Source: Eledone cirrhosa (lineage: Eukaryota). From it: a DNA stretch of 64,000 nucleotides. Location: NCBI GenBank assembly GCA_964016885.1, contig OZ024758.1, forward strand, positions 18,042,001 through 18,106,000, written 5' to 3'. Under the pieces are notes generated by a model. It worked only from the letters and a program-made list of their open reading frames with translations, had not been told where the DNA came from and did not search any database. This document shows positions 1 to 64,000 of this stretch, one piece after another (the first letter of the stretch is position 1; each line of letters starts with the position of its first letter). Position numbers and translations under genes: made by a program.

Positions 1-484
1 TTCGCCTACAAATATTCGAGGTGGTAACACCAATTTCCTATCGATCAATCACCACGTAATTTTAAAAAATATTCATTGTCTTCTTTGCAGCTTTATTTCT
101 ATGTATTTCTTGTTTACCAACCATTTTCTGTTTGGCTTTGTTTTTTTTTTCTATAGAGGCATTATACTTCATAATGTTTTATTTCAATGTGTTCTGAATT
201 TGAATTTCTTTTCTTTTCCTTTGATAATTATTTATGTCTTTCCATTTTTGCCATGTTTCTTTGATTGTGCTTGTATTTATTATGTTACAACTTCAACAAC
301 ACGTGATGTATTTTTATTCTCTCTTTAACTCTTGCCATTACCTCACATTAATTACTCTATACGTATGTCTCAATGTATCTATATCTATATATAAAAAAAA
401 AATATATATGTTTGTGTCTATTATATATATATATATATATATGCACGTGTGTGTTTGTGTATATATATATATTTTGGGTTGTGA

Positions 485-580
<96 letters not shown>

Positions 581-582
<2 letters not shown>

Positions 583-674
583 CTTAGTGGGTAGAGCGTT
601 GAGCTTAGAATCCTGAGGTTGTGAGTTCGATCCTCGGACCAGGGTATGTTTTGTGTTCTTGAGTAAAACACTTA
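581..674 (+). mobile_element. tRNA-derived SINE head fragment
   Basis: A-box-like (t)AGCTTAGTGG and B-box GAGTTCGATCC, followed by tgtgttcttgagtaaaacactt body typical of SINEs; no acceptor stem. Confidence 0.75.
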
Positions 675-689
675 CATATATATATATGT

Positions 690-733
690 AATCCTTATCG
701 AGCCCTCTTCGGGTTGATAGTCTTTACACTTTT
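690..733 (+). mobile_element. Isolated 3' tail of fold-back family C
   Basis: aatccttatcgagccctcttcgggttgatagtctttacac matches 57881-57918 (+) and 51100-51145 (-). Confidence 0.65.
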
Positions 734-943
734 GCAGTATCGTTAGAGAGTCGGACACCATGCTTTGCAGCATATAGTTACGGCCCTTTATGATCTGAGT
801 TCAAATCCCGCCGAAGTTAACTTTGCCTTTTATCCTTACGGGGATCGAGAAAAATAAAGTAAGCCACGCACTGGGGTCGATTTAATTGACTTTACCCCCC
901 GCCCCCCAATTGATGGCCTTGTGCCTAATATAAATAAGAAACC

Positions 944-947
<4 letters not shown>
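734..947 (+). mobile_element. SINE family 1 (tRNA head + conserved central domain)
   Basis: gcagtatcg..agag..tcggac head, B box gagttcaaatcc, core aactttgccttt(t/c)atccttacgggg..gataaaataaagta, tail ggccttgtgcc..agaaac; ~20 copies in window. Confidence 0.9.
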
Positions 948-988
<41 letters not shown>

Positions 989-1627
989 TGATGTTTTCGT
1001 CAATCATCATTAACTTCATATGTCTCGTTCTCTCGAAAGAGAAATCATCGAATATAGTAAACCATTTCTATCTTGGAAAACATCCCACAAATAATTCATT
1101 CATAATAAATCGGTCGTTTATAATTCAGATGTGTTCTACGCCGTTGATGTCTTTTAAGAGTGAGTTAATATACTTTCAAATATAAGTATATTTCTCTTGT
1201 TGAAGACAAGAATCATATTAGTATTTCTAAGTTTGAATACATTATTTCCTATAATATTATATATTTCAATCATCGCCATACGTTATTTACTATAAATACA
1301 GGAATTACATGAGATTAACATGTCATAATAAAAACTAAAATACAATTATATAACGCAATACTTATTATGTAGCTCTTATAAATCTTATTAGTATAGCGTA
1401 TATATTCGTTCTTTAGAAATTATCTGACTGTAATTATCTTACTACAACATTTTTATAAAGACTATGATATTACATATGAAATATGGACTACATTAAATCT
1501 ACTTCAGAAATCCAATATAATGCTGATAATATCAATCATATCCATATTTAATAATATTTCATGATAGGTTATGTTTATATATCACTTTGTAAAATTGTAA
1601 AATTCCAACTGAATATAGGATGGAATT

Positions 1628-1663
<36 letters not shown>

Positions 1664-1742
1664 GAGAGAGAAATATATAAATATATATATATATATGTAT
1701 ATATCGAGAGAGAGAGAAATATATCTATATATCGAGATAGAG

Positions 1743-1837
<95 letters not shown>

Positions 1838-1869
1838 GTGACAAATATATATATATACATATATATATA

Positions 1870-1962
1870 TAAGTGTTTTACTCAAGAACACAACACAAAC
1901 CCTGGTCCAAGAATCGAACTCACAACCTCAGGATTCTAAGCTCAACCCTCTACCCACTAAGC

Positions 1963-1963
<1 letters not shown>
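1870..1963 (-). mobile_element. tRNA-derived SINE head fragment (mirror of 581-674)
   Basis: Reverse complement of 581-674 with a few substitutions. Confidence 0.75.
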
Positions 1964-2009
<46 letters not shown>

Positions 2010-2142
2010 ATGTGTGTGTGTGTGTGTGGGGGTGTGGGGGTGTGTGTGTGTGTGTGTTCAAAACCAAATATATCTATATATATACATATATCGAAACAGA
2101 GAAAAATATATATATATATATATATATATATCGAGAGAGACA

Positions 2143-2173
<31 letters not shown>

Positions 2174-2457
2174 GTGTGTGGGTATGTATATGTGTGTTTG
2201 TGTATGTCTATGGGAAGATCAGCATGTGTCTGTGTGGGTGTAAAACTAATATTTATTGAAGGAATTACTATTAAAGTATATATCTTTTATTTACATTCGT
2301 TTCACTAGTGAAACAAGGAATGAAAGACAGTTTATACAGAACATTAACAGATATACATATATTATCTTAATATTACCTTTCATTTTAATACTTTTAACCT
2401 ATATAAACTTCTTAGAAACCGAAAGATTTGTGCAAACACAAACACTCACACTCACAC

Positions 2458-2566
2458 TATAAAGAATCAGAACCCGGACAGCTGAGCTCTTGCCGTTTCA
2501 TCAGCTAGTTCAAGACTAGCTGTTGAAATGGCAATAGCTCATGCGCCGGGCTCCCGACTCTTTATA
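2458..2566. mobile_element. Fold-back mini-element family A (diverged, no tail)
   Basis: Imperfect palindrome tataaagaatcag...gctgagctcttgccgtttcatcagctagt-tcaag-actagctgttgaaatggcaatagctc...gactctttata; homologous to 27821-27940 and 61288-61407. Confidence 0.8.
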
Positions 2567-2860
2567 ATATAACACACACACACACTCATATATATATATA
2601 TATATATATCATAAAACATGTCTATAGAATCACAAGATAAAATATATACTATTTCCTCTCCCAATTAGCATAATTAACTATATAAAAATCCGAATAGACC
2701 AGGCTATACGAATGAGGTTTCTATAAAAGGAATCTCCGACAAATAACCAAAACTAGCGCTTCGCGTCGGCCGTAGCGGAATATTTATCGTGATTTGCATG
2801 GATCCGTAATGATATATATTCTCATTTTATTGAACACACACACACACACACCCACACACC

Positions 2861-3301
<441 letters not shown>

Positions 3302-4544
3302 TCAATGAAATGAGAATATATATCATTACGCATCCATGCAAATTTCTGTATATTCATTGATATGCTTTGCAAAATCTATTTAAGAAACAACGTTAGATGA
3401 TATTCTATACATTTGTTATATGACTGATGAAGATATCTATGTGATATAGTATACAGTGCAAACCTAGTTTCATGAATATATATACTTATCTATAAACATA
3501 CAACAATCAATGCTATTCTAACTTCTACGACGGAATCTATTGGAGACAAGATATCATTGACTAAACAGTCAAACGATTTTAGATTTCGTTATTTTTTTGC
3601 TACTTTTAACTGTTAACAAACTAATGGAACGTGATTCATCGTTTGAAAACAGTTTCAGGTTCGTGTATTATCAGAATTATGCTATGGTATCACTTGAAGT
3701 GTTTTGGCGCGTCAACACTTTTCTAAACTTAGACTTTTTAAAGTAATGTTTAACGCATTTAGATTGAAAAGATAATCGTTGAAGATCCTTTTTCTGATAC
3801 TACAGTTTGACTTTGTATTTCCTTTCATTGCTGTTCGTGTGTTGTGTTTTGTTTTGTTTTCAAGCTGAATTGTATTTTATTATTTTGTTTACATCGTTTT
3901 TAAATAAACAATGATATCGTCAAAGTTTCTATGGAAATACACACTTAATCGACTTAGTGCTCTCGCTGGCTACCTTTTGCATTCATACAAGTGTTTAAAG
4001 AAATCAATAGCTTAAAGGAGATTCAAATGATAAAATTCACGATATAATAGATTTTCGACGTGAATGAAACTTGCTTTTACTGCAGTCGCCTTGATCTATT
4101 TGTAGATGTTTGAAGACATAAACAATAACACTTTTATTGCAATTTTATGCCGTCTAGTTTACGTCATAAAATAAAATGTTATGGTGTTACTCATTGCATT
4201 ATTAGATGAATTAAACATATTGCCTGGAAAATAGCAAACAACGAAATTACCATTTTAGTGCATTTCATATATAAAAAAACTTGATTATCTATATTATTAA
4301 TATATTCAATATAATACACAGCTGTGCATAACTTTCCAATGATATGCATATATAATAATAATATGGATGGATATTATTGTTTGTGTTATATATATATATA
4401 TATTCATTGTCTCTGTCCAATGCATTGATGAGTGCAGCTCTCTGCAATTTAGTTATGTGCAGAGTTTTGTATCTTCGATTTTATGACCTACCGATATAAT
4501 AGCCTTGTGTATTTGTCCGTAACGCACTAAAGATGGCTGGGCAA

Positions 4545-4690
4545 GGGAGGGGTGATAACGTCGACTGAGGAAGGAAGGGGTGATAAAGTTGACCGAGGAA
4601 GGAAGGGGTGATTACGTTGACTGAGGAAGGGAAGGGGTGATTACGTCGACTGAGGAAGGGAGATGTGATTACGTTGACTGAAGAAGGAAG
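4545..4690. repeat. ~27-28 bp minisatellite, ~5 units
   Basis: Unit gaggaaggaaggggtgattacgtygact. Confidence 0.85.
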
Positions 4691-4779
4691 TGGAACAACT
4701 ATAGAAGTCCAGAATTCTAAGTTTCATCACAGCTGTGTGTTTGTACACATGTATCACTTGTGTGAGTGAGCACGAAGGA

Positions 4780-4826
4780 ACCAACGAACCAACGAACCAA
4801 CGAACCAACGAACCAACGAATCAACC
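4780..4826. repeat. (ACCAACGA)n octamer repeat
   Basis: About five tandem copies. Confidence 0.9.
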
Positions 4827-5689
4827 AAACAAAACAATAAAACATCTCTTTTTAATATTATGTTTATGGCATGGAGCCAAGTAGTAAATATAAAATGTAT
4901 GAGGATATTAACTAGTATTACGTCTGGGTTACATGCAGAGCCAACTTTGGCATTTGACTTCAGCAATCGTCTCAGGAACTCAGTGTTCGCCAACAGACAC
5001 ACTATATAGTACTAAGATGTCATCTTTTTCGTTTATAGACAGTTAATGGTAGTTATGAATGATAATCTCGAAGGGAATGTGATCATCGACGACAACAATC
5101 TATGAAACCTCTTCTTGACGACATTCACCTCCTTCGTTATGTATAAGTTTCAAAAAATGATATATTGACTGTTAAATTGGTTATTGTCTGATCGAGATAG
5201 GGAATAAAGCCACATCTCTGGTGGGGCTCTCAGTACATGATCCTTTGTGTAATGAGCGCGGGATGAGAACCCTTTTTCCTTCAAGCATAGGTCCACTATC
5301 CTCGGTTTGCTGAATTGCGGAATTATTTTGAACAACTGCCATCAGGGGCTATACTAATATGCCAAATGGCTGATTCCTCAACTCGTGGCTATGGCTATGA
5401 AATTGGTTTAGGATCATAGTTTATTGGTTTGTAGACAGCTTTCTCCATCAACGGCAAGCCCTCATGAACTATATAGATACCACCCCTATAGAAGGATAAG
5501 TTTAAAAATGGAAGTTCTGTTGTTAATAAGTAATATTAAAAAAAGACAGTGAAGGTGGAACAACTGATTTGGTTAACTGTGTTTATATTGCGAAAACAAC
5601 TGAGTGAAGACATTATATTGTCTTCAAAAACAACTTGAGTTTGCTTCCAAAGTTTGAAAGATCCTTATTTTTGTCTACCCTGCATGTAG

Positions 5690-6084
5690 TATGTGTATTA
5701 TGGAAGCGAAATATGGAGGCTTTCATCCTAACAACAAAAGTATATTGATGGCACTTACACTCGCCTGCTTCAACGCATTCAGAACATAAGCTGGCGACAT
5801 CTGACTTTGAGAGATATATATATGCCGGTCTCCCTCGCATATCTGTCGTTGTACGTAAAAGGAGAGTAAGATTTGCTTGCCAATGCCATCGTGCCAACTA
5901 TGATGCTGTGTCCCTATTAGTGCTTTGGAAACCAAAACCAGTCACTAATAACAGGGGGCGAAAGCTCTCCTACCCTGATATCATCTCCAGAGATTCTGGT
6001 ATTGAAATCCAGGGCTTGGCAACGGCAAGGAACGACAGACCCACGTGGAGATCAATTGTTGAGTCCATTTCGGCTGAGGCCTTC

Positions 6085-6126
<42 letters not shown>
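5690..6126 (+). mobile_element. RTE-like LINE, 5'-truncated 3' end with (TGA)n tail
   Basis: Translates YGSEIW..IDGTYTRLLQRIQNISWR..RRVRFACQCHR..LVLWKPK..RGRKLSYPD..NDRPTWRSIV, then stop and (TGA)n. Confidence 0.85.
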
Positions 6127-6269
6127 CGTGTTTTATTTATTATCACATCTCTAAAGTGTTGGTGATACTGTCCCCACTTATTTTACTGAATATAAATCCT
6201 GTAATGTATTCTGTTTATATATCATATTTAATATAGAAATGACTTCGTATGAACCGATCAGGGAGTATT

Positions 6270-6330
6270 CTAGTGATTTCATAAGAATGAAACAGTTCTA
6301 GTCCTGTAAAAGCCATTTATATATTAAATA
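6270..6330 (+). mobile_element. Remnant of fold-back family B with decayed hammerhead core
   Basis: ctagtgatttcataagaatgaaacagttctagtcctgta matches arm 37150-37190. Confidence 0.65.
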
Positions 6331-6439
6331 TTATGTTTACACAAAATTAATGTATTGAATCCCTTTTAAACTGTAGTTATCTCTGTTTTAACTCGGGATT
6401 TACATATATATGTGTGTATATATATCTATATATATATAA

Positions 6440-6499
<60 letters not shown>

Positions 6500-6653
6500 A
6501 TGTATATGTGTGTGGGTGCATATGTATGTGTGTATATATATATGTGTGTGTGTGTGTTTGTGTATATATATATATATGTGTGAGTGTATATATATATGTT
6601 TGTGTGTGTGTTTAATCCAAACTAAGAACATTATAATCACAATCAATATTACT

Positions 6654-6808
6654 GGCATAGAGTTACCCCCCTTTACGATCTGAGTTCAAATCCCGCCGAG
6701 GTTAACTTTGCCTTTCATCCTTACGGGGGGGGGGGGGGGGCGATAAAATAAAGTACCAGCAATGCACTGGGTAATTGCTGGCATTGTGCCAAAAATAGAA
6801 ACAATTAT
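6654..6808 (+). mobile_element. SINE family 1 (5'-truncated)
   Basis: B box, core and tail as in 734-947. Confidence 0.85.
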
Positions 6809-8149
6809 TATATTACTGTAATTTGTAAGTTGGCATAATTGACAAACTGAGGCAGAAATATAATTTTGTATATATCCGTTGGATATATCTCTCTGGTGGG
6901 ACTTCATACCACTTCACCGTTCCGTGGAAAATATATGTTCATTGTAAGGTAATGGGATCATTCTCCTGTTGACGCTTACGGATATATGTTGAGTGACGCT
7001 CGAACTTTGCCGCGTTGGAAAAGTCAGATCATGTATTTTGATGTAGATCAGTCAATTATTGATACAGCTGAAATATGGGATTCAGAAAGTAGCTGCTCCT
7101 GCTCAGAGAAATATGATTAAGTCTTCATAGCCTTAGAATGTACTTGTAAACAAATAATTGCTAATAGTGTGTTTGAACGTGATTATAAGCCACTTGAGAA
7201 CATATAACTACGTTTTCTAATATATCTGATTTAAGGAATAATGTTGAAGTGAGAATAGCGGAAATCTTCATTGATATTGCTATTATACTAAAATCTTAAT
7301 AACACAAAGTTATGTATCCTCCTATGTCCACACAAAATATGGCCACTAGCCAAATATCATATAACAGTAAATATTAGAAATATCAAAATTATGTAACCAT
7401 TTGATAGGCCTATTTATTGGGGTACTTACACGCTTCAGGCATAAGAAGATGATTAATAACTAGTCACGAACAACAACTAATATTTAATGTAAAGCGAGTA
7501 GGAGATGACGTATTTTATTACACACATATGTATGTATAAATATATATATATATATATGTGTGTGTGTATGACATAGAATTCCATTGAAAGGGAAAAAATG
7601 AGGGATGAGCTAACATCTAAGATCACTTTAAATCATTGCATCTCATGCTGAGAGGTTTAATTATAAATAATACATCATTAGCCTATATTAATTCAAAGAA
7701 CCCTTATTCAAATATCACAAGATACGGCAATATGTTGATTAGCAGCAGGCTTCGGCATTAAAAACTTCATTGATTACGAAAATGGGTTGCCATTCCAGAT
7801 TTTCCATGTCATGTAATTTTTGGAACAAATACTGTAATAAATGAAATGTTAAAGCCTCATACTGTTTCAATATCTTGTTGATATTAATGATCTATATGGA
7901 ACCAGTAAAATGTATTTGATAAGAATCTAGGCAATTAACACTCTACGGCCTCATGAGCTTCCACCATGATGAGAAATCGAATGAATGCTTCAGCCAGAAG
8001 TATCGTTGAAAATAAATAAAGCTATCATGTTAAGTATGATTAAATTAGGATATTTAAGATATATCTACTAGATAGAATCATTCGCTTCTACTTACATAAT
8101 TTAAGTTAAAAGTCTATAGCGGTATAAATCCAATTTACGATGAAACGTA

Positions 8150-8450
8150 GGTGCCGTTCTCATAAATAGTGACAAACGCAAGCTGAAAATAATTCTACCT
8201 CTCCTTGATGAAATAACACTTAAATGCATAACAATAGGAACAAATAGTGTCCAGATCCCCGAGGAAGTTCCATGTGTTCTGCGAACATGAAAGTATTGGA
8301 TAACGCGAGCAGATTCCTCGCGAGACTATCACTGGTTGATGTTTCGCAAAAGAACGAGAGTTTATGTATATATATTATTTAGACGCAGCTGAATTTGGAC
8401 GTTTTGCCCAATATCGTGTTATCTAATACCATATCCAAAATTTGAGTATA
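8150..8450 (-). pseudogene. Heavily decayed LINE (CR1/L2-like) reverse transcriptase remnant
   Basis: Minus strand ELPRGSGHYLFLLLCI resembles the GVPQGSVLGPLLFLLYIND motif; stops and indels present. Confidence 0.45.
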
Positions 8451-8516
8451 TTAATAACATTATTTAACATAAATTTGAATGTTTGCAATTTCTCTCCTTT
8501 TTGTCCATTATTATTT

Positions 8517-8881
8517 GTGGATTAGCAGTATCGGTAGAGGGTCGGACGCCATGCTTTGACGGCCCTTGCCATTCTCAGTTCAAATCCCGCCGAGGTTAAC
8601 TTTGCCTTTTATCCTTACGGGGTCAATAAAATAAAGTATCAGAAATGTACTGGTTAATTGCTGGCCTTGTGCCAAAAGTAGAAACAATTATGTGTGGATT
8701 GGCAGTATCGGTACAGGATCGGTCACCTTGCTTTCCAGCTTAGAGTTACGTCTCTTTATGATCTGAGTTCAAAATCCCGCCGAGGTGAACTTTGCCTTTC
8801 ATCTTTACGGGGTCGATAAAATAAAGTACCAGTAATGCACTGTAATAATTGCTGGCCTTTTGCCAAAAGTAGAAACTGTTA
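8517..8881 (+). mobile_element. SINE family 1, head-to-tail dimer (8517-8690, 8694-8881)
   Basis: Two consecutive gtggatt..gcagtatcggta...agaaac units. Confidence 0.9.
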
Positions 8882-8954
8882 TTTATTTTTCTAAAGCTAT
8901 TCCATGCTAGTTTTATACAATTCCTAGAAGAATGGTCCGGCGTGGCTCGGGATT

Positions 8955-9134
8955 CTAAACATAAATTGGGATGGTTATCCCTCCTTTCTGAAACAGTAGA
9001 GAGAAGTACGGAATATCTCGGCCTTGCGACCGTCGAATATCAGATTCCACTGACGATTCGTTTGCCCGCCTTGTTCTTTTTCTTGCCGATTTCGCAGTAT
9101 TTCGGCCAATGGAGTATCTCTTCCTTCGAGGCAT
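8955..9134 (-). pseudogene. Helitron RepHel N-terminal remnant
   Basis: After a ttttag acceptor-like site: MPRRKRYSIGRNTAKSARKRTRRANESSVESDIRRSQ, then LLFQKG / DNHPNL across a frameshift, resembling the YPLLFPxGExGYH Rep motif. Confidence 0.65.
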
Positions 9135-9396
9135 GACCTAAAAGGAGGACGAAGTACACTAAGACTAAATGGTAGAGTAAGGAGTAATCTCGTCAGTGAT
9201 GCATATGATTACCGAACAATTGACTATGTAATTGCTGGCCTTGTGCCAAAAGTAGTGGGACTTTTTGGGTGGCATATCGACAGTAACAATGACGATAAGC
9301 CGTCTGTGTTTTCGTGAAATAAATACAGTTGTTTATATTTTGTTTTTGTGTATTCAAAAATATCTGTACACGAATATATATATAAATATATATATA

Positions 9397-9458
9397 TTAA
9401 AATAACAGATTGAAGTTTAAGCAAATAATCGCTGCTTTCACCCTTAACAGGATCATCT
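9397..9458 (-). mobile_element. Remnant of fold-back family C with decayed hammerhead core
   Basis: Minus strand CAGATGA-tcctgttaagggt-GAAA-gcagcgatt...atctgttatttt; homologous to 57737-57838. Confidence 0.7.
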
Positions 9459-11328
9459 GAAACAAAAAAAACATCAATCTGTAAATATTTCGTAAATATT
9501 TCGAAAAACGTTGCAACCGAAGGAAAACAGGATGACGATACTATGGTTCGTGAAGACGTTTTCATAATGTCATAATGCAGACAGCCAGCCATACATACTT
9601 ATATTATAAGGGCGCGACGTTATAGCTATGTATCTATCTAACACGACAGACTAAGAAAGAGAGAGAGATTGCTCACCTAATGCGGTCCCTAGGCCATTGG
9701 AAATTTGAAATATTTTTTGCTCAAAACATTCACACGACAATAAGTATTACATGATTAAAATTTGAAATAAATCGGTTGGGTGGTTCTCGAGTTTCAGAGA
9801 GACAGACAGGCAGGCAGACATACATTCTCTGTTTCATATATATATAGATATTGCTTGACATGTAGGATGTGTTAACTAAGGATAACGCCACTTTGTTTCA
9901 ACATTTTCTGTCTTTGATCTTTGTGTATAAGTCGTGAAATTAAGATCTTAACATTCCCAAAGTAATGATACTGAATCGATAAATATTTGTTTGCATGAAG
10001 TACATTCTTGAATTTGTATTATATACATTACTATCATTTATATTAGACGTTACGCACGAAACTCGGTTAACTTATTCAATTCATTGTCATTTAAGAAAAC
10101 AAACATATCGAGCTTTGAATGTTAATGTTCCATATTATAATTATTATTTCCTAAAAATATTTCACAATAAACCTCATTTACACAGTGTATTAAGGTTGAG
10201 AGACAATAATGTGTCTGCAAAATCTAAACGCGTTTCTTAATAATTACTCACATAACCCAAATGAAACACTATACACGGTTTTCTAGAGTAGTTTCCCTCC
10301 TTACTATCATACTAATATAACATCATAGTGAAACAGTTTCCAAATACATTCATACAGGTACGTTACCTTTCATTCCAGGATTTTTATAAACGTTCTCTAG
10401 CGTTCTATTTCTTGTTTTATATACTCCTTTGCTTATATTTACCACATATTTCTATATATTAATGTTTACAAATCTGCTTTGAAATGAATTAAATGTTTCG
10501 CAACTAATGATATTTTCATATATTTTGGAAATTATAGCAAGCAAAATTACTTTCGTTATTGGGTCCATGAGAAAATAAAGTATTCCTAATCCGAGAGATA
10601 TATTTGATTTATTTAACAAATATGTGTATTATGAGCATTGAATTAATGTTATTACTTCTATTTAAACCAAACCCGTCAATTATATTTATATAATTATAAA
10701 GTATATCAAGATTTCTAAATATACTTTTCTTCGTTCCTATTTGTCCAATATATTTTATAATTATGTGTGGGGTATCAACTAGTACGTTATGCAGTAGATA
10801 AATAGATACCTACAACATTGTTCAGAAATGCTTTAGTTATTATGAATAATTAGGTAAACATTCACATTTTCATCACGTATTTAATTGCTATAATTACATA
10901 ATTATTATCATGTTCCATTTCATACCTTTCTAAACATATTACCGGTTTTTATTCCAATTGCTTAATGAAATCCATTTACAGTTTCAATTCTATAATTCTG
11001 TATGATAATAGTCATTCTTAACATATCATTTTCCTCGGAATATATAATTGTACTTCCTTTCTACAACTATAACACTATATTTAACTATACAGTTGTACAA
11101 ATATGTAAGACGACTATAAATATATCTACAGGTTTTGATTTTTCTAGTAGTCATTGACAAACGTTCGTTAACAACAAGAGGGATTTTATCGATACTCACA
11201 TTGAAATGTATATATAAGTATTTAATGATTTGTTTCCGCTATTAACATCGTGGATACCTAAACGTATTTGTGAGTGGATGATAATAAAATTATAATAACA
11301 TAATTATATTATTAATATTATTATTTTT

Positions 11329-11743
11329 GGCGGTGGATTATCAGAGTCGGTAGAGGGTCAGAGGCCATCCTTTGCAGCATAGAGGTACGGTCCTTTACGG
11401 TCTGATTTCAAATCCCACCGAGGTTAACTTTGCCTTTCATCCTTACAGAATCGATAAAATAAAGTACCTGTCACGCACTGGGGTCAATTTAATCGACTTT
11501 CCCCTCCGCAAAATGTGCTGGCCTTGTGCCTATAAAAGAAACCATTATTTTTCGCCGTGGATTAGCAGTATCGGTAGAGGGTAAGACGCCATGCTTTACA
11601 GCATAGAGCTACGGACCATTATGATCTGAGTTCAAATCCCGCCGAGGTTAACTTTGCCTTTCATCTTTACAGGGTCGATAAAATAAAGTACCACTAATAC
11701 ACTGGGATGATTGCTGACCTTGTGCCAAAATAAGAAACAATTA
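11329..11743 (+). mobile_element. SINE family 1 dimer (11329-11549, 11554-11743)
   Basis: Two full units after an (ATT)-rich tract. Confidence 0.9.
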
Positions 11744-12868
11744 ATATTAATATTATTCACTCAGGAATAGATATTTAATAATTTCACAACCAAAAGGCGA
11801 ACAACACAAACAATGTTTAAAATAATCAATGAACGTCTGAACGACAAACTTTCTTGTCAATGCATTGGGATTTTGCATTTATCATATGGTTTGTGGGGAA
11901 CTGATGTTCATCTCCACGAAAGCACCGACTGAACAAGTTTATATGTTTTAAACCAGCTTGAATTGAAGGTCACTAGTTGATATATATATTTGATGTAGAA
12001 CATCCGTGTGGTTGTTTTCTTAGAGTAATCGTAATACACCTTCATAGGTAGAAACCATAAATCACTATTAACTACTTAATCTATGGTATATATTATTGTA
12101 AATAATCTCCCCGTTCCTTATGTTTATTTAATAAGTCATGCACAAGGATAAAGCTATCTACATAGAACAAGTTATTAATTTAAATATAGAATGAGAATTC
12201 CCTGCTGTAAGCAAAGGAAGCGCTGTTGACTTGAAAATTCCTTATTGGCATACGATTTCTTTCATTCCATCAAGAGGAAATAAACCTGTTCCTAATTGTA
12301 ATTCAGGTTGGAAAAACATGTTAGTGTCTTCACTATGGGAACATTGTGTTTTAATAAAGCCTATACTAGAATGCAACTCATATGGAACATATTAGAATCT
12401 GGTCTACTGCAGTGACTAAATAATAATTTATCTCACGTAATATGGGGATTTTAAATTATCATTTTATTATCTGCGCTATCGTGGCAACGTATCAAATCAA
12501 AAATAAAGTGAATTTCTCAGTTATATTCAATATTAAACCGATTTCGTCAAATTGTTGTGATAAAAGAAATATACAAAACATACTAAATTGCAGCAATTAA
12601 GTATATATTGTGATTTAGAATATAGTTGTATCATTTAAAATTACATTGGCCATAGACCAAATCTTTTCAGCTGCTTGGAGAAATTTCTATTTTCTAATGT
12701 CATTCTAATCACCTTTAGGCGGGAGATTGATTAAGCAAATATGTTAGTAAGACCGAAATAATGTTTTGTCGGTATCGCATTAATGCTGGCTGAGGATTTA
12801 TTAGTTACAATATTCTTGTGAGAAATGACACGATGTATTAAGTATGCGTATATTAGTTTATCTGTAAA

Positions 12869-12969
<101 letters not shown>

Positions 12970-13094
12970 GACACACACACACGCATTTAAGTTAACGAGG
13001 TATCGTTTAAAGCAATCCAAGTAGAGGATATGTGTACTCTGTGTCAACGAGTGTTCTAAAGTTAGGCGTTGTTTGACTCAACAACAACTTTACT

Positions 13095-13429
13095 TACTTG
13101 TGGTGTTCGGGTGGCCGATTCCAGATAGTTCCTAGTTCAGCGGTTCCTGGAGAATTAATAATAAAGGATTGAAGAATAACACGGCTCAGATATACAGTAG
13201 GGTTTATTCCAAGTATTAACAAATGTTTCATTAGTCCGGTGTATCTAAAAACCGCTACCCGCCGTATGGTGAGGCACTCGATTCTAATTACAATCGACAC
13301 CCAACCAAATTCTCAACCAAATACGGCAGATACCGGTTTTTAAACACTCCCGGACTAATGAAACATTTTAATATTTGGAATAAACCCTATTGTACACTCT
13401 ATCCGTGTTATTCTTCACTCCTTTATTAT
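13095..13429. mobile_element. Fold-back mini-element family F (arms ~13159-13268 and ~13321-13429, probable tail on the left)
   Basis: taataaagga..gaagaataacacgg..agggtttattccaa..tgtttcattagtccgg mirrored by ccggactaatgaaaca..ttggaataaaccct..ccgtgttattcttc..tcctttatta; abuts a TA tract. Confidence 0.75.
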
Positions 13430-14761
13430 ATATATTTATATATATATATATATGTGTATGTGTGTGTGTGTATGTGTGTATGTGTGTACGTGTTTATGTT
13501 TGTGTGTGCGTGTGTGTGTATGAAACAACCACATACTATATTTAAGTCCACAGTAATGTTTGGTTACTAATAGATTGTAACCTCAATTTTAATTAAGGTC
13601 ATCACTCTGACGGAAGCACGTAAAGTGAGACGAAAAAAAAAGAAAAAATATATTTTTGAACGTATGATCAGCAGAAAATTGCGGTTATAGATGTTTTGTT
13701 TAATTCCGACAAAAAGAACCCCGTTTAATTAGCACCAGAAATTCAAAGTTATTAGAAACCGCCACTTAAATATTGCAAAAACATTTTTAATGATGCAATG
13801 GAAACTCCTTCACTGAAAGAACAACATACTTTTTGTTTCTGTTGTATTCAAAACAATTCGTTAGTGTTAAGGAGCCATTTTGTTTCGAATATTGCTTTTT
13901 GGAAGTCTGTTGAATACTTAACTACACAGGCTATTCTTGGTCTTATTCCCCCCAAAAAAACTCACTTCACGAAAAAAAAAAAAAACATTTTTTTCTGAAT
14001 TAAAAACCTGAACTTAATTTAAAAGTTAACTATTTCAGCTAAGGCCGTATCAATCTTTTTTCGTGTAATGTTGACATGAATAACGATCGTTGTTTTAGTG
14101 AGAGATGCACAAGATTGATCTTTTTTGTCAAAAACTGAAATCTCAAGAGAGTATCAGCTTTACTACGTGATAAATATTACGCTTCTAATCTGGCAGCTAT
14201 TATCTGGGAAGAAAATCCAAAATAAAAACTATGTTTAACGTTAACTAAAGCATATGAATATGTAGCTAGGTATGTGTTGTGTCTACACACGTTCATACAC
14301 TAAGAATTAAGTGTGTGTACGCACGCGGCACATCTATGTATCTAATTATATATGTATATATGTATAGATATGGAGACACACCCGTAACCTTATACACACG
14401 CCGAAACACTCACTCCGACACACACATGTATATAGACAAGTATATAGATACACAGGCAGGCCGATAGACATATGTATAATTGGATTCATTGACAGATAGG
14501 TAGGTTGATATATAAATAGAAGAATGCTCTTATTCTATACATAAAACACAAAATATATATTTAAATATTTGCTGGCACAGAATTTTGTATCAAAACATTC
14601 GTATATTCAAATACACACACATACACACACACACCCTAAACACAAAATACACACACACCCTCACACAACAATACACACACACGTATTGTCTTTTGTTTCA
14701 TGTATGGAACTCTCATAAAGCTTGTATTGGCGTAGTATGTTTTAATACTATCCCAACACAT

Positions 14762-14868
14762 GTTTGGAGAGGGGAAAGTTGATTAAATTGTCCCCAGTTC
14801 GTTACTGGTACTTTATTTTATCAACCCCGTAAAGACGAAAAGCAAAGCTAACTTCGGCAGGATTTGAA
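14762..14868 (-). mobile_element. SINE family 1 (partial)
   Basis: Reverse complement of core: ggtactttattttatcaaccccgtaaag...ggatttgaac. Confidence 0.8.
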
Positions 14869-14874
14869 CATAGG

Positions 14875-14913
14875 TTCTCTTCTCGGCCTTTTGGCTTAAA
14901 TCAAAGTGTAGTA
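14875..14913 (+). pseudogene. U2: U2 snRNA 5' fragment (~39 nt)
   Basis: ttctcttctcggccttttggcttaaatcaaagtgtagta vs U2 ATCGCTTCTCGGCCTTTTGGCTAAGATCAAGTGTAGTA; similarity stops after the branch-point recognition sequence. Confidence 0.8.
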
Positions 14914-16129
14914 CCTTCCCTATAATGATTTCGGATAAATACGCAAGGTCAACACATTTTGGGTGTAGGGTGAATTCGATATATGATTACTCTACATACG
15001 TTTCACACATCAACAAGAAGAGAGAACCACTTACTCTCGGTGTGAGAGCCGTCTACTGTGATATTTTCATTAATTAGTTTTCTAATTATCTTCATTTTGA
15101 ATAATGTTTTAGTGTGTTGTGTCATTGTCCTTGCATCGAAATAGTATGGCCTAATATTTCTTTTAAGTAAGATGATAGCCTTAAAACCTCTTAATCTACC
15201 GAATGTGATGCAGCTTCCACCGCGTGAATTAATTAATTCTAAAGTAGCTATGTTTATCACGTTCGTGTTATGGAGGCCAAAGTGTGCTTCTTTTGTTATT
15301 TTGGGGAGTTTGTTTTAAATTCAATAACAGATACAAAATCTTTTCTCTGTTCAGTTACAATACATTTGTCACACATTCCCCAAATTTAAATGAGATCCAT
15401 CAAACTGCTTTGCTGATGTTTGGACAGTTTAGTGTTTACGCATATCAATCCAAAGGGTTTAAAGAATTCCAGATGCATGATTTCAGGTGTTAACTGGTTT
15501 TTAACAGAAACGTGAGTTCATTTTATGCTGATACTTTCGGGATTTTTATGTCACTTTCATAAATTCTGGTAAAAGTTTCATTTTCTGAATTGAATCTGAA
15601 TCAATAAACAGCCTGAACATAATTTATTTTTTCTACATTTCAAACACATTTTTAAATTACAGAACATTTTCATTATGCTTGCTTATATAATAATGTAACA
15701 TATATATTCAAACTCAGGGTTATTCATATTCGCAGTCGCAACATTGACAAGGTTTTATAACCTTAACTTACTATTCTATTTGTTTATTAATGTTATGGCA
15801 TTCATTTGAAATTCAGATATCATTTCTCGTTGTTGATCCAATTCAATGAATGCAATAAGATTCGGTACAACTGAATGAAGATATTCACTTGGTTTCAGCT
15901 GATTTGTAGATGATTTTAAGTTATCTTAAAGACACATCTAAATCATATCGAATGTTGATCTTTGTTCTTTAATTTATATATTATCTAATTCACGAACAGG
16001 CCTGACCCTACATAATATCTGAGAATAACTTTATATAAACTAAATTTTTAATTCTCTTTTGGGAAGAACGGATGGTATTATAGCTTAGGTTGTAAGTATG
16101 ATAGTCTGTATGTTTATATGTATGTATGT

Positions 16130-16360
16130 CGGCATGTTAATATGTATATATATATGTATATATGTATGTATATGCATGTATGTTAAAATATATGTATGTA
16201 AATATATGTGTATGTATGTATATATGTATGTTTGTTAATATGTATGTATATATCTACATATGTATGTATGCATGTATGTTAAAATATATGTATGTAAATA
16301 TATGTGTATGTATGTATGTATGTATGTTTGTTAATATGTATGTGTATATGTATGTTTGTT
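16130..16360. repeat. Compound (TATG)/(TA) tract with ~78 bp tandem duplication
   Basis: gcatgtatgttaaaatatatgtatgtaaatatatgtg occurs at ~16174 and ~16270. Confidence 0.6.
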
Positions 16361-16438
16361 AATATATATGTATGTATGTGTATATATATATATGTATGTA
16401 TATTTGCATATATGTATGTATTTATATATGTATGCATG

Positions 16439-16477
<39 letters not shown>

Positions 16478-16485
<8 letters not shown>

Positions 16486-16633
16486 ATACTTTGGGAGGGT
16501 CATGTTGCCAATAAGAAACACACGCACTGGTGCTTGTGTTTCTTATTGGCAACATGATCCTCCCAAAGTATAACAATATCGGTTTCAACACACGATTTCA
16601 GATAAAAAATCTTGCTAAACAAATTCAGAAACG

Positions 16634-16635
<2 letters not shown>
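16478..16635 (+). mobile_element. Fold-back mini-element family G, miniature of the coding PLE (hairpin 16478-16579 + tail 16580-16635)
   Basis: Near-perfect palindrome atattgttatactttgggagggtcatgttgccaataagaaacac...; tail ggtttcaacacacgatttcagataaaaaatc is homologous to the reverse complement of 20069-20125; (TA)n on both sides. Confidence 0.9.
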
Positions 16636-16671
<36 letters not shown>

Positions 16672-16686
16672 TAATACGTACGTATG

Positions 16687-16764
<78 letters not shown>

Positions 16765-16793
16765 TGCATGTATGTTAATACGTATGTATGTTA

Positions 16794-16847
<54 letters not shown>

Positions 16848-16969
16848 GCATTTATGTTAATAGGTATGTATGTACCACCAACCACTAGCTCTATGTAGGC
16901 CTTATTCCAGGCAAGCAAGCATCCATTACAAAACACATTTAGCATAACAAAGATGTCAGAAAGATATTA

Positions 16970-17180
16970 TTGGCAGTATTGGTAGAACGTCGGACAACAC
17001 GCTTTGCATCATAGAGTTGCGGCCCTTTAATTCCTGCGTTCAAATCCCGCTGAGGTTATCTTTGCCTTACATCGTTAAGGTGTCGATAGAATAAAGCACC
17101 AGCAATGCACTGGGGTCGATTTATTCGACTTTCCTCTCCCCGAAAATCCCTGACCTTGTGCCTGCAGAAGATATCATTAT
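16970..17180 (+). mobile_element. SINE family 1
   Basis: Head, B box, core and tail present. Confidence 0.85.
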
Positions 17181-17302
17181 ATATTTACCCATATCCCTAA
17201 ATATACAATCAGCCTTTGGTGCAAATGAAAATGCAATGGTGAATTTTCCAAAGAAACAAAATGTTTATTCACAATCTTACATCAGAATTCTATGCGACTT
17301 AT

Positions 17303-17560
17303 ACTGCTGCACGTCGGGCTGAGGAGACCAAACTCTCCATGTACCGGTCGCTCTCCAATAGGTTCGTGGTCATGCCCTTGGCAGTGGTGACATCTGGTGT
17401 TCTTGGCCCTAGGGCTACCTCCCTATTCACCACCATAGGCGCTGAGCTGACCAGACGCAGGTGTAAGCCTCGAGAGTTGGAATGGCTCTTCCAGCGCATA
17501 TCTCTTACCATTCTCAGGCGAAACGCCTTCTCCTTCATGTTCGCCGGGGCTGTGGGGAGG
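17303..17560 (+). mobile_element. CRE-clade non-LTR retrotransposon C-terminal (REL endonuclease) fragment
   Basis: AARRAEETKLSMYRSL..FVVMPLAVVTSGVLGP..IGAEL..PRELEWLFQRISLTILRRNA matches the CRE-type K..KY..F.PLAVET.G..G..FQRLS..IQRGNA pattern. Confidence 0.8.
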
Positions 17561-17814
17561 TCAGCACGTAGGACCCCATTTGGTCACCATACGGATTAAT
17601 TACACTGTTTGATTTGTGATGAATAATGCTTTAGCTTTCCAGAATATCTCCTCTATCTTTGTAATATGTTATTAAAGCCTCAGTAAATCATATCCGTTTG
17701 CACTGAGTGAACAAGCGTGATATCTGTAAGTACTATTTATAGGGAGGTAAAGATATACTTATATATATAATAAAATCATAAACTGTTGTCATATTTACAA
17801 AAATGATACGCGAA

Positions 17815-18089
17815 AGGGCCCACCCACAGCCCCGGCGGACAAAATGGAGAAGGCGTTTCCCCGAAGGACGGCAAGGGAGACGCGCTGGAAAGCCACTCCA
17901 ACTCGCAGGGCTCAAACACCTGCGGCTGGCCAGCTCAGCGCCTATGGTGGTGAGTAAGGTGGTACCCCTGGGCCCGAGGACACCTGAAGTCTCCAATGCC
18001 AGGGGTACGACCGCAAACCTGTCGGAGAGCGACTGGTATTTGAGGAGTTTGGCCTCCTCGGCCCGACGTGCAGCAGAACCTGGGTCAGT
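17815..18089 (-). mobile_element. Second CRE-clade fragment, opposite orientation
   Basis: PGSAARRAEEAKLLKYQSLSDRFAVVPLALETSGVLGPRG..IGAELASRR, with later frameshifts. Confidence 0.8.
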
Positions 18090-19037
18090 TATTAAATATG
18101 TTATGATGTGACGTCAAATATGTAATCTACAAATGATATAATGAAAACAAATGATCGTTACCTGTAGTGACGTCAGATATATTGCACAACCTTTTCAGTA
18201 AACAAGATGACAATTGCAACAGAAGGAAATATGATAACGTAATCAACAAGCAGAAATATATTGACAACTCAATTGTCTATTGAAAGGCAGCAAATTGAAA
18301 TATTACACATTTAGATAATAATCACGGAATCGTCTATTAGATGTTGTTTGTTTAAAGTAGATATCATTTCTTTAAAATAATCATACAGTAATAGTACTAA
18401 CCAATTATGCCGTGAAGGCTGCGCATATGCCAGTAATGATATTTTCTATAGCGTTAAATGCACAGAATATATCATTTGACATCGTTACGTTTGCACTAAG
18501 TGGACAACGTATCTTGAATAATTTAACAAGCACAACATTTTGACCTTGGCGCTTACATACAATAGTGGATTATAGATTCTCTTATAGTCAGGTTTGTATA
18601 CATTATTTTCAAAGCTTTCATTATGTGCACTTATCAGATGATTCATATACTCTCACATGCAACAGCCTGATCTCATCTGGCAATATTCACGGCTAATTAT
18701 AACTAGTTGTATTAAATATAAGTTGTCCGCACTCAGTTTTATAAGTAATTGCATTATATATGCATGCAGGCAATTGATTATATGACATATATCTGAGTGA
18801 TAAATGTATCTTGAATTTTTATGAAATAACAATATATAAAATCGATGCATACCTGCAATATTGTTCAATATTTCAAGCAGGGTTATAAATTAGATCAAAT
18901 GAATTCAAAAGAAATTTTAGGAGAAAAACGAAGTGATTTTCTTTCTATAGACTGAAGAGTGGTGGGCGATGCACATATATACTGGCACCGGTTTTATATG
19001 TACCTATTAGTGTGACGTCTCACGCATGCGCAACAGC

Positions 19038-19222
19038 TGGATTGGTTGTATCGGTAGAGGGTCGGACGCCATGCTATGACGCATAGATTTACGGCCCTTT
19101 CCAATCTGAGTTCAAATCCCGCCGACGTTAACTTTGCCTTTCATCCTTATGGGATCGATAAAATAAAGTACCAGTAATGCACTGGATAATGGCTGGCCTT
19201 GTGCCAAATGTAGAAAGAGTTA
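19038..19222 (+). mobile_element. SINE family 1
   Basis: Head, B box, core and tail present. Confidence 0.9.
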
Positions 19223-20326
19223 TTTCAAAGAAAGGGCAACTCAGGACTCGAACTCTCAACTTCACAAATACCTAGACTTACATTTTAAATTACATAATGT
19301 TTCCATGCCAAAATATATTCGCTTAACAATATTTAATATAATTACAGAATGTAAAGAAGGTGTATAATCTTTCATTAGCCTATTTTATTTGCAGCTGTCA
19401 TTTTACCTGTAGATTCCATTTGGAAATTAGATTATTCTTGGTATCTAGACAATAAGAAGGCTTTATGCCTTTCTATCATTTTGAGTTTAGATCTATTTGA
19501 AGTTTCCATCTAATACATCTGAAATATTAACATCCTAAGCTCATTTAAAATATGTATGTGACTGGTGTAAAACCGCTAGTATATTAATCTCTAAATATAT
19601 AACCTCGGTTCTTTATCTGTCATAATATAAGAAATCTACAAATTCGCATTTGTGCATTTTATATAAGGAATAATAAAAGTAATCCTGGCAGGTTCTCGTA
19701 TTGTCAACAATTCTGTTCTTTATTATTTATCACTTATCGCATAAAGCCTGAAACATTTCAAATAAAAAATATATTTCTTTGTAACATTGTTTCATTTGTA
19801 CTCGATTCTAATCAGGTTTCATAATCAAACATCAAGAAGAAATTAAATAAGGCGAAGCAGAAAATATTCGTCTTCTAATAGAGACGTTTTAGAATTTCGC
19901 TTTTGAAGTGAATCCATGAAATCGCATGTCATGATTCCTTTAAGGTCTGGACTTATTATTGGTGTGATGTTGCCAATAGCCTATGGCTAAATAATCAATG
20001 TGTATTGATATGGAACAAAACCATTTCATTATCAAGACATAAAACATCCATAAATATACATATATATATAACGGCGATGGATTTGATTTGCGAGGTTTTT
20101 GATATGAAATCGTGTGTGGAAACAAATATTGTTATACTTGGGGAGGGTATAATTGTTGTAATAATATTGCCAGAAGTAATAAGAGAACACACTCACTGTT
20201 TGGTGTGTTTTCGCTTCTGTATGTTTTATATCTCCACAGTTAATTCATTTGGTCCTTAATGTTTATCATTGACTGACCAACGGTGAGAAATACAGATATA
20301 AACACACATATATATATATTCTAACT

Positions 20327-20363
20327 CAGTTCTTTCATTGCACATCTGCACATCATCAGCGGT
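20327..20363 (-). ncRNA. Decayed hammerhead ribozyme in the PLE 3' pseudo-LTR
   Basis: Minus strand CUGAUGA-u-gugca(gaug)ugcaau-GAAAG(aa)CUG; same layout as 3134-3178 but the cleavage triplet and stem I are broken. Confidence 0.55.
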
Positions 20364-20639
20364 GCTATTGTGTTTCTCCTGTTGTATTGTATGTATACGT
20401 CATTTTTATTTTATCTGTTTATTTATTTTTGCCTTCTTATCTCTGCATGCGTTTGCGTGTGTGTATAGTGTTTGGTGTGTGTGTTCGCGTTTGGGTGACT
20501 GTGTTTTAATTATTGTATTCTATCTTAGTTTACTACTGTGTGTTTATATGTGTTTGTTGTTATTGTGCTTGTGTATATATTTATTTATTTATTTATATTT
20601 CTCTTAAGTCATTATTGTTTGTTTGTGTGTTGTTGTTAT

Positions 20640-22560
20640 TCCATTTATTTTTTTTCTGTTTAGCTCTATTTCGCCTGCCTCTCTGATTTACCTATCTGCT
20701 GGGTCATTTCTATGTTTCGATATTATTTTAATTTCTATGTTGTCTATATTACCGTCATGTTGTTGTCCTATTTCGTCCTTTTAATTCCCCCCAATGTTGG
20801 TCTATCCTTTCTCCTATGCTTCGAGCTGTCTCGCCTATGTATGTTGTTGTCATGTTTCTGCAAGTACCCTCTGTACATGTTATGCTATAGACTACATTTC
20901 TAGTTGTACAGTTTATCTGGGGGTTTACTTTTACATATAACACATTTCCTATTAGTACAGTGGGTGTCCTTAAAAGGGTACTTTTTGCTGATCAGGGATT
21001 TTATGGTAGTTCCTGGCTTTTCTACCACTTTAATTTTTAAGTTGGTCTTTCTCAGGGCCTTTCTACATTGGTTAGCTAATTTCCCTCCAGGCGTAGCGTC
21101 CACGTACATGACACTCTGGTATCTCTGGTTGTCGTACCATGAGGTGGCTTTCCATATCTTATGTTTAGTCCTATCTAAGATATTCCATGATTTGCTCCTG
21201 TATAATGGGCACATTCCTTTCATATCCAGTTCTACGAGGGTTTTATACTCCTCCGTGGCTCCTTTGTATACTCTGATTCTGTCTCTTTGGTTGTAGCCAG
21301 AGAACTGCATGCGGTTGATGAGGTGTTGGATGTGTCTTTCCATTTCTGGTGGGTCGCACATGCGGGACACGTTCTTCATCACTCGTACTAAGTCTGCGAT
21401 CAGAATATTAAACTTAGCACTACAGGACATTGCTGAATTTTTGAGTATCAGGTATTTGGAGGCCATGGGTTTAACGTAGTATGAGTGGAGAATTTGGGCC
21501 CTCTCGTCTATAGTGTTAATCCAGAGTTCCGTGTCTAATACAGGTAGTCTATTGTTAGGGTAGTCGATAGTTACAGTTATACTCTAGTGTATGGAGTTAG
21601 CTATCTGATGGATGCTTTCTATTTTGCTACATTCTAAATCATATTTGTTAGTACTCTCTTGTGGGGGTGTCCTTATTACTATATTAATATCGTCTACGTA
21701 ACGAGAGTACATGATGAGGTCTATGGAGCTCTTATCAAGGCGATATTTGAGTCTCCTTTCCCACCATACAATTACAAGGTTGGCAACGTCACCAGCTATG
21801 CTGACGCCAATGGCTGGTCCCTCACTTTGGGTGTAGATATTTTCGTTGAATTTGAATAAATGGCACTTTAGCGTAGTTTTAATACTAGGCCCTATTGCAT
21901 GCGCGACCATTTTTCCCATCTGATCATTGTCTGGCGGGTCCGTATGACTTTGCTCCACCCAATCCACCTTCCCATGGGAGTCCTTTTTGCCATTGAGGTT
22001 ACGGTGGGGGATCTACCTCTTATGTGTCTACTGGTGCAGAAACGGTTAAGGTCATGGCTATCTAGGTACTCGGTGTCATAGGTAAGTCTAAGTAGGCGAC
22101 CCAGTTCATCTGCGTCGACGTAGCAGAACTCCATCACACTCTCACTGATTATCTCTACACATTTTTCTACAGCAAAATCAATGTTAATGGATGGGTATAG
22201 TGATACCACGTCCATACTGCCTATTATGCAGTTAGATAGGTTTTTGTTTTTGTTGCAATCATTGATTCTGCTGAGGAGGTCCTCTGTACAGTCACACACA
22301 TCTGGGAACCTCTTAATTATGGGGCGTATAATCATTGATAGGAAGTAGGAGATCCTGTAGTTGCTAGCGATATTGGCTCCACATAAATCTTGTTGGTGGT
22401 CCTGTTGTGGGGTCGTCGAATGTCTTATGGTCTCTGCGGAGCCCATACAAAGATGGTATGTCATTGTTAGACGCCTGGAATTTTCTGGCAGTGCGTCTGC
22501 TTAGCTTTAGGATGTCGGTCCACATCATCATCTGAGCGTTGAGGACCTTTTCTCCCCTCA
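20640..22560 (-). pseudogene. PLE reverse transcriptase + GIY-YIG endonuclease (disrupted ORF)
   Basis: LYGLRRDHK, GSMDVVSLYPSI, QSEGPAIG, YSRYVDDI, LPVLD, YYVKPMAS; linker HCTNRKCVIC; CTTRNVVYSITC..C..YIGETARSIGERIDQH..IREA; premature TAG at 21584 and frameshifts. Confidence 0.93.
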
Positions 22561-22666
22561 TGTGGTGATATAAAAGATACATAAGCGAAAACCAACCCAA
22601 ACAGTGAGTGTGTTCAGTTATTATTTCTGGCAATATTATTACAACAATATGACCCTCCCGAAGTAT

Positions 22667-22705
<39 letters not shown>

Positions 22706-23817
22706 AGAATATATCATAAGAATAGAGGAGAAACTATGATATAATATGTTAGATGTCTTTAGTCGAAGCGAACCGTGCTCAATGCTTTAAGATGCATATA
22801 CGTGTATTATTTCTGTAACTATATATGCATAGACATATTTATCTTTCGTAATAAATACGCAAGAACACTCACACCAGGGATCAAATCGTGTTATAAGAAT
22901 ATTTTATGTCATCAAATATATTATCCGTTTACACTTGTTTCAGAAGTGGGATTCAATTATCTCCAGGTCCATCAGTTCATTCATGTTGAAATTAACTCTG
23001 GTATTAGTTTTATAAGAAGTTCGATAGAAGGGGCAATAATTATTAATGGCTTATGTTTATAGAAACAGTGAGAATCGAAGGTAATCATTTTTTAAATTAT
23101 AAATGAAAGTAGCCGGTAGTTAACCTATACCATGCTTATATTGTAAGCTTAAAATACTTTTATATTAGGGGCAATAATCTAGAGGTGCATAGGGGGTTAG
23201 AGTTAGGGTGAGGAGGTAGTGTGAAGGGGAGCCCCACCATAAGAAATTAATATATATCTTATGTAATATACATCGTTTACGCAAAATTTAAAGCCATATA
23301 TATAGCACATGTTTCTATGAAATATTTAGGAAATTTATGTCGTAAAATTATGTGTTATTAAATCTATACAAAATCTTTAGACTATTTCTGACAAACCTAT
23401 CTTACATGTCATGCGTGTAGTCAAATTAGAAAAAAAACAACGTTTTGAATTCATATGAAACACACTTGCCAGGTCTATTTACACATGAGATTTTTTTTTC
23501 TTTTCAATTGACTCGTTATTCATGAATGAATTTAATACCAATTTATTTTTCACGCGGCATTAAATTTAGAGCCATTTACGTTGAAGAGAGGAAAAGCCAC
23601 ATCTATCAACCCTTTGTTTAGCAGCAGCTGCAATATTTTCTTCTGACTGTCTGAAAAGGGAAATCGCAAAGATTTAAAAGTTTCATTAATATTTACACTT
23701 GCATCATGTCTAATGTAATGTTATTCAAGATAAAACGATATGTATATTTTGAAATCATAGCTCAGCAAATGTAAATCCCAGCATATATATATATATATAC
23801 ATATATATATCATATAT

Positions 23818-23903
<86 letters not shown>

Positions 23904-23910
23904 ATATATA

Positions 23911-23952
<42 letters not shown>

Positions 23953-23981
23953 CATATATATACATATATATCATATATATT

Positions 23982-24037
<56 letters not shown>

Positions 24038-24551
24038 GTGAGTGAGTGGTGGTGGAGAGAGAATTGAAGGAAAAATAGAGACATTTCAAAAGGGCAGAAT
24101 TCACTTAAATAAATTTGCAAAGCTAAATATGTTTCATATATTGAACACTAAACACCGGTTCCCATCTTAGCAAGCAATTGAGCAGAATATGTTATTCATA
24201 TAACAGGTATAAAATCATCATATTCGATATACCCCCATATGAAATTTAAATAGCCTTTTAGTATAGACATGTTTTTCATTTATATATATTTTATTGTTTG
24301 TGATTTTTAAAATTTATTTATAAAATATATCACCAACATCTATGAGTTAATAAGTAGTATTTCTTAAAATAATCAATTGAAGCACATATGTGGCATTCTA
24401 CAAAGCTTTAATAAATATTAAAACGGAAATATCTGGAGAGAAAACATAAAATAATGTCTACATTCAAGGGATACTGGCCCTTCTGTGAAATTATTGACTT
24501 TTAAAATATTATCTTTTAAATAACATTATCTTTTTATAATTGATTCTTATT

Positions 24552-25038
24552 TAGGGCACAAAGCTAACAATATTTTGGGGCAAGACGGTTACATTAACCA
24601 CACTTCCTTACTAATACTGTATTTTATCGATCCTGTTAGTATGAATGGCAATGCTAATTCCGGCAGTGTTTGAACACATTATCTGTTAATAATGGTTTCA
24701 GATGTAGGCACAAGGCCATTAATTGTTTTGTGGGAGAAAAAAGTTGATTAAATCGACCCCAGTGCGTTACTGGGGATTTATTTCATCTACTTCGTAAGGA
24801 TGAAAGGCAAAGTTAATCTCCGTAGGATTTGGAAACATTATCATGTAATAATGGTTTCTTATGTAGGCACAAGGCCAGCAATTTTGGGGGAAGGGAAAGT
24901 CGATTATAACGGCCCCAGTGCATTACTAGTACACTTTTTTATCGACCCCGTATGGATGAAAGGCAAGGTTAACCTCGGCGGATTTGAACTCAGAACGCAA
25001 AGCGCCAGAACTATGCTGCAAAGCATGGTGTCTGACGC
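24552..25038 (-). mobile_element. SINE family 1 trimer (24552-24675, 24689-24830, 24848-25038)
   Basis: Three reverse-complement units ggcacaag...gatgaaaggcaa...tttg(g/a)a. Confidence 0.85.
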
Positions 25039-25070
25039 GTTGCAGCATAGTTGTGGCCCTTCGTATAACA

Positions 25071-25280
25071 TATAAATTATAATATATAAATATAATATAT
25101 AAATATAATATATAAATTATAATATATAAATATAATATATAAATATAATATATAAATATAATATATAAATTATAATATATAAATATAATATATAAATATA
25201 ATATATAAATATAATATATAAATATAATATATAAATATAATATATAAATTATAATATATAAATTATAATATATAAATTAT
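25071..25280. repeat. 13-14 bp AT minisatellite
   Basis: Unit tataatatataaa(t) repeated throughout. Confidence 0.9.
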
Positions 25281-26678
25281 ACAGATTTGTAAGAGAATAA
25301 TGATTGCAAAGTCCACAATATTTAGCACTCGGAGACATTGACATCAAACAATGTACATACAAGAATACTTATAAAATGTTCAAATAATATTTTCATTTAT
25401 CAACAATTTAGACAAACAATTAATTTTAATTATCATCTAATATGTTATAATTTCTACAGGTTATTCGCACTTTTCAATAACGCCATTGTCTTCCTTACCT
25501 TTTCTTTGTTTAATATACTTTTCAGGCCTCTTTAGAATATTTTCCACCACAATATAACACTAGAATACACTCATGTCTATTTAGGAGTATTTGAGTCCTC
25601 CAGTAAACTGCAAGTAATTTGAAGCAGCTCCTCCTTCAATTACGTCCTTTACACATGGAGAAGAAAGCAGATGTTAGATAAACTTAGATGTATGATGCTA
25701 AGTAGAAGATTGCAACGATCATGACAGAAATTGTTTTATCTTACACATTTATCTTCAAAAAGGGCAATTAAATAATCTCACCTGACACTAATATTGATTT
25801 ACAAAACTATATATATCCCAATGTATTTTTTATTAGCAAATATGTTGTTTTATTTAACATTTTTGCCTTTGCTGTGATGATGTTATTATTCAAAAACGAA
25901 AATAGCAACACTCGACCCTTATTTGATGAAAGTTTCCATTAATGCCATTCATCCCAGCAGGGACGAACAAAGAACCCACAGTCTATTAATAAACAATCAC
26001 TAAGCGTTTGTTGGAAAGCAGTTCCCTTACAGATAGAAGCTAATACGAGTGAATACGATATTTTCGTCCGATTGTAAGTGGTTATATTACATTAGATAAA
26101 TATTTATCTAGGAACATGATAGTTGTTCAGTAATTTGAGATGATCCTTCTATCGATGCCTAACAAGTTGAACAATAAGCAATGAGCAAAGTGTTAATAAA
26201 AACCGGTCAACTTCATATACATATAATTAGAGTGATTTAAATTAATTGGATAAAAAAATCTCTGATAAAAAATCTAATTGTCGCTAATCAGCGGTAAAAA
26301 AATCCCTTATCCAGTAAATTGACTATTAAACAAAATTCTTCAAATTGACAGTTATTCTAACACTTAACATCATTTAAGTTTCCTATTTCAAAACCCCGTT
26401 ATCGGATTCTTAGTATAAAGTTTAAAACCAATGATTAATCAATGATATAGAGAAGCCAAATTAATTATAAGCATATAAAAAACCTCATTTATTCACAAAT
26501 CAATACATTTGAGAATAGCTTAATAGTGGCTGTTAATAAAGCTTCGAAAATGTAAAGTATGAGTGTTGCAGCAGTATTTAGTTTGTTATACTATATTGGA
26601 AAATAAGAGGAGGCAATACAAAAACTGAAATATATGACCATTAGGAAGATATATATATATATATATATCCATGTTCAG

Positions 26679-26744
<66 letters not shown>

Positions 26745-26750
<6 letters not shown>

Positions 26751-26924
26751 GTGAGGTTTTTTTTACAAAAAGAAAAATAACCGAGGTGTCCTACACGAGT
26801 GAAAGTATAAAGAAAAAGAGATGAAATCGAAAATGCAACTGAAGTCTTATTTTTTAAAAAAATATATATATTTATTTGGTTCCTTTACCGGTTTCGCAGT
26901 TATTCTGCTTTTCAAAAGGTTTCT
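26745..26924 (-). mobile_element. PLE-like terminal fragment between (TA)n tracts with decayed hammerhead (26882-26919)
   Basis: Minus strand ccuu-UUGAAAA-gcag(aauaa)cugc-GAAAC(cg)GUA-aagg: all three stems intact, palindromic ACCGGU stem III, two core substitutions relative to CUGAAGA. Confidence 0.65.
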
Positions 26925-26984
26925 ATATATATATATATATACGATTTTGTGTTTTTTACAATATCTAAAATTAATTGTATTTGT

Positions 26985-27123
<139 letters not shown>

Positions 27124-27135
27124 TATTTATGTATA

Positions 27136-27819
27136 CTAGCTAAACTACCCGTCCTTTGGACGGTTCAAGTAGCTTTCGATATAGCTCATTAGACTAAACA
27201 AAGTAAATTTGAATTCATAGGAGAAAAACGTACTTTATGTAAACATGAAAACCTTAGGCACTATTCCAGCGAAATAATTAATATGTGAGCTCGGTGTCTT
27301 TTTTGACAACAGTAAAAGCGCATCATGAAATAGAGAGGTGAATTGAAGAATAGACACTATTATGTACAAAGCATAAGATTGTAAAAGTTATGACATTACT
27401 TAATGTATGAACATCAAGCTTGAAACGAAAAATTATACAATGTCAAATCTATAACTTAACTTAGTAATCTGTTAGATATTGCTGGTTGTGAAATATACAA
27501 AATGATATTGTTAGTCTCAGGAAGTGTACCTTTTGTTTCAAGTATAAAGAGTAAATTAAAATCCGAATGGCTGAATTACGAAGGATATGTCTTGTCTTAC
27601 TTAAAGATAACTCATGTCTTACTTAATCACGACAATTCACACAAATAACCGAAACTTTTTTAATGTCTCCAAAGGCGCCAATGTCGATTTTTGAAAGCCT
27701 TTGTAAAAGTTTTGTAAAAAATTTCAAAGAAATCGCATGAATGGTTTAGAATATATGAGTTCTCATTAAAAATTGTCCACTCATACACATACAGAAAACT
27801 TCGTTTTTATATATATAGA
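27136..27819 (-). mobile_element. Non-autonomous Helitron
   Basis: Minus strand A|TCtatata...ccgtcc(aaa)ggacgg-gtagtttag-CTAG|T: 5' TC, 3' hairpin, CTAG end, AT target, no TSD. Confidence 0.88.
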
Positions 27820-27820
27820 T

Positions 27821-28006
27821 ATAGGAAATGAGTCAGGACCTCGACGGCTGAGCTCCGGCCGTTTCGACCAGGATATAAAGAACCTAGACATAATAGAAAC
27901 GGCCGGAGCTCAGCCGTCGGGGTCCTGACTCTTTTCCTATTACCCATTCTACTACCCTAAGTATTGAGTACTCTGGTGAATTATTGTCACCATGGTATCT
28001 TACCAT
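27821..28006 (+). mobile_element. Fold-back mini-element family A (hairpin 27821-27940 + tail 27941-28006)
   Basis: ataggaaa.gagtcaggacc.cgacggctgagctccggccgtttc mirrored; tail tacccattctactaccctaagtattgagtact matches reverse complement of 61208-61287. Confidence 0.88.
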
Positions 28007-28026
28007 AATCTCTTGGCTCGCTCTAC

Positions 28027-28130
<104 letters not shown>

Positions 28131-28233
28131 CAGACTAATTTGGATTGTATAGCTTTCTATCTCTTTCCACGTTATATATAATATATGTATATACATATAT
28201 TATGTATATGTATATACATATATATGTATATAC

Positions 28234-28280
<47 letters not shown>

Positions 28281-28295
28281 TATGTATTTACACAT

Positions 28296-28336
<41 letters not shown>

Positions 28337-28370
28337 CTCTTTTACCTGTTTCAGGCATCCGGCTGAGGCC

Positions 28371-28407
<37 letters not shown>

Positions 28408-28779
28408 TATACATTAGAGGGATGAAGCATACACATTAATCGAGTAGGTGAATCCATTAGCTTAACAATGGAGCCAATCAAATTTGAAACTAAAGGTGTT
28501 GTACGCATATAAATTATCTTGTTTATGAAGTTTTTTAAAATAATTTTCTGATACTTTCACGAGAATAAATGTCTAGACAAGCATCTATATCTTAAGAAAT
28601 ATTTATATATTGATGATAAAAATACTCTCAGAATTTTACTAAGCATCCGCTGTATTGGATTTGTGTCAATGTATTTCAGAAGATGACTTATGGCAGTTAT
28701 TTAAGTTTCATATGAACATGATTAACTCCTAATGAGTCGTGAGGGAAGTTTTATTCCCAAGATGTAATTCTCTTTAGAT

Positions 28780-29000
28780 TGACTATGTCAATTTATGATG
28801 CAGTGGTGATGTCATGTTCCGTAAACAAACTCTTCCATCAAATTTGCATACCGGCCCTGACAATATTTTCTCTAGATTTGATTAAACGATATAACGATCC
28901 CATGTTGCTAGACATCTATTAATATCATATAAATAAATTGAAGATTAACTTGGTAATTTACTGAAGGTCTTCAGACCTATTCAATAAAATTAAAATAAAA
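28780..29000 (+). pseudogene. Very decayed LINE RT remnant
   Basis: TGPDNI (~28848) and FRPI (~28970) are spaced like the GPD and YRPIS motifs. Confidence 0.3.
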
Positions 29001-29524
29001 TCGCATTGTTACAATTTATGATAAATAACACTATTCAATATAATTCCTTTCCCACAAGGTATGAAAAGAATTAATATTATGAAACAAAATCGATAATGAT
29101 GTAATTTAAATTAGACGGGTTTGGTCATAATGTTAAAGGTGATATACAGTTATATAACAATGGACGCATCTTCCACATTTCCTAAAGTAGTTTTTGTATG
29201 AGTCTTGTTAAACCTCACGTCATTATAACATTAGTATAATAAAATGAAACATATTTTGAATGGGCCAAAGTTTCTCCAGCTTCTACATAAACATACATAC
29301 ATAAAGGCAGGCATATATATATATGAAAAGCCACAAAACCTCCATCTCACCTCTACTCTTGAAAAGCATAAGAACTTTGAAACTAGTAAAGGAAACAATT
29401 AAATATTCTTAAAAAGACTTTAGGTGCATTTTCCATTTCCTTTCCTTATACTTTCATTCATGTAGGACATCTTGTGTTTTTTCATAAAAAAAACCCTCAT
29501 TTTTTGTGCATATAAATGTATATA

Positions 29525-29651
29525 TAACGAAGAAAGTGTGGTAAAGAACCAGGTGGACCATAACGCACCAGAGTTCTCGATACTATGAAATAGCTGTTCA
29601 GAAATAGCTGTCGAAATGGCCGGAGCTCAGCCGTCGGGGTCCTGACTCTTT

Positions 29652-29652
<1 letters not shown>
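29525..29652 (-). mobile_element. Family A mini-element, internally deleted
   Basis: taacgaagaaagtgtggtaaagaaccaggtggaccataacgcac...gtcgaaatggccggagctcagccgtcggggtcctgactc. Confidence 0.85.
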
Positions 29653-29723
<71 letters not shown>

Positions 29724-30922
29724 GATTGGCCCATATACTTTGGAGTTTCTTCAAAACAGGAACATGAGGCAATCATATTGCGGCCTGCAGTAAACATACA
29801 CGAGATATTAAATGAGACAACGATGGAAAGAGGTAATGAATATAAAATTAACAAATGGAAAAGAGATATGGCAACTAATTTGGTGAGAGGTATCTTTGAG
29901 AGATAATAATTTTAGAAGACAAAATTAATAAAATAAAAAATAAAGAAATCAAACCCCCACGGAAATTTTCATCTTCTTATTCTTCCCCTAATTATTCCTG
30001 GGAATTCTATCTTCATTTCCATTCACTGTAATTTCAACAATGGGAATGAAACATGAGGCGGATAGATGAATATTTCGTTGGAGTTAAGCAATCTGCAAAG
30101 AAAGACTTATGGTCACAGCTGCGCCTGAATAATTATATACTTATTGTTAGACATGTGTTAAAGTAGGAGTAGGATTGGAGAATTGCAAGTTTCCAATGAG
30201 GATTTTAATCATAATACAGAAAATGTAACAAACCAAAGAACTGTACTGCGTTTGTTCTAATAGCATGGTGTACTTATAACACAGCTGACATATTAATTAT
30301 ATCTTTCGACATGCACCTTATTCTGATATTAAATTACACTGCCAATTCTGTGTCATCGTACTGTTCATTTTGTACAGGTTTAACATATATTTCATAAGTA
30401 TAAATATGTAGAAACAAATTACGAACACATCCATGAAATTATTTAAATTTAAAACACCGGCTTTAATCCATATACAGCAAATATTCAAATATTAAATTAT
30501 ATTATGATTAACAGATGAACACATTGGTTCACTAATTTTAATTTATATAAATATTATGAGCATATTAAAATAGGAAGATTGATGTTATTATTTTAAATAA
30601 TGATAATGTCATATTTTATGTTTTATCAATTTGTATTCAAATACCAGATACTAAAATAAATGTTTTATTAATTAGCTACATAATCATAAGTCAAATGCAC
30701 AGTGTTGTGTTTATATAAACGAAAGCTCAATAAATCACAAGATTCAGCCCATTTCTCTTTTACATTATACGTTTGTAAATACAACGACTCATCTGTAAAT
30801 ATATCTTATTCAATCTGATTTAAAATTTCTTTATCTAGCTATCTACAACACTCTCTATCATACAATTACACACACGCACACACACACACACACAGATACA
30901 CACACACACACACACACAGACA

Positions 30923-31014
<92 letters not shown>

Positions 31015-31017
<3 letters not shown>

Positions 31018-31143
31018 CGAAGGAAGTGTGGTAAGGAACAAGTTGGACCATAACGCACCTAGATACCGGGTGATAGAAAAATAGTCAGGACCCGATGGTT
31101 GACGAAACGGTCGGAGCTCAGCTGTCGGGTTCCTGACTATTTT

Positions 31144-31148
<5 letters not shown>
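31015..31148 (-). mobile_element. Family A mini-element in (TA)n
   Basis: Tail taacgaaggaagtgtggtaagg... plus shortened hairpin atagtcaggacccga...tcgggttcctgactat. Confidence 0.88.
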
Positions 31149-31196
<48 letters not shown>

Positions 31197-31317
31197 AGGT
31201 GAGTTTTATTGTAGTACAATAAAGCAATGCAGATATCGGATAAGAAGCACTCTACAGTTTGTAGGTCTGGAGTATACATAATATAAGATCAAAAGATGGT
31301 TAAAGGAGTTCCATGTA

Positions 31318-31384
31318 TTTTATTATGCGCATTTCAAAAACAAACATCATCATGCAATAATATTTGTGTTTTCATCAGATAAAA
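31318..31384 (-). ncRNA. Minimal hammerhead ribozyme (left arm of family D)
   Basis: Mirror of 31504-31570. Confidence 0.75.
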
Positions 31385-31503
31385 TAGGAGAACATGATAT
31401 GAAGGCTAAAAAACACTTGTGGATAGTGCAGTTGATTTAAAACTGTTGATTTAAAACTGCACTATCCACAAGCGTTTTTTAGCCTTCATATCATGTTCTC
31501 CTG

Positions 31504-31570
31504 TTTTATCTGATGAAAACACAAATATTATTGCATGATGATGTTTGTTTTTGAAATGCGCATAATAAAA
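31504..31570 (+). ncRNA. Minimal hammerhead ribozyme (right arm of family D)
   Basis: uuuuau-CUGAUGA-[long AU/GU stem II]-GAAAU(gcgc)AUA-auaaaa; 6 bp stem I, palindromic AUGCGCAU stem III, NUH = AUA. Confidence 0.78.
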
Positions 31571-31703
31571 TACATGGAACTCCTTTAACCATCTTTTGAT
31601 CTTATATTATATATATATATATATATATATAAACGTATGATATATGTCTATATATATTTTGATATACACCACCTCGTAAACGCTGTAAATCTCCTAACCC
31701 AAT

Positions 31704-31734
<31 letters not shown>

Positions 31735-32159
31735 GATATATACATGTATTTTATACGCAAGTATAGACTTAGCACTTACCTGTCTGGTTAACATTTGAAA
31801 GAATCTCTTCTAGACACGTTTATAACTCTTATAGACATGAAATGTAGACTGTTAAAGTATACTATTATGTTTTCTAATTGATACACATTTGCGTGCATGA
31901 AAACTATTTGTATCTATCGCAGAATATTATATTCTTAACTTCCATTTGTCTGACTGTACCAATAAAACTGGTACCGAAGAATTTTAAGCGACATTTATAA
32001 ATATAAGCTAGCTTCGTAGGACAAATCTTCTAAAGACCTTACAGGGTATGTTATTTCAACTCTGATATATCTTCTTATTCATACATTATTGATGCTCAAT
32101 AACGCTGGATATATGAAAAGGAAATTGCAATATGACGATCCTATTTTTATATATCCTCT

Positions 32160-32640
32160 GGTTGAATAGGACACTAGAAATTTTTCTGGAATTATAAACA
32201 CTATAAAAACGTCAAAATGTAGAGAACATATGAAAGTTCTATGGATATAAATACAAATGTATATCTAGAAAATCAACTTAGTCGTAATGCAGTAAAATTC
32301 AGTTCAAAATTCATTTAAATCGGGACTATGTTTTCTTTTGGTTGAATTGTGCACTAGAAATATTGTTGGAATTATAAGCACTGCAAAAACGTTAAAATCT
32401 AGAGACCATATGGAAATTCTATATATCTAAATACAAACGTACATCTAGAAGACCAACTTAATCGTAATAGAGAGAAGATTCTGTTAAAACTTTAAATCTG
32501 GGCGATGTTTTAGTTGCATAGGGCACTAGAAAACCTTCGTGGAATTATAAAGACTGTAAATATGCTAAAGACTATAGAATGTATGGAATTCCTCTTGATC
32601 TGCAAATAGACATAGAGCTAGAAAACCAATTTAATCGTAA
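32160..32640. repeat. Diverged ~175-180 bp tandem repeat, three units
   Basis: cactagaaa..ggaattataa..act..aaa..ctagaa..caa.tta.tcgtaa recurs from ~32160, ~32340 and ~32512. Confidence 0.85.
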
Positions 32641-33229
32641 CACAGAATGGTAAATATTAGCGAAGTGGATATGAAGATAAACATAGATATATTCACCTAT
32701 TATACATAATAGTCTGCTCACATATAGACATTTAGAACTTCTCCAGTCTGATCCAAAGCGAGGGTCACATTGCTCTGATACAGAAATTAGTCTAAAGGAA
32801 CGGTAGGATGTTTTGTTGTTACCTCAGACGCAACAGATTGTATTGAACTAATTTTTCCAGTGCCTATTTATTGAAGAAAGGGATATAAATATAGACATAT
32901 ATCTGTCGGCCTTGAGCCTAAATCAAATACTAATACATACACATATAATCAAATGAAATGAATGCCTTACCCAAGTCACGTAAGTTGAATATATGTATCA
33001 AAAGTTTGTAAGTTATATCTATATCTGTCAAAGTTTCTCAAGCAAGTAGAATGCAAATCTGACCATTCCCATGTATCTAATTCACAAAATAATAATTCGA
33101 TATATATATTTATATATATTTATATATATTTATATATATATATATATATATGTGTGTGTATGTGTACATCTGTATCTATATATCTATCGAGATATATATC
33201 TATATCAATCAATATATATCTACGTAACT

Positions 33230-33330
<101 letters not shown>

Positions 33331-33755
33331 ATGTGAAGACAGTGGGAATTGTGTATGTACATGTGCAGTCGTGTATGTATACATATATTTACATATATTT
33401 GGATATGGAACTGGTGGAATAGTAGCTTATAGTTATCGTATATATGGCATTTGGAGTATTCTCAATGTATAATACTTCTTCTGAAGATGATGGATAGCCT
33501 GCCGACTAGGGTAGAGAAGAGCGGAAAGGAAAAAGACAATTTTATAGAAACAAATACAGAATATTTGAGTTTGACAAAGCAATGGCGTATAACCAACGTT
33601 AGGTATATGACTTGCAGTATGAGGAAAGTCGTGCACGAGACAAGATTTATAGACAAGTCATTGACACCGACCGATCTACGTATCCCAGGATTTTAACACA
33701 CACACAGACACACACAGACACACACACCGTCACCAACATACACACACACACACAC

Positions 33756-33850
<95 letters not shown>

Positions 33851-34000
33851 ATATATCTATCTATCTATGTTTATATATATATATATATTGCAACAATAAA
33901 ACGTTGACGGAATTTCACCAGTCCGACCGCCTGCCATTTTATTCAATATATATATATATACATATAAGTTTATGCATGCATGCATACACACACACATATT

Positions 34001-34132
<132 letters not shown>

Positions 34133-35083
34133 CATTATCTTCATTTTGCAAGGTAGCTACCATAGCTATGGCTCTAAGAGATATATTGTTTGGTTTCAAC
34201 TGAGATACGATTTGTCTCCGAGGAAATGTGCCCTGGCAGAATGTGAAAACTAAGCAATTAAGCAGGTTTAACCTTATGTGAGAATTTTTGGATTACCCAA
34301 CTAGACTAATTCACGTGCAAGGAATTGTAGATCTTCTGGATTTAAAAGTAGCCGTTGATAAGAGAAACACAGACAGCCGTGGGAATCGTAAAAGCTGAAG
34401 TGAACGGCCATTGTTTAGACAAGCAAAGCGCTATGGATAGATGGATGAATTCCACTATATATCTTGGTTAATCTCACCTCTTTATACAACCTCAGCGTAC
34501 ACTTGGGTCCAAAATAATATGATGGTTTGGAATAAGCTGGAGGTTGGACATTTGTTTAAAATTCTTATAAAGGGTCGGGTGGGGTGTAATTGATAATTGT
34601 ATAGTGTATGTTGGTAAATATGGGTTTTATTGTAATGTTATTCTTTTGTCATATATAGTTTTTTTAAAATGTAAAACAACATTTGTATTAGTTATTCCAG
34701 CTTCTGTATCAATATGGATCACTTACAATACACTTTCAATAGAGATAGATTAACAACATTTAATGAGAGGGTGGAAATATCTGAAATATTAACAAGTGTG
34801 GCGGTGGGTACGATTATCCAAGACCTGAGAGTAAGCGAACAAGTGCTGAAGGTTATATAAAATTCCCTTGATGATGTTTGATAACGTTCAGAATATTAAT
34901 CGTCATGAACTTCTTTCCATCTATAAGAATCAACTTGCATTTGAATGTAGAATATTTACACGGCATGTATTTCACTTACGAAACATACATTTTGTCTATT
35001 CATTGCACAATCAGCACTGGATTGGGTAAGTATATATTCTCTTTTTGGTCTTCAATATTTGAATCATTTAATTTTATATGTTT

Positions 35084-35445
35084 AGTATCGGTAGAGAGTC
35101 GGACACCATGCTTTGCAGCATCGCGTTACGACCCTTTACGGTCTGAGTTCAAATCCCGCCGATGTTAACTTTGCCTTTCATCCTTATGGGATCGATAAAA
35201 TAAAGCACCAGTAATGTACTGGGATCGATTTAATCGACTGTCCCCTCATCCTAAATTACTTGCCTTGTGCCTATAATAGAAATCATATTTTTGTTTTTTT
35301 TCTTTCCCCTCTTTTAATCCATTTTTTAATTACTTATCTCACTAGCTGTTTTTTATTACCAACTGTAAGGAGTACTCGATACTTCCTCGAGTCTGCCATG
35401 GTTTAGTAGCTCTATATGGACGTTTACATTGATTAAATAGATGAA
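35084..35445 (+). mobile_element. SINE family 1 (35084-35286) plus ~160 bp 3' extension shared with 45579-45932
   Basis: cccctcttttaatcc...tctcactagctgttttttattaccaactgtaa...ctgccatggttta.tagctctatatg follows both SINE copies. Confidence 0.85.
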
Positions 35446-36231
35446 TAAATAAATAGTCTATTATAATTCTATTCATATCATGCGAAATGTGAAATCGGTA
35501 GGAATCCGTGCAATATATTTGCCACTGATGTGGTTAATCAACATTTTGGTAGTAAAGTTTCATCTTTTCTTTCTGTGAAAGTTAACAATTGATAGGCTAC
35601 TGAACATCCTTTGCTGAATAAGTATATAATTATTCAATAGATAAATGTTTAAATGGATGTGAAGATTTAAGTGTCTACAGGGAAAGCTATGCAATGGCAT
35701 GAAAAATATTACTCTACATATTACAAGAAATCCTGGCAATATTCTTTGAATATGTAGTTTCATTTCATCCATAAATACTACAAATGAATACGAATTTCCG
35801 TAAATAAGCCACGCAATTCCCAGCAAATTCAGGTTAATAATTCATTCATTTTTATTCAAAAGCTGTAAGAAGGATACTGAAGCATGTTGCTTTACGGCTA
35901 TTATTTCAGGCTGTAGGCATTAAAGAAGATTCCTTCTTTCCTCTGTCATTTAAATGTTATTTACTTTATGTTTCTCTTGCAATGCAGTCCACTTTTATCT
36001 TCTAGCAATAGAGATAGATGATTTATACCATGATTATTTTCAATATGGTGGTTATATTCAAACGTGAAAATACGTCTGTGTAAATAGAAGGGGGACTATT
36101 CAATTTGATATTTGTCCTTTCATTTCCATTTCCAAGATTTCTTGCTTTTTCTTTATCTATCTAACCCCCTCTCTCTTTCTCTTTCTCTGTCTCTCTCTCC
36201 TTCTTTCGATCTCTGCAGCTTACTCATCCAC

Positions 36232-36427
<196 letters not shown>

Positions 36428-36479
36428 TAGAAATATATATATATATATATACACATATATATATGTATGTATTTATGTG

Positions 36480-36510
<31 letters not shown>

Positions 36511-36598
36511 ATATATAGATACATATCTGTATATATATATGTATATATACCCACACACATATATATATGTATATCTATATATATGTACGTATGTATAT

Positions 36599-36655
<57 letters not shown>

Positions 36656-36715
36656 TATATCTATATATATATGTATATGTATAAATATATACATATATAT
36701 ATATATATTTGTATT

Positions 36716-36800
<85 letters not shown>

Positions 36801-36929
36801 AAATACAAAGCATACGCTCACTCTTTTTCTCTCTACATCTGTCAAACGTAGGCACGAACTATTTTATCATACATAGACACACATACACATACACATACAC
36901 TCATACACACACACACTCACACACACATA

Positions 36930-37019
<90 letters not shown>

Positions 37020-37020
<1 letters not shown>

Positions 37021-37213
37021 GTTATTCCGGGTTGAATCGGAGGTAACCACAGTAAGTAAGGTACTCAATACATAGCAGAGTATAAAAGTTTTAATATAGA
37101 TGAGATTCTACAGGACTAGAACTGTTTCATTCATTAGAAATCATCAGGATGATGATTTCTAATGAATGAAACAGTTCTAGTCCTGTAGAATCTCATCTAT
37201 ATTAAAACTTATA
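37020..37213 (-). mobile_element. Fold-back mini-element family B (tail 37020-37080 + near-perfect hairpin 37086-37210)
   Basis: aagttttaatatagatgagattctacaggactagaactgtttcattcattagaaatcatca mirrored; minus strand 37111-37147 reads CUGAUGA-uuucuaaugaau-GAAAC-aguucua-GUC-cug; (TA)n on both sides. Confidence 0.92.
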
Positions 37214-37239
37214 TATATATATATATATATATATTTATA

Positions 37240-37300
37240 CCTAACCCATGCCAGCATGGAAAACGGATACTAAAAGGAGATGATGATGATGTTGATGATG
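37240..37300 (+). mobile_element. 3' tail of a SINE/LINE ending in (GAT)n
   Basis: aacccatgccagcatggaaaacgga...gatgatgat; related tail at ~57692-57714. Confidence 0.6.
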
Positions 37301-37943
37301 ATACAATTGTGTGTGTAGGTATATATATTTATATAAAGGTATAGATAAATATAAATATAAATATAAATATAAAGGTATAGATAAATATAAATATAAATAT
37401 AAATATAAAGGTATAGATAAATATTTAATAAATATATAAAGGTATATACATATATATATTTGCATACATTTCTGGCTGTATCTGCTTTGCGTATGCATAT
37501 ATTTTTTTAAATAATATATATCTACATGAGTTATATTTTCGTATATATCGTTTCTTTTTACCTTAGCATATTATTTTCACTGTCATTTGGTTATGACATT
37601 TATGTTCCTTTCTCCTGTTTCATTTAATATCTTTACACATTTCTGATGTTCGGTATTAACTCCCATTTTTGCTATCCAGTTTTCTATCTATATATATCTA
37701 TAAGTTTCTCTCTACATTTATCTTAACATGTCGAGTGTAACTCATTATGATCTGGATTCTTCTATTTCTTCAACTTATTTCTTTCGCACTCTGCCTCTTC
37801 TCTCTCTCTCTGTATATATATATATACAGACATGTGTATATATATACATATATATATATATATAAACACATATATATATATACACACTTATATTTATATT
37901 GATACACACACACACATATATATATATACATATATATATATGC

Positions 37944-38037
<94 letters not shown>

Positions 38038-38040
38038 ATG

Positions 38041-38072
<32 letters not shown>

Positions 38073-38203
38073 TATATACATACGCACACATATATATATA
38101 TATCCATATATATATATCCATATATATTTATATACATATATATATATATACATATATATACATACCCACACACACATATATATATATGTATATATATACA
38201 TAA

Positions 38204-38254
<51 letters not shown>

Positions 38255-38270
38255 CACACACACCCACATA

Positions 38271-38345
<75 letters not shown>

Positions 38346-38794
38346 ACATACACGTGTATATACATATATTTCTATCTTACTACATGACTATCTATCTATC
38401 TGGTTATCCCATATGCCTTTTGCTATCCCTTTCTCTCTTCTTATAACATTCCTTCACTTCAATTCTCTATCATCTTTTACACTCACTCTGCTTTCTCTTG
38501 TATTCAGAATCCTTTAGAATCATATTCTTGCTAAGTGAACATTTTACACATCGTTATTACAATAGTAAATGCAAGTCTGAATGAAAACGAAAAATATCAT
38601 TCATATAAACTGCGCTGTATTACAATAGAAGCAATATTCTCTATAGTGTTCAATGCTGATTTCCTATTGCTACATTGCTGTTGCAGAAAATATACCAGGA
38701 GTATGACAAATATATGAATAATTGTATAAATGAATATATAAATATATGAACAATATCATCGAAAAAGAAAATCATTTATTTGATGAAAGCAGAT

Positions 38795-38827
<33 letters not shown>

Positions 38828-38862
38828 GTAAGCGTATATGTATATATGTGTATATGTATATA

Positions 38863-38912
<50 letters not shown>

Positions 38913-38944
38913 TGTATATTTGTATATGTATATTTATATATATA

Positions 38945-39019
<75 letters not shown>

Positions 39020-39144
39020 ATATGTATATTTATATATATATATGTATATATGTGTGTATAGTTATGTATATATATATATATATATGTATGTATATATATA
39101 TATACATATATGTATATTTGTATATGTATATTTATATATATATA

Positions 39145-39203
<59 letters not shown>

Positions 39204-39475
39204 ATATGTATATTTATATATATATATGTATATATGTGTGTATAGTTATGTATATATATATATATATATATGTATGTATATATATATATAAGTGACGCAT
39301 CGGAGCACACAATATGAGCAAATTAAGAACAAACTATGATATCATGAGTCTTTTACTACATTCTTCCTATGATTTACAATATGTTCGTACTTCTACTAAC
39401 ATTTAAAATTCCTTCTTACATTACGGAAATACTTTGTAAAGTTCTCTTTACCACCATCACCATCATTACATCATT

Positions 39476-39508
<33 letters not shown>

Positions 39509-39963
39509 TTTATTATTTTCACCATCATGCTCATCATTAACAAAGTCGTAATAAACTCACTATTTTGTCCATTGGTATGTTTCTTTTTTAGAAATGCAAA
39601 TAGCTTTCATTTACATCCGAGTTGAATATGCCATTTTTCTTTCTTTGTTCACGATAACATGAATCTCTATTTGGTGGTGTTTGAGTTTGCGATGTTGCAA
39701 TTTCGATCTTGCGTTTTCTAATTCAATTGAGTTACATCAGCTTCGAAGATTTGTTTTCCGATTGTTGAATGAGAGGAAAATATGTTTGAGAAAATCACCT
39801 GCAAGTGTCTGAGCTTTCCCCTATTAGACGTACCCTTCAGGTGAGTCTCAGTGTGACGTAGCGCAACAAGTTAGGCTGTTTAAATTACACGTACTATATA
39901 CTACATCCGAGAGATTTCAAAACTGTTTTCTTGTAGTCAGTGAATATTAAATACTGAAATGTA

Positions 39964-40330
39964 ATTAGCAGTATCGGTAGAGGGTCAGACGCCATGCTTT
40001 GACGAAAAGTGTTATGGCCCTTTCTATTCTGAATTCAAATCCCGCCGAGGTTAACTTTGCCTTTCATCCTTACGGGGTCGATAAAATAAAGTATCACTAA
40101 TACATTGGGTAATTGCTGGCCTTGTGCCAACAGTAGAAACAGTTATATATCGCAGTATTAGTAGAGCGTCGGACGCCATGCTTTGCAGCATAGAGTTACG
40201 GCCCTTTATGGTCTGAGTTCAAATCGGGCCGAGGTAAACTTTGCCTTTCATCCTTACGGGGGTCAATAAAATAAAGTACCAGTAATAAACTGAATAATTG
40301 ATGGCCTTCTGCCAATAGTAGAAACAATTA
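39964..40330 (+). mobile_element. SINE family 1 dimer (39964-40144, 40152-40330)
   Basis: Two consecutive full units. Confidence 0.9.
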
Positions 40331-40399
40331 TATAAACGCATATGGTATTAGTTGGGATTTAACTTAGCAAACTTATTTTTTGATTTCACACTAACTTAA

Positions 40400-41245
40400 A
40401 TTATCATTGGTGTGTTCAAGCAATTGAGAGGTTGCTCTTGTCCCACATTTTCACACACGTATTTTAAATTTCTCCTGAATGCCTTTTGTACATTTGTATT
40501 TTATTAACAATTACGTTGTTTTCTAATTTCACTGTGAATAACTCTCTCAGTAAATCCAGGTAATCGATCGAGCAACTTGTCTAAGCATTTAACAACTTCA
40601 GCTTGGAGGTTGCAAGCAGCATTATACAGATGCTGTTTCATTGAACTCCTGTTCACTATCTATCTGATTGTAGGATGGTTTAATATATTTACAAAGGTTT
40701 CTTGGGCCACACATGAATCAGAATCTGAAGGTATAGTATGAGATTATAACTTATACAAACAGAGATAGTAGTTTTTTTATGATTCCTCCTTGTTTCAATA
40801 TATGCTGTTTGCAGTTTATTCAACACTTGGTTCATTATTACTGTCTCTACTCTTCACATGGCTAATATTCCCCAATCCTCATATGGGAACACTCTCAAAC
40901 CTTATCGTTATTTAATGTATGCTTTATGTATCCTTCTGAGAACTTAATGGCTGTTTTGATATGATAGTAATATTCACAGCCATATGAGAATTTTAAGCAT
41001 CTCATCTAAATAAAATGTGCTAATACATCGAGATTGTTTCTACAGAACTTTGCCCTCGGTGATCATGTGAGGCATTTTATCTAGAGGAATCTGATTTATT
41101 CGCCGATGGGAATCAACTGCCTAATATGTTTGTTGGCATAACAGGATGACATAATTATGTTTTCGAATATATATATATATATGTGTGTGTGTACATATAT
41201 ATGTACATATATATACATATATATATATATATGTACATATATATA

Positions 41246-41279
<34 letters not shown>

Positions 41280-41498
41280 TATACATATATATATATATGT
41301 GTATACACATATATATATATACGTATATATATATATATATGTGTACACATATATATATATACACACATATATATATATGTACAAACATATATATATATAC
41401 ACACATATATATATATATACGCACATACACACATATACACACACACACGCACACACATACACACACACACACATATACACACGCACACACGCACATAT

Positions 41499-41530
<32 letters not shown>

Positions 41531-41920
41531 GTGTGTGTGTGTATATATGATCAACACCATACTGAAGCAGGGAGATATATTAAGATAACACTCATTAACC
41601 ACGATGTGAGTGTTGCCTTGGAGCAACGTAGCTAGAAAGACGTATCATGCTGACATATCATTTGCGCTAGATTAGCAATAGCCTCGTTATGGCAGATGTG
41701 ATAACAGTGTTGTGCATAGTGAAGTCACCTAGAATAATGATGTTAGAACCATTTTCCTCATATCAGTACCAAGAAATACTGAATACAATTGTAGGTAGAA
41801 ATTCATTCCAGAACGATTGAAGAAATAACCTACAGTAATAGTAATTTGATTACAAGAATGGGATAGACTTCGATTTTGAACATGATTAATCTCGATAAAC
41901 ACAGTTACCACCATGTATTT
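40400..41920 (-). pseudogene. Decayed APE-type LINE (endonuclease + linker), split by a compound microsatellite at ~41165-41548
   Basis: Minus strand SNIIILGDFTMHN (~41750-41712) matches the APE GDFN motif; QGNT follows; downstream peptide-like stretches with stops. Confidence 0.5.
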
Positions 41921-42685
41921 CCTACAATTTATATAGATAATATAAATATAAATTTTAAATATTTACAATATAAGAATGTAAAATGTTTTGAATTCGTGAG
42001 AACACTATTGGAATATTGCATGAATTTGTACTAGAGACCTTCTCTTTAGTTATTTATTAATGTCTTCATTACAATGGCCTAGGTTTATATTTCATATTCC
42101 ATGAAGTCATACATTTGTTGTGTAGACAATTATATCAACAAGATCTGTTGTAAATAAGAACAATGCCTAAAACAACTACGACAGCAACATAAACAATGCA
42201 AACATGAATAAGTAAAAAAAAAAAAAAAAAAGTCGCACTTGTTAATTGTTGCAAATTATGACCCCCAAAATAATAAATATAAAAACAAAAAGCTATCATA
42301 AAGAAATATTATCTACACTTCCAGGACAAAAGGGAAAAGCAAAGCCATAATTATTATTTATGATAGCCAGAAAGAAGTAATCGATAAATCAATATTTTTT
42401 TTGTCGATTATACATTCATACGACTCGCATGTCATATGTGCGATGGTTATTATCTTTCAGATCTGAGCAGTAAGTGTATTGATTAGATTAAATATATTTT
42501 TACAGAAATATATATGAGAGATATTGTTTTGTATTTCCTGGAAGACAATTGCATTTATTTATATTAAGCATTTGTCTTGGCAATGATATGTTCCTTGATG
42601 GAGAAGAGGTTTGTTGTAATAATTATAACATATGTATATTATTTTGTCTACATTACTTCCTTTTGCTCCCTTTTGTCTCCCACTA

Positions 42686-42758
<73 letters not shown>

Positions 42759-42881
42759 GGATGGTGTCATCGTATGGCTAAGGCAGCACGTGCTGTGACC
42801 AGCTGCGCCGATTGGCGCTCGACAGACTGGTCGGTCAAGGTGATCAAGTTGATATACATGTATATATATATATGATACACA

Positions 42882-42913
<32 letters not shown>

Positions 42914-42928
42914 CATATATATATATAA

Positions 42929-43043
<115 letters not shown>

Positions 43044-43067
43044 CACACACACACACACACCTATATA

Positions 43068-43141
<74 letters not shown>

Positions 43142-43255
43142 TATATTTATCACTCAGCCACTTACCTTTAAACCTTTTCTTTTATTCATATAAATGTATG
43201 TGAATTTATATGTAGGCATATGTAAACATACATAGACACACACAAACACACACAC

Positions 43256-43301
<46 letters not shown>

Positions 43302-43794
43302 ATGTGTGTGTTTGTGCGGTTATTTATATTGTTGACATATCACTAACAGAAAATACTTTGTAAGGAAGAATCAACCGATCCTACTTCCCTTCATTCCAAT
43401 ACAGAATGCAATCTTAAAATGACTTATATTTTCATTCTTTTAAAGAAATGCCTCATTCGTAGTAAGTTATATATCAAGTAGCCTAATATTGTTACTATCG
43501 TTAGCTCCCCAGCGATTTTTCCATATTAAAATGGTGGTAGATGTATTTAGATATTTTAAAACTAACTGATTTTGCAAATGTATCTCATTAAAGATTTTGA
43601 AATATATATTTGCTAGGAACTCATTGCTAAGGATTATGCATTCATCCCGCAAATATGAATTTTTTAATATAACAAAAATTGCAGTTTAGCGTCTTTAAAC
43701 AGCATACTTCGATGGGTTTCATTATTTTCTACATGTTATCATACCACACCTTTTTGCATTATTGGATGGAAAGTTTGTAGACAGCTGCATCAAC

Positions 43795-43808
43795 AGTAGT
43801 AGGAGTAC

Positions 43809-43877
<69 letters not shown>

Positions 43878-43955
43878 GTAGTACTAGAAGCAGCAGTATT
43901 ATAATTATTAGTGTTGCTGTTATTATTATTATTATTATTAATATTATTATTATTG
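43795..43955. repeat. Compound (GCA)n(GTA)n(TTA)n microsatellite
   Basis: Direct reading. Confidence 0.9.
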
Positions 43956-44174
43956 TTCTTTGAGTCTCAGTCATTGATGTTAGTTAACTGGAAAGTTTGT
44001 TGAAATGAATATCAAGCCACTACCTGCAGCCTCAGATATTCAGGACGTATCGGAGGGTTCTTGCTGTTCCCAGCAAGCATGCCTTTTGAAGCGTTCCAAA
44101 AAACGTGGCGGGGCCAATTTTCTTTAACCATCCCTGGAAAACTTTTTGAGATAGTCGCTAGTGCGCCTATGAAA
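43956..44174 (-). mobile_element. Dong/R4-type LINE 3' end, copy 2 (~220 bp)
   Basis: Diverged copy of 44296-44512 (IGALATISK...3' UTR), flanked by (TTA)n. Confidence 0.88.
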
Positions 44175-44210
44175 ATGATTATTATTATTATTATTATTAT
44201 TATTGTTATT

Positions 44211-44264
44211 CCTTGAATCTCAGTCATTGATGTTGGTTAACTGGAAAGTCCGTTGGATTGAATA
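44211..44264 (-). mobile_element. Dong/R4-type LINE 3' end, copy 3 (~54 bp)
   Basis: Essentially identical to 44297-44350, flanked by (TTA)n. Confidence 0.85.
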
Positions 44265-44295
44265 TTATTATTATTATTATTATTGTTATTGTTAT

Positions 44296-45512
44296 TCCTT
44301 GAATCTCAGTCATTGATGTTGGTTAACTGGAAAGTCCGTTGGATTGAATATCAAGCCACTACCTGCAGCCTCAGATATTCAGGACGTATCGGAGGGTTCT
44401 TGCCGTTCCAAGCAAGCATGCCTTTTGAAGCGTTCCAAAAAGCGTGAAGGGGCCGATTTTCTTTAACCATCCCTGGAAACCTTTGGAGATAGTCCCCAGT
44501 GCGCCTATGACAATCGGGATCACTTTGACTTCATGGCAGTTCCAAATCCTTTTCACCTCCCACTTTAGGTCCTGGTATCGGTTAATTTTCTCCCTCTCCT
44601 TCTCTTGCACTCTCGTGTCGAACGGGCAGGCCACATCCACAATCAGGCACGATCTTTTTTCTTTGTCCACAACCACCAGGTCAGGTCTATTGTGTTCCAG
44701 TTTTTTGTCCGTCTGTATCCTAAAATCCCACAGCACCTTCACCTGACTGTTCTCCATCACCGCCTCTGGCCTATGCTCATACCATTTCTCAGAATGTGGT
44801 AGATTGTTTACTTTGCACAGGTGCCAGTGGATCACCCTGCCCATCACATCGTGTCTCCAGCCCTTATAGTGGGTCTGGGCTAGGTGTTTACACTCGGACA
44901 CAATGTGAGCCACAGTCTCCTCTCTCTCTCCACAGATCCTGCACAGTGGGCTAGCCTCCTCCTTGTAGATATGGTGCTTCAACCACTTCGTTTTGAGGGC
45001 CTGCTCCTGCGCAGCCATTAGCATTCCTTCTGTAGCCTTTTTGAGGTCTCCTCTTCTCAACCAGTTCCATGTCTGTGGATCTCTAAATTCAGTTTTCTCA
45101 AAGAAGGTACTATGAAGGGATTTTCCCTTAGGGCTGCTCTTCCTCCTTGATGTTATTTCCTCCTTGGATATCCCCTGGCCTACTGTCCCCTCCTTCAGTA
45201 CAGCTCTGAGCATTGGCTCCTTACTATAGGTCACGTATTTGTATAGGTTGTTTTTCTCCATCTGAACACAGTCCTCTATGCTGATAAGACCTCTTCCACC
45301 CTCAGATCTCCTTAGGTAGAGTCTATCGACATCACTCCTCTTGTGGAACATGTTGTAGATAGTCAATAGCTTCCTAGTCTTCCTATCCATTTCTTTTTGT
45401 TCAGCAACATTCCATCTCAGAATTCCCGCACTGTACATAATAATAGACACAGCTCGGGAATTTACTGCGCTTATGGCATTTCTGCTGTTCAGATGTGACT
45501 TCAATACGCTCC
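44296..45512 (-). mobile_element. R4/Dong-clade non-LTR retrotransposon, 5'-truncated, in a (TAA)n array
   Basis: Open frame plus ~75 bp 3' UTR; (TAA)n on both sides; Dong elements are known (TAA)n targeters. Confidence 0.9.
44371..45512 (-). CDS. RT thumb + CCHC zinc knuckle + REL endonuclease (5'-truncated, frame intact)
   Basis: RLYLRRSEGGRGL, CRICGEREETVAHIVSEC, RHD, WDFRIQTD, RPDLVVVD, IVDVACP, EKINRY, PIVIGALG. Confidence 0.9.
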
Positions 45513-45576
<64 letters not shown>

Positions 45577-45578
45577 AG

Positions 45579-45794
45579 GGCGGTGGATTGGCAGTATCGG
45601 TAGAGGGTCGGACACCATGCTTTGCAGCATAGAGTTACGTCCCTTTATGGTTTGAGTTCAAATCCTACCGAGGTTAACTCTGATTTTCATTTTTACGAGG
45701 TCGATAAAATAAAGCACCAGTAACATACTCGGGTCGATTTAATCGACTTTCTCTCGTCCCAAATTACTGGCCTTGTGCATATACTAGAAATCAT
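45579..45794 (+). mobile_element. SINE family 1
   Basis: Full unit starting ggcggtggattggcagtatcgg. Confidence 0.9.
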
Positions 45795-45932
45795 ATATTT
45801 GCTTTTTTCCTTCCCCTCTTTTAATCCCTTTTTTTTTATTACTTGTCTCACTAGCTGTTTTTTATTACCAACTGTAAAGAGTGCTCGATAAATCCCCGAG
45901 CCTGCCATGGTTTATTAGCTCTATATGCACGT

Positions 45933-46149
45933 GAAGGCGTGTGGCTGAGTAGTTAGAGAATTGGATTCACAATCGTAAGGTTGTGAGTTCGATTCCTGGA
46001 CCAGGCGATGCGTTATGTCCTTGAGCAAGACACTTTATTTCACGTTGCTCCTTCTACCTGGAGTTGCGACCGATAGATAGTATTAGCAATTGGAAAGACC
46101 AACGGAAACATTGTTCCCTCGGTCCGATTTGACGAAAGTCGAACGTTCC
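45933..46149 (+). mobile_element. SINE family 2 (tRNA head) with ~11 bp TSD
   Basis: gtggctgagtagtt A-box-like, gagttcgattcc B box; tatatgcacgt (45922-45932) / tatatggacgt (46152-46162); the empty site is seen at ~35413-35423. Confidence 0.88.
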
Positions 46150-46193
46150 TATATATGGACGTTTAAATTCCTTAAATAGATAAATTTCCAATA

Positions 46194-46450
46194 ATGCACT
46201 GTAATAATTGCTGACCTCGTGCCGAATATAAAAACAATTATTATTATCATTAGTAGATCGGTGGATTGGCAGTATCGGTAGAGAGTCGGACACCATGATT
46301 TGAAGCATAGAGTTACGTCCCTTTATTATCTGAGTTCAAATCCCGCCGAGGTTAACTTTGCCTTTCATCCTTACGGGGTCGATAAAATAAAGTACCAGTA
46401 ATGTACTGGGTAATTTTCTGGCCTTGTGCCAAAAGTAGAAATAATTATTA
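46194..46450 (+). mobile_element. SINE family 1 tail (46194-46240) plus full copy (46260-46450)
   Basis: Tail and full unit separated by an (ATT) tract. Confidence 0.88.
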
Positions 46451-46694
46451 TCATTAGTAGTGGTAGTAGTAGTAGTAGTAGTAATGTTGGATGTAGTAGT
46501 GGTAGTATTTTAGGTTTCCTCATCTATCTTCAATTTCTATTAACTCACGCAACCTCCTATATATAAAGCCGTCAAAAACTGCCAAGCAGTTAGTGTTTTC
46601 GTTAGTATTATTAATAACTGTCTCTATAGCCTATACTATGCACTAACCTGTAAGGGTTGTGGTGTTCAAGGTTCCAATTGTTGAAGTTTGCTCC

Positions 46695-46780
46695 CTACTA
46701 CTACTATTACTACTACTACTACTACTACTACTACTACATCAACTACTACTACTACTACTACTACTACTACTGCTACATCA

Positions 46781-46825
<45 letters not shown>

Positions 46826-47090
46826 GCTGCTGCTACTACCACTAATACTACTAATACTACTGCTGCTGCTGCTACTACTACTACTACTACTTCTACACCT
46901 ACTACTACTACTGCTACTGTTGCTGCTACTACCACTAATACTACTAATACTGCTGCTGCTATTACTACTACTACTGCTACTACTACTGCTACAACTGCTA
47001 CTACTACTACTACTACTTCTGCTGCTGCTGCTGCTACTACTACTTCTTCTGCTACTACTACTACTACTACTAATACTGCTGCTACTACTA
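46695..47090. repeat. Compound (CTA)/(CTG) trinucleotide array
   Basis: Direct reading; internal higher-order duplications. Confidence 0.95.
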
Positions 47091-47094
47091 ATTA

Positions 47095-47244
47095 TCTCGC
47101 ATAATATCAAATCTATGAGATTTTGATATTATTTGTTTTGAGAACAATACCTTAACATCAGTATGAGTGACAGGATACAGCCGATTTGAATAGAAAGAGG
47201 TGAGAGAATTCTGGCCGGATATGGCTGGTTTAAATGCTAAAGGG
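47095..47244. mobile_element. piggyBac-type MITE, right half
   Basis: Ends aaatgctaaaGGG|TTAA; homologous to 52495-52643 and 53057-53220. Confidence 0.7.
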
Positions 47245-47753
47245 TTAAATATGTGAATATATTCTCCATAACCCATCCGCTTTGTCTTGTTCCTTGTTCA
47301 AGATTTGATATATTTATTTATCATTCATTATCTCTAATCTATCGTTTGTCTTTTTAAATAAATACTATATGTTTACAATATTGTTCTAATTTTCTTCCGA
47401 CTTTCAACATTTAGAGAAGTCATTTATTGTGGATATATAAAATTATCTCAAATTATTTTTGACATATCTGCTAACAGAATATATCTATTCATACCAGATT
47501 CCCGCTATGCTGCTGTATTTAAACATTATCTTAAAAGGAAAATATAATGCTTTAGATAAAATAAACCTTCATTTACTGTTTTACAGATGTACGCCTGCAT
47601 ACAGGCACAGTTAAACACATACATACACAGAAAAGCACACACATGTACACCCACAGACACACACAAATATATATATATACACACATAAACACAGGTATAT
47701 ATATATATATATATATATATATCTGTGCTTATGTGTATATATATGTGTATATA

Positions 47754-47879
<126 letters not shown>

Positions 47880-48959
47880 TATAAGCAAGCACTTTTATGC
47901 TTTCTAAATTGTTTGTACCACAACTGATAAATACTTCCCATTTCCAAGATACGTAAAAGGCACATGAATAGATATATATTACAAGCAGAGATTTTAAACT
48001 TTCTTTACATTAATTATACATTACAAAAGCAATGGATATTTGAAACGTTCAAACGCATCCTACCTGTGAACGTATATAGATATTAATGCATTTAATAAAA
48101 TAAAATAAAGAATATTATAATGATAATACATATATGAATGAATAATAACAGGATGAAGATAGAGAATAAAAGGAACCTAAATCTAAAAGAAAATCAATCA
48201 TTTAAAATTAAAACCACAACTATACAGTCGGCCTAGAAGTTGTACATGTTACAAAGTATACAGCCAAAATGTAATTTCTTCATTTACAGTTAAAGTACAA
48301 TTCTAGATGCAACAAACAAGAGAAAGCAAAACTAGAAAGGTTAATAGGACAGAAACAGAACAGATATAGCATTCTCGAATTTTCTAAACATTCCGTAAAT
48401 GATTTACAACTGGTTCAGATGACTTATGTCGGGCATGTGAAATATGTTTCCTGCAGGCGAGATGCAGCCCTTTACAAGCACACCTGCTCAAAGATATTTA
48501 CAGCTCAAGGGTATTTACAGTGCGAACAAGTTTTATCTTCGTGATATAAAATTTAAAGAATTAGTTGTAATGTACGCAATTAGTTCTCATGTGTGACCCT
48601 CAGACTACACATAAATGACCCATGTGGCTCCTCGGGGAGACCCTCAGTTTGACATGCCCGATTTATGTCATTGAACGGATGTGATTTGAAACATTTGTGA
48701 CTACATCATATACTCCGTATCATGCAGTTATTTTGTCTAATTTTCGAATTAAAATCATGCTAGGTATTTCCGCATCAAATATATGTTTGTCTATAGATAC
48801 ATTTCGGCACGTCGTCTCTAATGTACATTCTGTAAGATGACTGGTGTTAAATCATCCAATTTTCTTGGCGTTTGTCATTAGTGCATTACCCTAGTAGAAA
48901 TAGGTGACGTTCTATTCATGTCCCAGTAAGCAGCATTTTTATTCTATATAGCTCATGAG

Positions 48960-49280
48960 ACTTATGACAGGCAAGCGGCTCAGCGAACGTATCTGTATCA
49001 GTGAGCTGCTCAACATAACCACACTTAGACCAATTACATCAATTGTCGAGTCAAGATTAGTCAAACTATACGGTCATATAAAAAGATCAACTCATGGTGT
49101 GAATAGCTTATACCTGGAAGGAAGGTTGGCTGGTAGAGAAGCAGAGGCCGGCAACCAAAACGATGGCTTGATAATGTCCATTTATAGACTGGACTCTTTG
49201 AACTCTGCTGTTGGTGATCGAACTTTCTGTAGAAAAATATCTCATGTTGATGCACAGTCTGCAACTAGTAGAGTGTAGCG
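48960..49280 (+). mobile_element. RTE-like LINE 3' fragment
   Basis: ITSIVESRLVKLYGHIKRS..LEGRLAG / RSRGRQPKRWLDNV (frameshift) ..DRTFCRK. Confidence 0.75.
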
Positions 49281-50148
49281 TCACAAGAAGCCGAACGTTT
49301 AGAATTGTGTATATGATTAAACTTCTTTCTGCTGACCTAATAGATTATCAAGCTATGCATTCGTGATATCTGTGTTGGAAATATGCGAGGTTTTGCATAT
49401 CTTTAGTAGGTTAATAGATGTCCGAGGAAATCAGTCACCCTACTTCTGTTTCATTTTAGTCGATCAATATTCTGAAAGCACCTTTAAACAAATGATAATG
49501 GTATCGTTTAAGTGTGAATACTGTGTATGTATATAAAAGTGTTTCATCTTACATGGAACTCCTTGTGCGTAAGCTTTTCAAATATGCATTTTCATGAAGT
49601 CTGGTTTATACAAAAGTGTCTAGCTATGATTGCGTGAGTCCTTGTATCAAACTAAGCATTGTTCATAATACAAATATATTTCTTGTAAAGAACTGTGTGA
49701 TAGCAAATAATTACTGGTGATGTATGTTAATTAAATTTTAAATTAGAAATTATTCAAGCATTGCTTGCGTCCCAAAATAATCATGAAAATATTTTGCAAT
49801 TTATCTTTCGTAATCTGGTTTCTGATATTTTACTATTTTATCTCGATTGTAATCTTGTTATTTATTGTTGTCAAATGTGTTACATATTTGCTACATATAA
49901 TTATATTGCCCCAGTGAACCCAGTTAGTAGATAAGTCATTGTGCTCCCCTATATCATTTACTTGCAGATTCTACATGATGATGATTCAGACATCTTTTCT
50001 TCCTTGTTAACTGCAATGTATTACACTTTCTTAGACGATATTGATTTGAATTTTATTTATTCAATAACATTTAAGGATGGCTGATTATACATAAAAAAAA
50101 TATAAAAATCTTCAATGTATATTGTTTAAAGAAGATAAACAGATGGTT

Positions 50149-50225
<77 letters not shown>

Positions 50226-50233
50226 GAGTTTTT

Positions 50234-50264
<31 letters not shown>

Positions 50265-51012
50265 TACATTCATAGGGATATATGTATATATTTAGACATA
50301 GTCACATATGTTATCTAATAATTCTTCAAACTTTCAATTTTATATATGTATATATATACACACAAAAACTTCAATATTTCCGGGATGAATGCATAATGCT
50401 TGGTGATCGACGTCTATTATTAGCAACATATATTTCAAAATCCAAAATGTTACATATTTCCTTTTATTTTGGTACGTTGTTTCTCATTACTATATTTAAT
50501 TGAATTAGAAATATAACACCTATGATGTTTGAAAAGAGTTATACGTTAATTATCGGAAAATGTTATTTTGTAAGTAAGAAATATATAGAAAGAGAATGTG
50601 TCAGAGTAAGATACTCTACCGAATATATATACCAATTGATAACATGATATAATGTATATTTATGAATTGTACTCTGAGTGACAAAGTTGCACCTTATTTA
50701 AACATGTATAGCTTCATAATATTATACCATTAATCCTAATATTGTCTTTATTATTTTATATGAAAAACAATGAAACATATTTTGTAAATACTGATCTTGG
50801 TATTGAAAGCTGTGTCACCAAGTTAAAAACATATAAAAAGATAATAGATTCTGAATGTAGCAGCAGGTAAATCTATAAATAAATAGATACATAGATAGAT
50901 ATATTGTGATTGAGACTTCCTTAGTTTGGAAAGCCAATTTGGATTGAAGCCAGCTTCATATCTCCCTTATTTTTGTTTTCTTGCGATGCACACCCACAGG
51001 ACCATAAAAAGG

Positions 51013-51090
<78 letters not shown>

Positions 51091-51097
51091 GTGATAA

Positions 51098-51231
51098 TAA
51101 GAAATGTGGAGACTAAAATCCGAAGAGGGCTCGATAAGGATAATATCTATATCAAATACATAAAAACCATAGAGTCTCAGAAGATCCCGTCTAGCATCGA
51201 TTCTTTGCTTGACCTTTAATCTGTAATTTTC
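51098..51231 (-). mobile_element. Family C mini-element, internally deleted (tail + outer part of far arm) in (TA)n
   Basis: ccgaagagggctcgataaggataat is the reverse tail; gattctttgcttgacctttaatctgtaatttt matches the arm end 57807-57838. Confidence 0.75.
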
Positions 51232-51281
<50 letters not shown>

Positions 51282-51384
51282 TTCCAAGAAATGTCAACAA
51301 GAATGAACCTGTTATTTTTATCTAAAACATGTTCTCCAATTGCGCCCCCCTCCCTATCCCTTCAATCTGTTGTATTTCTCATTC

Positions 51385-51423
51385 TTTATTCTGATGAAGA
51401 ATTAGCGTCCGAAACGTTAAGAG
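51385..51423 (+). ncRNA. Hammerhead-like core in a microsatellite-flanked insert
   Basis: CUGAUGA-agaauuagcgucc-GAAACGUUA with palindromic AACGUU; stems I and II are weak. Confidence 0.45.
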
Positions 51424-51548
51424 CAGCTTCCTGCTATTTTAAGCGTTAACCTAATATATTCCTTCCATATACTGTACCGATTGTGTTGTTATTTCTGTTT
51501 ACCTTTTACACACACATACACACACATATATATATATGTATATATGTA

Positions 51549-51654
<106 letters not shown>

Positions 51655-52215
51655 CAGCGGGGAAGAAAAAATGGCTTCACTTGTGCTTTCAACAAATTTA
51701 TTTTCTTCACAAAATCCAAAAAGAATTTTTCTTAAAAAAATTTTTTATTTTATAAATTAAGTTGTTGGTATATATATGTATATATATGTATATATACATA
51801 TATATACATACTTATATAAATATATATATTGGTGATTTCTTACTATCGAATGTCTTGAGTTGTAATAATTGTTAAGCTTTTCCATTAATCACCCAAGGAT
51901 TTAAAGTTGTTGGGAAATATTTTTTATTGCAAACGTACAAAGTCTTTATATGAAACTCAGTCACACAATTCTTTGGTGGTGTTTATCTGTTCCATATATA
52001 TAGATTGTTGGAAATTGTCTGGAAAACTAAATAGAAATATTTATTAATATATTTAATTTGAATAAATATAGATTGCCCTAATATTAATTTAAGATGTAAT
52101 GTAGACCAATATAATGTGCAGCGAGGAACATATTAATAGGGTATATGGAAATATAAATATTATTATAAATATGAATATCATTGTTGTACTGCCACTCCTA
52201 TGAAACATTTATTAA

Positions 52216-52643
52216 CCCTTTAGCATTTACATTATTCTATATATATTGGGTGGGGGATTGGCAGTACCGGTAGAAGGACGGACACCATACTTTGACGGCA
52301 TAGAGTTGCGGTCCTTGCCATTCTGAGTTCAAATCCCACCGAGGTTAACTTTGCCTTTCATCCTTACGAGGTCGATAAAATAAGGTACCAGTAATGCACT
52401 GAGATAATTACCGGCCTTGTGCCAAAACGTAGAAACAATTATTCTATATATACTATTTTATTTTCATTGTATATGTTTCATCTCATATAAATATCTCAGA
52501 TAATATCGAATCGATGAGATTTTGATGAAATTTACTTTCAGGACAATAATTTAACATCATTATGAGCTGCCAGTTATGGCCAGTTTGAACAGAAAAAGGT
52601 AAGAACATTTTGACCGGATATGGCCGGTTCAAATGCTAAAGTG
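52216..52643. mobile_element. piggyBac-type MITE with nested SINE family 1 (52254-52442)
   Basis: TTAA|CCCtttagcattt ... aaatgctaaagtg|TTAA. Confidence 0.8.
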
Positions 52644-53056
52644 TTAATATGTATATCAACTATACATACATCAGTTGATTAACCGGTTATCTATATTATA
52701 TACAAATCTCATTATATTTTCCCCAAACCACTACATTCATGAGACGGTAAATTGAGAAATAAAAAAAGTTAAACGCCGCTGATTTGCTGAAACATGAAAT
52801 CCAAAGCGAACGTATATTGATATAAATTACATTCTTCTTTAATGCTTTGAACTGGCAGATTCAATAGAACGTCGGTTAAAATGCTATAAAGTATCTAGGG
52901 GCTAATACCTGATAACCACCAAAGTAACATTTGCCATTTCTCACATTGAGCTCGAATAAAAATAACCAGACCTATACCGGAGCATATTATTTGCCTGTAT
53001 ATATGTTTTTATTCATTCTCTCACACACTCTCCCTATTCCATTCTATGTGCATTAA

Positions 53057-53280
53057 CCCATTAGCGTTTAAACCGGTCGAGTCCGGCCAAAATTTCTCTC
53101 ACTCCTTTCTGCTCCAACTGGCTGTAACTGGCCACATATACTGATGTTAAGGTATTTTTCTTAAAATAAATAATATCAAAATCTCATAGATTTGATATTA
53201 TGTAAGTTAATTATGTGAGATAATGTGTTTACTGTGAAAATACAATAGTATATATAGAGTAATTGATGAATGCTATAGGC
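53057..53280. mobile_element. piggyBac-type MITE, opposite orientation
   Basis: TTAA|CCCattagcgtt ... aatgctataggc|TTAA; internal taatatcaaaatctcataga shared with the other copies. Confidence 0.75.
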
Positions 53281-53831
53281 TTAAGACCTGATGAGTGATA
53301 GTATGAACCGTCATAATGGTATCTTTACTAATCCTGGAGAAATTACAAAACTATTGTCTATTCTCCCACTCCTGTTTCCTTACCGTCGATTTCACAACAC
53401 TTTTTGATATAACATTAGATTTATCATTATATTATGATTCATGAAGTTTATATTTATTATGGTATTAATATTTAAATTAGCAGACGTATCTTGTGTCTGT
53501 TTTTAATATGAATTACAGACAACATTGTAAGAACGTCTACATTTTACAATAATAAATTGATGACACTTCATTAATTGAAGACTTGGTTGGATCTATAAGT
53601 AATGAGGATCTGGCAGTATTGGAGTGTGGTCTGGTCTGGGTATGCTATCCTAGATCATAAGCCAGCTGCTTGAGAAACATTTGTAACCAAGATTGTACAA
53701 TAAATCTCCTATGTAACATCTCCACTTGGTTCGTATTATATATATATATATATATAGATATATATAATATATATATATAAAAATATATGCCAATACAGAC
53801 CGAATATATATATATATATATATATATATTA

Positions 53832-56599
53832 ATTCAAATTATTAACACAAATAGAACTTCTTGTGATCAAGTATATTTTATTATACATATTTCAGAGGTA
53901 CTGAGCTAACTTCAACAGTACGTGCTCATCAGATAAAATATGATGATGCATGACATACCCTGACTTAGTAGATGGTTAGGATCCAGTCATGGTAGTGAGT
54001 AAGATATGACAAAACTCAATATTTATACACCTTAAGATTGAGACATGAAAAAACTTACATATAATACATATAATACAGAGGGTGCGTGTGAGAAAGCTTA
54101 ACAATACATAACAGCAATTTACATAACTGTTGCAGATTCAAATAACGATTTCTTTGACGAAGTTGTGTAATAGTAGAATTTACTTGAATTCTTCAATATC
54201 ATTAACTGCAACCTCTGTACCATGGAGACCCTATTAATAATTACTAATTATGAAAATTTAATTAACCAAAAAAGTGAATTATTCTCAAACTGCCTTCATA
54301 AAGCTTTGTCTACATTCCAAGCCTCGCAAAAAGTCAGGAAAAAACACTAAATAAACACGTTCTAATTTTTGACATCTCTTATCAACTGTGTACCTAAAAC
54401 GTTATAGCAGATTATAAAACTTTAATAATTTTTTTATTTTTTTTATTCATTTATGACATGATTAATGTTAGATTAAAGGGTCCTATATAGGTATATAAAC
54501 ATATTATTTGTTAACATGATCTCTTGATGAATGTGCATATCATTTGATTATTTAGATATATTTAATTTAGATTAGGATTCTTGTATATATATTTTTTAAA
54601 TATAAGGCTTATATGCTTAACAGTTATAATGAACCGTAAATCATTCATCCATTTATGTTTTTGTATATTTATTCATTTGGAGTATGTTTTACGTTTCAGG
54701 AGGTTTGATTTATATATTTTAAATTATATATATTTATGGTATATGCGTCACACGCGATACTAGTCGACAAACCTTTTTTTCCACTTAACTTGATGTAAAA
54801 CTTCAATTATAACATTACTAACAATGATTGTACTTATGATTTCTTATATGTATATCGATTACTAATATCTGGAATACTCTCTCTATATATATATTTGAAC
54901 AAATCTGTATATCTAGTATAATAACATGCTTCTAGTTACATTTATAAGTAATATACTTTAATGACTTTCTAGTGTTATAATCGTTAAATATTTTCTAAAT
55001 ATTTTCTAAATTTTCTAACTTATATAACGATTATGAGTTAATTTAATTTAATTAAATTCGGGTTACCTTCGGGTCAATGAAATCCTTAGGTTTTCTCTTT
55101 CTCATGTTTGCAGACTCATTAAAAACATTTCTCATGTTTGCAGACTCTTTAAACATTTTTAATTTTATTTTTAAACTATATAGCTTGGATATTGGGCACT
55201 TTTAAGATAGGCAAACAATTCACAGTTTTATTTTGAATCTGGTTCTTATCGTTATGATTCATGAAGTTTGACTTGTATATTTATAGTATATATGTATTAC
55301 CTGATCCTATTATAATAATTGATCTAAAACCTTAATTTTTAACAATATTATCAGTAACTTATTTATTGTATTATATTATGTCATATGTAACTGATAGGTA
55401 TCATCTTAATCTTGAGACAATATAATCTTTGTTTATATTTATACAAATGCATATATCTAATGTAATAATACACTTTTTTAAAAGTTTAATTATAAGGCCT
55501 TTAGTTGCTTTAAAGCATTTTAACTGTTAATCTTAATTTTTAAAATGATAACTGTAATTATTTTATAAATTATATAATGTGAATTATTTTCAATATAATA
55601 TAAATAATTAAATATAATATAATAAAATTGAATAAGAATTACCTTCGTCAGGATTAAAATATTATATCTTCTTTCTCATGTTTGCAAATATATTAAATAT
55701 GATTTCATAAAATATGATTTTATAAATTAAATATGATAGTATACTTTAATATTAATACATATATTTATAAACTTTTATAGCCTGAAATATTATACACTTT
55801 GATTGATTCATTACTTTGAATTAACTTAAATGATTTGAAAGTTAACGGTCAACCGGTTACGTTTGGATAGTATATATAACTAATTAACTAGGGATTGGAA
55901 ATTAACCTTCTTATAATTACAGCCAGTTATATTTAAGATTAAGATTCAGATTGATGAATACTTCTAGATAATTCAATAATTCAAATATTCAGTTTACTCT
56001 TTCGCAAAGCTATGCCCAAATGTATAGCTCTGTATAGATATATATATAATTCACCCCTCCCTATGTTTTACACTATACAAATTATTCCTCTTTACCTCTC
56101 TCCTTGATCAATTCTCTTTTGCTATCTATACTTCTACTAGCTATATTATCCCCTCATCTGGTTTCTCTCTGTCTTTCTTTTTTCTTTCCTTTTACTTCAA
56201 TAATTTAAATAATTTGAATCTCCAACAGTTATGTAAATTACTGTTATGTATTTTTAAGCTTTCACACACGCACCCTCCGTATTATATGTATTACATATAA
56301 GTTTTCTTTTTCATGTTTCTATCTTAAGGTGTATAAATATTGAGTTTTGTCATATCTTACTCACTACGATGACTGGATCTTAACCATCTACTAAGTCAGG
56401 GTGTGTCATGCATCATCTTATTTTATCTGATGAGGACGTACTGTTGAAGTTAGCTCAGTACCTCTGTATAATAAAATATAGTTGATCACAAGAAGTTCTA
56501 TTTTTGATAATATTTTGAAAAACCATTTGTGTTGAGTGCTTCCAATCTATTGTAAAACTCATTCTTTGATTTATTCATTGAAACTTGTTTAACCTTTAA

Positions 56600-56600
<1 letters not shown>
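53832..56600 (+). mobile_element. Large fold-back element family E: ~295 bp arms (53849-54143 / 56212-56503), ~2.07 kb AT-rich core, tail 56504-56600
   Basis: Arms clearly mirrored; (TA)n flanks; direct repeat GCCAATACAGACCGAA at 53789-53804 and 56676-56691 (TSD-like). Confidence 0.88.
53875..53939 (-). ncRNA. Minimal hammerhead ribozyme, partly decayed (left arm of E)
   Basis: auuuuau-CUGAUGA-gcacguacug...caguaccucu-GAAAU(augu)AUA-auaaaau; the right-arm copy (56420-56477) has lost GAAA. Confidence 0.7.
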
Positions 56601-56674
<74 letters not shown>

Positions 56675-57024
56675 TGCCAATACAGACCGAATATATATAT
56701 ATATTCGGTCGGTATTGGCCGGCAGGATCACGTTTAATTGAAGAGGTCCGCCTGATGAAGTCGTTTCAATTATATGTAATATTTAAGCCATATTTCAATT
56801 AAGTATTCACAATAATGCTTATCTGTTTAATAGCCACAGTTAAATCTTCTTAATTTTAGTTTTGTGTTTATATGGCTGTCAGCCAGCATGACCAAGAATA
56901 TGTCACACGTTATTTACTTTATGAATTACTATTGTAACTTGGTGTACACATGCATACATCTATGTGTACGTCCGTCTGTCTGTGATCAAGTTTTTCTCTC
57001 ACTCTCCACACACTCACATACCTG

Positions 57025-57076
<52 letters not shown>

Positions 57077-57077
<1 letters not shown>

Positions 57078-57290
57078 GAACGATCGACTTTCGTCAAATC
57101 GGACCGAGGGAACAATGTTTCCGTTGGTCTTTCCAATTGCTAATACTATCTATCGGTCGCAACTCCAGGTAGAAGGAGCAACGTGAAATAAAGTGTCTTG
57201 CTCAAGGACATAACGCATCGCCTGATCCAGGAATCGAACTCACAACCTTACGATTGCCAATCCAATTCTCTAACCACTCAGCCACACGCC
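57077..57290 (-). mobile_element. SINE family 2, second copy
   Basis: Close reverse complement of 45933-46149; 3' end abuts (TA)n. Confidence 0.9.
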
Positions 57291-57300
57291 CATACATATT

Positions 57301-57478
57301 ATGAAGTAAAAGTGGAAATATCCAAGCGTATGGGCACTCAGTCCATATGATGACTTTAGTATAAATAATTACAACAGTGACATAAACAGGTACACATGTT
57401 ATATTGTGTTCTGGGCCCGATGAATTGGGGGCCAGACCCCAACAAATCTTGAGTAGCAGTTTATGTCACTGTTATAAT

Positions 57479-57482
<4 letters not shown>
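57301..57482. mobile_element. Fold-back mini-element family I (probable tail 57301-57364 + hairpin 57365-57482)
   Basis: ataattacaacagtgacataaac / gtttatgtcactgttataattat arms; decayed core CCGAUGA-a-uugggg(gccaga)ccccaa-CAAA near the apex. Confidence 0.65.
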
Positions 57483-57523
<41 letters not shown>

Positions 57524-57535
57524 CACACTATAAAG

Positions 57536-57714
57536 TGGTCGTGTAAGCGCCACGATAAAACGCAACCAGAACTCACTGTAAATGAGTTTGGTGTTAGGAA
57601 GAGCATCCAGCTGTATAAATCAAGCCAAAATCAGTTTAGTATGAGAAATACATGCTCACCTGACCTTACTTCGCCCCCAACAGGATAACTCGTCTAACCC
57701 ATTCTAGCATGATG
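57536..57714 (+). mobile_element. Diverged SINE body and tail
   Basis: ttggtgttaggaagagcatccagctgta domain and aacccattctagcatg tail. Confidence 0.6.
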
Positions 57715-57736
57715 ATATATATATATATATATATAT

Positions 57737-57920
57737 AAAAATAACAGATTAAAGTTTAAGCCAAGAATCGCTGCTTTCACGCTATCCCGTTAAGGGTGAA
57801 AACAGCGATTCTTTACTTAAACTTTAATCAGTTATTTTAATAAATATTGCTCTAGGGTTCTTATATATTTGATATATAATTATCCTTATCGAGCTCTCTT
57901 TGGGTTTTAGCCTTCACATT
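57737..57920 (+). mobile_element. Fold-back mini-element family C (hairpin 57737-57838 + tail)
   Basis: aaaataacagattaaagtttaag..agaatcgctg mirrored by cagcgattct..cttaaactttaatcagttatttt; tail contains tccttatcgagctctc. Confidence 0.85.
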
Positions 57921-57929
57921 AATAATTAT

Positions 57930-58133
<204 letters not shown>

Positions 58134-58918
58134 GTGTGTGTGTTTATTCCTGTCAAACTCTCACTCTTCCTCTGATAACTCGACTACTACGTTCTCACAT
58201 ATTTACATATATTTCTCCATCCTTTATTCATTCTTTCTTTGTGTCTCTATCTTTCTCTGTCCCTCCCACTTTCACTCATACATATTCTGTACCACCCTGT
58301 CTCACTTTGTGTCTGCTAATTTCACTGAAGGCCACAATTAGTGCTCTTGATTCAACAATGAAAGCTTTGTTACATACTTTTATTTCACACCAATAAGTAT
58401 TCATCTGAATCCTTCAAGTATGTGTCTTTTGTAAAGATTCTAAAAAGAATTATATTCGTATTATATTTGCTATATTTTCTTTCTCACTTTTTACTATTTT
58501 TATTAATACTTTTTATTCTCTGTTACCATTGTTGATGTAAATATGAATTCTTTCATCAAACATCTCCCTACGTTATTTTCTAACTTCAGAAATAGAACTG
58601 AAAGCTATGTTTAAGAGTCATAATTGACGAAAACCAGAATATATTTCAGGGGGATTTAGAACATGTTCTGTTATAATTTGAATATAACTTCAAGTAATAT
58701 TCTAATGCTGTGATATATATTTGATGTCCACGAGGTAAATGATAAATGATAATTGTAAAAATAATAACATGTTTTTGTTACATAGAAACAGCGTCAGAAA
58801 TATTAGCAAGACCTGTCAACTATCCCTGTCCGACGAGGAGATCTTACACGCACTTTGGTGTTAATGAGAGATGTCTTAACTTGTAAAAATGGGTATAGCT
58901 TTTATTATGTAAAATCTA

Positions 58919-59140
58919 GGGCGGTCGATTGGCAGTATTGGTAGAACGTTGGACACCATGCTTTGCAGCATAGAGTTACAGCCTTTATGATCTGGGTCCA
59001 AACCCTCCAAGTTTAGCATTGTCTTTCATCCTTACGAACAAGGTTGATAAAATAAATTAACAGTAATGCACTGAGGTCAATTTAATCGACATTCCCTTGC
59101 CCCAACATTGCTGACCTTATGTCTATATTAGAAATCATTA
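58919..59140 (+). mobile_element. SINE family 1 (diverged)
   Basis: Head, core and tail recognisable. Confidence 0.85.
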
Positions 59141-59397
59141 TGTATCTCCCCATTTTGCCTCATTTCTCCTCGTTTTGGAGCACTTTCTATCATGGTACTC
59201 CCTGTTTGGGTTTTTTGAGGTTGGCAGGTCTGTTTTAGCGGTGGTGCTGACAATTATATTGAGATTAGTACTTGGGGACTTGGGGGATTACATGACTTTG
59301 TGGACCACAAAAGGTTAAATGTCAATGGAATTTCAGATGAAGAGATGGAACCAATTCTCTCCATTGTTCTAAAGATTCTACTGACACCCCGTTGATA

Positions 59398-59482
<85 letters not shown>

Positions 59483-59485
<3 letters not shown>

Positions 59486-59606
59486 ATTTCCTTTGAATGA
59501 AATAGCTCGTGTCCTGTAGAAGCCATTTCTACATCAAATATTTATACTCTGCTATATATTGAGTACCTTACTTAATGTGGTTACCCCCAATTGAACCCGG
59601 GATACA
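59483..59606 (+). mobile_element. Family B single arm + tail
   Basis: gaatgaaatagctcgtgtcctgtagaa...tatactctgctatatattgagtaccttactta..gtggttacc..aacccgg is the reverse complement of 37020-37135. Confidence 0.8.
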
Positions 59607-59720
59607 CATATCTATCAATCTATCTTTATATACATGATAATAATTCAGTATATGATAGGAATGTGCCCTGAATGACACATTCAGTGAATATTATTTATTA
59701 TAGGCATTATGAATATCTGT

Positions 59721-59990
59721 GAAGGTGCGTGGCCTAGTGGAAAATATGTTGTACTTACAATCATAATATCATGGTTTCGATTCCTTCTATGGGTTGCAAG
59801 TTGTGCTCTTGAGCAAAACATTTCATTATGCGTTGCTCCAGTATACTCCACTTAAAATGAGTAACAGCAATAGCTAGGGGTCTAACACTGTGATGGACTG
59901 GCGTCCTTTCCATGATGTATTCGTGTACTCTCGGTCGCTTCACGCCATGAAACTGGGCTACGCACCGGGCTAATGAGACTTCTGGCTTAA
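59721..59990 (+). mobile_element. SINE family 3 (tRNA head related to family 2, V-domain-like 3' part)
   Basis: gtggcctagtgg, ggtttcgattcc, cttgagcaa..cgttgctcc, then gatggactggcgtcc...gtcgcttca. Confidence 0.7.
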
Positions 59991-60140
59991 GATAGATTTA
60001 TTATGGATATCCGCATTATGTTAATATTTTTCTCTAGAAGAAAATTAACAGTTTAATTTCTTTGTAGCATTCCAGATTTCATGGCTATTGGCTTGAACAT
60101 TCTTCAACCACTGTTTGAATGTATTATTATATTTCCTAGT

Positions 60141-60333
60141 GGTGGTGGATTAGCAGTATCAGTAGAGAGACGGACGCCATGTTTTGCAGCAAAGAGTTAC
60201 GACCGTTTATGGTCTGAGTTCAAATCCCGCCGAGGTTGACTTCGTCTTTCATCCTTACTGGGTCGATAAAATAAACTACCAGAATTACACTGGAATAATT
60301 GCTGGCCTTGTGCCAAAAGTAGAAACTATTATT
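60141..60333 (+). mobile_element. SINE family 1
   Basis: Full unit. Confidence 0.9.
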
Positions 60334-61077
60334 ATATTTACTAGCAAATATGATAGTGCTTATTTAAATATATTTAAAATAAAAATCCAAAGTCTAGTAC
60401 TATTTATGAATTATTACCCAGGTAAGTGTTATGTGCACTTAAGTTACTTTCCATTTTTAGAGGAGCAAAATGCCTAATCTTTTTCGGGACGCTGCAAACT
60501 TTGGACATATGTTGGCCTGTTAAATACCATCAGTATAGTATATTCTACATACAACTACCACGAAGGTGGCATATATTTTTCGATTATCTCCTATCGATGA
60601 TTATGGCGACATATTTTATGTGCAAAGCATAAATCTTTACAGTTTCGAAAATGAAAGAAAGTGAAAGAGAGAGAAACAGAGACAAAAGTATAGAAAACAG
60701 TTTCTGCGTAATTCTGAATATTTGTAAAGTAAATAGTGAGATAGATCGCGAAATTGAGAAGAGGGAAGGGAAATGGGGCATTATGATGAATCGCAGATGA
60801 ATATCTCAATATGAAGAATGAAGTTGATAACAAAGATATTGAAGGCTGAATAATATGATCACAAAAGAAAGGCAGAATTGTGTAACAATAGGAATTCTGT
60901 TCAGAATGAAAGAATTATAAAATAACAAGATTGTTATAGGGAAGATGATAGGACAGGAGGGAGAAACAACGTATGAAAAGTTACTACTGGTTTTGTATTA
61001 CAAATAGCAACGCGCGAACATGAGAAATAAAGTGCGAGAATGTGAACAATTATGTATAAAAATTGGACATTTTTACG

Positions 61078-61407
<330 letters not shown>

Positions 61408-61421
61408 TATATATATATATA

Positions 61422-61481
61422 TAACGGAGGATAGCCGTCGAAACGGCTTGAGCTCAGCCGTCGAGGTCCTACTCGTTCCTA
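61422..61481. mobile_element. Family A minimal derivative (60 bp, both termini retained)
   Basis: taacggagga joined directly to tagccgtcgaaacggcttgagctcagccgtcgaggtcctactcgttccta. Confidence 0.8.
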
Positions 61482-61621
61482 TATATATATATATAGTAAT
61501 ATAAAAAATGTGAAGACTATATATATATATATATATATACATATATATATAAATATACATGTATATACATATATACATGTATATATACATGTACATATAT
61601 ATATATGTATATATACATATA

Positions 61622-62446
61622 TATTATATTATATTTTGAGAATAAACTCTCAGTCGTTTACAATAATTAAGCTCCAGGAAGGGGCTCTTCCGAGCAGTTA
61701 AATACATTTAAAGTATATGATAAACACGAAATGTGTTTACATTGCAACAGACAAAGTTAGCTATTAATGAAATAAACTAATAAAAGTGAATACAATTTGT
61801 CTGTCTCGATACAAGTCAATAAAGACAAGGTTATATTGGCAACTGCCATGATTCCTGGACATATTTAAATTTCAAAATTCAAACCTGTTCTGTAGACGAA
61901 TTTGAACCTCGAAACCCAAATAAGTTTCGCAATGGTGGAATGTGAATTGAAAAATAAAGAGAATCGAAATGGAATAGAAATAAAAGAGTGAAATATCCAA
62001 ATCATCTGTGCATGTCAACAGGAATCCAGTAAGATTAGTCTATCACACATCAAAAATTTTGCAGGACTGACTACACGTGGGTAGGCAGGCCAAAACAAGC
62101 TATCCCACATTCACGGTGCTAGAATTAACAGCCGCTTATGCAGGATTAAGGATCAGCTCTTACAATAAAGGAGCTATACATTATATTATATTTTGAGAAT
62201 AAACTCTCAGTCGTTTACAATAATTAAGCTCCAGGAAGGGGCTCTTCCGAGCAGTTAATACATTTAAAGTATATGATAAACAGGAAATGTGTTTACATTG
62301 CAACAGACAAAGTTAGCTATTAATGAAATAAACTAATAAAAGTGAATACAATTTGTCTGTCTCGATACAAGTCAATAAAGACAAGGTTATATTGGCATCT
62401 GTTGCAATGTAAACACATTTCGTGTTTATCATATACTTTAAATGTA
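61622..62446 (-). mobile_element. Family H: ~220 bp direct repeat (61622-61841 / 62181-62397) plus inverted partial arm (62398-62446 mirrors 62259-62307)
   Basis: Near-identical direct copies; tail 62190-62258 has gagccccttc on the minus strand; TA-rich flanks. Confidence 0.8.
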
Positions 62447-62494
62447 TATACATATATATGTATATATATGTATATATATGTATATGTATATATA

Positions 62495-62538
<44 letters not shown>

Positions 62539-62604
62539 TATATATATTATATATATATATAATATATATATATATATATTATATATATATATATAATATA
62601 TATA

Positions 62605-62671
<67 letters not shown>

Positions 62672-63084
62672 AAGTTTTATTTAAATTGTTGGGTTACAAC
62701 GAGTAAATATTTACAACTGATATAAAAGCACTCAACAAGTATTTGGAGTATATTTACGATATTAAATAAATGGAAACTATATTTATAAAACCATATTTAT
62801 TTCACTATATATATTTCAGGGATATCACATTAAAAATATGGTATGCCTTCTTCAGACAAAATACAATATAAACAGTCTTATAAATAGATAGATTTGACAT
62901 ACCTTTCAACTTCATCTTCCATTTAAAAAGTTGATTTGGTAGTGAAAAATGTTAGGGACAGTTATAAAAAGAAAGAAAGAAAAAAAGGAAAAAAGCGAAG
63001 AAAAAGAAGAAATGCATGCAACTAAATAGAGAGAGATAGATATAGAGAGATAGATAGAGAGAAGAAATTCATGTAAAGAAACAG

Positions 63085-63128
63085 AGAGAAATATATAGAG
63101 AGAGGAAAAAACACAGAGGGAGATAGAT

Positions 63129-63160
<32 letters not shown>

Positions 63161-63822
63161 AAAAATATAGATAGAGAGAAATAAAATAGGTAGTCGGGCA
63201 CCAGTTGAATGACGTATCAATGATATATTTATTTATTTATTTATTTAGTTCTAGTATTAAGGTAGAGAGAGATATATGTGGTTAGGAGAGAAAACAGCCG
63301 TTACATAGAGAGAAAAGAAAATATCCAGACATAAACGAGGCAGATTTAAAACATTATGTTTCATCAATGTAAAAATTAGGTATTATAATGTAAATATCAG
63401 TATTCATGAATGAGACACGTATCAATAATGTGTGAAAAATAATGATCATATGTCTAGTTTAAAATTCAGAGTTGAGATAAAACTGAGATAAAAAACTGAG
63501 ATAAAAAACTGAGATAAAAAAACTGAGATAAAAAACTTCAAAAAAAATTGAAATACATAAGTATATATGCACTTTCATGAAAAAAGAAAAAGAAAAAGAA
63601 AAAGAAAAAGAAAAAGAAATAGAAAAAGAAAAAGAAAAAGAAAAAGAAAAAGAAAAAGAAAATAGAAGGTTATCCCATTATTTATAATACCTAATTTTTA
63701 CATTGATGAAACATAATGTTTTAAATCTGCCTCGTTTATGTCTGGATATTTTCTTTTCTCTCTATGTAACGGCTGTTTTCTCTCCTAACCACATATATCT
63801 CTCTCTACCTTAATACTAGAAC

Positions 63823-63853
<31 letters not shown>

Positions 63854-63922
63854 ATATATCATTGATACGTCATTCAACTGGTGCCCAACTACCTATTTTA
63901 TTTCTCTCTATCTATATTTTTT

Positions 63923-63956
<34 letters not shown>

Positions 63957-64000
63957 ATCTATCTCCCTCTGTGTTTTTTCCTCTCTCTATATATTTCTCT
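63085..64000. repeat. Near-perfect inverted repeat >=300 bp (63085-63388 / 63682-window end) with a spacer of (AAAAACTGAGAT)n and (AAAAAG)n
   Basis: Arms differ mainly in (TTTA)n copy number and one or two substitutions. Confidence 0.92.

Follow-up and report, generated by a model that had tools for sequence, protein, structure and literature searches.

A 158-bp hairpin in the genome of Eledone cirrhosa as a probable doubly truncated insertion of a Penelope-like element

The origin of the inverted ends of Penelope-like elements (PLEs), and of the tail carried at one of them, is still open. Reviews invoke endonuclease resolution or self-priming, and the one available in vitro system gives two start sites, not the completion of an insertion. 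Canonical EN+ PLEs of the Neptune/Nematis type, in the passages of PMC8557442 that describe them, have a C-terminal GIY-YIG endonuclease after the reverse transcriptase (RT), a CX2-5CxxC linker and 5′ truncation; they target microsatellites, have an inverted 5′-truncated copy at the 5′ end and only one tailed end, and bear a hammerhead in the pseudo-LTR (pLTR). The elements described here are alike in these respects, with the hammerhead present as a predicted motif in three families and as a decayed, hammerhead-like motif in the coding copy, but their tails are 56–91 nt long rather than 30–40 bp, and numerous insertions, truncated on both arms, measure only 100–420 bp. Pen2a_Av and its relatives in the rotifer Adineta vaga, as presented in parts of PMC3846280, share the inverted pLTRs, the palindromes at junctions, the solo pLTRs and a pLTR that contains the first codons of the ORF, which the tail extends (from 12 to 22 amino acids there, from 9 to 27 here). 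Those structures are few and flank near-full ORFs, and the authors read their junctions as self-priming, which does not fit three of the copies here. Poseidon PAc of Anolis belongs to another clade; according to the relevant passages of PMC11167929, it resembles the present case in its AT-rich target, in the cutting and extension of both strands and in two start sites inside the ORF start, which bound the tail.

Hammerheads link two further systems to this locus. In Schistosoma, pairs of minimal hammerheads on opposite strands, 100–700 bp apart, are ascribed to truncated PLEs in the part of PMC4209133 that treats them. This is the layout of the fold-back at 31195–31615 here, and the Schistosoma motifs have the same extra base before stem II as the motif at 3173. 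Non-LTR retrozymes, presented as PLE derivatives in passages of bioRxiv 10.64898/2026.07.22.740005 and PMC7229834, likewise consist of short non-coding units that derive from pLTRs and carry type I hammerheads; they form head-to-tail tandems, whereas the units here are head-to-head hairpins with a tail and a tandem unit occurs only in family H. The 158-bp hairpin was rejected as a retrozyme, a head-to-tail tandem with a hammerhead in each unit, because it is head-to-head and the motif scan finds no hammerhead within it. The repeat families listed in the passages of the Octopus vulgaris repeat paper (PMC13282606) include Penelope families and MITEs and no such structure; in annotation, hairpins of this kind resemble TA-flanked MITEs. 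The anatomy itself is already known and not new, and the many tiny copies are useful as a test set for mechanism. A miniature insertion exposes both ends and the joint in about 150 bases, and the window (the whole 64,000-nt stretch of contig OZ024758.1 that was analysed) has 11 fold-backs together with lopsided relatives.

The hairpin (family A) occupies 16478–16635, and the initial annotation had placed both it and the coding element correctly. It lies between (TA)17 and (TA)16 and consists of a tailless arm (16478–16527, sense on the minus strand) whose start, at the inner site, abuts (TA)n, a tailed arm (16528–16579, plus strand, ATG at 16554) and a 56-nt tail (16580–16635, plus strand). 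The arm end and the tail read together as 27 protein letters and then run into (TA)n. The arms differ at two of 50 nt and fold strongly (z −18.6); the arm end together with the tail gave no stable fold (z 0.7 and −0.6). Every letter of the apex is found in a parent copy at 2968, in which the apex corresponds to a natural GCA...TGC stem minus one base.

The coding copy (family B, 20069–22674) is bounded by (TA)4 and (TA)14. In window order it has a 57–58-nt tail (20069–20125, minus strand) and a 3′ arm, the end of the pLTR (20126–20238, minus strand); arm end and tail read in the same frame, as 27 protein letters. ORF remnants (20640–22560, minus strand) follow, and an inverted, tailless arm of 114 nt (22561–22674, plus strand, ATG at 22649) ends on the (TA)14; similarity between the two arms is 88% over 110 nt. 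The ORF is 5′-truncated and broken: the reading frame shifts near 22388, 21937, 20920 and 20757, and a stop lies near 21585. Its translation contains RT motifs (MDVVSLYPSI, YSRYVDDI), a thumb, a CX4CxxC linker (CTNRKCVIC) and, at its C-terminus, a GIY-YIG domain, and matches an Octopus vulgaris RT protein at 61–71%. The Pfam matches fall below their cut-offs (RVT_1, E 0.011; GIY-YIG, E 2.6e-4, 21.7 bits versus 22.6). In the endonuclease CCHH motif, C, C and H align with relatives, while the second H is found only in the next frame beyond a break. The RT homology ends at the arm junction (22561–22567), and an apparent hammerhead near 22530 was rejected as RT coding sequence. With pLTR, inverted truncated copy and one-sided tail all present, the copy is, judged from its sequence, a broken, 5′-truncated EN+ PLE of the Neptune or Nematis type with RT, zinc linker and GIY-YIG endonuclease. 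Of 95 relatives that have the YxGE motif, 85 carry the CX2-5CxxC linker. DKS is the reading in 64 of 67 relatives with the corresponding motif, and the literature passages tie DKS to no clade. The C-terminal position of the endonuclease rules out Naiad/Chlamys elements (N-terminal endonuclease, no hammerhead), and the copy lacks the combination that marks the Hydra clade (CxCX5C linker, DKT, no CCHH).

The initial annotation had proposed that the hairpin and the coding PLE share their arm terminus and their tail in the same relative arrangement, and this is confirmed. In a comparison with shuffled controls named beforehand, the tails are identical at 38 of 46 positions (score 60), a score that none of 2000 shuffles reached (maximum 34). 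Compared with 6396 windows of the 64 kb, the hairpin tail has its strongest non-self match in the tail of the coding copy (54; next unrelated match, 35). The end motif, scanned with up to three mismatches, matches five times in the window against 0.04 expected, always in the hairpin, the coding copy or the solo at 2968. No match was found in viral contigs, and the single one in metagenome contigs (L001) was rejected as a chance match inside a bacterial-looking ORF. The solo (2968–3232, minus strand, 265 nt, tailless, TA on both sides, ATG at 2993) had also been said to share the start of the hairpin arm, and indeed is identical to it at 50 of 50 positions. The match between hairpin arm and coding arms, in contrast, extends over only about 30–39 nt: from the ATG to the arm end the two are identical at 25 of 26 positions, and upstream of the ATG at 14 of 50 without gaps. 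This match fades where that to the solo persists: the hairpin and the coding copy belong to sister families, not to one family. The suggestion that the hairpin is the extreme truncation of the same insertion product thus stands as to layout and PLE insertion, but not as to the element truncated.

The stretch shared by the two families opens at the ATG and reads as 27 codons, nine supplied by the arm end and the rest by the tail. Of the 17 differences, 12 fall at third positions (p=0.002), the pattern of coding sequence, and the stretch probably represents the beginning of the ORF of the element itself; PLE pLTRs and tails are known to carry the ORF start (PMC3846280, in the part concerned with rotifers). 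Nine short database proteins keep the peptide, seven of them with Met in the same column. They came from a profile search with 19 matches, whose other ten, long multi-stretch matches, were all set aside; the only one of these inspected (P0011) is an unrelated repeat protein. In two of six close full-length relatives (P0064, z 6.0; P0044, z 3.4) the N-terminus is where the peptide has its highest score; the other four do not rank it first there, nor does any of 18 distant relatives. It is significant in none of 122 long relatives (best iE 0.11). A word search among longer proteins gave seven candidates, none of which scored, and neither word nor profile searches found a full-length protein bearing the peptide. 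No coding copy of family A was found.

The solo extends 215 nt beyond the hairpin apex; the two family A copies of the window have arms of 50/52 nt and a length of 265 nt. The solo contains a predicted minimal type I hammerhead (3134–3178, minus strand; core at 3173–3167) with the core CTGAAGA...GAAA...TA, a stem I of 5 bp and a stem II of 6 bp with an extra 5′ base. Of the "intact hammerhead" claimed for this copy, a minimal motif that passes the stem test would remain; loop III (GGAC) is non-palindromic and Rfam finds no hammerhead at 3050–3232. Rfam likewise finds none at 29560–29650, and no hammerhead family is among the 150 of its 340 window matches that are listed. The motif scan returned four sites in the window against 0.04 in shuffled sequence, all within fold-back families A, D and F. 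The decayed hammerhead-like motif seen in the 3′ pLTR of the coding copy (CTGATGA...GAAA, 20320–20365, minus strand; core letters at 20353–20359) has decayed stems, failed the stem test and is not one of the four. That the solo runs into a predicted PLE-type hammerhead supports a PLE origin of the hairpin. A hammerhead cut site at the apices of the hairpin and of fold-back D was rejected, as the positions differ.

In all 11 arm–apex–arm fold-backs of the window, the hairpin included, only one arm abuts TA, where the background chance of TA within 5 nt of a given side is 3.8%; two of them (13158 and 57360) have a tail without a clear outer boundary. The count leaves out 582–1962 and 2792–3343 (TA inside or on both sides), 17304–18076 (no TA), 63085–64000 (window edge), 28182, 36232 and 61553 (simple repeats), 31639–32903 (four seeds) and three rows pairing copies already counted, and it includes 57738 from a separate comparison. 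Family D (31195–31615) has a 78-nt tail and arms of about 160 nt, each with a minimal hammerhead (one of them at 31378), and family F (53830–56599) has 311-nt arms with a hammerhead, an 80-nt tail, a 2-kb middle and a duplicated target spacer on both sides. Families C (61209–61405, tail about 80 nt; relatives at 27821, 29526, 31016, 61423 and 2472), E (37022–37209, tail 61 nt; relatives at 6274 and 59484) and G (57738–57929, tail 91 nt) vary, like B, in their truncation points. Family H (61618–62447) combines a 558-nt unit in partial tandem with a 53-nt inverted tailless arm, and the scan found no hammerhead in it. The hairpin had been taken to name the enzyme class behind the other fold-backs. 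Anatomy bears this out for the ten others, two of whose families have hammerheads, but sequence homology to the coding copy does not, and ten query proteins gave no PLE protein match elsewhere in the window, the middle of family F included.

We consider it very likely that the hairpin derives from the ends of a TA-targeting PLE: the part it shares with the coding copy varies like coding sequence, its apex is parental sequence and its solo relative continues into the predicted hammerhead, which speaks for a PLE insertion and against a MITE end. The hairpin is likely a doubly cut-short insertion from two reverse-transcription starts, and twin priming is, on balance, the probable route. Each end left by cutting a (TA)n run probably primed reverse transcription of the element RNA, the start lying at the outer site for one end and 56 bases inward of it for the other; head-to-head joining of the two short cDNAs probably followed. 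The outer site would be used from one target end and the inner site from the other, and annealing of cDNA 3′ ends at short self-complementary spots would favour near-symmetric apices. The coding copy would have arisen likewise, its two cDNAs measuring about 2490 and 114 nt, and family A would have its own coding master or borrow the enzyme of a sister. The arm and tail boundaries define two fixed start points per family. A Penelope protein studied in vitro cleaves and extends the two strands of AT-rich DNA, initiating at two internal sites on the RNA that lie one tail length apart; in the experiments covered by the passages of PMC11167929, both strands used the same start sites, with no strand difference, so the strict rule of one tail per fold-back is left unexplained by that work.

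The same enzyme class could also have acted by self-priming, a rather unlikely route that nevertheless comes second: a cDNA started at the tail, or an antisense template, would fold at a small stem and be copied on itself until a tail-bound enzyme blocks or cuts. Self-priming has been proposed for palindromes at PLE inverted junctions (in the pertinent part of PMC3846280). It predicts near-symmetric apices, which are observed (inner gaps of 3–30 nt in A, C1, C2, D and E1), the family A apex lies on the parental GCA...TGC stem, and two family C copies have apices on a stem adjoining a hammerhead-like 3′ half; the first two of these observations count against twin priming. What self-priming cannot yield without an extra deletion is a tailless arm whose sequence is missing from the tailed part. 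Three copies are of this kind: at 29526–29651 (family C, no inverted repeat) the tailed part ends at tail position 58, at 51094–51230 (family G) at position 80 of 91, and at 61423–61479 (family C) about 8 nt resembling the tail end join a 48-nt tailless arm. Because these relatives keep the tailless arm beside a tailed part cut within the tail, two cDNAs at two fixed sites are favoured. The tailless solo at 2968 would also need an extra deletion; a tailed-only copy (59484) occurs as well. Reads contain other coding-family copies with opposite-strand joints at varied places, including 20218/21471 and 20139/20428, the latter with the tailed arm as the shorter one; each cited joint has one or two read starts only, and several of the listed joints, located at simple repeats, could be artefacts of mapping. 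The 15 of 382 read joints that are listed include no short symmetric hairpin of this family. The lopsided copies might owe their shape to a later loss of one arm. Computationally, twin priming and self-priming would be told apart by how the two arm lengths vary together across a genome.

The remaining explanations fare worse than twin priming or self-priming. That the 158-bp hairpin is a non-autonomous unit of fixed form, which a PLE enzyme copies in trans as a whole, is improbable: the solo reaches 215 nt past the apex, family C copies vary in apex and length, and the coding-family joints in reads vary too, even though the window has a single family A hairpin, the family A tail is present in multiple copies (in reads, as loose ends in 38 and 36 contigs), family H resembles a short tandem non-coding unit and PLE ends can mobilise other sequence in trans (a passage of PMC3846280). 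Palindromes are deletion-prone, and long inverted-end copies exist (the coding copy, family F), from which the hairpin might have been left by deletion of the middle; this is more improbable still, as the arms differ at only two of 50 positions, the apex is clean parental sequence on both arms and both would have to be trimmed to almost the same extent, at most 2 nt apart. If the hairpin were an independent MITE, its inverted end next to the PLE by mere chance, this would explain the inverted arms, TA flanks and small size, but such a reading is largely refuted and least probable of all, since a MITE has inverted repeats at both termini and no retroelement sequence, while the hairpin has a 56-nt tail outside one arm, in the frame of the arm end and with the third-position bias of coding-type change, and the solo arms, the upstream hammerhead motif and the end of RT homology at 22561–22567 also speak against a MITE.

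More tentatively, and with the odds somewhat against it, PLE integration in general might be ordered twin priming, with the outer start always at one end and the inner at the other. In this genome, most products would be tiny hairpin-plus-tail scars, one in about every 6 kb and belonging to at least eight families; they would make up a large repeat class, so far unrecognised and misfiled by MITE finders, and a genome-scale record that would settle how inverted ends and tail form. The enzyme-class reading fails for inverted duplications with TA on the inner side or both sides (582/1962, 2792/3343, 56679–56725) and for 17304–18076 and 63085–64000; the TA-centred duplications are a class separate from the one-tail fold-backs.

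In the 158-bp hairpin (16478–16635), an arm of 50 nt is followed by an inverted arm of 52 nt and by a tail of 56 nt (the one-sided extension beyond the arm end); (TA)17 precedes the whole and (TA)16 follows it. Re-reading the sequence bore out the coordinates that the initial annotation had given for it, for the tailless solo copy (2968–3232) and for the broken Penelope-like element (PLE) at 20069–22674, here called the coding copy. The likeness of the hairpin to the coding copy in arm end and tail, noticed at the same time, is real and well above chance in shuffles, a window scan and a motif scan. Their tails are identical at 38 of 46 positions, with an alignment score reached by 0 of 2000 shuffles; of 6396 windows of the 64 kb, the one that matches the hairpin tail best, itself aside, is the tail of the coding copy. 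The end motif occurs five times in the window (0.04 expected), each time inside the hairpin, the solo or the coding copy. The initial annotation is right about PLE as the enzyme class, and a PLE origin of the hairpin is highly probable.

In window order, the coding copy (2606 nt) begins with a tail of 57–58 nt and an arm; minus-strand remnants of the ORF follow, and an inverted arm of 114 nt closes it at (TA)14. It is 5'-truncated, because homology to its relatives begins only at 22567, the joint with the inverted arm. Among named proteins, the closest comes from Octopus vulgaris, at 61% identity, so an octopod host is probable. By the features given in the accessible part of PMC8557442, it is of the Neptune or Nematis type, two types that are not separable here; an assignment to Naiad, Hydra or Penelope/Poseidon is ruled out by the same features. 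Its family, B, is very abundant in the reads: summed word depth, which does not equal copy number, rises in run X1 from 7.6 in the flank to between 6e3 and 4e5 in the body and reaches 5e5 to 7e5 at the ends, with lower values over the 5' part. Most placed reads are 90–95% like the coding copy. At 20069–20081, many reads stop at 20081 and not at 20069, and TA letters stand there in one joint; either the family has a further outer end, or the coding copy has diverged at this point.

The shared stretch opens with an ATG (16554 in the hairpin, 22649 in the coding copy, 2993 in the solo), and arm end plus tail translate to 27 letters both in the hairpin and in the 3' end of the coding copy. Over codons 2–27, 12 of the 17 differences between these two fall at third positions (p = 0.002), and the changed codons comprise eight synonymous and seven nonsynonymous ones. 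The peptide is found in nine short database proteins, seven of which have Met at the same column; no significant occurrence was found in the full-length database proteins and relatives searched, and the N-terminus is its best-scoring place in two of six close and none of 18 distant relatives. According to the accessible text of PMC3846280, the pseudo-LTR of rotifer Penelope has the first 12 ORF codons, lengthened to 22 by the tail; in that of PMC11167929, both start sites of PAc lie inside the ORF start. We infer that the shared stretch is an ORF start. Before the ATG, hairpin and coding copy agree without gaps at 14 of 50 positions, although short similar blocks persist. The hairpin had been regarded as an extreme truncation of the same element as the coding copy; with this value that view is wrong on family, and the hairpin and the coding copy appear to represent sister families, A and B respectively. 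Multiple copies of family A exist: loose ends with its tail occur at 20105, in 38 contigs of one contig run and 36 of the other (one sample).

The solo, proposed as a third relative with an intact hammerhead, matches the hairpin arm at 50 of 50 positions and has a type I hammerhead of minimal form, but loop III is not palindromic and an Rfam search did not report this motif. An extra base precedes stem II, as described for PLE hammerheads in the accessible part of PMC4209133. Host-sequence inverted duplications including (CA)n and (TA)n runs lie at 582–673/1871–1962 and 2792–2870/3280–3343, the latter pair directly bordering the solo; the layout looks as if a failed second end had been healed by a copy of the first flank.

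A seed scan of the window gave 21 rows, ten of which are counted as arm-apex-arm fold-backs (13158, 16478, 20069, 27821, 31273, 37087, 53830, 57360, 61290 and 62258); an eleventh, 57738, was added from a separate comparison. All 11 have (TA)n no more than 4 nt from the end of one arm but not from the end of the other; by background, TA falls within 5 nt of a given side in 3.8% of cases. The tail has clear bounds and is about 56–91 nt long in nine, and its outer end is indistinct in two; none has two tails and none lacks one. At even odds per arm site, the chance of 11 of 11 being one-tailed is near 0.0005 by our own arithmetic. In families C, E and G, there is one start point per family for the tailed parts and a different one for the tailless arms. 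Families C and E have a short tail motif in common. The inverted duplications at 582/1962, 2792/3343 and 56679–56725, tailless and bordered by TA on the inner side or on both, are a class apart from the tailed fold-backs. As a key to the other fold-backs, the hairpin holds for the common anatomy but not for sequence, in which they show no likeness to the coding copy. A hammerhead scan found four sites (0.04 in shuffled sequence), in families A, D (both arms) and F, and a looser scan found a hammerhead-like 3' half in family C in 7 of 14 matches (2.4 shuffled), with an intact core absent. Family C copies (2472, 27821, 29526, 31016, 61209, 61423) have a GAAAC-hairpin-GTC arrangement whose loop is palindromic, resembling the 3' half of a hammerhead, and two of them fold back at the adjoining stem.

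The term twin priming comes from LINE-1 work. As far as PMC11167929 is accessible, a Penelope protein cuts AT-rich DNA on both strands, extends each of them and uses two internal start sites, with the tail between them. In the simplest reading, each insertion would consist of two cDNAs, one per start site, joined head to head, with lengths of 108 + 50 nt in the hairpin, about 2490 + 114 nt in the coding copy and 0 + 265 nt in the solo. Self-priming, in which one cDNA folds back on itself, predicts near-symmetric apices on natural stems (accessible part of PMC3846280). Several apices are indeed close to symmetric, and that of family A is the parent's natural 3-bp stem minus one base; the apex is not decisive, however, because two cDNA ends annealing at the same stem give identical letters. 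What speaks against self-priming are the copies at 29526, 51094 and 61423, whose tailed part ends within the tail while the tailless arm is still present, so that, barring later sequence loss, the first cDNA was not the template of this arm. Twin priming is moderately favoured as the route to the hairpin. In further family B copies seen in the reads, opposite strands are joined at 20139/20428, at 20218/21471 and at other places, each joint resting on one or two read starts; among the 15 of 382 joints listed, there is no short symmetric hairpin of family B. In vitro, both strands used the same start sites (PMC11167929, accessible part), and the one-tail rule therefore requires an ordering step, so far hypothetical.

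Features already described for PLEs include TA targeting, a tail on one side and an inverted copy truncated at its 5' end (accessible parts of PMC8557442 and PMC8969392), and opposite-strand hammerhead pairs 100–700 bp apart were earlier ascribed to truncated PLEs (PMC4209133, likewise), so the anatomy belongs to a known kind. Our literature search, outside which lay the main reviews and Repbase, found no description of such a density of doubly truncated miniatures, of tails up to 91 nt or of copies cut inside the tail, a weak absence. Ordinary as the anatomy is, this compact set of insertions lets an open mechanistic question be tested by counting.

In family F, a 15–16 nt spacer between TA runs is present on both sides (53783–53810 and 56672–56725) and is a target duplication; its inverted copy comes next, across the following TA run. 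The approximately 2 kb of AT-rich DNA between the arms (53830–56599) has no PLE protein match and is either a captured piece of host DNA or a non-coding element. The family H locus (61618–62447), a 558-nt unit in partial tandem with an inverted arm, in which the hammerhead scan found no hammerhead, is possibly a short non-autonomous PLE. A 428-aa stop-free frame at 44371–45657 (minus strand), which matches zf-RVT weakly (E 0.001), is likely the 3' part of a LINE. The inverted pair 17304–17556/17823–18076 (81%) is GC-rich and coding-like; it matches nothing in Pfam and is not flanked by TA. Dispersed inverted pairs lie at 26748–26918/29356–29503 (72% alike) and 45936–46150/57076–57290 (98%), and a 93% inverted repeat of ~300 nt, which encloses (GAAAAA)n and a short tandem repeat, reaches the window edge (63085–64000). 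A weak U2 snRNA-like match lies at 14875–15032 on the plus strand (36 bits; Rfam cut-off 46), and an abundant SINE-like interspersed repeat (130–340 nt, 75–90% alike) is present at 731–945 and about 18 more places.
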